A stretch of 64,000 nucleotides of DNA, taken from Macrostomum lignano (Eukaryota). The notes beneath the pieces are model-generated. The model was given only the letters and a program-made list of their open reading frames with translations. It was not told where the DNA came from and made no database searches. Numbering within the stretch: the first letter of the stretch is position 1; the number at the start of each line of letters is the position of its first letter. Below are positions 1 through 64,000 of this stretch, piece after piece. The DNA lies in assembly GCA_002269645.1 (NCBI GenBank), contig NIVC01001184.1, forward strand, positions 62,001 to 126,000, given 5' to 3'. Both the position numbers and the translations under genes were made by a program.

Positions 1-2114
1 TACAGCTGTTCAAGTACAAATTTGCTGTCTGATTAGTTTATGTAAATCTATAAAACAAGATTTGTCACTAGACGATTAATTTAACTTCCTCTTGGCCGTC
101 TTTATAAATTTTAGTAGTTTAGCTCGTATTCTATCACTTCCTGTAGACCTCATTCAGGCACCTCACTTGTCACTATGGAAGTACGCTTGCAATGTACGAG
201 CGTGTATAAAGTAAGAACTAAAAGAATTAAAGAGGATGCAGAAATTCCGGGAATGATGCAGAAATTCCGGCAATTTCAAAATTGACACCCAAAATTGAAG
301 CTCATTGTCGAGTTGAAATCCCAGGGAGAAGTGGAAGGACTTAACTGAGTCACTGTCAGTCATGCCATTCTGTCAAAATCCAATACTCTGTCGAGATGAT
401 GATGGTGGAAAAGACTCTGTCAGAAAATGAAAACAGGATATTGCCAATATTTCAGTTGATGGGTGCAATAAAATTGTGAGCTATTTGAGGCCTCTCAAAA
501 ATCAGCCTACAGGACACAAGAGCAGGACACCAGTGAACGCCAAATTTGGCAGTTAGCAGTTGATATTTTTGCACTCGAGTGGCATAAGCAATGATTTTTT
601 TAGCGAAAAGCGACACTAAACGACATGAGATTGGCAGCAGAGTGAAAATTTGAAAAAAAAACTAATTGAAAACGGAATCGTTCGCATCGAGTGGGAACCA
701 GTTCGAGTGGTGCATTTAAACCAAGCTGACTCGCGGTCCTACAAAACCAACTGTAGAAATCGTTGCGATGGACCATAGACGTAAGTTGTGATGAAAACAC
801 TTACGGTTTGCCTAAACAGGTCGTAATATTGCGACAGATGCGGTTTCTCGAAACGTTCTAGGTCTATGGTCTTTTGTAAGGTTGATCTTAAACTCTACGA
901 CTTTGACCATAGACAGCATATTTTACTTCATGATGAATTGCAAACCGCGTAAGTTGCGAGAACTCTAAAAATTTTCTTCGAGAAACAGCTTTACCACCCG
1001 TCTTACGCTAAGCGCAAAGTTCTGACTTACGACGGCACATACCATAGAACTTACACTAGGCTCGTTGTTTCGAAAAAGACCCCCTGATTGCTACCGTAAA
1101 AACCTAATAGCGTATAGCTAATAGTAAATAATCCATAAAAACACAGCTATTTACATCATGCAGATCGCGGTCAGCAGGCTATTCAAATAGTCAATGTGTC
1201 AATCACGATTCTGGCAGCTGTTTACTCAAGGAACGGTCCATTTGCAACAAGTTAGGATGTATCAGTGTGGACATTTGTGGACACTTTCATGGCTTTATTG
1301 CTAATTAGTACAACTGAAAGTTGGCCCCGAGAGTTTTTACTGGGCAATCAGGTAAACGATGCCCACATAATGCATAGTGTTCGGGGCTACACATCCAGCT
1401 AACTGATTGCCATTTAGGACGTCAAGACTCACTAGACACGGCCCTCAACAACCCTCGTCCACTGCAAACCAATCGCAGACCGCCTCGGCCACACTGGTAG
1501 AGCCCTGTCTGCCAGAACGGATGAGAGAGAGGGAGATGGAGGAGGAAATAACAGTCACCAACAGCTATTTAATAATCTGCGGCATGGATGGAAACCGGAG
1601 CAGAGCTCAGAAGAAAAATTTGGTTTTCCTACGAGCGTACATCAACGAACTATCGTGTCCTGTTTTAGTCGTTTTCTCGATTTTAATCCGTCACTCTCTG
1701 CCCCTATCTCTGGTATTAGTCGCATTACCAATTAGTTCGTTCGACAGCTTGCGCGTGAAAAAAAACGTTCAGCATCAGAGGCGTCGCGTCCTGAGCTCCT
1801 CGCCCAGTATAAAACTGCTTCGACGGCTCTATCCAAAAAAGCCAAAAACACTCGCTCCGAGTGATCGACGCATTGCTGTTGCTGTCTGGTTCAGAGGAGA
1901 CAACTCGCACACTGCCAGGAGCAGGCGCATTTTCTGTAGGCTTGCACACTGTTTGCAGTTTTCTGCCCTGCACTCGAATCCAGAGTCAAGTCGGCACTTC
2001 AAGGTCGGGTGAGTGGGGACAGTTTGTTACTTGAATTTTCCAGTTCTCGTCGTATTTATTCGTGACCTCGCATGCTGCAATGACAAGGTCAAAATCTACA
2101 ACAGAAACAGCAAC

Positions 2115-2411
2115 CAGGGGCGTCGCCACCGGGGGGACAGGACATGCCTCCCTAGTAAAAGCTATGGAGGGACATGCCAATGCTTTGTCTCCCCCTCATG
2201 TCACCTTGTGACCCGTTGTGGTAATCAAAGTTTTGCTTCAGGAAGCCAAAATAGAGTGCCTGCGGCGCCAAAATAAGTGCCTGCGTTGTCAAAATGAGTC
2301 CTACAACACTGATTCTCAGATAAAATGCATACTTGGAGGATTGTAATCATGTAACATATAGAATTATTGATTTTGTCCGCCCCCACCATAAAATCCATGG
2401 CGACGCCCCTG
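2115..2411 (+). mobile_element. Non-autonomous TIR element (MITE), CAGGGGCG family, copy 1
   Basis: Perfect 14-bp terminal inverted repeats caggggcgtcgcca (2115) and tggcgacgcccctg (ends 2411). Internal aaaat(g/a)agtgcctgcg subrepeats. Related copies at 10649-11186, 43990-44115 and 47226-47335. No clear TSD seen. Confidence 0.75.
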
Positions 2412-2775
2412 AAAGCAATTACGTCGTAGACAAAAGGCACGAGCTTAGCTTTATAAAACTTGATTTGTGACATCTATATTGAACAGAAGCAGCCTAAAAA
2501 CTTTACTATAACTGCGCTCTCTCGGAGTCTGTTAACTTTTACCGCATTTGAAAATAGGAAACATAAAGATCAGACAATATGACTTCTATTAAATTTAAAT
2601 TAGCGAAGCCTACTTTATGGATAAACTCATAAAGATAATGCAAACTCATCGTTAGGTTACTCGTTAGGTTAGGTGACTCGTTAGGTTAGGTCGTTAAAAC
2701 TAAGAAGTCAACTCGAATCATCGCTTCAACAATCTTGCGCAGGAGGTAGAGAGTTACACGCGACCTGCTTCAGTC

Positions 2776-3906
2776 ATGTACGACAGCAGCAATAGTACAG
2801 CCGAAGAAGAAGAACTGCCTTGGTTTGAAATTCCCAGCTGGCGCTGGGCCTTCACTAACATCGTCATTTGGCTGATGCCAACTTTAATGGTTTTCGGAAT
2901 AGTCGTCAACGTTCTCTGCTTCATCACCATCCTACTCAACTCGAAGACTTTCCCTAAAATATCGAGGCGCACGATGTTGATCATTACCAGCTTCGACGCG
3001 CTTTCGCTGGCAATCGGCGGCTTCAACTGCTACCAGATCTACTTGATGCGCACAATGAACTACAAACTGTCCCCGTTTCTGAAGCTCATGAACGAAAACG
3101 CGGCCGCGTGTTACATTGTCAACTATGTCCACAAGTACATACTGAATGGAACGCCGTACTTTCACGTTGGACTTACAGTTGAACGCGTCCTAGCCGTGGT
3201 GATGCCGCTGAAAGTGAAGACAATCATGACTGGACGCAACCACTGCATCATGCTAATCATTCTGTTTCTGTTAGGCAGCATTGACCCGGCCCTGTGGTCT
3301 GCCGAGCAAGAGTACATTGACAACCGCTGCGATAGCAGGACTGACGAAGCATTGTTGGCCGTCTTGGACCCACTGCAGTACAATATCGAGTTCTACGTGT
3401 CAAAGGTGGCACTGTTCTTTGTTCTTCTATCCGGATGCATCATCGTGGCCGTTGCGCTTCGGCTTCAGGCCAGCAAGTTGAGCCGCCTGACCAGCGGCTC
3501 GGCCAACCTGAAGCGCAACAAAATGGTCGGCGCCTGCGCCGCGATGATCGGCATGAACCTCGTGTTCTTCCTGACGCACGCGCCCAGGGCGGCCTTCTCT
3601 GTGTACGAAGGCTACAGCGCCAGGTACTTGTCGCCGAGCAAACAACTAACCGAGAGCCAGTTAGACTTGGGCAATCAAGTTTTGGAGGGCTTCATGTTCT
3701 TGAACAGCATTTTCGATCCGTTTGCTTACTTCATTGGACGAAGCTTTCGTACGGCCTTCTGCCAGACGATTGGGGGCGCCATCTGCCTGGCAACCGCTGG
3801 CCTGTGCGGCAGGCGCCGAAAGGCGTCAGCGAAGGAGTCGTCGGGCATCAACCTGGCCACCTCGGTGACGACGGCGTACAATATTAGGACCACCGCTGCT
3901 GGATGA
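2776..3906 (+). CDS. Rhodopsin-like (class A) GPCR, probable peptide receptor, intronless, 376 aa
   Basis: ATG-to-stop ORF with seven hydrophobic segments. TM3 motif TVERVLAV (E/DRY-like), conserved Cys in TM3 (AACY) and ECL2 (NRCD), TM6 FFLTHAP, TM7 NSIFDPFAY (N/DPxxY-like), Ser/Thr-rich C-tail. Confidence 0.9.
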   Translation: MYDSSNSTAEEEELPWFEIPSWRWAFTNIVIWLMPTLMVFGIVVNVLCFITILLNSKTFPKISRRTMLIITSFDALSLAIGGFNCYQIYLMRTMNYKLSPFLKLMNENAAACYIVNYVHKYILNGTPYFHVGLTVERVLAVVMPLKVKTIMTGRNHCIMLIILFLLGSIDPALWSAEQEYIDNRCDSRTDEALLAVLDPLQYNIEFYVSKVALFFVLLSGCIIVAVALRLQASKLSRLTSGSANLKRNKMVGACAAMIGMNLVFFLTHAPRAAFSVYEGYSARYLSPSKQLTESQLDLGNQVLEGFMFLNSIFDPFAYFIGRSFRTAFCQTIGGAICLATAGLCGRRRKASAKESSGINLATSVTTAYNIRTTAAG

Positions 3907-4550
3907 GGCTCGAAGGTAAAAGGACAAACGGAGCTTTTCGGTAACTTTTACCATGCAAGAAAAAATATTAAAACTAGAAAAATCTGACGTTTTTGGCCCT
4001 TTGAGGCTTTGGGGATCTACAAACTGGACTTTAATTCTCTGGGAAGTTGAATTTATGATTGAATGTGCAACACAATGGTTTCAAATACATGTAGGTTCAT
4101 AAAACCATTGAAACGAGTCGTGCCATTTTCATGATTTTAGTCACAGGATATGTACGCACGAGCTAGGATATAAAATTAGTATTAGCTTTGTCAATAAAAT
4201 TAATTCATTGCTTTATGAATATCCATAAAGCTAAGAGAGGCAAGACATATCAGAAAATGAACATTTAAGCCCTGCCTCCTATCAGAAGTAATTACAGTTT
4301 TTGTGCTGAAAAATGAAAGCCTCTTATCTCCGCAATGTATTTTTTGGTCAAACGTGCGGCAGCCTCCTCAAATTTTCTAAAAAACGTATAGTTTCCCTCC
4401 TACTTGAGTAGCTAGTCCTTCTTTTCTTGACTTAAAATTCTCCCATCTGTTAAGAGTATCCCAGATGCAAGTAGATGCAGATATACTTAAGCTCTGAAGG
4501 TGCACTCTGAGGTAGATGATTTTGAATTGGGTACAACAGAAAATATCAAG

Positions 4551-4741
4551 CATAAGATAGAGTGCCAACTTCGCAACTGCAGCTGAAGCCGGAAAAAAGA
4601 AAAATAAGCTATGTATAGAATATTTATCATAACTGCGTATATACTCACACATTCTAAAGTATTTTAAAGTAAACTGCCGGGAAGCTGCACTTTTGGCTCC
4701 ATCTGCAGCTGCAGATGCGAAGTTGGCATTCTGTCTTATGC
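4551..4741. repeat. Fold-back inverted repeat (degenerate MITE-like)
   Basis: gcataagatagagtgccaacttcgcaactgca (4551) is a near-exact reverse complement of tgcagatgcgaagttggcattctgtcttatgc (ends ~4740), with an AT-rich spacer of about 110 bp. Confidence 0.55.
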
Positions 4742-4870
4742 TTAGTATTCTTGCGGTACAGTGCAAGCTGTCTATAGTTAAAGTCTGCAGCGCACACGTC
4801 CACTCAGGATCATATATTTTATCAGCAACAACACCCCGAAACCAGTGGTCAACAACAGGTGGCAATCCAC

Positions 4871-4963
4871 TTGTTGTTGTTGTTGTTGTTGTTGTTTTTC
4901 ATGTTGTTGTTGTTGTTGTTGTTTTTCATGTTGTTGTTGTTGTTGTTGTTTTTCATGTTGTTA
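4871..4963. repeat. (GTT)n compound microsatellite
   Basis: Blocks of (gtt)n separated by tttcat. Confidence 0.9.
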
Positions 4964-5949
4964 AAGCCCTGTGACACCAATTGAAGCATCATCCACAATG
5001 CTATAGCACGAAAATCAAATATCGATTCCTCTACCAGTCTTTTAATCGCTAATTGAGTCACATTGCGAGACTCCCTGTCCTTGATGGCTAATGTATGTAG
5101 TCGTTACTATTCTTTTTACATTCACTAGCTGCTATATTTCCTTTCACTAATAACCATACAGTGTTGAAATCGATGCATTAATTGTTCTTGTTTTGCTTGC
5201 AATATCCTTTGACAGCAGCGTATAAATTCTGTTTCAGTTTTATACAAGTTTACTCTGCTTGTCAGCGGGACTCCAGCTCGTTTTGCAATTCAGATTCTCG
5301 TTGTCAGTTTAGTTGACATTCTATGATTTGCTGATGTACGTCATAATGTAATTTGCAACTTTGAAGTATAGTTTTTCCCGACTTGATTCGAAAAATCGTT
5401 GAGTAGCTAGAACTATATTGTGAACGATTCTTATGCGGTGAAATCAATCGAATCGAGGTCAAATTTTGATTGCCACAATGTTACCCTTTTCGACCTACGT
5501 CGGTTTATTTTAAAATCTTAGAATTTTGTTATTGCACATTCAGGTTTAATTGATTATTGCACTTTCTCAATCAGTGTCTTGATGTCGTATTTCGGATGCT
5601 ATATCATAACTTTTTTATCTAAGCAAGCCTCACACTCAAATGTTAGTTAAAACTTTATGTTGTTGACTTTAACAGTAATTTATTAATCAGACTTATTGCA
5701 CTTGTGTACTTCTTGTTACTTCTATTTAAGTCCGCACAATTATTATTATTTTACATGCAACAGATTTAAGCACTCCACACAGACAAGCAAGTCACTCTGA
5801 AAGGTCATTCACATCTCTATTAATCTTTTTTTTAGAATTTTTGTGAACGCTGTACGGATTTTTAATGTTAAAACTTTTTTAAAAGAACTCGTGAAATATA
5901 AAATGCACAATAGCTCGTTCTGTCTTCACAGACGACCCCACCTTATCTC

Positions 5950-6530
5950 TGAAAATCTGAATTCTGCCGTTTCTCAGAGCACACAATTGGCAAACTTCAG
6001 AATTTTTTTTAATTATTTGATCAAACATCCGTTCGAATTTGCGAATGAAAGCACAACTGCCTACTGGCAGGTAAAGAGAACATTAACATCAGATATCCGT
6101 GCATCATTTCTGAGACACGAAACCTGGCTCTCTTTAGCTCCTGGTTATATAACTTTAGCCTTGAGCTCCTGCACTAAAGTTACGAGCGTACCGAATGCAG
6201 CAATTGCAGGTGAAAGTCCATGCATCCTCTAGTTGGCCGTCACCTCTTAGCCACATAAACTGCAGCTCTCAATTTGTGTATCTCCAGCACTGCATTGTTG
6301 GAAGTGTTGGCGCCAGCTGCTGATGTCAATAATCTTGTCTGCGGTCAAAGGCTTCAAATTCTGGGTTTGTTCTCCTTCTGCCGCACTTGCACTCGATCTG
6401 CGTTGTCTGTCTCTGTGCTATGTGATTTTTTTTCTTCAGCCGCATTGCCCTGTCCCTTCTGCCTTGCAGATCTGAATAGCAGTCAAGCAACCTTCCTAAT
6501 ACACTTTTCTTTGGAGGCATTTCAATTTTA
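5950..6530 (-). mobile_element. Degenerate Helitron fragment
   Basis: The minus strand shares ggtgac(g/a)gccaact(a/g)gagg...caattgctgcattcggtac...taactt with the clear Helitron helicase relic at 50770-51160. Broken peptides resemble RepHel segments (MPPKK..GR start, GDGQLE, RNDA..DVN, PIV..LRN). Confidence 0.45.
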
Positions 6531-9500
6531 AAGTGTCTTTTATGTAATAGTAAAAGTATTGAAATTTTCAATATGGAACTAATTCATTAGGATTATATTG
6601 TATCACTTTTTCATAAATTTTAGTTTTTACACAACCGTCTTATTGTCTTAGTGTTTGCCGTCTTCCTCAACCACTGTTTAATTGTTAAAGTGAAAAAATC
6701 GCTTCTTTTAAATCAGTTTCTTGCACTTTCAAGTTTAGAGTTTAGGGTGGGTGCAAAAATTGGTGCCATTTGTTTAAGCAGTTTCGGTTTCCACAGCGAT
6801 CTAATTTGTACACAGACAGACAGGGTTCTGGTTTCTATAGGTACACAGTGGACAAAGAAAAGCGCTACGGAGCTATCACGGAAACTTTATGCTTGGTCGA
6901 GGTTTTAGTAATCAAAATGTTATTGGAGATCTTAGAGAAATGAGTTGTTAGGAAAGCTATAGTTTACAAAGTTTATTGTTAGCATGTACGAATCTGATAG
7001 TTTGGTCCAGACTAATTAATGGACAAATTTGAATATTTTTGAGGGGCTGACCCATCAATAAACTAATTGATAACTATTAATAGGAGTGCGTGATGGGGGA
7101 GGTCGTTGACAGAAAACGACAATTTCTGCCAAATCATATTGTGAAAGGTTATATGGCTTGAGAAGAGAGTATAGAGGTTTAATCAATTAGCTAGACCATG
7201 GGTCTGACGGAACGTTGGCGTCTGCACCTGACAAGATAATGGCTAATATTTTATCCTCACCAGGAAACTAATTAGTAAAGGCGGATTCTGTGACCAGCTC
7301 TCCAAGGTATGGGTTATTTCGTACGTTTTAGTCCAATTTGAACCCAGCTAATTAGTCTATTGGTGTATTTAGGGTACTCCATAACTTTAAGTACCAGCCA
7401 ATACCCGTAGCTGTAGAAGATACACAAATTGAGGTTATGGCAGACTAATCAAGATAATTGCTTTAATAAAAAGATGTAAAAAAGGTTTGCCATTTATCTA
7501 CTCCCCACTGCCAAAGCAGTTCTCCGTTCAAAAAGCTTTCCTTCGTTTCCTGAATATTGAAATATTAAGAAAGACAATTGAAACGGCGGCAAAAGAGTTC
7601 ACATTTAAACAATTCTGTGTTTCATCGTCGGAAATTGAAATTTTCCGATTTGTTTGAACCAAGCTTTTTTATTACAATGATAGTATCCCGAGCTGTAGAA
7701 CGCAGCGTCCAATATATCATGGTAGTTGATACATTAGAATGGTATTACAAGGTCTTACATTTCATGGACGACTTTTTGATGCGTAATGATTGCCGCAATT
7801 TGAGTCTGCAGACGCGTTTACAGCTGAGCTAACGCTGACCCGAACCCTGCCTTGCGACAACTGCATGACGTGCTCCAGACTTGCTGTTTTATGGTATATG
7901 TCCGCTCCTGTGATAAGGGGGGTCTATCGTCACTTTTAATTTTATCCCATGTCCGAGATATAGTAGTCCCTTCTATACTTGCTTCTCACAGGGTAAATAC
8001 ACGGAGAAATGTGTCTTCGTCGCTTTGTGTGCTCCATTTTTTCTGCCACAAGGAAGAAACCTAGTTGCAGAAACAGCAGTCTTCAATGTCAGCAGGCCTT
8101 ACTCATTTTAATTCAAACATATAAAGATCAGTAACACAGCTGTGCGATACGATGTAAGTTCAACTCTGGCTACGGCTGAAAATTGACGCTATCGACAAAT
8201 CCGATATGAACTGGCGTCAATCAATCTACAACTCATCCTGTGGCCCTTTTCTTTTCCAGAGTGAAGCTGAGGCTCTTAACTAAATAAGTTTGATTGCTCA
8301 TCAGCTGCCAAAGTAACTGTTTATTCTATGGATGCAGCTGAGCATAAATTTCATAAAAGTGCTAGATTTTTCATATTTTCATAAAAAGGCGCTCGCCAGA
8401 CAATCGTTGTCACGCACTGGGACCGCTGATTATTTATCCATTGTATGTATCTAAATAAGCGAGCTTCTCTCTTCTCTTCCTTCGTGACTCGAGAAATTTC
8501 TTAATGAAATTTTGTCTATGGTAAGAATGTGGGGGCTTCGCCCCCACACCCCCATCCCCAACTTCAACCATAGAATACAAGTATGGCTCCGGGATTTATT
8601 CAGAGGGAATCCCTGACAACAATCAAAGCATGAAATGAAGATTTCAAGAAATTGGGCTACTTTTCCACAGACGAAATTCACTCACTTTCTTACTTAAATT
8701 TACCATAGACATCTTCTTTTCTAACCATGGACAAAGCAAACACTTTTTTCTGATCAGGCTGTATTTGCACTGACGAATCTCACTTACTTGGACGAATTCG
8801 GAGTCACTTTCTCTAAAAATTTACCATAGACACTCATTCTCTTCCCCTTGAGCGCTATATAGTTTTGCATACGCTGACGGATTTAAACTCACTTTTGACG
8901 AATCCGAAGTTGAAAAGGAATATTACTACCGTACAATGTAACTTTTCAGCATGTCTTTTCCATAGATAATTACCGAACAATCACTCGTGGCTTCTGCACG
9001 CTGATTGATCTACTATACCAAGTGTTTCTATTTAAAGTGCTTTATCGTCTATGGCAAAACCATGATTAACTATGGCTATGCCTGTATGTGCCATATCTCC
9101 ATTTGTCTTGTACGAGCGTTTCTTGAGCAGACCAAATCACAGAATACCAAATTGGACGCATCTATTTCCAAATTGCTTTCTGCATTCTGCTGTCTATGGC
9201 CAAACCCTAATTATGCTCAAGGAACGAGATACAAGTGTCTGAGTTGAAATTCACAGCAAGTAGAGGCGCAGATTTGTCGGCGGTATAATCAATGAAGCGC
9301 TTAATTGAAATCGAGTGTGCGGATCGAATCTAAATTTGACCGAGCGAATGACTAGCATGGCTTCGAAGGGATTAACCATGGCTTGGCGAATGCTGAAATG
9401 GAACTGAATCCCAAGGGATCGATATCTATGTCGGGAAGAGCAGAGAAATGTTGTATACCGCCTGTCACGTCCCTATAGGTTGAATCAAAAATCAAATTTA

Positions 9501-10648
9501 AATAAAAAACGTTTTTGATACCGAACGAATGGATAAATATAGTATTCTGTGTACTGTGTATATGCTCGAATTTCATTGTCCATTTGCCATATATGGTTTC
9601 TAAAATAATTAAGTAAACGGATTTCAAAGTCAGATCTCACTAATAAAGGTTCAAGGAGGAGTTCAATTGAGTTAGATGACTTCGGATCATCCTTAAAATT
9701 GAGCCAAAGGTTTATGATTCTAGAAGAACTAGGGCCTAGTTAGTTTGTTGGAAAGTATTACTAATAAAAAATTCACTGTTGTTTTTAATCAATAGCCATA
9801 AAAATCAAAAAGTTAAGCTCAATCCAACTATCTGACTTTCGAAGGACTCGCTACAAGGACGCTACACTTGTATTTCTTAGAAATGAGCTGAAAGCCGGTA
9901 ATGAATTATCATATTTATCGTAGTGTCTTTAATATGCTTTAAAGAAATCGGATTTGGGATTCGGAAATGGGTTCGGAGTTGGGGACAGATGATAAAAATT
10001 TGCAGACATTTTTTCTTTCTGTAACACTGGTACTGGATGCCCGCACACGTACTTTAGGCTCGACTTCAAGGTAATGTATATGCACTATTTTTAGATGGGG
10101 CTTTCTCGATTTGCCAAGCGTGGAAGTTTTAAATTTTAAACTTTGGCACGGCGAACGGTTTTCCAGATGGTTTTCTTCTTTTACTTCAGTAAAGTACTTC
10201 TATCTGATAACTTTATGCAGCGACCAACAACTTGCAGCTAAAAAGTCTGGCTGTCGCGAAAGTGATCCACATCAAGTATCAGCACACGAGCCATAACTTT
10301 TGCAGCCTCGTGACCCCTACAGTCGAGTGGGCAGTCTGCGTGAATGCAGATCTGATTTCAGGGTCGAGCTAGAGTCATGGAAGGAAACTGCAGAATAGCT
10401 AATAAAGATCTTAGGCCGGTACTTCTGGCACAGCTTAGCAAAATTGTAGATATTCTAGCTCAGATATTCGATCTCCGCTCTGTTTATACAGAAGAGGCTG
10501 ATACAAGTAGTATGTGCTGAAAATAACTGTGAATTAAGAGCGTTAAGGGAGATAATTATTCTATCATCCATCACAATCCCGTATGGTCTGTAGCCAGCCA
10601 TGTAGAAGACTCCAAATGTCACCACAGACAGGGGCAATATTGCACACT

Positions 10649-11186
10649 CAGAGGCGCCGCAATGGATTTTAGGGTGGGGGGACAAAGCCAAGAATTCTGC
10701 ATATTTTACATGTACATGAGTAAATTCCTACATGTACATTAGTTTAAGAATGGTGCTGTCAGCGATTATTTTGGCGCCACAGACATGCACTCATTTTAGC
10801 GCCTCGGGCACTCATTTTAGCGCCCCAAGCACTCATTTTAGCGCCCCAGGCACTCATTTTAGCGCCACAGGCGTGCACTCATTTTAGCGCCACAGGCGTG
10901 CACTCATTTTAGCGCCACAGGCACTCATTTTAGCGCCACAGGCACTCATTTTAGCGCCACAGGCATGCACTTATTTTAGCGCCACAGGCACTCATTTTAG
11001 CGCCCCAGGCACTCATTTTTGTGTCGCAGACACCATATATTTTGTCGCCCTGAAGCAAAATTATTGATTTCCATTACAGGTCAACAAAGGTGGGGTAGGG
11101 GGGACAAAGCATTGGCATGTCCTCCCCCATAGCTCTTACTGCTGGGGGGACATGTCCCCCTGTCTCCCCTGGTGGCGACGCCCCTG
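10649..11186 (-). mobile_element. MITE, CAGGGGCG family, copy 2 with expanded internal 21-24 bp minisatellite
   Basis: Inverted copy of 2115-2411. Ends cagaggcgccgca and tggcgacgcccctg. About 11 tandem units of gcactcattttagcgccacag at 10790-11020. Confidence 0.75.
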
Positions 11187-11363
11187 GCGCACCTGGATCT
11201 CACTACCAGACCTCTCGAGGCTAGAGCCCCGCCTGGATTGGTTACCAGGGGATTTAGGCTAACAGGGGAGACGCATGCAGCCGAGTACAGGGACTGCTTG
11301 GAGCATATTCGGGAACTCTGGGCTCAATCTGGAGGATTTCTCAGCAGGGGACCCTTTGTTGGC

Positions 11364-12245
11364 TGTGAATGAGGCGGACTTGCGGCGTCAATTACTAAGA
11401 GTAGTGTGAGGCGAAAATGTACTAGCTATAGTTTAGATTGCTCAGGGCGAAGGGACACGTAAGCATGGGGTTGCAACCTTCCTGCTGCCATTCTGTGCCA
11501 AGACCCGCTAATCCCCTCTACTGCACGCACAAGCAGATGAGCTCGCTTGGGGAGCTGAGGGAACTTGACGGTATCGGACCGCGGACCGGCAGAGATTTGT
11601 CCTATAGACGAATGGGGGGTCAGATCAACGTCTGACGGCAAGTCCTAAGAGAGGACGAGAAGGACCGAAGTTGAAGCGTCAAGATGCAAACGTCTGAGGG
11701 TTTTCACGCCGAAAACCGCTTCCTTAAATAGCCCTCACGGCCACCGCTCCGAGGCCATTTCCATGACTCCCTCTCTCTGATTGGCTGCCGGAGAAATGAC
11801 GTCAGAATGAGTCATGATGAGAAGCATGAGAACGGCATAGCAAACATGAGAAATGAGAGAATTGCGCAATCCGGAGGAGGGGTGGGGGAAATGAGCACAG
11901 CGGGGGTCGAAGAAGTGTTGCGCAAGAGGGGGTGATGAGTCATCGGGGTGAAGGAGGGGTCAGAGGCCTTGCGTCACCGTTTGGGATTTTAAAAGGGGAT
12001 GGGGCGACGGTGAGCACAAGCAATACTGTAAGTAAGCACAGGATGAGGAGGGGACAGCGCAAGAAAAGCGGGCTAACATGGTGAGTAAGACGAGGAATGC
12101 GAGAAGTACATGATAAAGGGGTGGGGCGCTTGAAAAATGGGGAGGTAGGCGAGGTGCATAATGAAAAAGGGGCTCCGGAAGGGCACGTGTGGCTGAGTGG
12201 GAGACAGAACCGAGACAGCAGGGGGTCGCAGCAGAGCGGGAGTCA
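11364..12245 (-). mobile_element. LTR-like segment abutting the LINE
   Basis: The left end tgtgaatgaggcgg resembles the solo-LTR end tgtgaagtggggcgg at 38251. There is a cluster of promoter-like motifs on the minus strand (ttaaatag ~11723, gattgg ~11779, tgacgtca ~11797, tgagtca ~11808) and a purine-rich block. No TSD found and boundaries are uncertain. Confidence 0.4.
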
Positions 12246-12249
12246 GCTG

Positions 12250-14828
12250 GCCTGGTCAGGGGAGCCACCCTAGCGGCGGGCATTATCACTGAAGACTTAA
12301 TCGCTCGTGCGGTCAGAACCATCAAGCCCTTCAAATCTCCTGGACCTGATGGTATCTACCCTGTTCTTCTTCGTGAAGCAGCCAAGATACCCTCGTTCTT
12401 GAGACTTACCCGCAATCTCATGCGGGCCTCTATCCAGATGGGATACGTTCCCAAGTGCTGGACCAAATCTCGGGTAGTCTTCATTCCCAAACCCGGGGAG
12501 GGTGAACTACCAGAGCGTCAAGGCCTTTAGGCCAATTAGCTTAACGTCAGCAATGCTTAAGCTCACTGAGAGGCTTATTCTCTGGCGGCTGCTTTCTTGC
12601 GAGCTGACAGCAATGCCTCTTAGAAATCATCAGCACGCCTTCCGTACCGGGAGGTCGACTGACAGCGCCCTGCATGCGATTGTCGAGAAGATTGAACGGG
12701 CGGTACTGGGTGACGGTAACGCCCTGGCTCTTTTTCTCGACATTGTTGGCGCCTTCGACAACGTTATCTTTGAAGTGTTTCAGAGGGCCTTCAAAACCGC
12801 AAAGCTCACGCTACCCTCATGCGGTGGATCATGTACATGATCTCTAACCGTACGGTCACTGCCCAACTTCTTGGGCAAACTGCCTCCGCCAGAGTCTGTA
12901 AGGGTGGACCCCAAGGCGGAGTCCTCACCCCGACGCTCTGGAACCTGGTCATGGACGCTCTTCTGGGTGACTCCAGACCTGATCCCGTCTTCAAAGTCGG
13001 GTATGCAGACGACGTCACTGCCATTTTGTCTGGGCCGTTCCCCAGCACGGTCAGGGATCTGATGCAGAGCTTTATCCGCAAAACAGAATCCTGGGCCAAT
13101 GACAACGGTCTGGAACTCTCTGAGCCCAAAACTGTTGCCATTATGTTCACCAGCAGAATACGCTGGAACATACGACCTCTGCAGTTATACGGCAGAGATA
13201 TTGCCTTCGCGCACCAGACCAGATGTCTTAGGGTCATACTTGACCACCGGCTCAACTGGTCCTTCCACGTGAAAGCAAAAGCCAAGCGTGCCTCAGCCAT
13301 CCTGGCCCAGCTCCGACGAGCACTTGGCACTTCTTGGGGTCTATCCCCAAAGCGGCTTTGGTGGATCTACACTTCCGTAGTTAGACCCGCCATTACGTAC
13401 GCCTCGGTTGTCTGGGTTAGCGCTACCCAGGTCAAAAGCCATGCAGATTTGCTCAACACGATCCAGGGCAGAGCGTGTAGGCTCATCTGCAACGCCACCA
13501 GGTCCACGCCCTTTGCCGGCATGGGGCCTTCCTTAATCTACCGCCTCTCGACCTCTTCGTCAGGGGTGAGGCGGCTAGAACGATGCGGCGCTTACTTGAT
13601 GCCGGTGTCAAATTCCTTTACATGAGGGCAACTGCTAAGCGGAACCTCGTCCCGCATAGCGACCTGTGCCTCAACATCCTCAACGAGTGTCAGGCCAATC
13701 GCGTCTTCACCGATGGCATTGCCTCAACAACGCTCAACCTGAGAACAACGCTACTCCGTAGCTATCGACTCGCGCGATACCATCAATGACCACTGGAACC
13801 CCGGTGAGCTTCATTGCTACACCGACGGTTCTAAGCAGTCAGCCAACACCGGTTTTGGTGTTGGAATCTTCCTGAACGAGAGGGTCATCGCAACCCACGC
13901 TCAATACACTGGGGTCAACTCCAGTGTCTTCCAAAATGAAGTTCTCGCCATCAGCTCCTGCACTGCAGAGCTCCTCGCCACTGGCGTAACCGGTAAGAAC
14001 ATCATTTTCCATTCGGACAGCCAAGCTGCCTTGCACGCCATCAGTGGCTGTAGTACCAATTCTGCTACAGTCCTCAACTGTATCAAACTCCTCAACATGT
14101 TGGATTCCACCAACAAAATCACCCTTAAGTGGGTTCCGGGGCATGTGGGGATCCGAGGAAATGAGTTGGCTGACGCCCTTGCAAAAGTTGGCGTTTCTGG
14201 CTCCTCTCTCGGTCCCGAACCCCTTGTTCCGATTCCTGGCTGTGTCATCGACTCGCGCATCAAAGCGTGGATCAGGACCCAGCACCGCTCGACTTGGGCG
14301 AACTGCACTACATGCAGGCAATTCAAAGGCGCTGTCCCTCAGCCCTCTCACCAGCTCCGGAAGCTCCTCTTGCGCCTCTCGCGCAGAGACATCCGGGCTG
14401 CCACCATGACCCTCTCTGGTCACGGCTGCTTCTCCAGGCACCAGTACCTGCAGGGCAACGCCACCAACGCCATCTGCAGTTTCTGTAACTCAGGTGACGA
14501 AACCGCTGAGAATTTCGTCAGCATCTGTCCCGCCTTTACGCGAGCCAGACTCACTTACCTCGGGCCACACACGTACATCTATTACTGAAGCGTGCAAACC
14601 CGAAAACTTTAATCAGCTCATGCGCTGCCTCCGGGCCACCACCCGCAGGGCCGAACTCTCCTTTCTAGAGAGCACTATAGCTGCTGGCGACACTGGGGGA
14701 CCTCCCTGGGGGGCGCCAACCCTTCGTCTATAGCGACGTGTCGGCCGTTCAGGGATTAGCGGAATAGGCGTTCGCGCCTTCCCGCTGTGTCCCCCCGGGA
14801 CAGCCCTGCAGCTAAGTCAAGTAAGTCA
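12250..14828 (+). mobile_element. 5'-truncated non-LTR retrotransposon (RT + RNase H + C-terminal zinc knuckle; I/R1-group, Loa-like), frameshifted
   Basis: Successive frames give KSPGPDGIYP, FIPKPG, RPISL, QHAFR, GGPQGGVLTPTLWN and YADD (RT). They then give YTDGSK, EVLAI, HSDSQAAL and WVPGHVGIRGNELAD.LAK (RNase H), followed by CSFC...ETAENF (CCHC-like). The 3' UTR is structured and ends in an aagtc/aagt tail at ~14813-14828. At least 4 frameshifts. Confidence 0.93.
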
Positions 14829-15329
14829 TGCACCGCTACGTCAACTACTATACGTCTAGTAGACAACTACTACGTCGCAAGTAACTATGTTGAAATATGG
14901 CTTAATGCATCAGCTATTGTGAGTGACAATCCATGTGGTACTCAATACTTGAAAGCATTGGCTATAATGGACATGGAGGCAGCAGTAACCAAAGCCCAGA
15001 GTGAGAAATTAAGCCAAAAAAACTTTTAGATATCATTCTGATGCTACTACGACATTTCGTTCGTAAAAGCAATTATCATCATCAACGCCCTAAAAATGTC
15101 TAAAAACGCCCTAAAATTCATGAATGATTAAGAAAATATTGTATTCACTGTCTATAATTATATGGGCTCCGTAGAAAAATACACAAAATACTACTCACAC
15201 AAGAACACTCCAGCTATATTGTTCCAGTCAATAAAAAAAAACTAACACAGAGGCTCTCATTTCATTTTTCATTGTGGGAGAAACCAGAGTTCATAGAGCA
15301 TAGCACCGATTGGTTGAGTAGCAAACGGT

Positions 15330-15827
15330 TCAATAACTTCCGCCCTTGTTCCAACGCTGTCCGCTCTTGTTCCAGCGCTGTCCACCTTTGTTCCAACGTT
15401 GTCCGCCCTTGTTCCAGCGCTGCCCACCTTTGTTCCAACGTTGTCCGCCCTTGTTCCAGCGCTGCCCACCTTTGTTCCAACGTTGTCCGCCCTTGTTCCA
15501 GCGCTGCCCACCTTTGTTCCAACGTTGTCCGCCCTTGTTCCAGCGCTGTCCGCCCTTGTTCCACTGTCCGCCCTTGTTCCAGCGCTGTCCGCCCTTGTTC
15601 CAACGTTGTCCGCCCTTGTTCCAGCGCTGTCCGCCCTTGTTCCAACGTTGTCCGCCCTTGATCCAACGTTGTCCGCCCTTGTTCCAGCGCTGACCGCCCT
15701 TGTGCTTTCTGCTCCAGTCGATGGCTCTGACGCCGGAGCTATCAGGCAGATTGGCGGCCGCGATGGCGCACAAAAGCGCCGCAGTGGCCGCCAGAAGAAG
15801 AAGATGCCTCGAAGACTTTGTCGGCAT
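15330..15827 (-). CDS. Secreted repetitive peptide precursor (signal peptide + 17 x GGQRWNK-type units), neuropeptide- or antimicrobial-like, 165 aa
   Basis: ATG start followed by a hydrophobic signal-like segment (LLLLAATAALLCAIAAA). Variation among the 21-bp units is mostly synonymous in this frame only (AAG/AAA, GGC/GGT, GGA/GGG, CAA/CAG, CGT/CGC). The single length variant is an in-frame 3-nt deletion (GGQWNK). Confidence 0.75.
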   Translation of the reverse strand: MPTKSSRHLLLLAATAALLCAIAAANLPDSSGVRAIDWSRKHKGGQRWNKGGQRWIKGGQRWNKGGQRWNKGGQRWNKGGQRWNKGGQWNKGGQRWNKGGQRWNKGGQRWNKGGQRWNKGGQRWNKGGQRWNKGGQRWNKGGQRWNKGGQRWNKSGQRWNKGGSY

Positions 15828-15828
15828 T

Positions 15829-15913
15829 CTGTTTGCTTGAAGCAGATACCTTGGTCAGTTAGCAAAAATGTTTACCTGTGAGTTCTGAGTGCAATATACA
15901 TCGGTTATTTATG
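15829..15913 (-). promoter_or_regulatory. Putative core promoter and 47-nt 5'UTR intron of the repeat-peptide gene
   Basis: On the minus strand: CATAAATA (15913-15906), TCAGAA Inr-like about 27 nt downstream, GTAAAC donor at 15875, GCTAAC branch-like site, CAG acceptor at 15829 followed by A-ATG. Confidence 0.35.
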
Positions 15914-16250
15914 CTGAATTTGAAGAAGCACACGATAGATTGATTACGCAAACGCACCTGCAACAGAGCGTTGATGCCAGGTGAGTATTCAGATGCGTTG
16001 AGACAGTCTCAAATTGACAGGAATTCAACAATTTGGCCAAATTAATAGTAAGCCTGGCTTGACTTTGCCAGGTGCAAACCGCTAATTAGCCAAATTTATT
16101 AATTTATTCCAGTCAAGAAGCAGCTCGTATTAATTAGCAGTGCGCGTCAAAAATATTTGATCTGCTACGGAAGGAAAGCGAGTTTGCGAGGAAATTCTTA
16201 GAGACCTCACAATTTTTCCGGCGATAAAAACTAAAAAAAACTCATTTTTA

Positions 16251-16725
16251 ATGTGAGGGAGGTCAATGTGAGGGAGGTCAGTGTGAGGGAGGTCAGTGTG
16301 AGGGAGGTCAGTGTGAGGGAGGTCAGTGTGAGGGAGGTCAGCGTGAGAGAGGTCAGTGTGAGGGAGGTCAGTGTGAGGTAGGTCAGTGTGAGGGAGGTCA
16401 ATGTGAGGGGGTCAGTGTGAGGGAGGTCAGTGTAAGGGAGGTCAGTGTGATGGAGGTCAGTGTGAGGGAGGTCAGTGTGAGGGAGGTCAATGTGAGGGGG
16501 TCAGTTTAAGGGAGGTCAGTGTGAGGGAGGTCAGTGTGAGGTAGGTCAGTGTAAGGGAGGTCAGTGTGAGGGAGGTCAATGTGAGGGGGTCAGTGTGAGG
16601 GAGGTCAGTGTAAGGGAGGTCAGTGTGAGGTAGGTCAATGTGAGGGTGGTCAATGTGATGGAGGTCAGCGTGATGGAGGTCAGTGTGAGGGTCAGAGTGA
16701 GGGAGGTGGGGGAGGTGAGTGAGGG
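16251..16725. repeat. 15-bp minisatellite (gtcagtgtgagggag)n
   Basis: About 30 degenerate tandem units read directly. Confidence 0.9.
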
Positions 16726-17337
16726 AGTTTGGTATTGTTGAGCCACAGCATTTCAGCAATCCCCCCCATACGAGTCTTGATGTCTCCGCAATTCTTCATG
16801 AACCTCGAGCAGAGTTTCGGAAAACACCCCAGACCCTTGACTTCTTAGCAGTTGCCCCACGAGTCTTACATGGTTGACATGACGCTTCTTTTATTGTCGA
16901 AATAACGGTTCTTTTATCTGTCTTCTTGACCTTCGCAAAACAGCATGTTCTTCGAATATTGAATCTCTTTAGTATTGAGCGATTTCCTAGCCACGACACG
17001 TACCGTCACTGGAAAATTTCTGATCGAACGGTGCAAGTTTGATGAAAATCGGTTGAACCGGTTTTTTTATTTCAAAAAATCAACCACACAAGACAGACAA
17101 CTTATTTCTATAGTTAGTATAGGTGTAAGAAATGGGATTTGCCCGAATTATCACGGGCGATTTTATTTATGAACTTCAATCAAACATTTTAATGCCGCAT
17201 AGAGCGTTTAGGAATAGACATTGCTATATATAGTTTACGATGTACTTTAAAATGAAGTCAGTCTGGCTTAGAAGATGATGACTGCCCCATCTTAATGCCA
17301 ATAAATGCAGACATGAAAAAATGACACCGTTAGAGCA

Positions 17338-19093
17338 TCACCGCTTTTTACCAGCCCGTCTATTATCAAGCCTTCTTTTATTTCCCGCAAATTTATTGTT
17401 AAACTTTGACTTCGAGTTAACGTGGCGAATCTTCTCAACCTTGCCGCTATTGTTGGCAGCCGATGATTGGGCCTTCTTATTTCTGGCAGCCTTCCTGCCC
17501 GCACCGCCGGAGCCTGTTATGCGCAGCCTGGCTCGCTCGGCGATTTTGTCGGCTCGTTCGCGAACTTTCGCTTCGGCCCGATCCGCTTGCAGCCGGGCGT
17601 AGCCGACTGGCCGCTTCTTGGCGACGCGGGCGCCCATAGCAACCAGGAGGCGAGCGCGAACCTGAGATTATAAAAATATTGTGAGAAATTAGTTACATGG
17701 CTGGGTGTTCCATCATTATTACACTAGCTAATCTCTTTCTAATAAATTATTAATAAAAGGCTTAAAATCTCACTAATAAAGGACTAATAGAAAGCTACGT
17801 TTCTCACTAATGAGTGGCTAATAGAAAACTCAACCTCACTAATGAATGACTAATAGAAAACTCAAATCTCACTAGTGAATGGCTAATAGAAAACTCAACC
17901 TCACTAATGAATAGCTAATAGAAAACTCAAACCTCACTAATGAATGGCTAATAGAAAACTCAAACCTCACTAATGAGTGGCTAATAGAAAACTCAAACCT
18001 CACTAATGAGTGGCTAATAGAAAACTCAAACCTCACTAATGAGTGGCTAATAGAAAACTCAACCTCACTAATGAGTGGCTAATAGAAAACTCAAACCTCA
18101 CTAATGAATGGCTAATAGAAAACTCAAACCTCACTAATGAGTGGCTAATAGAAAACTCAAACCTCACTAATGAGTGGCTAATAGAAAACTCAACCTCACT
18201 AATGAATAGCTAATAGAAAACTCAAACCTCACTAATGAATGGCTAATAGAAAACTCAAACCTCACTAATGAGTGGCTAATAGAAAACTCAAATCTCACTA
18301 GTGAATGGCTAATAGAAAACTCAAATCTCACTAGTGAATGGCTAATAGAAAACTCAAACCTCACTAATGAGTGGCTAATAGAAAACTCAAACCTCACTAA
18401 TGAGTGGCTAATAGAAAACTCAAACCTCACTAATGAGTGGCTAATAGAAAACTCAAACCTCACTAATGAGTGGCTAATAGAAAACTCAACCTCACTAATG
18501 AGTGGCTAATAGAAAACTCAAACCTCACTAATGAGTGGCTAATAGAAAACTCAAACCTCACTAATGAGTGGCTAATAGAAAACTCAAACCTCACTAATGA
18601 GTGGCTAATAGAAAACTCAACCTCACTAATGAATAGCTAATAGAAAACTCAAACCTCACTAATGAATGGCCAATAGAAAACTCAATCAAACCTCACTAAT
18701 GAGTGGCTAATAGAAAACTCAAACCTCACTAATGAATGGCTAATGAAAGACTGCAAATCTTGGCTATGGCTGACTAAAGATATTGCAGAACAGCAGATTC
18801 AGACCACAGCTAGATCAGAAATGCTTCACCTTTCGTTTCTCTTTGCCCTCTAACATTAGGCATTGAGATTTGAGCACATCCACTCGAACAGATGCCAGTG
18901 GCGCCTGCAGCAGTTGGTTCAACTCAGCATCCAACGGCGCATCATCGCCATCAGTAGTCGCTTTTTTGGCAGTAGATTTTTCGCCAGACTGTTTTCTTCG
19001 AGATGACAAATCGAAGTGAGCAAAATCTGGGGCAAGGCGAGGCTGCTTGACACCCGCCGATGGGGGCTGCTTTTTTGCTGCTTTCTTTGCCAT
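17338..19093 (-). CDS. C1orf131: C1orf131/FSAF1-like (DUF4602) 40S processome assembly factor, 2 exons (19093-18830, 17661-17338), 195 aa
   Basis: A phase-0 GT-AG splice (aag|gtgaag ... tctcag|gtt) joins LASVRVDVLKSQCLMLEGKEKRK to VRARLLVAMGARVAKKRPVGYARLQ. This matches the C1orf131 core as recalled (ARLEVHRFGITGYGKGKER..ERAIMLGAKPPKK.YVNYK.LQ). Lys/Arg-rich C-terminus. Confidence 0.75.
17770..18745. repeat. 33-bp intronic minisatellite (ctaatgagtggctaatagaaaactcaaacctca)n
   Basis: About 29 tandem units filling most of the C1orf131-like intron. Confidence 0.92.
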
Positions 19094-19909
19094 GAGACAG
19101 TTAAAGTAAAAACTGTATATTACTGCTAGACCAATACAGGTACTTATTGACAAGAGATTGAATAATTTTTATATTTATGATACAGTGATTAGACCAGACC
19201 TCCCACTATTCCCACTTCACGTAAATTGTTTATACTATATGTGTATTGATGTTATTTCCCTGCGTGGAAATCCTTATTTTGCCCCTTACTGTATTTTGGG
19301 TTTCCATCCTCTATATTTTGTTTTACTGTTAATTTGAATAGGGTTACACAGAGTTTTTAGTCACTACCACCACCCAGAGTATCCAATTTTTCCATTGCAT
19401 CAAATTCTCTTTCCAACTGGGGTAACCCCTCTCCTTCCAGTGGCTCATGAGAGCAAGAGCCTGAGTCCCTTTTTTTATCAGCCAGACTTAAATGGAATAC
19501 CCATATTCATGACTCCAATATTTGAGGACCCTAATTGTAAGCCCCTACTACCCTAACCCAACCAGGTCCTTTCCCAACAATACCCCTAATTGCGACTAAC
19601 TAATTACCTAAGTGTTATTAAATAATAAATTAATCTCAATTGTGATAAAATTTCCAGATTTGCAACTAATAATTAAGGTACCAGTATAATAAATTTATCC
19701 TAAGCTGTTATTTGAGCCTTTATGACCTTAGGAAGCATTTATCAATTCTTGATAATCTAATTAAGTGGAGTTCTTAGGCAAATTTGAGCTAATTGTATTT
19801 CAGAATCTTCTTTGTGAATTACTAGTGGTAGAATCAAACTAACAACTTTTAGTATAATACTCAGTGAATTTAGCTTATTCTGGTTTTGTGGTAGACATAG
19901 CTAATATAC

Positions 19910-20782
19910 TGTGGTAGGCCGGTCTACCACTGGGGTGAGCGACGGCAGGCTTCCAGTGCCGACAACGGCGGGACGTTCGGCTCAATTCCATAGAATGACG
20001 GACTGACGTCATTTTTTAATTTTTGCTCCCTTGTTTGTTCCCCCGGTTGTCCCCGCCTTTGCTCCCTCGTCTGTTCCTTTTTCTGTTCCTTCCCTTGGCC
20101 CCTGTTGTTTTAGTGTTTCCAGTGGTCGGGTTTCTTCGTTTCCCATCATTGTCCCTTCCCTTGTCCCATCCTCTGCCCCACCCCTGGGACCCCCCACGCT
20201 AATTTTATATATTTTACGTTGACTTTGGAGTCTCTAATTCTCTCCTCCCCTGTTGGTTGTTTGTTAGTTTGTTCAGTTTTTTGTTTCCGGTCTTTGCTCA
20301 TTTGTCTCGCGTAGCTCTAATAATTAACGGTAATAATAATAACGAAATAATAATAAGTTCGCAAATATCAATAATATTTATTCAGTTGTTCAGAATCGAA
20401 GCCTTTAGTTTTCTATTGAGTCATTTGCCCGCGGGGCGTAAAATAACCAGTCAGTCTCAACTCAAAGAAAGCTCTGAGACCCTCAACGTTCTGTAAAACG
20501 ACATTTACGGTGGTGGCAGCGCTACTTTACTACTGAAAGTAACACAACTAGCAATCTCGACGAATTACGAGTTTACGGTGTCTGAGGACCCATTCTGAAC
20601 GACTCGGGCCGCTACTAGACCGCTCGACTGCGATTACAACTACCCTCCCCCCGGAATTGAGGACCCAGCAGACAGAGTAACCAAGGAAAAGAATCAGCGC
20701 ATCAATTTGTGCATTTTCCGGCTTTATTTGTGCTTCTACAATGCCAGCGGCAAATCAAACGAGGAATCCGCCCCACCTCACT
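19910..20782. mobile_element. LTR-like element related to the solo LTR at 38251-39307 (inverted)
   Basis: 20505-20782 matches the reverse complement of 38252-38560 in several blocks (ttacggtggtggcagc; ttacggtgtctgaggaccc; gaccgctcgactgcgatta; ccggaattgaggacc; tccgccccacYtcac). Starts tgtggtag. No TSD identified. Confidence 0.55.
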
Positions 20783-21919
20783 AGTGTCAACAAATTTTCG
20801 AAACCAAGAGTTTCCAAGAAAAATTCTTCTCCACCCTACCTCAATACATTTAGGCATTTTGAAAGATATCATCAATTGGGCTACTTAGCCACAACAATAG
20901 CTAAAATAACAATAGTTTTATATTACTTAGCAACAACAAAAAGTATAAAAATTAAAGTAAGCTAAAAACTTTTTCTTTTTATATTAGACTTAGACAAAAT
21001 ATAAATAGGTCTTATTTATTAACTTAGTCTTAATAAATAATAGATAGGGCCTATATTTTATATGGCATACAATAGGATCCTACCAAAAACGAATTAAAAT
21101 TAAGTAGATAAAAACATAAGCAGATTAGGCCTAACCAATTGTCATTATCAATTGTCTTCTAGTTTCCTATGCATGAAAACAGGGTACCAGTCATTTTGGC
21201 AAGTCATTTTGGTGAAAGGCCTTTTTCCAAAACATATTAAAAAAGTCAATTTAGCAAAAAGCTTACTATTACATATAAAATGATGCAAGTAGGCCTAGGC
21301 CTAATTTGTTATTAAACAAACATTTTCCTAGTGATAGATAAAACTTAAATGTTGTTAATTTAGGGAATTTTTTTGTAATATTGTGTACAAACTTTAAAGC
21401 AACATAAGTGACAATCAATTGCTTTGATGCATAATTGGTTAATATATACGCACGCATAGGGCCTATACACTGCACTTTTAAAACTTGCTGAATCTTTCAA
21501 TCACTTGAACCATACTTGAAACATATGTATAATTTTCAAGGTTTTCTATTTTTTATTTTAATTTTGCCTATATTAAACCATTCATTTAATGTTACACTAA
21601 ACATTTTTACAAATCAAAGTTAAGTTCCTTTGCCTGTAAATACACATATTTTACATATTCAAAATTCTATTCAAAAACCATAACAAACAACTGATAAACA
21701 AAGAAATAATACACTATAACTATATAGCACCTTATAAACGTGGTGAAAACTTTTTGCCAAAATGAACTTTGCTAAAATGACTTTCACCAAAAAAACTTTT
21801 GCCAAAATGACTTTTTACAAAAATGATTGTAAACCATGAAAACATGCTAGTGGCTAGCTATGGTAGCAGTGACTATTTTAAGGATGAATTCAATTCAGGT
21901 ATACACAAAGCTTAGGCTT

Positions 21920-22095
21920 TAGGAGCAGACTGAGGGGAGGCCAAGGGGGCCATGGCCCCCCCTCAGCTCTGCCAAAAAAATCCTCAAATGTATTGGTATC
22001 ATGCTATATTAGTATCATGGTACCCTAATTGCAGCTCTGGCCTGACCAGACATGAAGCTTGCCCCCCTCTCAATAAAATCCTAGGTCTGCCCCTG
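21920..22095. mobile_element. Degenerate short MITE (CAGGGGC-type TIR)
   Basis: The right end cctaggtctgcccctg and the decayed left end taggagcagactgagg are imperfect inverted repeats, with internal ggggccatggcccc. Confidence 0.45.
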
Positions 22096-23789
22096 ATAAA
22101 GCTGTCTTTTGCCTAGAGCTCAAAGGCATCATCACCAAGGGCATACACCATACGGCAGGCTATGCTAGGGCCTAGAGTTTGTGCACACTGGCTTGTTGGC
22201 TCTGTCAGTTGATTGGGCAGTGGGATAAGCCTAAGGATATTCTCAATCTCAATGACAATATGCCATATGATATTGCATCATTTGTAGGCCTACAATACTT
22301 TTTATATTGAATTCAATTTTGCTCAACTATTCTTAAATTACAAGCTCATTTGCAAAATTTGAAGAATTTCTCAAAATGACCTACCTAAAAAGGCCAAGTC
22401 TCAAAATTTCAAGATTGAGATTGAGATCTTGGTTGGACTCTAGCCTAGGCTAGGGAGGGGCCTAGGCGGCAGGCCTAATGAGGCCCTATAATAATTATAG
22501 AATAGACCTAGTTACATAGAATATAAAACAAAATTTCTGCTAAAAAGACAATTGATCTTTCAAAAATTTAGTCATTCCAAGAGAGGGTCGCATTATGCTT
22601 TTCAACTTTTGAACCATAACATAACAGATAAGATAGAACAAAGCTGCAAAAAGCATAGGGTAAGATCTCATCAACCGAACATGAAAGTGTCATTTTTCGA
22701 CATTCTCTTATAGATAGCAAAAAAAGTTTAATGTGTAATAAAATGAAACTACTCCGAAGTTGTTTAAAACATTTTTTTCTTTCAAATGAATGTTCGCTTT
22801 ACTTTATTGCACAAGTAGAAAAAAAGTTATTGATGATTTTATCTCAAAACCGAACGATGATTCTAGGGTATCTTCAAACCGAACAGGGTATCTGACGTTC
22901 GGTTTTTGTGTTTGAACACTAATAACTTTTTTATTTCTCGTTCGTTTTTTCTAAAATATATATCATTGTAAAGATTAATTCATACTCTTTCTAAAAAGTA
23001 TAACTTTCGCTTAGATAAATGTAGAAAAATATTGTTTATCTGTATTTGAATAGAGTACCCCCCATTGAATAGAAAAATCGTGAATTTTTACCTTTTTGCC
23101 ATTTCTTTAAACTCTTTCATGCTAAATTGATAAAAAGCCATATTTTTCTACTTATTTTAGACAGTCAAATCGGAAAAGCATTAAAGAATTTTTAAAAAAC
23201 ACAAGTTCTTTAAAGCAGAGCTGATACTTTGCCCATTTCGGAGTTCTTCTGAAGGACCTACTAATGTTTCAGCTTTCAACATAAGCATTTATTTTGGCAT
23301 TATTACCTTGTTTTTGAAAGAAAAAAGTACCTCTAGTATACTTTTAACCTTTTTTTATCATATAGTTAATATTTTTCAAAACTTAAGGAAGAAGAATAAA
23401 GTAAAAGTAAAAAATTGTAAAAAAACGATTTTTTTGCAAACAAGTTCTTGTAATTTTATATTTTATTTTTTCTCATCATACTCGTAAATTTTTACTTCAA
23501 GTAGTCGCATGCAAGATGTGAAGAAAAAATGCTGTGGATTCTTAAAATTTTCCAGAAAACCATCACCTCGTTCTCAGACTGCAATCACTGCAACAAGGTG
23601 GACCGCCAAAACCATAGGCTCATTGGCTTCATCTGTTTACCCCAGCCTTGTATACATGTAGATTTTTTGCAAAGACAAGAAAGAAAAAGCTCGCAATAAA
23701 TATTCAAAATCTACTTATCTACGCTCGTATATATAAAGTAAAAATTATACATGTATACGTACATGCAGATAGCCATCTGATAATAAACA

Positions 23790-26600
23790 GCATGAAGTCG
23801 ACAGACAGGTGGCTGATAGAGAATATATAGGCAGGCCGTTGATAAAGACATAGATGGGCGGCTGATAGAGATAGAGATAGAGCTGATAGAGATAAGAAAG
23901 CTGATAAAGAGGAGAAAGGCAGGCGACTGATAGAGACGAGACAGAAAGGCGGCTGATAGACAGGAGATAGACAGGCCGCTGATAGAGAGGAGACAGACAG
24001 GCCGCTGATAGAGAGGAGACAGACAGGCGACTGATAGAGACGAGACAGAAAGGCGGCTGATAGAGAGGAGACAGACAGGCGACTGATAGAGACGAGACAG
24101 AAAGGCGGCTGATAGAGAGGAGACAGACAGGCCGCTGATAGAGAGGAGACAGACAGGCCGCTGATAGAGAGGAGACAGACAGGCCGCTGATAGAGAGGAG
24201 ACAGACAGGCCGCTGATAGAGAGGAGACAGACAGGCCGCTGATAGAGAGGAGACAGACAGGCGACTGATAGAGACGAGACAGAAAGGCGGCTGATAGAGA
24301 GGAGACAGACAGGCGACTGATAGAGACGAGACAGAAAGGCGGCTGATAGAGAGGAGATAGACAGGCCGCTGATAGAGAGGAGACAGACAGGCCGCTGATA
24401 GAGAGGAGACAGACAGGCCGCTGATAGAGAGGAGACAGACAGGCCGCTGATAGAGAGGAGATAGACAGGCCGCTGATAGAGAGGAGACAGACAGGCAGCT
24501 GATAGAGAGGAGACAGACAGGCATGGTTGATGGAGAGGAGACAGACAGGCCGCTGATAGAGAGGAGACAGACAGGCATGGTTGATGGAGAGGAGACAGAC
24601 AGGCCGCTGATAGAGAGGAGACAGACAGGCATGGTTGATGGAGAGGAGATAGACAGGCAGCTGATAGAGAGGAGATAGACAGGCAGCTGATAGAGAGGAG
24701 ATAGACAGGCCGCTGATAGAGAGGAGACAGACAGGCAGCTGATAGAGAGGAGATAGACAGGCAGCTGATAGAGAGGAGACAGGCAGGCGGCTGATAGAGA
24801 GGAGACGGGCGGGTGATAGAGAGGAGACGGGCGGCTGATAGAGAGGAGACGGGCGGCTGATAGAGAGGAGACGGGTGGCTGATAGAGGGGAGACGGGCGG
24901 CTGATAGAGTGGAGATAGACAGAAAGCTGATAAAGAGGAGACAGGCAGGCGGCTGATAGAGAGGAGACAAGCCGCTGATAGAGACAGAGAGGAGATAGAC
25001 AAGCGGCTGATAGAGAGGAGACGGGCGGCTGATAGAGAGGAGACAGGCCGCTGATAGAGAGGAGACAGACAGGCCGCTGATAGAGAGGAGACAGACAGGC
25101 CGCTGATAGAGAGGAGACAGACAGGCCGCTGATAGAGAGGAGACAGACAGGCGACTGATAGAGACGAGACAGAAAGGCGGCTGATAGAGAGGAGACAGAC
25201 AGGCGACTGATAGAGACGAGACAGAAAGGCGGCTGATAGAGAGGAGATAGACAGGCCGCTGATAGAGAGGAGACAGGCAGGCCGCTGATAGAGAGGAGAC
25301 AGACAGGCCGCTGATAGAGAGGAGACAGACAGGCCGCTGATAGAGAGGAGATAGACAGGCCGCTGATAGAGAGGAGACAGACAGGCAGCTGATAGAGAGG
25401 AGATAGACAGGCCGCTGATAGAGAGGAGACAGACAGGCAGCTGATAGAGAGGAGATAGACAGGCAGCTGATAGAAAGGAGATAGACAAGCGGCTGATAGA
25501 GAGGAGACGGGCGGCTGATAGAGAGGAGACGGGTGGCTGATAGAGAGGAGACGGGCGGCTGATAGAGAGGAGACGGGTGGCTGATAGAGAGGAGACGGGC
25601 GGCTGATAGAATGGAGATAGACAGAAAGCTGATAAAGAGGAGACAGGCAGGCGGCTGATAGAGAAGAGACAAGCCGCTGATAGAGAGGAGATAGACAGGC
25701 CGCTGATAGAGAGGAGACAGACAGGCAGCTGATAGAGAGGAGACAGACAGGCCGCTGATAGAGAGGAGATAGACAGGCCGCTGATAGAGAGGAGATAGAC
25801 AGGCGGCTGATAGAGAGGAGACAGACAGGCCGCTGATAGAGAGGAGATAGACAAGCGGCTGATAGAGAGGAGACGGGCGGCTGATAGAGAGGAGACAGAC
25901 AGGCGGCTGATAGAGAGGAGACAGACAGGCGGCTGATAGAGAGGAGATAGACAAGCGGCTGATAGAGAGGAGACGGGCGGCTGATAGAGAGGAGACAGGC
26001 CGCTGATAGAGAGGAGACGGGCGGCTGATAGAGAGGAGACGGGCGGCTGATAGAGGGGAGACGGGCGGCTGATAGAGTGGAGATAGACAGAAAGCTGATA
26101 AAGAGGAGACAGGCAGGCGGCTGATAGAGAGGAGACAAGCCGCTGATAGAGAGGAGATAGACAAGCGGCTGATAGAGAGGAGACGGGCGGCTGATAGAGA
26201 GGAGACAGAAAGCTGATAGAGAGGAGACAGACAGGCCGCTGATAGAGAGGAGATAGACAAGCGGCTGATAGAGAGGAGACGGGCGGCTGATAGAGAGGAG
26301 ACGGGCGGCTGATAGAGAGGAGACAGACAGGCAGCTTATAGAGAGGAGATAGACAAGCGGCTGATAGAGAGGAGACGGGCGGCTGATAGAGAGGAGACGG
26401 GCGGCTGATAGAGAGGAGACAGGCAGCTTATAGAGAGGAGATAGACAAGCGGCTGATAGAGAGGAGACGGGCGGCTGATAGAGAGGAGACAGGCAGCTGA
26501 TAGAGAGGAGACGGGCGGCTGATAGAGAGGAGACGGGCGGCTGATAGAGAGGAGACGGGCGGCTGATAGAGAGTAGACGGGCGGCTGATGGAGAGATAGA
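23790..26600. repeat. 22/26-bp purine-rich minisatellite (gctgatagagaggagacagacaggcc / gctgatagagaggagacgggcg)
   Basis: More than 100 tandem units with blockwise variants. Confidence 0.95.
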
Positions 26601-27149
26601 GAGGCCGTTAACGTAGACTATGAATACAAAGTCAATAATTAGAAGCAAAATTTTTAAGCGTTTCGCGAAGGCAGCAGTAATCCGGATGTCCGATCTCGAA
26701 ACGATGTTGCAGATGTCAGTTGATATTGATGAGCCTTGAAAATCAAATGTCTAACGTAGCTAGGGCCAATTGGTTTTTAACCTGATTCAAATATTTTAAA
26801 CGCATGAATGGACGTTGGAAAGTTGATTGGTGCCGCAGGAAAGCAAACAGAAACAGCCAATCCTCATGACTGCGCAAGGAATTCGGCTAACCAATGACAG
26901 CACGAGGAAAACTGGTCATGTCTGCGTAGGCCAAATTTTCTCCTCGTCGTTCAGTTTTTGAAATCTGGATGCAAGAACTTTAGATGGGAATTATCCATCT
27001 CTCACTCTGGCCACATCTATATGTAGCGCTTTTTTATTTACAGTTGGAATCCCAAATTCTGGATCAGCCAAAGGATTTTTTATGCTTAAATCTGCTGACA
27101 CTGGGACTAGAATAAGCCAGCGGATCCTTTCTCCCTATCCACTCCTTTT

Positions 27150-28340
27150 CCATCCGCCCCTTCCTCTGCATCCGCCCTTCCTCTGCATCTGCCCTTCCTC
27201 TGCATCCGCCCTTCCTCTGCATCTGCCCTTCCTCTGCATCCGCCCCTTCCTCTACACCCGCCCTTCCTCTGCATCTGCCCTTCCTCTGATTCCATCCCTT
27301 CCTCTGCATCTGCCCTTCCTCTGCATGCATCCCTTCCTCTGCATCCGCCCTTCCTCTGCATGCATCCCTTCCTCTGCATCCGCCCCTTCCTCTACACCCG
27401 CCCTTCCTCTGCATCCGCCCTTCCTCTGCATCCGCCCTTCCTCTGCATCCGCCCTTCCTCTGCATCCGCCCCTTCCTCTGCATCCGCCCCTTCCTCTACA
27501 CCCGCCCTTCCTCTGCATCTGCCCTTCCTCTGATTCCATCCCTTCCTCTGCATCCGCCCTTCCTCTGCATGCATCCCTTCCTCTGCATCTGCCCCTTCCT
27601 CTGCATCCGCCCTTCCTCTGCATCCGCCCTTCCTCTGCATGCATCCCTTCCTCTGCATCTGCCCCTTCCTCTACACCCGCCCTTCCTCTGCATCCGCCCT
27701 TCCTCTGCATCCGCCCCTTCCTCTGCATCCGCCCTTCCTCTGCATCTGCCCCTTCCTCTACACCCGCCCTTCCTCTGCATCCGCCCTTCCTCTGCATCCG
27801 CCCTTCCTCTGCATCCGCCCCTTCCTCTGCATCCGCCCCTTCCTCTGCATCCGCCCCTTCCTCTGCATCCGCCCTTCCTCTGATTCCATCCCTTCCTCTG
27901 ATTCCATCCCTTCCTCTGCATCCGCCCCTTCCTCTGCATCCGCCCTTCCTCTGATTCCATCCCTTCCTCTGATTCCATCCCTTCCTCTTCATCCATCCCT
28001 TCCTCTGCATCCGCCCCTTCCTCTGCATCCGCCCTTCCTCTGCATCCGCCCCTTCCTCTGCATCCGCCCTTCCTCTGCATCTGCCCCTTCCTCTACACCC
28101 GCCCTTCCTCTGCATCCGCCCTTCCTCTGCATCCGCCCCTTCCTCTGCATCCGCCCTTCCTCTGCATCTGCCCCTTCCTCTACACCCGCCCTTCCTCTGC
28201 ATCCGCCCTTCCTCTGCATCCGCCCCTTCCTCTGCATCTGCCCTTCCTCTGATTCCATCCCTTCCTCTTCATCCATCCCTTCCTCTGCATCTGCCCCTTC
28301 CTCTGCATCCGCCCTTCCTCTGCATCCGCCTCTTCCTCTC
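27150..28340. repeat. 17/18-bp pyrimidine-rich minisatellite (ttcctctgcatccgccc[c])n
   Basis: Tandem units read directly. Confidence 0.95.
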
Positions 28341-29124
28341 CATCTGCTTTTTTCTTTCCATCTGCTCCTTCTAAAAATAAATATCAAAATTGAGCAACAG
28401 GAGTATGAACGGGATGCTGCATGCAAAGCATGGATTTATCTCTCTCGCTTCATTGCGGTCGCTATTTAGGCCATATCATTTATTTACTTCGTGGAAAGGG
28501 CGTGAAGTTATGACATAATGCTTCTGGCGCTTCGTTAGGCCCATCATGTCTAAAATGTGCGCGAATTGGTTCCAGGCTCACCACGAAGTGCGAAAACAAA
28601 CCGAATTTTCCAAAACAGTCGATAGTCAGAGATAAGGATAGGTGGATCATGCCGCCTATTGCCTCAGAAAAGGCCCAGGGTCTGGGATTCTAGACAATAG
28701 ACCAATACTTGACTATTGTGTGCGAAAAATCGTGCTTAGAATTTGAGCCTAATCCTACGGACTTAAAATGTGCGAATTTAAATTCGGTTCCCAGTAAAAA
28801 TGAATTAATAGACACAGCCCTTATCGCAAACCGTCTGTCACCCAATTTTTCGCACCTACGAGTAAAAAGTAACTCGAAAATCGGCTCAATTCGCACACGT
28901 TGTCTATGTTTTGGCACGGGTGTGAAGATGGAATTGCCCAAGGCAGCTTCGGCCACTCATCAATTCGTAAAAGGACTGAAAGATTTCATACTTTTTGTTT
29001 GCGTAAAAGTTTGCCTACTTTTTGTGGGGCCCTCTTAGGTAAGATTTTAGATAAGCTAAGGTCAAAGTGATTAGATTGGACCCAAAAGCACCTTTGAGTA
29101 TATAAAAGCTATAGCTAGCTAGTC

Positions 29125-31212
29125 TCTTCATCAAACCGGCTGATTCCTTCTCTAACTGTCTCTGTGTATCCCAGCACCTGAGTCTATCATGAATTCAGAA
29201 TGAGCTGAGTTTGGCCTAGCTCAGCATTTTCACTCAAACACACAGAGGACTTGAGAGCCGCTATAATCTTCATCAAACCGGCTGATTCCTTCTCTAACTG
29301 TCTCTGTGTATCCCAGCACCTGAGTCTATCATGAATTCAGAATGAGCTGAGTTTGGCCTAGCTCAGCATTTTCCTCAAACACACAGAGGACTTGAGAGCC
29401 GCTATAATCTTCATCAAACCGGCTGATTCCTTCTCTAACTGTCTCTGTGTATCCCAGCACCTGAGTCTATCATGAATTCAGAATGAGCTGAGTTTGGCCT
29501 AGCTCAGCATTTTCACTCAAACACAGAGAGGACTTGAGAGCCGCTATAATCTTCATCAAACCGGCTGATTCCTTCTCTAACTGTCTCTGTGTATCCCAGC
29601 ACCTGAGTCTATCATGAATTCAGAATGAGCTGAGTTTGGCCTAGCTCAGCATTTTCACTCAAACACAGAGAGGACTTGAGAGCCGCTATAATCTTCATCA
29701 AACCGGCTGATTCCTTCTCTAACTGTCTCTGTGTATCCCAGCACCTGAGTCTATCATGAATTCAGAATGAGCTGAGTTTGGCCTAGCTCAGCATTTTCAC
29801 TCAAACACAGAGAGGACTTGAGAGCCGCTATAATCTTCATCAAACCGGCTGATTCCTTCTCTAACTGTCTCTGTGTATCCCAGCACCTGAGTCCATCATG
29901 AATTCAGAATGAGCTGAGTTTGGCCTAGCTCAGCATTTTCACTCAAACACAGAGAGGACTTGAGAGCCGCTATAATCTTCATCAAACCGGCTGATTCCTT
30001 CTCTAACTGTCTCTGTGTATCCCAGCACCTGAGTCCATCATGAATTCAGAATGAGCTGAGTTTGGCCTAGCTCAGCATTTTCACTCAAACACAGAGAGGA
30101 CTTGAGAGCCGCTATAATCTTCATCAAACCGGCTGATTCCTTCTCTAACTGTATCTGTGTATCCCAGCACCTGAGTCTATCATGAATTCAGAATGAGCTG
30201 AGTTTGGCCTAGCTCAGCATTTTCACTCAAACACAGAGAGGACTTGAGAGCCGCTATAATCTTCATCAAACCGGCTGATTCCTTCTCTAACTGTCTCTGT
30301 GTATCCCAGCACCTGAGTCTATCATGAATTCAGAATGAGCTGAGTTTGGCCTAGCTCAGCATTTTCACTCAAACACAGAGAGGACTTGAGAGCCGCTATA
30401 ATCTTCATCAAACCGGCTGATTCCTTCTCTAACTGTCTCTGTGTATCCCAGCACCTGAGTCTATCATGAATTCAGAATGAGCTGAGTTTGGCCTAGCTCA
30501 GCATTTTCACTCAAACACAGAGGACTTGAGAGCCGCTATAATCTTCATCAAACCGGCTGATTCCTTCTCTAACTGTCTCTGTGTATCCCAGCACCTGAGT
30601 CTATCATGAATTCAGAATGAGCTGAGTTTGGCCTAGCTCAGCATTTTCACTCAAACACAGAGAGGACTTGAGAGCCGCTATAATCTTCATCAAACCGGCT
30701 GATTCCTTCTCTAACTGTCTCTGTGTATCCCAGCACCTGAGTCTATCATGAATTCAGAATGAGCTGAGTTTGGCCTAGCTCAGCATTTTCACTCAAACAC
30801 AGAGAGGACTTGAGAGCCACTATAATCTTCATCAAACCGGCTGATTCCTTCTCTAACTGTCTCTGTGTATCCCAGCACCTGAGTCTATCATGAATTCAGA
30901 ATGAGCTGAGTTTGGCCTAGCTCAGCATTTTCACTCAAACACAGAGAGGACTTGAGAGCCGCTATAATCTTCATCAAACCGGCTGATTCCTTCTCTAACT
31001 GTCTCTGTGTATCCCAGCACCTGAGTCTATCATGAATTCAGAATGAGCTGAGTTTGGCCTAGCTCAGCATTTTCACTCAAACACAGAGGACTTGAGAGCC
31101 GCTATAATCTTCATCAAACCGGCTGATTCCTTCTCTAACTGTCTCTGTGTATCCCAGCACCTGAGTCTATCATGAATTCAGAATGAGCTGAGTTTGGCCT
31201 AGCTCAGCATTT
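29125..31212. repeat. 142-bp satellite, ~14.7 near-identical copies
   Basis: Unit starts (tcttcatcaaacc) at 29125, 29267, 29408, 29550 ... 30968, 31108. Each unit has an EcoRI site and a gctgag...ctcagc hairpin. Confidence 0.96.
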
Positions 31213-31563
31213 TAACTTTAAAATACAGAAACCATTTCGCTCTTTCGCTCTTTCGCGTAATTGACCAGAACAACCAATTAGGGCTAATTACGGTAGTTAG
31301 TAATTGATAGCCATAAATCTAGGATGAGTTCTCGGAGAAAATTAGGAGTTTAGGTACAAATTAGAGTTTATTAAGTTATGTAGATATGTATCTTCAATTA
31401 CTAATCTTTAAACAAGGTGTTTTAGGCCTATACGAGTACTATAGGCCTACGTTTTGCTTTAGGCCCTAGTGACTGAAATTTCCGATAGGCCAAATGTATA
31501 TTTTCTTTCGATATGCCCATTAATGTTGGTTCTATTTAGTGGCGGTGCAGCCTTGGCGGTGCG

Positions 31564-31810
31564 CAGTGGCGGCGATGCTGATTAAGGTAAATTCTGTGGA
31601 TTAAGGGGGAGGGGCGGTGGTTGGGTTTTCAAACCCCTCCCTCAGCGAATTTTTAAAATTAGAGTATACGCTATAATCTCACAAAAACGCATACAACGAG
31701 CGCTAAAAAACTAATGGTGGGTCACCCCACGGAAGGATGGTAGGGTGGTCTTAGGAGGGTGGTCACCCGGGGCAGCAGCCCTCTCTGCCCCCAACTTGGC
31801 GCCGCCACTG
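31564..31810. mobile_element. MITE with CAGTGGCGGCG terminal inverted repeats
   Basis: Perfect 11-bp TIR cagtggcggcg and cgccgccactg. A decayed extra end, tagtggcggtgc, lies at ~31538. Confidence 0.6.
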
Positions 31811-32255
31811 GTTGTATTGATGAGGCCTAGGCCGACGTACGCGCAATGGTCCTAGTTCTGCGCAAAAATAAGGATATGGAGCCTGGCTGTGGCATGTGAA
31901 TGTGAGAATTCGCGTTAGTCATCCAAGAGTAAAAATTCGCGGTCTGGTTCCTATTGGCTGGTTTGAAATCCCACAGCTCAAGTAGGCTGACTCTTACATT
32001 GGTAGGCCTAGTATTTCCTCACTACAGGCCAGCTTTAAAACTAGGCATAGGCTAGCTCTAAGAAGGCTAGGCCCTGAGTATTTATCCAAGTCTTGTTATC
32101 ATTTAGGCCATTTTGGAAATATATCTAGCTGTAGTAAAGCTCTTGAGTAACGCCTATCAATTGACAACCAGCTTTTAAGGTAAAGTACATTAAACTTTTA
32201 CAATAATATCAAACCTATTTTCCATTCAATTTTCAAAAAACAGGCTTACAGGGAG

Positions 32256-35200
32256 TCTGTCTATCAATCTACTTGGATCAAGGGTGCCTCTCTAACTGCT
32301 TCTGTCTATCAATCTACTTGGATCAAGGGCGCCTCTCTAACTGCTTCTGTCTATCAATCTACTTGGATCAAGGGTGCCTCTCTAACTGCTTCTGTCTATC
32401 AATCTACTTGGATCAAGGGTGCCTCTCTAACTGCTTCTGTCTATCAATCTACTTGGATCAAGGGCGCCTCTCTAACTGCTTCTGTCTATCAATCTACTTG
32501 GATCAAGGGTGCCTCTCTAACTGCTTCTGTCTATCAATCTACTTGGATCAAGGGCGCCTCTCTAACTGCTTCTGTCTATCAATCTACTTGGATCAAGGGC
32601 GCCTCTCTAACTGCTTCTGTCCATCAATCTACATGTATGAAGGGCGCCTCTCTAACTGCATCTGTCCATCAATCTACATGTATGAAGGGCGCCTCTCTAA
32701 CTGCTTCTGTCTATCAATCTACTTGGATCAAGGGCGCCTCTCTAACTGCTTCTGTCTATCAATCTACTTGGATCAAGGGCGCCTCTCTAACTGCCTCTGT
32801 CTATCAATCTACTTGGATCAAGGGCGCCTCTCTAACTGCTTCTGTCCATCAATCTACATGTATGAAGGGCGCCTCTCTAACTGCGAATTCTGTCCATCAA
32901 TCTACTTGTATGAAGGGCGCCTCTCTAACTGCTTCTGTCTATCAATCTACTTGGATCAAGGGCGCCTCTCTAACTGCTTCTGTCTATCAATCTACTTGGA
33001 TCAAGGGCGCCTCTCTAACTGCTTCTGTCCATCAATCTACATGTATGAAGGGCGCCTCTCTAACTGCTTCTGTCTATCAATCTACTTGGATCAAGGGCGC
33101 CTCTCTAACTGCTTCTGTCTATCAATCTACTTGGATCAAGGGCGCCTCTCTAACTGCTTCTGTCCATCAATCTACATGTATGAAGGGCGCCTCTCTAACT
33201 GCGAATTCTGTCCATCAATCTACTTGTATGAAGGGCGCCTCTCTAACTGCTTCTGTCTATCAATCTACTTGGATCAAGGGCGCCTCTCTAACTGCTTCTG
33301 TCTATCAATCTACTTGGATCAAGGGCGCCTCTCTAACTGCTTCTGTCTATCAATCTACATGTATGAAGGGCGCCTCTCTAACTGCTTCTGTCCATCAATC
33401 TACATGTATGAAGGGCGCCTCTCTAACTGCTTCTGTCCATCAATCTACATGTATGAATGGCGCCTCTCTAACTGCTTCTGTCCATCAATCTACATGTATG
33501 AAGGGTGCCTCTCTAACTGCTTCTGTCCATCAATCTACATGTATGAAGGGCGCCTCTCTAACTGCTTCTGTCTATCAATCTACTTGGATCAAGGGCGCCT
33601 CTCTAACTGCTTCTGTCCATCAATCTACATGTATGAAGGGCGCCTCTCTAACTGCTTCTGTCCATCAATCTACATGTATGAAGGGCGCCTCTCTAACTGC
33701 TTCTGTCTATCAATCTACTTGGATCAAGGGCGCCTCTCTAACTGCTTCTGTCTATCAATCTACTTGGATCAAGGGCGCCTCTCTAACTGCTTCTGTCCAT
33801 CAATCTACATGTATGAAAGGCGCCTCTCTAACTGCTTCTGTCCATCAATCTACATGTATGAAGGGCGCCTCTCTAACTGCTTCTGTCCATCAATCTACAT
33901 GTATGAAGGGCGCCTCTCTAACTGCTTCTGTCCATCAATCTACATGTATGAAGGGCGCCTCTCTAACTGCTTCTGTCTATCAATCTACTTGGATCAAGGG
34001 CGCCTCTCTAACTGCTTCTGTCTATCAATCTACTTGGATCAAGGGCGCCTCTCTAACTGCTTCTGTCCATCAATCTACATGTATGAAGGGCGCCTCTCTA
34101 ACTGCGAATTCTGTCCATCAATCTACTTGTATGAAGGGCGCCTCTCTAACTGCTTCTGTCTATCAATCTACTTGGATCAAGGGCGCCTCTCTAACTGCTT
34201 CTGTCTATCAATCTACATGTATGAAGGGCGCCTCTCTAACTGCTTCTGTCCATCAATCTACATGTATGAAGGGCGCCTCTCTAACTGCTTCTGTCCATCA
34301 ATCTACATGTATGAAGGGCGCCTCTCTAACTGCTTCTGTCCATCAATCTACATGTATGAAAGGCGCCTCTCTAACTGCTTCTGTCCATCAATCTACATGT
34401 ATGAAGGGCGCCTCTCTAACTGCTTCTGTCCATCAATCTACATGTATGAAGGGCGCCTCTCTAACTGCTTCTGTCCATCAATCTACATGTATGAAGGGCG
34501 CCTCTCTAACTGCTTCTGTCTATCAATCTACTTGGATCAAGGGCGCCTCTCTAACTGCTTCTGTCTATCAATCTACTTGGATCAAGGGCGCCTCTCTAAC
34601 TGCTTCTGTCTATCAATCTACTTGGATCAAGGGCGCCTCTCTAACTGCTTCTGTCCATCAATCTACATGTATGAAGGGCGCCTCTCTAACTGCATCTGTC
34701 CATCAATCTACATGTATGAAGGGCGCCTCTCTAACTGCTTCTGTCTATCAATCTACTTGGATCAAGGGCGCCTCTCTAACTGCTTCTGTCTATCAATCTA
34801 CTTGGATCAAGGGCGCCTCTCTAACTGCTTCTGTCTATCAATCTACTTGGATCAAGGGCGCCTCTCTAACTGCTTCTGTCCATCAATCTACATGTATGAA
34901 GGGCGCCTCTCTAACTGCGAATTCTGTCCATCAATCTACTTGTATGAAGGGCGCCTCTCTAACTGCTTCTGTCTATCAATCTACATGTATGAATGGCGCC
35001 TCTCTAACTGCTTCTGTCTATCAATCTACTTGGATCAAGGGCGCTCTCTAACTGCTTCTGTCCATCCATCTACATGTATGAAGGGCGCCTCTCTAACTGC
35101 TTCTGTCTATCAATCTACTTGGATCAAGGGCGCCTCTCTAACTGCTTCTGTCTATCAATCTACTTGGATCAAGGGCGCCTCTCTAACTGCTTCTGTCCAT

Positions 35201-36732
35201 CAATCTACATGTATGAAGGGCGCCTCTCTAACTGCTTCTGTCTATCAATCTACATGTATGAAGGGCGCCTCTCTAACTGCGAATTCTGTCCATCAATCTA
35301 CATGTATGAAGGGCGCCTCTCTAACTGCTTCTGTCTATCAATCTACATGTATGAAGGGCGCCTCTCTAACTGCTTCTGTCCATCAATCTACATGTATGAA
35401 GGGCGCCTCTCTAACTGCTTCTGTCTATCAATCTACTTGGATCAAGGGCGCCTCTCTAACTGCTTCCGTCCATCAATCTACATGTATGAAGGGCGCCTCT
35501 CTAACTGCTTCCGTCCATCAATCTACATGTATGAAGGGCGCCTCTCTAACTGCTTCTGTCCATCAATCTACTTGTATGAAGGGCGCCTCTCTAACTGCTT
35601 CTGTCCTGCATCAATCTACATGTATGAAGGGCGCCTCTCTAACTGCTTCTGTCCATCAATCTACATGTATGAAGGGCGCCTCTCTAACGCGAATTCTGTC
35701 CATCAATCTACATGTATGAATGGCGCCTCTCTAACTGCGAATTCTGTCCATCAATCTACTTGTATGAAGGGCGCCTCTCTAACTGCTTCTGTCTATCAAT
35801 CTACATGTATGAATGGCGCCTCTCTAACTGCTTCTGTCTATCAATCTACATGTATGAAGGGCGCCTCTCTAACTGCTTCTGTCTATCAATCTACATGTAT
35901 GAAGGGCGCCTCTCTAACTGCTTCTGTCCATCAATCTACATGTATGAAGGGCGCCTCTCTAACTGCTTCTGTCCATCAATCTACATGTATGAATGGCGCC
36001 TCTCTAACTGCGAATTCTGTCCATCAATCTACTTGTATGAAGGGCGCCTCTCTAACTGCGAATTCTTTCCATCAATCTACATGTATGAAGGGCGCCTCTC
36101 TAACTGCTTCTGTCTATCAATCTACTTGTATGAAGGGCGCCTCTCTAACTGTTTCTGTCTATCAATCTACATGTATGAAGGGCGCCTCTCTAACTGCTTC
36201 TGTCTATCAATCTACATGTATGAAGGGCGCCTCTCTAACTGCTTCTGTCCATCAATCTACATGTATGAATGGCGCCTCTCTAACTGCGAATTCTGTCCAT
36301 CAATCTACATGTATGAAGGGCGCCTCTCTAACTGCTTCTGTCTATCAATCTACATGTATGAAGGGCGCCTCTCTAACTGCTTCTGTCTATCAATCTACAT
36401 GTATGAAGGGCGCCTCTCTAACTGCTTCTGTCTATCAATCTACATGTATGAAGGGCGCCTCTCTAACTGCTTCTGTCTATCAATCTACATGTATGAATGG
36501 CGCCTCTCTAACTGCTTCTGTCTATCAATCTACTTGGATCAAGGGCGCTCTCTAACTGCTTCTGTCCATCAATCTACATGTATGAAGGGCGCCTCTCTAA
36601 CTGTTTCTGTCCATCAATCTACATGTATGAAGGGCGCCTCTCTAACTGCTTCTGTCCATCAATCTACATGTATGAAGGGCGCCTCTCTAACTGCTTCTGT
36701 CCATCAATCTACATGTATTAAGGGCGCCTCTC
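32256..36732. repeat. 45/48-bp satellite, ~99 units, with higher-order structure
   Basis: Unit ctgcttctgt(c/t)..atcaatctac(ttggatc/atgtatg)aagggcgcctctctaa, with a 48-bp variant containing gcgaattc. Confidence 0.96.
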
Positions 36733-38250
36733 TGCATTTGTCTATTAATATATCTGGGAGTAGGCGACTCTTCACCGCCTTGTATAGTTCTCCGTCCTAC
36801 CATCATATAATTTGTCAGATCTTTGAAATTTCCCCGTTCTGATAGGGCCTAGGCCTATAGCCTAGCATATATCTGTTTCTTTTCTAATAAGGGTTTTACT
36901 AAATGTATATTATTGTAGTCATATTATTAAATTTTATATTGTGCCTTTGGCTTTGCTCGTATTACTTACAGTTACAATACTCGTAATTGTACTTATTTAC
37001 AATTAAATTAAATTAGACGTTTACTAGGCCTTTTACTCTTCAATTATACAGTAAAGCGGCAACCATTAGGCCTAGTAGGCCGCGCCTATCTTGGCCTGTC
37101 TTGTTGATTCGATCTTCTTTTCTATGTTGCAGAATTCTTAAAAGAAAATGTATATGGAATTATATGTCGCTTTTAGCTACTGTTAGTAGAAATAAAAGCA
37201 TTTAATAGGAATATTTTGTCAAAATGGAAAAATCCTCCTATGTATTTTGCATTAAAATTGGTACATTTTTAAGCAAAAAATATTTGCAATTACGTGGCTT
37301 AAATGAGTTGTTCTTTTAAAAAAAAGATCTTATTCAATGTAAGGTAGAAGAATCAAGCGAGAAATAAGTTTTTTTGACAATTTTTGTTCGTTCGGTTTTG
37401 AAGATTCTTCTGTTCGGTTGATGATTCTGAAATCTGAAAACCGAACCGAACATGTAATTTGGTATCATCAACCGAACACTAGAATTTTTTGCTTAACTAT
37501 ACATCAGATTGGTATGTGTGTTATATTACTTTGTAGAAAATTTAACACTGAATTCAAAAAGTATTTTGTTTTGAATGTAAGTTAAAAATTGTGGTCTGTA
37601 GACCAATTCTTCTGCAGACATCCCAAATCAAGAAAAAACTCTGAAACGCGTATTTCTTTAATAATTTCTATCAATAATGCTCATTTTCTCGAGTATCTAT
37701 TGAGTAGATTGTCTAAACTTTATCTCATTTTGTAGATGAGAATGTTTTCTTTCAAATGATATGGCACTTTTATAGACTCTTTAAATATATTTCCAATGAG
37801 ACAGTAAAAACGAAAGTCACTTGCATGTTCGGTTTTGAAGATCCCTTGTTCGGTTGATGAGATCTTACCCTAAAGCAACCCATGTCAAACTTCTAGTTCT
37901 ATATTTTTCACATAGCTGCTTACGAATTCTAAAACAACTGAACCCATAGCAGAGCATAAACTATGCTGATGGTCGTTCTTCATTACATTATGAAAGGTGG
38001 GGTGAGGTGTCATCACCATCTGTGCGCTCATTTTGTCTGCCGCCGTCTTTTCGTCTGCCGGGAGACGAAATCACTTTTCGGAAGTAAGAGTAGTAGAAGT
38101 AAAATTAGCTGCAAAAATTATTAAACTAATTTTCCATAATGGAATATTTTGAGACATGCAGAGAGTTATAATGAGATATTATTTTATGTATGCGTAATTT
38201 TGTTTATCGCAATATAATATAATATTTAAACATCGTTGATACTTGATAGA

Positions 38251-39307
38251 TGTGAAGTGGGGCGGAGAAAGAAACAAACAAAGAGTGCGAGTTGGGTTGG
38301 TTGGGCAAATTTGAATTGCCGCTGGCGTCGAGTTCGCACGAATTAAGCCGGAAAATCGCGCAGTCGAATCTCAACAAATTCCTCCGGTTACGATCCGTCT
38401 GCCGCGGTCCTCAATTCCGGGGGAGAGTAGTCATAATCGCAGTCGAGCGGTCGTTAGCAGGCACTGTCGTTCAAATTGGGTCCTCAGACACCGTAATTAA
38501 TATACGTCGATTTGCGTTTAAAGTAAGAGTAGCGTATGCTGCTGCCACCACCGTAATTGACGTTTTACGGAACGGTAACTTCACGGGCAAATTACTCGTA
38601 TATACATGTAAGATAGAGTTATGGGCTTAATCGATCAAGGAATAACTGTTGCCTAAATAATGGTCACGTTTATTGGTATTAAATTTGGGAGCGAGTTCAG
38701 TGAGGACGTACGTCGACGGTGATCAGATTCGTCAGCCGCGGTGCGCGAGGCTAAAGTATAGTAAAAATTGCTAGTTGTTTTGCACTAAGTGTGGGCTGAG
38801 CAAAATAATAAATTTGTGGTCAGAAGTCAAGTACAAAGCCGAGCAAAAGTTGAGTAAAAGTTAAGTAAAACAAAAACGGCGATTGGCATATAAATAAAGC
38901 ATGCAAAACAGCACATGGACCGAGGGGTCCAAGAGATGGGAAGTGGGCGACCAGGATATATGAAGCGTTGGGCTCCAAGCGCTGGGCAACCAAAGGCCCG
39001 CTAATGGAAAGCGGCGAAAAATCCACAGGTTTACGCAAAAAACAAAACAGAAAAAAGAAAACGGGAGCAGAGGGCCAGGGAAAGTAGCTGCGCCCAAACC
39101 ACACATTAAGGGACAGAAAAGGGCCAAAGCCGGGAATGTGGGAATGACGACATTTCGTCATGGGGGTGGGCACCTCACGGTGGACAACTGGGACCAAACC
39201 CGGGAAGCAAAAAAAGTCGAAAATTCGAAAGTCGAAAGTAACGAAAGTTCCAAAAAAGCTCGTAATAAAGATAAAAATAAAGTGGTTGCCCCTCTACGAC
39301 TACTACA
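38251..39307. mobile_element. Solo LTR (1057 bp) with 5-bp target-site duplication
   Basis: Begins TG (tgtgaagt) and ends CA (actaca). Flanked on both sides by ATAGA (38246-38250 and 39308-39312). Homologous to 20505-20782. Confidence 0.75.
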
Positions 39308-40126
39308 ATAGATCGCTTCGATTTCGGGAGTAAGTTGACATCCCCTTAGAAATTAGCACGTACGAGCTACTGCTAGAAAAAGTTGTTTGGTTAGGAACGG
39401 TCTATATTTCGTAGAAAAAAGGTCAAATTGGATTACGAATTCATTCTGTAATTACAGGTAGCTTTCATTCTTTTCTACACAATCGATAGCCAAGCTATAG
39501 ACAGCCATTGTTTCCGCTGGCAAACAATGGCAACCAAATGGTGCTTGGTTTTCCTCAGTAGTCATTCTTACTGGAAGCTGCGGCGCTAGAAGCAGCGCGA
39601 AATCGAAGACAAAACTTTACAGGAAGTTGAGTTTCTTTCCGACTCTGGATGCAGCAGGCGAAACCCTACCAACAAGTTGATGTGCAGCAGTTAGGAAGCT
39701 GACTTAAGTAAGGCATCCAGGCCCTGCCTCGGTCCGGAAATCTTCGCAACTTGCAATTCCCTTGAGTTGATCAAAACTTCTCTGCTGCAGTAGCTGTTAC
39801 TGTTTTTTTGTCTGTACATTTACTGTAATGGCTTTACGAGCAAGCTCTAGTTACTCAAATTATGTCATCAGAAACATAGAACGGAAGCAAAAAATACTAA
39901 AATTTTGTTGCTCGTCGTAAAGACAGCAAATATTTTCTTGAACTCTTCGTTTTATTAGCTCGTAATAACTGAAAAAAAATATTTAAGACAAGTTTTGGTT
40001 TTGGGAAAGTGTTAAAGTTACCATAAATATTGAAAATTTTCAGAGTTTTAGTTTTCAATGTTACTTCAGACATGTCGTTTTAGTTAGATTTCGTGGATTT
40101 GAAAATTCTTTGGACTGTTATGAGGT

Positions 40127-40906
40127 TCACACGTGAATCCGTTTGTACTTCATCCATTGCAGCATCTCTTCGTTGTTGGCAGAAAAGCCGGAGTCACTCA
40201 GCGGCAGGCTGGCGTCAAAGTAAGGCAGCAGAACGCACTGCCTCCTCACCGGGTGCCAGTAGTATCCGATGCAGTCCTCAAACTCGAACACAAGACAGAC
40301 CTGGGAGCAGTGGAAGTGAGTTTTAGCCCTTGGTTCCTTGATCCAGCAGCCCGGGTCGGGTTGATTGTACGCGACGATTTCCGTGCGAACGAATTTACTT
40401 GTGGTCGCTTTGTTAGCGATTCGGTTGGCCACAGCGGCATCCTCGTAGCAGAGAACGTTGTTTAGATCATTGCAAGTCTCGTCCCTCAGCTTTCTTTCTG
40501 AGTCACTTTTTATTGTCACACAGTCTTGGCTGCTGTCCTGATTATTTGGTTCCGTACTTAGGAAATATGACCCACTACCATCCGTGACCTGGCCATCCTT
40601 GATCCAAACCCAGCCGTCTTTCTGAGTGCCTCTCTCGTTCAGCGCATCGACCAGTCCGACCCACCATCTGTCACCAGAAAAGCTCGCAGCCGTCATGGCG
40701 TCGTGCACAGACTTGCTGATCATCTCCTGACCGTGGTCGTGACAAATCCTAATAGCATCGCAGAATGTCACCTGTTTATCGTAATTCTTGACACACCAAG
40801 ACTTTCCAGAATTGTTGACCGCAATCAACCCGCCAGAACAAGTCGCGGCAACAGAGGCAGTCATTAACAGAAGGGCAGCTACCATTGGAAGGAGTAGAAA
40901 TGCCAT
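40127..40906 (-). CDS. Secreted C-type lectin domain + PAN/Apple-like domain protein, intronless, 259 aa
   Basis: Signal peptide (MAFLLLPMVAALLLMTASVAA). CTLD features include A...C, WWVGL, WVWIKDG, EPNN..QDC and ETC....VLC. The C-terminal HCSQVC...DCIGYYW...QCVL pattern is PAN-like. Confidence 0.88.
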   Translation of the reverse strand: MAFLLLPMVAALLLMTASVAATCSGGLIAVNNSGKSWCVKNYDKQVTFCDAIRICHDHGQEMISKSVHDAMTAASFSGDRWWVGLVDALNERGTQKDGWVWIKDGQVTDGSGSYFLSTEPNNQDSSQDCVTIKSDSERKLRDETCNDLNNVLCYEDAAVANRIANKATTSKFVRTEIVAYNQPDPGCWIKEPRAKTHFHCSQVCLVFEFEDCIGYYWHPVRRQCVLLPYFDASLPLSDSGFSANNEEMLQWMKYKRIHV

Positions 40907-41721
40907 GACCGAGCGGACCAGTTTTTTGTTGATTGCGCAAAACCAAAATCTTTAATTAGCCGAAGAGATGATTGTAGATCCGGGGAATTTTCGCGGCGAG
41001 ATCTTCTCTCCGTTGCATATGATGGATGCTTTATAGAAAATTCCCAACGTCATTTTGGTTGCAGGGATCAGCAGGTAGAAAGGCCTAGCGTTGCCATGGA
41101 GTGAAGCATCCAAGGAGCGTAAATTTTCGCGATTGTCCGCCAATAAGCTGTGGCTCCAAGATTGCGTGCGAGAGCTACAATTAAGATACATCCGTTAGGC
41201 CTAACTAACTCTCGGCAGTGTTTCCTTCAACCCCCCCCCCCAAATTATCGATCGTGAGGCCTCAACGCTCATGCCATGCAGTTGCTATCTGAGGAGACAG
41301 TATTTTTTTAAATCAAAAACTTTTTGATTTGCAGTCTCCTGAATGAAGGACGTTTCTAAAAATGATTCATGAGGGCGATTTTTCATCCTAGCCGGCTCAT
41401 AGAAATGCTCTTTAACTCAACATACTAGCGGCTATCAGCTCTGTAGGAGTGATTGTCTACTGACAAATACATGTAGAAAGTGCAGAGTTTGGCGCAGAAA
41501 GCTTGCAAGACGGGTAAATAAGTGTTGCCTATATACTGGTACAATGACTACTTATCGTGCTGTTTACCGTTGATTTTGAGGCAGATTTAGCGCAGAAAGC
41601 GCAAATTATACTACGACATGAAAAGAATATTGTTGGGTTTCGACCTTCGGGCTCCTTGTTAGGGAAGCCTTCGGGCCTCAGGCTCAGAAATAAATCAATT
41701 AGAGACCTGGCCCCCCACTCC

Positions 41722-43024
41722 TGTCAGATGGTCAGCCCCATGGTAGCTTGATCGTGTGACGAGCAGTCTAGGTCCTATAGCTAAGAGAGGGACAGCGAGA
41801 GACGAGCAGGGAGAATTTTGAAAGTAGAAATTAGCTAATCCGCAGATCAACTAACTTGCTGCCACCAGCCCGTACGCCCTGGCTCACCACACCGGGACTC
41901 TCGAAATCGGGCTTCCGACTAGAAGGGGCTTTGCACTTACCTGCCAACTAGTGTCTTTTTGCTGTCAATCTCGAAGTCATAGCCGATGATAAGGGACACT
42001 GCTGGGACACTGCGGTGGCGAGTCTATGGGGTAGCTACATGTACTATTACATTGCTAAATACGAAGATATGTACTTTTGGCCTTCAACGCGCCAACTAGC
42101 CTCTCATAGCGCTGATGATAGGCTAACTCGAACTTCAGAGACCGCATGATTCATTTACCCGAGCCGCTTGGCTAACCTAGAGTGCAAAGGGTACATCTCT
42201 GGCGCCGATTCTGCACTCCTGGCAGTTTCGCTAACTGATTTGATAGATTGATCGACTGAGAACTGCCTTGCCATTGGTCCACTGTGACCGGCGCCTACTA
42301 GCTTAGCTACTCATCTGAGCCATCGCGAACAAAGAAATAAAACCGATAAAAATAACTGTTAGATTTAACCTTCTCCTTAGTTCACTTCACACCTCAGATT
42401 GAATTGGAGTCTCAGACTACTAGCAGTATTATTAAGTGATTTCTGCCTCAGCAACAGCACTACTGAACAAAATGAGCAAAAGTGTGCGCCTAATTCAGCT
42501 ACTGAAACAGGGGACAGATAGGGGATCACCCAATCAAGCAAGCCTAGGTAGCCTCTCACCCAACCAATCAGAAACTCAACAGCCGGAGACCAGGTAGTCC
42601 ACAGTGACCGAATCGGCTTGATGCTTCGCAGCTGTAGACTCGGGATGATGCTGTCACGATCTTCGCTGATAGCTAGCAGGTGATGATCTTTGCTTGATGT
42701 TCGCTGCTGTCGACCGGGGGACTCGTCCTTGATGATGATGGGGGAAGTCGCAATCCGGGGATCAAGAAACGACGGTCGTGCTCCGGGAACCAGAAGTTGC
42801 GCGCTGGGCCCGAGCCAAAGTTGAGTCCGAGCGGGCCAAAAACTCCGGTTTAAATAGCCGCCAACTGGACCGCAGTTTGTTATAATGGAACACGTCGATT
42901 CTGATTGGCTGAGCCGTTTTGTTAAAATAAGCGCCGAATTTTCTGATTGGCTAAGCTTGTTGCTACCCAGAATCACGTGACCGAGAGATCCTATCAGTTC
43001 CCACAGGGTCGTAAAAAGATGACA
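41722..43024 (-). mobile_element. LTR-like element (uncertain boundaries)
   Basis: Candidate ends tgtca and tgaca. A promoter-like cluster (tttaaatag ~42849, two ctgattggct boxes ~42901 and ~42944) has the same layout as 11.7 kb. No TSD found. Confidence 0.35.
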
Positions 43025-43899
43025 GGTGCGGCCATAAATCACTCAAAATCGCAACAAAATGATTTATGACTTTTCGCGTAGGATTGACGGAAATAAATGA
43101 AAAAATATACATTAGAAAGCTCTTATTAAATAGAAAGTGAAGATAATGAAGAGAAATCGCTAATCGCTAATCCCAAAGTACTTTTAGGGGTAAAACGCAT
43201 AGCTGTCAAAGCTGTCACACGCTTGAGTGAACACGAACAATAGGCTCTGACCTCATAAATCTTGATGGCCTGTCAAAATGATGAGAAAAAAGCTACCGCC
43301 CGCATCCTCTCAGACCATCTGGCGCCCGCCTCAACACTGAGTGAGGCGCAGGTGGCTGTCAGACCAGCTTCGAAAGCGATGATTTATGACCCAAAAAGCT
43401 GCGCCTATGTTATTATGACTACTAGTATGACCAGACATTATATCTAGTATAGATTTTATGAAAATTCGCAGAAAAAGGATAAAAATGCCCATTGCCCACT
43501 GTTAGTAGGCAAGTAAGTTAGAGCCCATGTGCTAGCGCGGGATTTGGGAAAAAGTGCGTCCTCATCAATATGCAATTTTTGTAAAAAAAGAAGTATACAA
43601 AGATAATAAGACCAATTGCTCTTTTGGTACTCGGGGTCCTAAAATGTTTTTAAAAATTTATCAATATAATAGTGCGGCAAGCAAAGTGGCCGCTACCATG
43701 TGGACCTGCTGTAATATTCTATACATAATCAATAAAATATTCGCTCGTAGTCAGAAATAATCTTTCGCATCCTCTTCCTCAATTAGAATATAAAAACTGA
43801 CGAAAAAACTCGCAAATCTGTTGAAATACGTAGTGTAAGTTGAAAATGAAAGCAAAAATGCGTACTGTCGCGATTGTACATGTATAGGCAATCTTACTC

Positions 43900-44115
43900 A
43901 ATAGAAGGGCGAAACGTCTGTGGGCTAATTGGTCTGTGGTGACACTTTCCCGCGGGCAAATTTCCGGCGGGCTAATGTCATTACTGCCGCCTGCAGCACC
44001 AAAATGAGTGCCTGCGGCGCCAAATGAGCGCTTGTACATATTAATTGTACATATTGTAGAATTGTAGAATTCTTCTGGCTTGCCCCCCACCATAAAATCC
44101 ATGGCGACGCCCCTG
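43900..44115 (+). mobile_element. Right half of a CAGGGGCG-family MITE joined to the end of a 15-mer-repeat element
   Basis: Ends ccataaaatccatggcgacgcccctg, as at 2386-2411. Preceded by gggcaaatttcc..gggctaatgtcat, which also occurs at ~47165-47220. Confidence 0.6.
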
Positions 44116-46574
44116 AACGCAGATTCATGTATTCAATTGTATGATACATCGAAACTCGTGACTATGTACATGATCGGGGCCTGTCTCAGTGAGCTACTAA
44201 ATCATGCAAATGCGACCCATTTGTCGCTTTGTCCATTAAATTTCTGCTTTAAGCTACTAAGCACATGGACAACTACTCTAGTACTCTACTCTACTCTAGT
44301 TGTCCATGACTAAGCATTGCGGGGGGGGGGCGATTCGATCGTGCTCGTCAATTTCAACAATTTCATAGAAAATGTTTGTTTTAGACAATGAAGAGAAAAT
44401 ATAGATGCAGATTCTCATGTTTGGCCGAACAGGCTGTCTAAAGCAACAATTGCCACATTACTTATACTACTACTTTTGCTACTACTACTATGATGTTTTT
44501 CGAAGGCTTGGCAATACTTATTAATTTGTAATAATCTGTTTATTCCCGTTGTGAATCATACTTTTTCGCTTCAAATTTCTTTACTATTCGTTTTTTTGTT
44601 TTTATTATTTCGTTTATATATGTTTATATGTTTTTCTAAAGCTGAGTGGATCGATCGACCGGCCGGTTTAACGCGTATCTTATATTTATATGTGTTATAT
44701 TGGAAATATGTTTCTGGGATCGAAGCGTCAGGAAGGTGATGGCCGCCATTTTTTCTTCTGCTGCGGCATCCTGCGGCCAGTGTTGCTCGAGCACGGCGTG
44801 CTGCAGTGACTGCTGTTGGGTGGCTTAGGGATGATATAGCCCCGTCTGATGGTATATCACTGTCAGGTGCTGCAGTCACTACATGTATATAGATCAAGAG
44901 CATATCAGAGCATGCCATCTGCAGGTAGAGAATCACAGTGTATACTCAAGGCTGCAATTCACAAGTTTTATTTTCCTGCACTTCTGCTTTTCTATTATGG
45001 AATTTAAAGAGCATGGAAACAACTTTAGGTAGTGAGTTCATGATTTATGGACCAAAGAAGGCAAAGTAGCAAATAGTAGGCAAATTACAATTAGATGGGG
45101 ATAGGTAGACAGGCAGATAAGGAAATTAATGTACATATATAAATAGAGATATAGCAGTAGATACAGGGACTACTCAATAGTTATTAAGTAGTCCCTGAGT
45201 AGATATTGAAATTCAGCACTCTTACGAGTAGAATAGCATTTTCATATGCTACTAACTTATATGTACTTCTTATGCTTCATAAATAAGTATTGCAAGATTT
45301 TTATTAAAATTGGATGTAAAAGTTACGTAACATAAAATTTGGATTTGATTTCACAGACGAATGCGCACAGAGCTTCGTGAGCAGATTTCTTAAGCCACGA
45401 CATGATTTGAAAGCATCAAGCACTGTAACAACAACAGTTACAGTTATGTTGTTACAGTTGCAATGTTTCACTTATGTTTGCGGAAAATAAGTGAGAGAGA
45501 CTTGAGTTGAGTTGAGGGAAGTTTCAAATTCCCGCCTTCACTATGGAAACGTAAATTTTAGAAAAACTTTGTTTGAACGTGTCTTGCCCCCCACCCCAAT
45601 TTTCCTATAAATACAAGCGAATTTTGCGCCCAGAGAGGCTAACCGAAGTTTAGATCTTTTGGTTCATAGGTGAATTGCCTATAAAAATTGAAGAAGTGTT
45701 CCAAACCTTCCTTCATTTGCTAAAAACTAAGAGCGAATGCTCATTGGACTAGAGGTAGAAATTACCAAGAGCAAGAGACGAATTGTCGAAGAGCCAATAG
45801 CGTACTAGCAAAGAGCAGAGGCGTAATCAGCCAATAGAAAGAGGAGAAATATCCAAATAAACTGTTCGAACTGAACAACCAATGGAAAGTCGTATATGAC
45901 AAAAGCAAATCCATAAGAGGAAATTGAAATTCACCGGGCAAACTCGATCCATTGGAGGACGCTGCTAGAGGACTTAGTCACCCCCCCCCTTTTCCTAGCT
46001 AAACAGTGTCTTGCCGCTCGGGCACTGCGTGCTACCAGGGCAATCCGTGTTTACGTGAAAGCCCATAATCTTTACTCCGTGACCCAGTATTTTTGCAGTT
46101 CATAACGAATCTAATAGCTAATTTTATGAAATTCTAGAATTATAGCAAATTTCACCCCAGTACAACTTGGTAACAGCAGTGGAATTGTGAATAGACATTA
46201 GAAGCCCCTCCGACAACTTGGTGACATCGGTGGGATAGTTTATAATAATTAAAAACCCCTACGACATAAGTTTTAATTCTCTCAATCCTACTGCAGATAC
46301 TATAGTGAATATTTATTTTGTCGGCATTTGTCTCGAATTAACCAGACAGATAAGTGCAATCTTTAGCAGCAAGCATAATAAAAGACCTACCACCTAGATT
46401 CTAGAAATGTACACTCATACAATTAATAAAAAACTTCATGTCCGACTCCAAAGATAGTTTAACAATGTGACTGGTAACGATTGTGTTTGGGACTTGAATA
46501 TTTTTCTGAGAGATCTGGCAACATGCTTGAGCCAACTTGACTGTTTCGTACTTTAAATGGCCTGCGGCAAGCAT

Positions 46575-47215
46575 CTGAGCCCAAACTTCCTGCGGGCAAA
46601 CTTCCTGCGGGCAAACTTCCTGCGGGCTAATTTCCTGCGGGCAAACTTCCTGCGGGCAAACTTCCTGCGGGCAAACTTCCCTCGGGCAAACTTCCCTCGG
46701 GCAAACTTCCTGCGGGCTAATTTCCTGCGGGCAAACTTCCTGCGGGCAAACTTCTTGCGGGCAAACTTCTTGCGGGCAAACTTCTTGCGGGCAAACTTCC
46801 TGCGGGCAAACTTCCTGCGGGCAAACTTCCTGCGGGCAAACTTCTTGCGGGCAAACTTCCTGCGGGCAAACTTCCTGCGGGCAAACTTCTTGCGGGCAAA
46901 CTTCCTGCGGGCAAACTTCCTGCGGGCAAACTTCTTGCGGGCAAACTTCCTGCGGGCAAACTTCCTGCGGGCAAACTTCCTGCGGGCAAACGTCTGCGGG
47001 CAAACTTCCTGCGGCCAAACTTCCTGCGGCCAAACTTCCTGCGGCCAAACTTCCTGCGGGCAAACTTCCTGCGGGCAAACTTCCTGCGGGCAAACGGCCT
47101 GTGGGCAAACTTCCTGCGGGCAAACTTCCTGCGGGCAAACGTCTGCGGGCAAACGGCCTGCGGGCAAACGTCTGCGGGCAAACTTCCCTTTGGGCTAATT
47201 TCCTGTGGGCTAATG
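46575..47215. repeat. 15-bp minisatellite (ttcctgcgggcaaac)n
   Basis: About 42 tandem units, ending in gggctaatgtcatagaccc. Confidence 0.93.
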
Positions 47216-47225
47216 TCATAGACCC

Positions 47226-47335
47226 GCTGCAGGTGCTATCTATTTTGTCGTCCTGAAGCAAAATTATTGTATTCCATAACGGGTCACAAGGTTGGTGGAG
47301 GGGGTAATTAGCATTGGCAAGTCCCCCAATAGCTT
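47226..47335 (-). mobile_element. Left half of a CAGGGGCG-family MITE
   Basis: The reverse complement matches the left arm of copy 1 (ccttgtgacccgtt...ttttgcttcagga...aaaatag). Confidence 0.55.
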
Positions 47336-47805
47336 CTACGCCCTTTGTCCGCGTTTATACCCATTCAATGCACAGAGTAGTCTTGATTTAAAACAAAATC
47401 ATGATTACGAATTCGACCAAAACTGCAATAAATTTTTGATAAGAAACTTTTCAAAAGCAGATTACCATCCAAAAAGCACCGTTTCAACGCAGAAAGCTTT
47501 CAAATTGTTCAAAATTTTCAGTCTGCATGATTGACGTTCAAAATTACGACAAGAGAGACACTGGATTGCTTTTAGCTGTCAGGATGTGAAAGTCCCAGCT
47601 AATGCGTGTCAAGAAAAATGAGAAGGTTCCGGATATGCTGTAGTCGTAGATAATGGGCCCAAAAGTGAGTCACTTATGCCTAAACCAGCAGCCATCTGTC
47701 ATTTACGGAAACAGCAGAAATCGATATTTCCGTTTAAAAGCAGCTGCATCAGAAAGAAAGCGTCAAAACCATATCTGAGTTTTCTGGTTGCAAGACAGCA
47801 GGAAA

Positions 47806-48723
47806 ATGCACTGCAACTCTAACATTATCACGCTTTGTGCTCTGTCGCTGGCACAGCTGGCGCTCTCGGCCGAGTACGAAACCTCGACAGGCGGCTGCGT
47901 GGTGCCGCAGACTCCGCAGCACTCGCTGACGTCCTCGAGCGCCCGCATGTGCGCCTTCCTGTGCTCTCAGCTCCGTCGTCCCTGCATCGCCTGGAGCCAC
48001 CGCGCAGGCGTCTGCAACATGTCGGACAGCCTCCAGACCGCCAGTCTGACGAACGACACCGACTGCCAGTCGTGGAGCGCCCTGCTCCAGCTCGGCCTCG
48101 TCGCCTTCTGGCCCATGAGCAACGCCACTCGGACTCGCAATGCGGTCTCGAACAGCGGCCATCTCGACCTGCAGGAGAACATCCCGATGCAGTACACGGA
48201 CAGCGCCGTCAACTTCACTGGTCAGTCGGGTGTGTCAGAGAGGTTCAACATTGACCAGCTGACTTCGGTGTGTCTCACCAGCCTCACCATGTCAGTGTGG
48301 GTCAAGGTCACCAATGCGTCAAGGGGTTCGATGCCTCTGCTGGAGGGCCTCACCATGCCTTCTTCAGCTCACACTCGATTATTTCTTTATCCAACAACTA
48401 CCGACATCGAGTTCACCGTTTCGTCGTCGACGGTCTCAGTGTCTGGACCCACCGACACGGCCAGCGGTTGGACCCACATCGCCGCGGTGTACGACAAGCA
48501 GACTCCAGAAATCAGGATCCTCGTCAACGGAACTCGACAGGCCACCAGCGGCTCGGCCACCGCTTTGACCTCGTGCGCGGACTTCGGCAGCAGCGTGCAG
48601 ATCGGAGCCGTCAGCCGCATTATCAGCCACAACCGCGTGTTCCAAGGCTACATGAGATGCTTCGGAGTGTCGGAGAGAGCTCTGAGCGACTCCGAAGTTG
48701 CTCTGCTGCAGGGACTGTGTTGA
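47806..48723 (+). CDS. Secreted PAN/Apple + LamG/concanavalin A-like (pentraxin-type) domain protein, intronless, ~305 aa
   Basis: First ATG at 47806 followed by a signal-like segment (IITLCALSLAQLALS). CAFLC...CIAWS...C is PAN-like. LVAFWPM, LTMSVWVK, WTHIAAVYD, ILVNG, VQIG and FQGYM are LamG_3 motifs. Confidence 0.88.
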   Translation: MHCNSNIITLCALSLAQLALSAEYETSTGGCVVPQTPQHSLTSSSARMCAFLCSQLRRPCIAWSHRAGVCNMSDSLQTASLTNDTDCQSWSALLQLGLVAFWPMSNATRTRNAVSNSGHLDLQENIPMQYTDSAVNFTGQSGVSERFNIDQLTSVCLTSLTMSVWVKVTNASRGSMPLLEGLTMPSSAHTRLFLYPTTTDIEFTVSSSTVSVSGPTDTASGWTHIAAVYDKQTPEIRILVNGTRQATSGSATALTSCADFGSSVQIGAVSRIISHNRVFQGYMRCFGVSERALSDSEVALLQGLC

Positions 48724-49169
48724 GAACATTTGTATGGATCGAAGCTTAACTTCTAACGAAAGTTATTTGTACTTTAATCAGCCATACTTTTTTCTGTAGT
48801 CTTGAAAGTTGTCCAGTACAATTAGTTGTCTGTTAGCCGTCTGCCCCTATCTATTTTATCATATATATTTAATTGTTCATGTATAATAATTGTAAATTTA
48901 CTATAGCTAGAATCTGGGTCAAGGTCTAACACTGTCGCTCTATTCCTTTTGTTCCTAACTACTTTGTAGGGCATGTTACCTGGGTGTTTGTGCAAATTTT
49001 ACTGATACTTTTTACTCTACTCTCATTATTTACTTTTACCAGCTTGCATACCTCTGCAATGCGGACCAATGTGACAATATAATGAGCAAATATATCCTGC
49101 AAACGTCAATATGAAATAGATGGTAAACCATCGATCGAACTATAACAGAATTGTTCTTAGCTTTAACTG

Positions 49170-49585
49170 CACCGATTCCCCAACCATACATTCCCCACAC
49201 AACCATTCCCCACACACCCATTCCCCACACACCCATTCCCCACAAACCCATTCCCCACACACCAATTCCCCACACACCAATTCCCCACACACCAATTCCC
49301 CACACACCCAGATCCCCACACACCCATTTTCCACACACCCATTCCCCACACACCCATTCCCCACACAACCATTCCCCACACACCAATTCCCCACACACCA
49401 ATTCCCCACACACCAATTCCCCACATACCCATTTCCCACACACCAATTCCCCACACACCCATTCCCCACACACCCATTCTCCACACACCCATTCCCCACA
49501 CACCAATTCCCCACACACCAATTCCCCACATACCCATTCCCGACACACCCATTCCACACACCTATTCCCCACACCCCGATTCCTA
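49170..49585. repeat. 15-bp C-rich minisatellite (attccccacacacc[c/a])n
   Basis: About 27 tandem units. Confidence 0.92.
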
Positions 49586-49904
49586 CCCAGGTTTACAAAC
49601 TGTCCGAGGAAAAACGAAAGAAACTGAAGCTTTTGGCAGTAATATAGATTTCGAAATTCTAGTAGTATACAAGAGGGCCTTTAATTATTTTATTTACACT
49701 GTTGCTTAAATCTCACGAAATCCATACCTCGAATCGTCAGTGCCTTGTAGATTCGCCCCCCCCGTTGTCACATGTAGTTCTTCCTTACTGTAAAAAGCAC
49801 AGATACATAATACTCGAGCTAATTAATTGAGCTCACGAAAATGGAGTATAGCTACTTTCTGCCAAAATTTTTACAATTTCCTGTTGGCAAACTAGTTCTC
49901 ACTA

Positions 49905-50123
<219 letters not shown>

Positions 50124-50169
50124 GATACTCGTATATAATCAGTTAGTTCATTATGGTAATTATGAGGGA

Positions 50170-50700
50170 AAGATAAGAGAGGAGAGAGAAGAGTAGAGAG
50201 AGAGGGAGAGAGGAGAGAAGGAGAGAGGAGAGGAGGAGAGAGTAGGGAGGAGAGAAGAGAGAAGAGAGAAGAGGGAAGAGATGCGAGAGTAGAAAGTAGA
50301 GAGAGGAGGAAGAGAGAAGAGAGCAAAAATGAGAGAGGAGAGAGGAGAGAGAAGACAGGAGAGAGAAGGAAGGAGAGAGAAGAAAGGAGAGAAAAAAGAG
50401 GAAAGAGGAGTGAGAAGAGATCAGGAGAGAGGAGAGAGAATTAAGAGAGGAGAAAAGAAACAGAGATGATGAGATGATGAGATAATATATGAGATGAGAA
50501 AAGAGATAAAAGGGGAGAGAGAAGATACATGTATCAGGATAGAGGATCGAAAAAAATTAAGAGAGGAGAAAGAAACGGTGACGATGAGATGATGAGATGA
50601 TAGATGAGATGAGAAAAAGAGAGGAAAGAGGAAAAAAGAGAATAGAGAATTAAAGAGACAGAAAAGAAGAGTGAGGAGAGAGGAGAGAGAAGAGAAGTGA
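50170..50700. repeat. AG-rich low-complexity tract
   Basis: Almost purely purine on the + strand. Confidence 0.85.
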
Positions 50701-50769
50701 AAAGTTTAAATCGAAGTACCTGAGGGATGGAGAGAGGGGCAGGGGCCTGAGGACTGAGTTTGCCATCGC

Positions 50770-51160
50770 GTGCTTTTAGACAGACGTTGCCTGTCATTCC
50801 GCGCTGCACCTGGACCTGGCCGACGAGATCAATGCTTGCCTCAAATCTTTGCATCTGAGGCCATCGGTTAGAGAGCTGCAATTGGGAACCAACATGAGGG
50901 CTGAGTGTATGGGGATAAAACGGCTTACGAGATTCAATTTTCTTACCAATCCCTTGCAAATTGGTGACAGCCAACTGGAGGTCAGGTCCACCAATTGCTG
51001 CATTCGGTACAATCATAACTTCTGTGCTTCAGAAGTTATGAAGCACAGAACTTAACTTCAAGGTAAAGTTTACCTAAACCTGTCGCACATATTTTCTGCC
51101 ATTGACTGGCTGTCAAAGACAACCATTTTTTTGCCCCGGGAATTTTTAATGTGACTATAA
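50770..51160 (+). mobile_element. Helitron Pif1-type helicase relic
   Basis: Broken frames give FRQTLPVIPR, ADEINACLKS.HL...V..LQLGTNMR, F...PLQIGDS and DWLSKTTIF.P.N, which are typical RepHel helicase motifs. Confidence 0.8.
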
Positions 51161-53074
51161 CTTTAGATTTAGGAATATGAGAAAAATACTTCCCGGGTTT
51201 CGAATTCAGCGGTTTCAAAATCTGCAGGTTTAAACAGCTTGCGTTATAGACAAAATGCAGATATACCGGCCGGCCGCGTGTCTGAATGGATTTGATTTGA
51301 AACGGTGGGTAAAAATTATAACAAAAAAAAACAAAGTGTAACAACACTGTAGGTAATTTGGAATACTTATTAGTGAAATATTGTTCACGATAACACCTAA
51401 ATACTTTTGATTTATTTTGTAGAGACTTTTATTTGCTAAAGTACTGAAAACATCTAATGAACATTTAGTTGCTCGTGTGTACACCTTAACTGTGAGCAAT
51501 TTTGTGCGCACATTGTAACTCAGTTGTTTCTATATTTAGCTGAGTAGCTGAGGCCGAGGGTTTGTGTGGGCGTCTATTTTCTTTAATTTAACTTAAGGTC
51601 ATAATAGGGTGGGGTTGTACGCCATAATTGCAGTCCCACTAAGTAAGTCTATCATATCTATCATAGACAGGCTAATTTGTAAATTAGGCCTAGCCTAGGC
51701 CTATTAGGGCCTATTTACTAACTTAGAACTTACTTAGGTCGTTAGGAGTTAGGACTAGGAGTTAGGCCTAGGAGTTAAATCTCGCAAGGCCTATTTGTAC
51801 ACGTGCGATGTACAGTGAACATGACATTGCCCACTGCCACTAGGGCCACTAGGCTACACAAACTGACAATGCAACACATTAGGCCTACACTCACTAATCT
51901 CATATGTTAGATTAAAATTACAAAATCTATTTCATTCTTAATTCACTTATTTTTACTTGAATTTATAAATAAACTAGGCCCTAACTATCTTTGACTTGTG
52001 CTAAATTTCTATTTCTATTGTCATTGGACATTAATATACAGAATCTAGTGAGATTTTAAAAGTTTTTTTGTGATTTTTTATTCCATTTAATAAATCATAT
52101 TTACCTAAGTAAAAAGACATTAATTCTTGAAAATTGGTCAAGTAAGGCCTAATACTAATACAGCATGTGGGTTGTTGGCAATTTCTGGCCCAGGGCCAAA
52201 TCTGGCTGGCTCCCTAAGCCCCTGATTGCAGCGCATGGGCATTTTGGCGGACGGCGTCCGGCGCGGATCAGCCTGCGCGGCGCAGCATTGGTGGTGGACC
52301 AGGGGTAAGTCGCAAAAATGCCACCCCATTGAATACGGGCGTAGTACTAATTAGATGCCGAGGCATTTAGGCTGGATAAGACAGTCATAGTTACTCCTGC
52401 CGTTTACCCAAAACTGCGTTAATTTTGCTTTAGGGTTTCTTTCACAGGTAAGTCATTTCACAGCGTGGCGCAGGTTGTGTAGGCGTCTGGCGTACTTAAG
52501 CCATGCGCTGCAATAGGGCCTAAGCCTAAGGGCTAAGCCTTCTAATCTGGCCCCTAGAGCCTTCCAATCTAGCCCCAAGGCCCTCAATGATCTAACATTG
52601 TATTTGGTCCTCTGGACTTTCACTCCACCTATTTTTCTCTTGCTTTTACCTTTCTTATCTCTATCCTATGTTGGGCTCTTGTAGAGGAAAGATTGGCTGC
52701 AGCCTGCAGGTCTACATTTTTTAACTTTTAAGAAGTGGTTGTTGGGGTCAAAAAAGAAAAACAAGAATATGGCAGGTTTTAGAAAGAGAAAATCTCAATG
52801 GTTATGGTAAGATTCAAGTTTTGATCATCATTAATTTAAAAAATGTCTCTTTAGACTCAGACTGATATATTGCAAACTATAGTTTTTTTATTTCTTTATA
52901 TTATTCATCTCTAGGCCCTAGAAAAACTTGGCTATTTGGCCTTGGCTTTGAAAAGGTTGCCAACTCATAGCCTAATATATAGTTATAAAACTAGACATTT
53001 GTAGATGATGCTCCTTGCTTAAGTGCTCTGTAGATATCTGCCTTAGATAAAAACATATAGCATATGCTATACAC

Positions 53075-53720
53075 CTTGAATAATGATCATTGTGTGACCC
53101 TTTGGCAACTTAAAGACTCTCTGGAGACACCTATGTAGAGCATTTATTATATAATTACTGATTATCTCAACATGACACATGTTGCACTATAGGTCCCTAA
53201 GCTTCTAATATTGGCCCAGCTGCGGGAGAGGGTCTATATCTAAAACCAACTTCTGAATGCTTATCAAAATGAGCCCAAATTTCTTGGTTGCCTAGTTACT
53301 AGTGATAAATCATGGTTTCACTACTATAAACCAGAGACCAAGTAGTAAAATAGCATATAGAAGGCATATGATTAAGCCCTACTTGTCAAAGCCAAGATTA
53401 TATAGGCCCTAGTCTGCTACAAAGTGCATGGAAATAGTCTTTTAGGACAAAGAAAGCATCTTGCTAATTGAATGGCTGCTAGAAAGAAAGAACCATCAAT
53501 GCCCAGTATTATTATGAAATCATGAAGTGGTTGCATGAAAAGATCAGGAGTAAGTGCCATGGAATGATCACTAGGGGCATAGTGCTTAAACATGACAATG
53601 CTAGGCTACATACCTACAATGCTACTCTAGACATCATCAAGAGACTAGGCTTTGAGCTTCTGCTTTACCTAGCCTATTTTCTTGACTTAGTCCCTTTAGC
53701 CATCTAGCCATTTCATTGTC
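53075..53720 (+). pseudogene. Decayed mariner (DD34D-type) transposase
   Basis: Relic motifs: *VPKLL (WVP), VTSDKSWFHYYKPETK (GDE.W..Y.PE.K), IVF*D, TINAQYY, HDNARLH and LGFELLLYLAYFLDLVP (HP.YSPDLAP). Multiple stops and frameshifts. Confidence 0.88.
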
Positions 53721-54687
53721 ATTGCTATAGAAGCCTTTCTGCTCTCGGCTCTGCAATCAACTAGTGGTTCTTTATGTCCAAAATATTTTTTTGCCCAGGG
53801 TGCCAGGCTTATAGCAGGAAGCACTAAATAAAAATGGGACTTTTGTGGCATGAAAGCTAAAATAAACCACTAACTTTTAAGGCAAATGATTTTTTTAACA
53901 CATATTAATACTTGTGGAAGCAAGCAAAGTGACACTACTTCTGGGATACCCCTTGTAGTTTTATATTCACTATAAAAAGAAAAAAGTTTCTGACTTGAAT
54001 TGCTTTGGCTAGGGTTTTAGGTTATTATTATTATTATTATTAATCCCAATCAGTATTAAAGTATTAAAGAGACTTTAGAAGCTAAATATTAAGAAAAGGT
54101 TAATTCCAAGATTTGAGGTCAAATAATCAAGTAACTAATAAACTATTGCTTATCTTTAAAAGGTTCATATGTATGCTTGTTTATAAGTTCTTATTTATGT
54201 TACTATTTGCTTATGTGAGCTATAAATATATTCCTATAATTAATATAAGAAATTTTGCCATTATATATGAGCATACACAACCTTTGAAATGGCATCAGCC
54301 ATGCAATTTAGCTTTGTAATGTACCTGAGCTAGTACTTAGTTTGCTAATCTTTCAACTTGTTTAGTTATTGGTATTCAAGCAATTAACAGATCAATCTAT
54401 CTAGGGGATTCTAACTTAGGAAACAAAAAAATTTATACAGTTAGCATTTTAGCAGCAATAGTGTTTAGCAGCAATAGATCTAGGCTAATCCATGTGTCAG
54501 CTGAACACCTGTAATAGAAACTAAGGAATAACTATTTATCTTCAAATGCCAAAATCATTCATAAATTGTAAAATAATGCTTTTCAAAATTTTTTTTCATT
54601 AATGTGTGTCTTATTCAACAAATAATCAGCTTAACTCAGAACTATTTTTTTGTTTGAAAATCTATCTGGTATATAGTTGAGTCAGCA

Positions 54688-56910
54688 ATGTCTATTGAAA
54701 ATCGCAAGCGGCGCCGTAGACTGCTTCTGTCATTGGTGTTCATATTAAGCTTAGTGGAGTTGGGTCTACTGATAGCTGCCTATTCAACTCAACACTGGGT
54801 GGACGCCACGCCAACTCGTAAAGTTGATAAGCCTATTGCTGATGCAGCTAAGAATTTGAGCTCATCAAAACTTAGCGGCTATGTAAGATTTTTTGCACTT
54901 TTAAACTGAAATATATTGCTGCTTACTTCATGGCCTGAACATAGATAATTAGGCTTAGATCATACAGTTAAGCTTAGACCATAAAGGCAGCCAAAGCTTA
55001 GACCATAGAGACAGTTAAGCTTAGACCATAGAGACAGTTAAGCTTAGACCATAGAGACAGTCAAAGCTTAGACCATAGAGACAGTTAAGCTTAGACCATA
55101 AAGGCAGCCAAAGCTTAGACCATAGAGACAGTCAAAGCTTAGACCATAGAGACAATTAAGCCTAGACCGCAACCAATGGTCTAGTCAAAGCTTAGACCAT
55201 AGAGACAGTTAAGCCTAGACCGCAACCAATGGTCTAGTCAAAGCTTAGACCATAGAGACAGTTAAGCCTAGACCGCAACCAATGGTCTAGTCAAAGCTTA
55301 GACCATAGAGACAGTTAAGCCTAGACCGCAACCAATGGTCTAGTCAAAGCTTAGACCATAGAGACAGTTAAGCCTAGACCGCAACCAATGGTCTAGTCAA
55401 AGCTTAGACCATAGAGACAGTCAAAGCTTAGACCATAGAGACAGTCAAAGCTTAGACCATAGAGACAGTTAAGCTTAGACCATAGAGACAGTTAAGCTTA
55501 GACCATAGAGACAGTTAAGCTTAGACCATAGAGACAGTCAAAGCTTAGACCATAGAGACAGTTAAGCGTAGACCATAGAGACAGTCAACGCTTAGACCAT
55601 AGAGACAGTTAAGCTTAGACCATAGAGACAGTTAAGCTTAGACCATAGAGACAGTTAAAGCTTAGACCATAGAGACAGTTAAGCGTAGACCATAGAGACA
55701 GTCAAAGCTTAGACCATAGAGACAGTTAAGCTTAGACCATAGAGACAGTCAAAGCTTAGACCATAGAGACAGTCAAAGCTTAGACCATAGAGACAGTTAA
55801 GCTTAGACCATAGAGACAGTTAAGCTTAGACCATAGAGACAGTCAAAGCTTAGACCATAGAGACAGTCAAAGCTTAGACCATAGAGACAGTCAAAGCTTA
55901 GACCATAGAGACAGTTAAAGCTTAGACCATAGAGACAGTTAAGCGTAGAACATAGAGACAGTCAAAGCTTAGACCATAGAGACAGTTAAAGCTTAGACCA
56001 TAGAGACAGTTAAGCGTAGAACATAGAGACAGTCAAAGCTTAGACCATAGAGACAGTTAAAGCTTAGACCATAGAGACAGTTAAGCGTAGACCATAGAGA
56101 CAGTTAAAGCTTAGACCATAGAGACAGTTAAGCGTAGACCGCAACCAAATAGGATTTGACCATGTTTAAATTATGAACAGCACTTATGTTTAGAGCACAG
56201 AAAATCAGATTTGGGTGCAGACTAGGTCTACTCTACAGTCAATCGTATGTACGGTCTTTATAATGAACCTTATCCTACCTACGCAGGTACACTTAGGCCT
56301 GTTCGTTGGTGTCCAGTCTCTGGACAACGGGCTGGGCCCAAGAGTTGTTCAAATCGATGTCCGAGCTCAAGTCATGGCCGATCCGCCACTGTTTAGCTTC
56401 GGTCTGTGGGTTGCCATGCTAGTGTTTGGTCTACTGACCGCTGCTTGGGCTCTGGTAAGATTTCCTAATTACATTTTATCTAAATTAGTTATTTATATAA
56501 GCGGTTAATAAAGCATTTCTTACTTGGCTGAAATGCAGGTCAGCGCAGGTTTCGCCCTGCTCAACATCGGTCGTAAACCAGTTCGGACACTGAGCGGGCC
56601 AGCCGGACTTTACCTGTGGAACACCTGCGGATTAATTGCCTGTCTAGCCGCTATCGGCGTATTCTTAGCCGCTTATTTTATTAGCCTGAGCAAAAATGTG
56701 CTGCGACAATCTGATATTGATGATTATTTCTGGACTAGCGATGGGGCCGCCTGGCTTGGCATGTCATTCTACCTGTTGGTAGGCTGCGTGCCCTGCGTGT
56801 TGGTTGCTCACCTGTTCACCTGGCTGGCTGGCGGCGATCTGCCCTGTCGGAGGCGCGACGCTCTGGAGAAAACTCGACTAGAAGGCATGGACGCTGTGAT
56901 CATGTACTGA
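54688..56910 (+). CDS. CLRN: Clarin-family tetraspan protein, 3 coding exons (54688-54882, 56287-56454, 56539-56910), 244 aa
   Basis: Two phase-0 GT-AG introns keep the frame. Motifs T.HWV.A, HLGLF.G, LNI..KP..TL.GP.GLYLWN and the C-terminal LAG..LP...D..MY match clarins. A possible upstream 5'UTR donor lies at 52448 and an acceptor at 54676. Confidence 0.9.
54958..56140. repeat. 22/23-bp intronic minisatellite (gcttagaccatagagacagttaa) with a longer hairpin variant
   Basis: Roughly 45-50 units filling clarin intron 1. The variant contains tagacc-gcaaccaat-ggtcta. Confidence 0.93.
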
Positions 56911-57059
56911 TTTTGGCTGGCATTGCGGCTGTGGTATGATGTCAGCTTTTCTGCTCACGACTGGGCTAGGGACTGCGATATCATTTGGGTGTTTTAGCGC
57001 TGGTTGTTTATTTAGTGACTTGAATCTGCCTGTCATTTGTATTATTCTATTGTTCTTGG

Positions 57060-57485
<426 letters not shown>

Positions 57486-58404
57486 GCCTAAATGAATGAT
57501 TTCCTGATCAAAACAAAACTCCCTGAGTTCCCTCAACCGAAATCTATTTAACCATCTGCGCGGGCCAAATGTCACACCAACAGTCAGTCTGAGGCCAATT
57601 GAATTTCAAAATTTGTTATGTCCTGGGCTACTGACACAGCTATGTTGGATCAATTTTTTTTGTTCTAAAATTTTGATACTCAGTGCTAATCTGAGCTTAT
57701 TTTAACTGCGGTTATAAAATTCGAATATAACTAGCTAATCCTGTGGAAAATATTTCTTATATTATATCTAATAAAGTAGACAATAGCTAACTGTTATATA
57801 CTCCGCAAAAATACAAAATGTCACATTTTTTGTTTAACTTTTTTATATAATATTATATCATTCAAACTGCCAAAATAAGACAACTTTTGTGGCTGTCTTA
57901 TTCAGCTTGGTTTCAGTTTTGCTTCTGTGTTTCTGTTGTGATTTTCTTTGTATTCTGTTTGCATCCGTTGTCCTGCTCTGCTTTTCACGCAGCTTTCACG
58001 ATTGGAAACAACAACAAAATTATCGACATTTGAAAATGCTTCGTCTGCTTATTTTTTTCTTATTTACATTTTCTAGTTATTTTTAGTTACAGCATCAGCT
58101 GGTTCGCTCACAACTTGGTCATTCCAGCAGATTTATTAACAGTATGATAATTGGATATTAATTGTTTTTAATTTCGCTTTCTTTATCCCTCTCAGAATAG
58201 CGATTAACATTCGTCACATTTGCGTATTGCTTGTACATTCCTGTTTGAATTGCAGCTGAACTTTTTGTTATGTATACGTACGTATGTTTCATCTAGAAGC
58301 TGTATGTGATTATTACTTTGACGTGTTTTAATTGGGCAATTAGACTTTGAAGATGAGTTAAATTAAACCATGCTCCATATGTTTTTTATATTGGGCCATT
58401 AACA

Positions 58405-58830
58405 ATCAGATTAGGCCATAGAAAATACGTCTTCGACCGTAGACGATTGGATTGGGCCATAGACAATACGGCTTCGACCATATACAATACAGCTTCCACC
58501 ATAGACAATACAGCTTCCACCATAGACAATTAGATAGGGCCATCGACAATCGGATTGGGCCATAGACAGTTGGATTGGGCGATAGACAGATTGGACCATA
58601 GACAGTTGGATTGGGCGATAGACAGATTGGGCCATAGACAATTGGATTGGGCGATAGACAGATTGGGCCATAGACAATTGGATTGGGCGATAGACAATTA
58701 CGTGGGGCCATAGACAATTGGTTTTGGCCATAAAGAATTGTATTGGGCCATAGAAATTACGGCTTCGACCATAGACAATTAGATAGGACCATAGAGAATT
58801 AGGCTTGAAAGACAGAATCGTTGTCAATAA
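58405..58830. repeat. Degenerate minisatellite built on ccatagacaat/ggattggg
   Basis: Alternating subunits of about 15-16 bp with ~31-bp periodicity in the core. Confidence 0.8.
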
Positions 58831-59389
58831 GGCTCATATGAGAGATAGTTATGACTCTGGTTTTTTTCTGTTTATTTTTGATCAAACTATTAACAGCTGT
58901 AAATGGATTTTTAAGGTTTAGCTACGTGACTATCCTCTAGGTACATTATCATGGAGGCGTACATTGCTCACTTGCGCATTTAACCATTAAAAACTGGTAC
59001 ACATTTTCAATGTAGCTATTCTTACACGAATAACCTTCCATTGCTAACGAAAAAAATTAATATTATCGAAATTTCTCTTTAAAAAAGTGTTTTGGGCTGT
59101 TTTTATCTGTTCGTAATCCCGCTTGCTACACATTGTTAAAAAATTGTGCCTTTTTATAACACAATACGCTGCTTGTGTCACTTTTTCTATATTAATTAAT
59201 TTATCATTTTTTATTTACTCACCGCCGTAATAATATTTCAATAAATTCTGCGCCGAAGGTGAATCTCAATAATTTTACCTCTAAAAGCATTATTGAGTAG
59301 TGTGTCAGTTTTAGATGTTTGAGTAAATATCAAATACGAGTTTAATGTCAAATCATTTATTATAATTTTAGAATTTTATTAAAAAAACA

Positions 59390-59670
59390 ACAGAATTTCA
59401 CACAACCGGCGAGAGGCATTACTGCCCCATTCCGCCGACTCCCCTGAGCAGGCACACAAGCGCGCGGATACGTACGCAGTCATACGCACAGGCACACACA
59501 GGAGTGTACAGCGGCCCTAACTTTATTTATCGCTAGGCATGTACACTTCGCTTTGCCTTGGGAGTTGGCCTTCAAGATTCCAATTTAGCCCCATATCACG
59601 TGACTGCACTTGGAATCGAGCCTGGGCCGCTGGCACACCAGAGCGCCGCGCTGCATGGACCACTGATTTC
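59390..59670 (-). mobile_element. Probable tRNA-derived SINE
   Basis: On the minus strand, an A-box-like cagtggtccatgcagcg is followed by a B-box-like ggctcgattcc (59622-59612) and a GC-rich body in AT-rich flanks. No full tRNA cloverleaf. Confidence 0.45.
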
Positions 59671-62284
59671 TTTACGGGAAACTATAAGAGACTATGGCTT
59701 CCTTATGCTAAGGGGTAACAGAAAATTAATTTTAACAAATAACAGCTGAATCATGATTTTGCAAAATTGTTGCAACATGATTTTAAAAAATTCTCTAAAT
59801 CAGAAGGCTAACAGCTAAACAGACAGCTTGACTTTATTTACATTTCTTATTCGTGGCCTCCTCGTCACTTAACAAAAGAACGAAAAAACAAAGACCGAAA
59901 CAAAGAACGAAAAAAGCTGCAAAATAAAAGTTATTGTTTAATTACTCGTAATTACGTTAAAAGTTTATTGCAAATAATTAGCGCCGCAAAAAATGTTTTG
60001 ATTTTTATCGAAAATTAACTTAAAACTTCTCTGCTTTAATAGACTATTAATAATAATACAAGCGGCCTAAAACAGACAAAACAATAATGTAAGATTATGG
60101 TTGCTATATATAGATGCTGGCTGCAAAGCGCATAAATTGCTGCGATACTAAAATGGTGACAAGTATTGTTACGTATTTTTACACGCAGAAAATGAACAAA
60201 CCAATTATAACGAAAGATTACATGAATAAATTCGGTTATATATGAGGATGGACAGCAAGATAAGTGTTCATTTTCTGATATTTAGAAACTAAAAAGAATG
60301 TTAAAAGCAGGATATACTATATACTAATTACATTTTAGTTTAATAATCACATGACGTAACAAAGCAAATCTAAATATAGAAACAAGAAGATAAATAGCAA
60401 AAATCTGTACTTTAACACAAACAATCACATCGGTTATAGTTACAGAGGTAAACAGTTACAGATGCAAGAGGAATTTACTGAACCGCAACCTCGCTACACT
60501 TAGAAAATTAATGTACAGTTTAAATTGTGTAAGCGAGGAAAACATTACATACAATTGCGACTTTATAATTAGTGTTATAGAATACAAGAACGGGACCAGA
60601 ACGCGTGACTAGGCGAAATATGAAATTTGTTTGCTCAGATCTGAATTTGTTCAGATCTGATGATTTTAAAAAAGGATAAAAACATTCTCAGACAATATAG
60701 TTACTGTAAGTATAAAATTTACACCCTGCTGTTGAGACTTAAATGGCTCGAAATTTAACTTGAGGCCAAAAAGTCGAATGCAATTTTTTTGTCGCGCAGA
60801 TGAAGCTGAGCTGTTAATTCAATGGCGGAATTACTTTTAATAAAGCACGGAAAGGACTTCATAATTACTGCAAGTCCAAGTGCGCGGTAGCCTGTTTCGA
60901 ATTGGTGCCAAAAATTTGATTAGCACGCTTTAACAAAATATCAAATTTAATGACTTTAGTTTTCAATGCGAAATACTTGAGTTTAGTATTAATGTTAATT
61001 ATTTTAATGGTGACCTTTTTGCTAGCTAGTAATATAGCGCTAAGATGGCAAGATCAAAGTAAGTAACTTTATCAAATTAGTGGCATAGATGGACTTTTTA
61101 TGCGAAAAATTTGAATATCGACAGAAAGAAAAACTAAAAAGTAAGTAAACAACTAATCGATTGACAATATCAGGTGTGACTAGTGATAAACTAATAAATA
61201 AATAAGCAAGCTGATCATCGATCTAAGAAAAGCAATTTTGCAGAGTAGTACACTATAAATATCATATTTAGACTAGGCAGTGTAAAACAAGGAAAATGAA
61301 TATATAACTCTGAGAAGAGCAAAAAAAGAAAAATCAATTGCTACGATTACAATGACAGAGAGGATGGAAAAAAACCGAACTACAATAAAAACATAAATGA
61401 GAAACAACTCACAATATAGAAATAAATATTTCTCCAATGTAGATTTCCTTATTACTAAATGACAAATACTACCATATACTAATTGCAGTGTAATTAGACT
61501 TCAAACAGCGATATATTTCAGCTAAGAAAAAACGTACGGGGCGCTTAAACTGTTAAAAAAATTGATAACGACGTTTGTGAATTTTGTTATAACCGACTGA
61601 CAAAAATAGGTTTTTCAAAATGAATAACTGTACATCAGTAAGTAGTGTTTCTTGGAAATAGACAGAATAGAGAGTTAAAAGAGTGAGACACTAGATGACA
61701 CCCGGAACCGAACTCAGACGCGAGCTGGCTCGCACCTGGCCTGATCAGAGCGCTGAATACCCACGGTAGTGTTGTAGGCATGGTGACCAGCCGGCTCCTG
61801 CAAATGCATTTATATCATTGGTTGGCTTGGTACATGCGGTTTCTGAACATAGTTGGCCCATACTGAATAATGGAAAGTGAAAGATATCGGTGTCAACAGA
61901 GTTCACCGCTGTCCTTTATTGTTCTGGAATATTTTTCATGAAAATTAGTTTATAAAATTGTTCCGCTGTGTTAGTTTTATAAAATTTACCAAGCTATAAG
62001 AGATGAAACATGCATGGAAAAATTCAAAACCAGTTAGCTGGCAAATTTGCCTACTAATTAACTAAGCTAATTAAAACTAAGAAGAGCAGCCCAGCAACCT
62101 CTGAATGCTTCAAGTTACCCACACCGTAAGACTTTGATACAGCGAATTTGTGCGAATTAATTGAGACTCCGCAGCCAAGGCCAAGGCAGCAGCCAGCAAC
62201 GGAGAGCATGGGCGCAAATTAAAGAAAAAAGCAGGCTTTTGATGCAGTACCAATCATGCTGCTGACGGTCTGGGGATGAAATGA

Positions 62285-62303
62285 TAGACAGACAGACACA
62301 GGC

Positions 62304-62372
<69 letters not shown>

Positions 62373-62514
62373 CAGGCAGACAGACAGACACAGGCAGACA
62401 GACAGACTGACAGACAGACACAGGCAGACAGACAGAAAGACAGACAGACAGACATACAGACAGACAGACACAGACAGATAGACAGACAGACAGACACAGG
62501 CAGACAGACAGACT

Positions 62515-62562
<48 letters not shown>

Positions 62563-62643
62563 CAGGCAGACAGACAGAAAGACAGACAGACAGACATACA
62601 GACCGACAGACACAGACAGATAGACACAGGCAGACAGACAGGC

Positions 62644-62684
<41 letters not shown>

Positions 62685-62799
62685 GCCAGACACAGGCAGA
62701 CAGACGGACAGACAGACACAGGCAGACAGATAGAAAGACAGACAGACAGACAGACAGACCGACAGACACAGACAGATAGACACAGGCAGACAGACAGGC

Positions 62800-62856
<57 letters not shown>

Positions 62857-62869
62857 GCCAGACACAGGC

Positions 62870-62902
<33 letters not shown>

Positions 62903-62915
62903 GCCAGACACAGGC

Positions 62916-62956
<41 letters not shown>

Positions 62957-62969
62957 GCCAGACACAGGC

Positions 62970-63006
<37 letters not shown>

Positions 63007-63019
63007 GCCAGACACAGGC

Positions 63020-63052
<33 letters not shown>

Positions 63053-63078
63053 GCCAGACACAGGCAGACAGACAGACA
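62285..63078. repeat. (CAGA)n compound microsatellite
   Basis: Read directly. Confidence 0.95.
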
Positions 63079-64000
63079 CAATCAGAGTTGAATAGAAGCC
63101 AAAAACTAGGCTGTGTGGATGACATGCAAACACAGGTTGAGACTCAGCAATGGTCATATCCTCACGAAAACGGCAGCAGTGCTCAATTGGTAGCCATAAA
63201 AATGCCAATTGCAATCAAGTGTTGAGCAGTCAAGCGCACTCGCAAATAAAATTTTGCCTGAAAGATACCTTTAATCATAAAATCTTGTTAAAGCTATAAA
63301 AGTTAGTAATTATCTTTATTTAATAAAAAACCAAATTCCGGCGCACCCGCTGAGTGACCGCTTGCAGTAGCATAACACGCGTTTGAGCAGTAAATAAACA
63401 AAAAAGAGTAATATAAAATAAATTATAAAAACGCACTCAATCCGAGTGGAAACTGCTTCGATGACTGACTGACTGACGCTTTTGCGAAGCCTTCTCTTAT
63501 CGATCAGAGCCAGGCGCTGATGACCGACTTGGATGACAGATTTTATGGCGGAGAAAGATTCGGAACAGAGAGGAGAAAGTTGTTGCTAGGGTGAATCAGA
63601 ATCGGCATATTTTCCTATGTAATTCAATCGTGTTAATAAATTTGTTTAGCCGTGGCGCAAGAGAGAGAAAAAAGTAAAATTTTGAATCTGCACTAATTTT
63701 GATGCATTCTGGTAATAATCAATTTGAAATGCTGTTAGTTAGAGATTCAGTTTTATAAATTACCATAAGAACATTTTATGGACTAGGACTGTATGAGGAC
63801 TGTACATGATGCACTATTAGCACTATAGCAGTTTGCACTGCTGACACCAATGTTTAGACAAAGGTTGACGGCAATTCCTCCATTTTCGCTTCAGTCAGGA
63901 CTCGCCGACTTTGAGCAGCCTGTTTTGCACGCGTAAAAAGATAAAAAATGGTAAAATATCCAGTTAATGATTTGCCAGCAGTGTTATTGTGCAAGATGAT

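Follow-up and report, generated by a model that had tools for sequence, protein, structure and literature searches.

A probable Macrostomum lignano gene for a putatively secreted protein of 17 tandem GGQRWNK-type units

Small secreted proteins built from short basic repeats have been described from several animals. The Phragmatopoma protein Pc-1 is a small basic Gly/aromatic/Lys cement protein in which the decapeptide VGGYGYGGKK is repeated 15 times, and armadillidin is a Gly-rich antimicrobial peptide with GGGFHR repeats. The cohesive protein of the adhesive organ of Macrostomum lignano, Mlig-ap1, has been shown to interact with polyanions by way of its charge (Wunderer et al., 2019; PMC6410801). 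In the case of peptide signals, planarian prohormones have been recognized in silico by a signal sequence, by basic sites flanking the peptides and by a length of <200 aa (Collins et al., 2010; PMC2953531), and the hallmark of the Wamide/MIP (allatostatin-B) family is an amidated C-terminal Trp with a small aliphatic residue before it (PMC4307165). We have analyzed a 64-kb window, that is the whole stretch of 64,000 nucleotides of M. lignano DNA under study, and compare one of its ORFs, the repeat ORF, with these systems. For this ORF, a sequence-only reading had described an ATG, a signal-like N-terminus, a pro-region ending in SRKHK and 17 units, and translation reproduced all of them. The locus is composed of the following parts.

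15330..15827, minus strand: complete single-exon ORF of 165 aa, ATG to TGA (translation)
15753..15827, minus strand: signal-peptide-like N-terminus, aa 1-25, MPTKSSRH followed by LLLLAATAALLCAIAAA (hydropathy, crude rule, AlphaFold2)
15699..15752, minus strand: non-repeat region, aa 26-43, NLPDSSGVRAIDWSRKHK, 18 aa ending in SRKHK (translation)
15345..15698, minus strand: array of 17 units, 354 nt (TRF, translation)
15330..15344, minus strand: truncated 18th unit and tail, GGSY, with the TGA stop (translation)
15884..15913, minus strand: putative core promoter with a TATA-like CATAAATA at 15913-15906 (pattern search)
15229..15273, minus strand: possible 3' end signals, AATGAA twice, at +57 and +64 past the stop (pattern search)

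According to the ORF listing and its translation, the ORF comprises 498 nt on the minus strand, a strand assignment that the sequence-only reading did not give, and encodes MPTKSSRHLLLLAATAALLCAIAAANLPDSSGVRAIDWSRKHK, followed by the 17 units and by GGSY at the stop. An in-frame TGA is located 10 codons 5' of the ATG, and position -3 of this ATG is an A. Within the ORF, unique sequence hugs the array, with 129 nt before and 15 nt after it. For the chain of about 140 residues that would be left after removal of the signal peptide, a composition with 36 Gly, 19 Lys, 18 Arg, 18 Trp, 17 Asn and 17 Gln residues, a mass of about 16 kDa, a net charge of about +35 and a pI of 12 were computed. The last seven residues of the non-repeat region, DWSRKHK, may perhaps represent a degenerate unit that has retained the R and K positions, the segment being identical to the consensus unit in 10 of 21 nt. 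The stretch GGQRWNKGGQRWNK is named as antigen for an antibody to the repeat protein. Upstream of the ORF, the TATA-like element sits at -86 from the ATG and an Inr-like TCAGA (15888-15884, minus strand) at -61, which is 25 nt downstream of the TATA-like element. On the other side, the AATGAA pair is followed by the GU/U-rich stretch TGTGTTAGTTTTTTTTTATTG, the whole 3' region lying 57-101 nt beyond the stop, and of the canonical hexamers, neither AATAAA nor ATTAAA was detected by the pattern search over 500 nt. These flanking promoter and 3' end signals are only suggestive.

The array consists of 16 GGQRWNK-type heptads and one GGQWNK, and 14 of the 17 units read exactly GGQRWNK. Unit 2 is GGQRWIK (N>I, with ATC at 15660-15662), unit 17 is SGQRWNK (G>S, with AGC at 15363-15365), and unit 7 is GGQWNK (15555-15572) due to the deletion of the Arg codon (3 nt), which is the sole length change in the array. 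Synonymous codon alternatives are found for Gly1 (GGC/GGT), Gly2 (GGA/GGG/GGT), Gln (CAG/CAA), Arg (CGC/CGT) and Lys (AAG/AAA). The translation therefore shows again what had been noticed initially, namely five codon positions that vary synonymously, the changes N>I and G>S, and one in-frame indel. Both amino acid changes are singletons close to the ends of the array, and the recurrent variants, present in at least two units, are synonymous in five of five cases. Beyond the two singletons, there are no exchanges of K/R, Q/N or G/A/S inside the array, and at the sequence level such an exchange-free array fits a presumed constraint that is residue-specific and not merely compositional. In TRF analyses, a higher-order period of 42 nt, which the sequence-only reading had not mentioned, gave 93% matches versus 82% at 21 nt. 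Units 9-16 are near-identical double units of this 42-nt repeat, and the two unit subtypes of which it is made differ in 5 of 21 nt, all of them at third codon positions. Due to the 42-nt higher-order repeat, the variation of the array amounts to eight variant types and not to many independent events; six of these types are synonymous and two are non-synonymous in the ATG frame.

The array contains no stop codon in any of the six reading frames and, for that reason, an open frame by itself is no evidence for coding. The probability of obtaining at least six synonymous types out of eight in the ATG/signal frame was 0.001 by simulation and 0.0009 by binomial calculation, the expected synonymous fraction being 0.19 when all changes are counted and 0.29 when only transitions are. 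When the best of the six frames was taken in the same simulation on the consensus unit, P was 0.04. The dN/dS-like ratio of the array is 0.08. Seven other minisatellites of the window, with periods of 15 to 45 that are divisible by 3, were used as controls. Frameshifting unit-length changes (+/-1, +/-2, +4 or -5) are present in all seven, one of which has +3 changes as well, more numerous than its frameshifting ones. In the best frame, synonymous fractions ranged from 4/15 to 4/6 in the controls and from 5/7 to 6/8 in the GGQRWNK array. The array is thus distinct from the non-coding minisatellites of the window, as had been claimed, since all seven controls carry frameshifting changes and lack a comparable synonymous excess. 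Also, the 129-nt unique part of the ORF has a GC content of 0.60 and a GC3 of 0.70, the latter falling within the range of three neighbouring genes (0.61-0.78). The codons chosen in the ORF (GGC/GGA, CAG, CGC, AAC, AAG) are those preferred by the neighbours, and the GC content rises to about 0.6 in an island that matches the extent of the ORF, the flanks having values of 0.30-0.45.

Synonymous variation of this kind might also be the result of a constraint on the plus strand, where a PPLFQRC frame, which might belong to an exon of some larger gene, has its wobble positions in common with GGQRWNK. In this frame, five of the eight variant types (5/7 in a second tally) and all five of the recurrent ones are synonymous. 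However, one synonymous type fewer is obtained than in the sense frame although the expected synonymous fraction is similar, and the PPLFQRC ORF (15346..15693, plus strand) has no ATG, starts and stops inside the array, and lacks unique flanking coding sequence. The plus-strand sequence upstream of it is a degenerate retrotransposon, and we consider a constraint on this strand very improbable. Explanations other than those weighed in this analysis, among them that the ORF is part of some larger gene, retain only a small share of the probability.

A more serious objection is that the repeat ORF might be no gene at all, but a minisatellite whose 21-mer happens to be stop-free and which has an in-frame ATG upstream and a hydrophobic stretch by chance. 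The six open frames speak for such a minisatellite, tandem repeats occupy 28% of the window and give rise to dozens of long ORFs, and a set of only eight variant types was evaluated in an array that was picked post hoc. Against this explanation, the synonymous excess falls exactly in the frame of the ATG and the signal peptide, the sole indel is in frame as opposed to the frameshifts in every control array, and the non-repeat 129 nt display gene-like GC3 and codon use inside a GC island that is bounded by the ORF. A correction for six frames and about eight arrays still leaves a joint probability well below 0.01.

The N-terminus of the repeat ORF is formed by a basic n-region and a hydrophobic core of 17 residues, with a Kyte-Doolittle mean over 9 residues of up to 2.6, and signal cleavage would be expected near AIA-AA-N, at AxA-type sites. 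Among the 77 ATG-ORFs of at least 60 aa in the window, the repeat ORF was the only one to pass a crude strict signal-peptide rule. In shuffled sequence about 1% of the ORFs pass the same rule, a low rate that argues against a chance hydrophobic stretch; yet with about 0.6 signal-like ORFs per window expected from shuffled sequence, a non-gene could also account for a single one. AlphaFold2 predicted a helix at residues 5-25 (pLDDT of about 77) as the sole moderately confident element. The repeats had a pLDDT of <50 and a folded domain was not predicted, which fits a repeat part that would be intrinsically disordered according to the model. The features of the N-terminus make it likely that the repeat product is secreted.

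No Pfam families were detected in the repeat ORF. A word-indexed search of 5.8 billion proteins, including the UniRef entries of M. lignano, returned only two matches with E values of at least 4 and no relative, and an exact-sequence look-up of the repeat ORF and three neighbouring genes in the protein collection gave no record. That the ORF is missing from the UniRef proteome of M. lignano speaks mildly against a gene, or else the gene is unannotated. Similarly, when contigs from metagenomes and from prokaryotic genomes were scanned by back-translation, no match to the repeat ORF was obtained, Rfam yielded none for the whole 64-kb window, and tblastn and blastn revealed no paralogues of the repeat ORF inside the window. 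In a phmmer search of 1.84 billion representatives, 436 matches were obtained at E < 1e-3. As homologues, these matches were discarded, for every one inspected aligns to the repeat only, via heptad periodicity and composition. Their repeats include DISGQRV, GGQRMEV, GGRRWVR and GGYKKNK, and the N-terminus of the repeat ORF is common to none of the inspected matches. With such periodic queries, HMMER E-values down to 1e-29 are no indication of homology.

Many entries of the public collections that match the heptad, among them P0019, P0020, P0034 and P0089, evidently are 21-nt minisatellites of eukaryotes in conceptual translation (for example RGGRRWV x20, LNKSLQR xN). Another candidate, the word-indexed match P0001 from a 597-nt environmental contig in ENA with WNKGGQWNQGGQ-like low complexity, was rejected as a relative, its N-terminus not being common with the repeat ORF and its E value being 4. 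It carries SSWNKGGQWNQGGQWNKGGQGGRWNQGGQGGRW, which is the closest motif-level match to WNKGGQ found, and has no signal-like N-terminus; judged by its sequence, the likeness of P0001 is probably convergent low complexity. In full-text literature, the motifs GGQRWN, QRWNK, RWNKGG and WNKGGQ gave two unrelated chance matches only. The initial remark that the peptide family was not recognized is in line with these results, as no named family was matched in Pfam, in the protein searches or in the literature motif search. The repeat ORF is, as far as its sequence tells, a member of no named family and would be lineage-restricted. In favour of a non-gene, it may be added that databases are full of similar translated heptad minisatellites (P0019, P0020, P0089) and that neither a homologue, nor an annotation, nor a canonical poly(A) signal was found. 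Considering both sides, we regard a non-gene as rather improbable and hold with good confidence that 15330..15827 is a real coding gene. The array is very probably protein-coding and under purifying selection at the amino acid level, and on this point the earlier proposal gains support from the synonymous excess (P of about 0.001), the in-frame indel, the neighbour-like codons and GC3 and the signal-like start.

Like the planarian spp/npp prohormones (Collins et al., 2010; PMC2953531) and FMRFamide-type precursors, the repeat ORF is small, its 165 aa being below the limit of 200 aa. Multi-copy precursors of flatworms and other invertebrates have an N-terminal signal sequence, recognized by the crude rule in the case of the repeat ORF, followed by tandem copies of a short peptide with a basic residue at each boundary, and a constraint on the peptide sequence, as in the GGQRWNK array, is another feature of such precursors. 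In contrast to known precursors, the repeat ORF possesses single Lys sites instead of KR or RR, and it lacks both a Gly that could donate the amide and spacers of an acidic or variable kind. Its copy number of 17 and its charge of +35 are extreme, sequence similarity to any known precursor is absent, and expression and processing are, in the case of the repeat ORF, putative. Across the units, the polymer reads W-N-K-G-G-Q-R-W, which likens it to the Wamide/MIP peptide MIP7 from Platynereis, AWNKNSMRVWamide (PMC4307165), for in both a WNK start supplies the first of two Trp residues, and the second follows at a distance of about 7 and has an Arg in its vicinity. Due to this WNK...RW likeness, membership in the Wamide/MIP family was considered, and it was ruled out since there is no amidated C-terminal Trp. 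Instead of the sequence W-G-basic, every Trp is followed by Asn-Lys or Ile-Lys, the position before Trp is occupied by Arg (Gln in unit 7) and not by a small aliphatic residue, and each Trp would need to serve two peptides. The resemblance is superficial.

We tentatively favour the view that the repeat ORF is a real gene whose product is secreted and cleaved into GGQRWN-type peptides, although we rate this whole chain of events as somewhat less likely than not. According to this proposal, a single-exon, lineage-restricted gene of Macrostomum would be transcribed and would give rise to a 165-aa pre-protein, which would enter the secretory pathway through its N-terminal signal peptide and in which purifying selection would hold the 17 tandem GGQRWNK heptads identical in amino acids. 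The spacer-free precursor would be cleaved behind every Lys, at sites of the form R-x-x-K with a following G, and the first of these cuts would lie behind the RKHK that closes the non-repeat region. After removal of the Lys by a carboxypeptidase, the non-amidated hexapeptide GGQRWN ([M+H]+ 717.34) would be left in about 14 copies, together with GGQRWI, SGQRWN and GGQWNKGGQRWN as minor variants and with the C-terminal GGSY. Once released, the peptides might be bioactive as diffusible signals, be it as neuropeptide, hormone or pheromone.

With regard to the basic sites, Lys ends every unit, with an Arg at P4 and a G to follow, and the non-repeat region ends in RKHK directly before unit 1. All 17 candidate cleavage sites are monobasic, consisting of a single Lys. 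Single Lys is the least used P1 residue of prohormone convertases (Veenstra's and Devi's rules). For the motif class that combines a basic P4 with a basic P1, a positive predictive power of 35% was determined with pig prohormones (PMC3499383). As originally suggested, R-W-N-K thus fits a P4/P1 basic motif, but the release of GGQRWN is not established by it, given the 35% of this class and the single Lys. Both a Gly-basic amidation signal and an acidic spacer are absent from the repeat precursor, and a charge of +35, a pI of 12, no amidation Gly and no acidic spacer are atypical of neuropeptide precursors. Conservation residue by residue, without K/R, Q/N or G/S drift, would suit the role of a ligand. 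Cleavage into GGQRWN is plausible from the sequence but not clearly better than an intact polymer. The margin by which we favour the precursor over an intact polycation is narrow, as sites that are all monobasic Lys and the lack of both an amidation signal and acidic spacers depart from the usual prohormone. That GGQRWN constitutes an undescribed, Macrostomum-restricted family of non-amidated signalling peptides, encoded in 17 spacer-free copies and released at monobasic Lys, seems rather doubtful at present.

If the gene is real and its product stays uncleaved, a secreted disordered polycation of about 16 kDa with a charge of +35 and one Trp per 7 residues would result, which is quite possible even if it is not our first choice. 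Such a polycation would bind polyanions or membranes by charge and by cation-pi contacts. It might be a gland secretion with cohesive, adhesive or coacervating properties, it might form an antimicrobial coat or, as Gln and Lys each occur once per unit, it might act as a matrix or plug protein that transglutaminase could cross-link. A net charge of +35 at a pI of 12 in a chain without acidic spacers, the failure of AlphaFold2 to find a folded domain and the fact that single-Lys sites are poor convertase substrates are all in agreement with this possibility. Also, the architecture resembles that of the Phragmatopoma cement protein Pc-1. In proteins of the Pc-1 or armadillidin type, as in the repeat ORF, a signal peptide is followed by about 15 short Gly-rich repeats, each of which contains one aromatic and one or two basic residues, and the products have about 16-18 kDa or less and a high pI. 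However, the aromatic residue in the repeat ORF is Trp and not Tyr/DOPA as in Pc-1 or Phe/His as in armadillidin, and there is no sequence relationship.

With Mlig-ap1, whose K/R-rich secreted repeats act by charge, M. lignano itself offers a precedent for a polycation (Wunderer et al., 2019; PMC6410801). Mlig-ap1 and the repeat ORF product are similar in being secreted (in the latter case presumably so), repetitive and extremely cationic, and the KR-regions of Mlig-ap1 and the repeat ORF come from the same genus and are without homologues outside the lineage. In contrast, the KR-rich regions alone account for >3,600 aa in Mlig-ap1, which in addition has lectin, vWD and other domains, whereas the repeat ORF is far smaller and domain-free. 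The units differ as well, with Gly, Gln, Trp and Asn being present in that of the repeat ORF. The homology search with the repeat ORF returned no Macrostomum proteins, the presence of Mlig-ap1 in the database not being confirmed. Gland-specific orphan secreted proteins are common in Macrostomum, which would again suit a polycation; for example, 31 of 76 prostate-limited transcripts had no BLAST match (PMC5977470). On the other hand, structural or adhesive repeats usually allow conservative exchanges (K/R, G/S/A, Q/N), and here 14 of 17 units are identical, protein identity being maintained despite synonymous differences of up to 5/21 nt and with a dN/dS-like ratio of 0.08. In addition, there is almost no Tyr for DOPA chemistry, and the hydrophobicity is below that of a typical amphipathic antimicrobial peptide. 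The uncleaved cationic polymer, which the sequence-only reading had itself raised as an alternative, has about the same likelihood as cleavage into peptides and, by analogy, the repeat ORF would work like a compact multi-copy precursor or like a small cationic repeat secretion.

In the surroundings of the repeat gene, the following features were found in the window.

2776-3906, plus strand: rhodopsin-family GPCR, single-exon, intact, 376 aa (7tm_1, E = 5.6e-10)
12819-13625 (RT) and 14031-14588 (RNase H), plus strand: degenerate non-LTR retrotransposon, its parts in different frames
40127-40906, minus strand: C-type lectin, single-exon, 259 aa, with hydrophobic N-terminus, an intact-looking secreted-protein gene
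47806-48723, plus strand: LamG_3/concanavalin-like protein, single-exon, 305 aa, an intact-looking secreted-protein gene

The GPCR is located about 11 kb away from the repeat gene, and the LamG_3 protein is 83% identical to A0A1I8I643 of M. lignano, a value that points either to a diverged duplicate or to a congeneric species. About 300 nt downstream of the repeat gene lies the retrotransposon, whose RT part is 92% identical to an M. lignano UniRef entry named 'WSC domain-containing protein'; this entry is probably a chimeric gene model that includes a transposon fragment. Taken together, the identities of 92% and 83% place the window in the genus Macrostomum. Tandem arrays add up to 17,860 nt of the window (28%), with examples at 23900-26578, 27151-28344, 29125-31217 and 32256-36733. 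They include a 45-mer repeated 99 times, a 26-mer repeated 108 times with a strong purine skew and a 17-mer repeated 68 times, and a 142-mer present in 14.8 copies at 99% identity represents a recently amplified satellite. The period of the arrays is often a multiple of 3, yet frameshifting indels are present. Upstream of the repeat gene, only 425 nt from its ATG and just past the putative promoter, a 15-mer minisatellite begins (TGTGAGGGAGGTCAG, 31 copies, 16252-16707), which is non-coding because it shows -1 frameshifts and no synonymous bias.

No concept is overturned by these results, since precursors with multiple peptide copies are an established class, as are cationic repeat secretions. 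If it is expressed, the repeat ORF would be a gene for a secreted product, confined to its lineage and overlooked by standard annotation and by homology searches due to its minisatellite appearance, and the case suggests that codon-periodic variation between units can pick coding arrays from a genome of which more than a quarter consists of tandem repeats. Should GGQRWN truly be released, and this at monobasic Lys sites throughout, this would imply a processing protease specificity that is undocumented for flatworm prohormones. M. lignano serves as a transgenic model in studies of adhesion, regeneration and sexual conflict and, therefore, either a hexapeptide signal or a Trp/Arg/Lys polycation would be directly testable in this animal.
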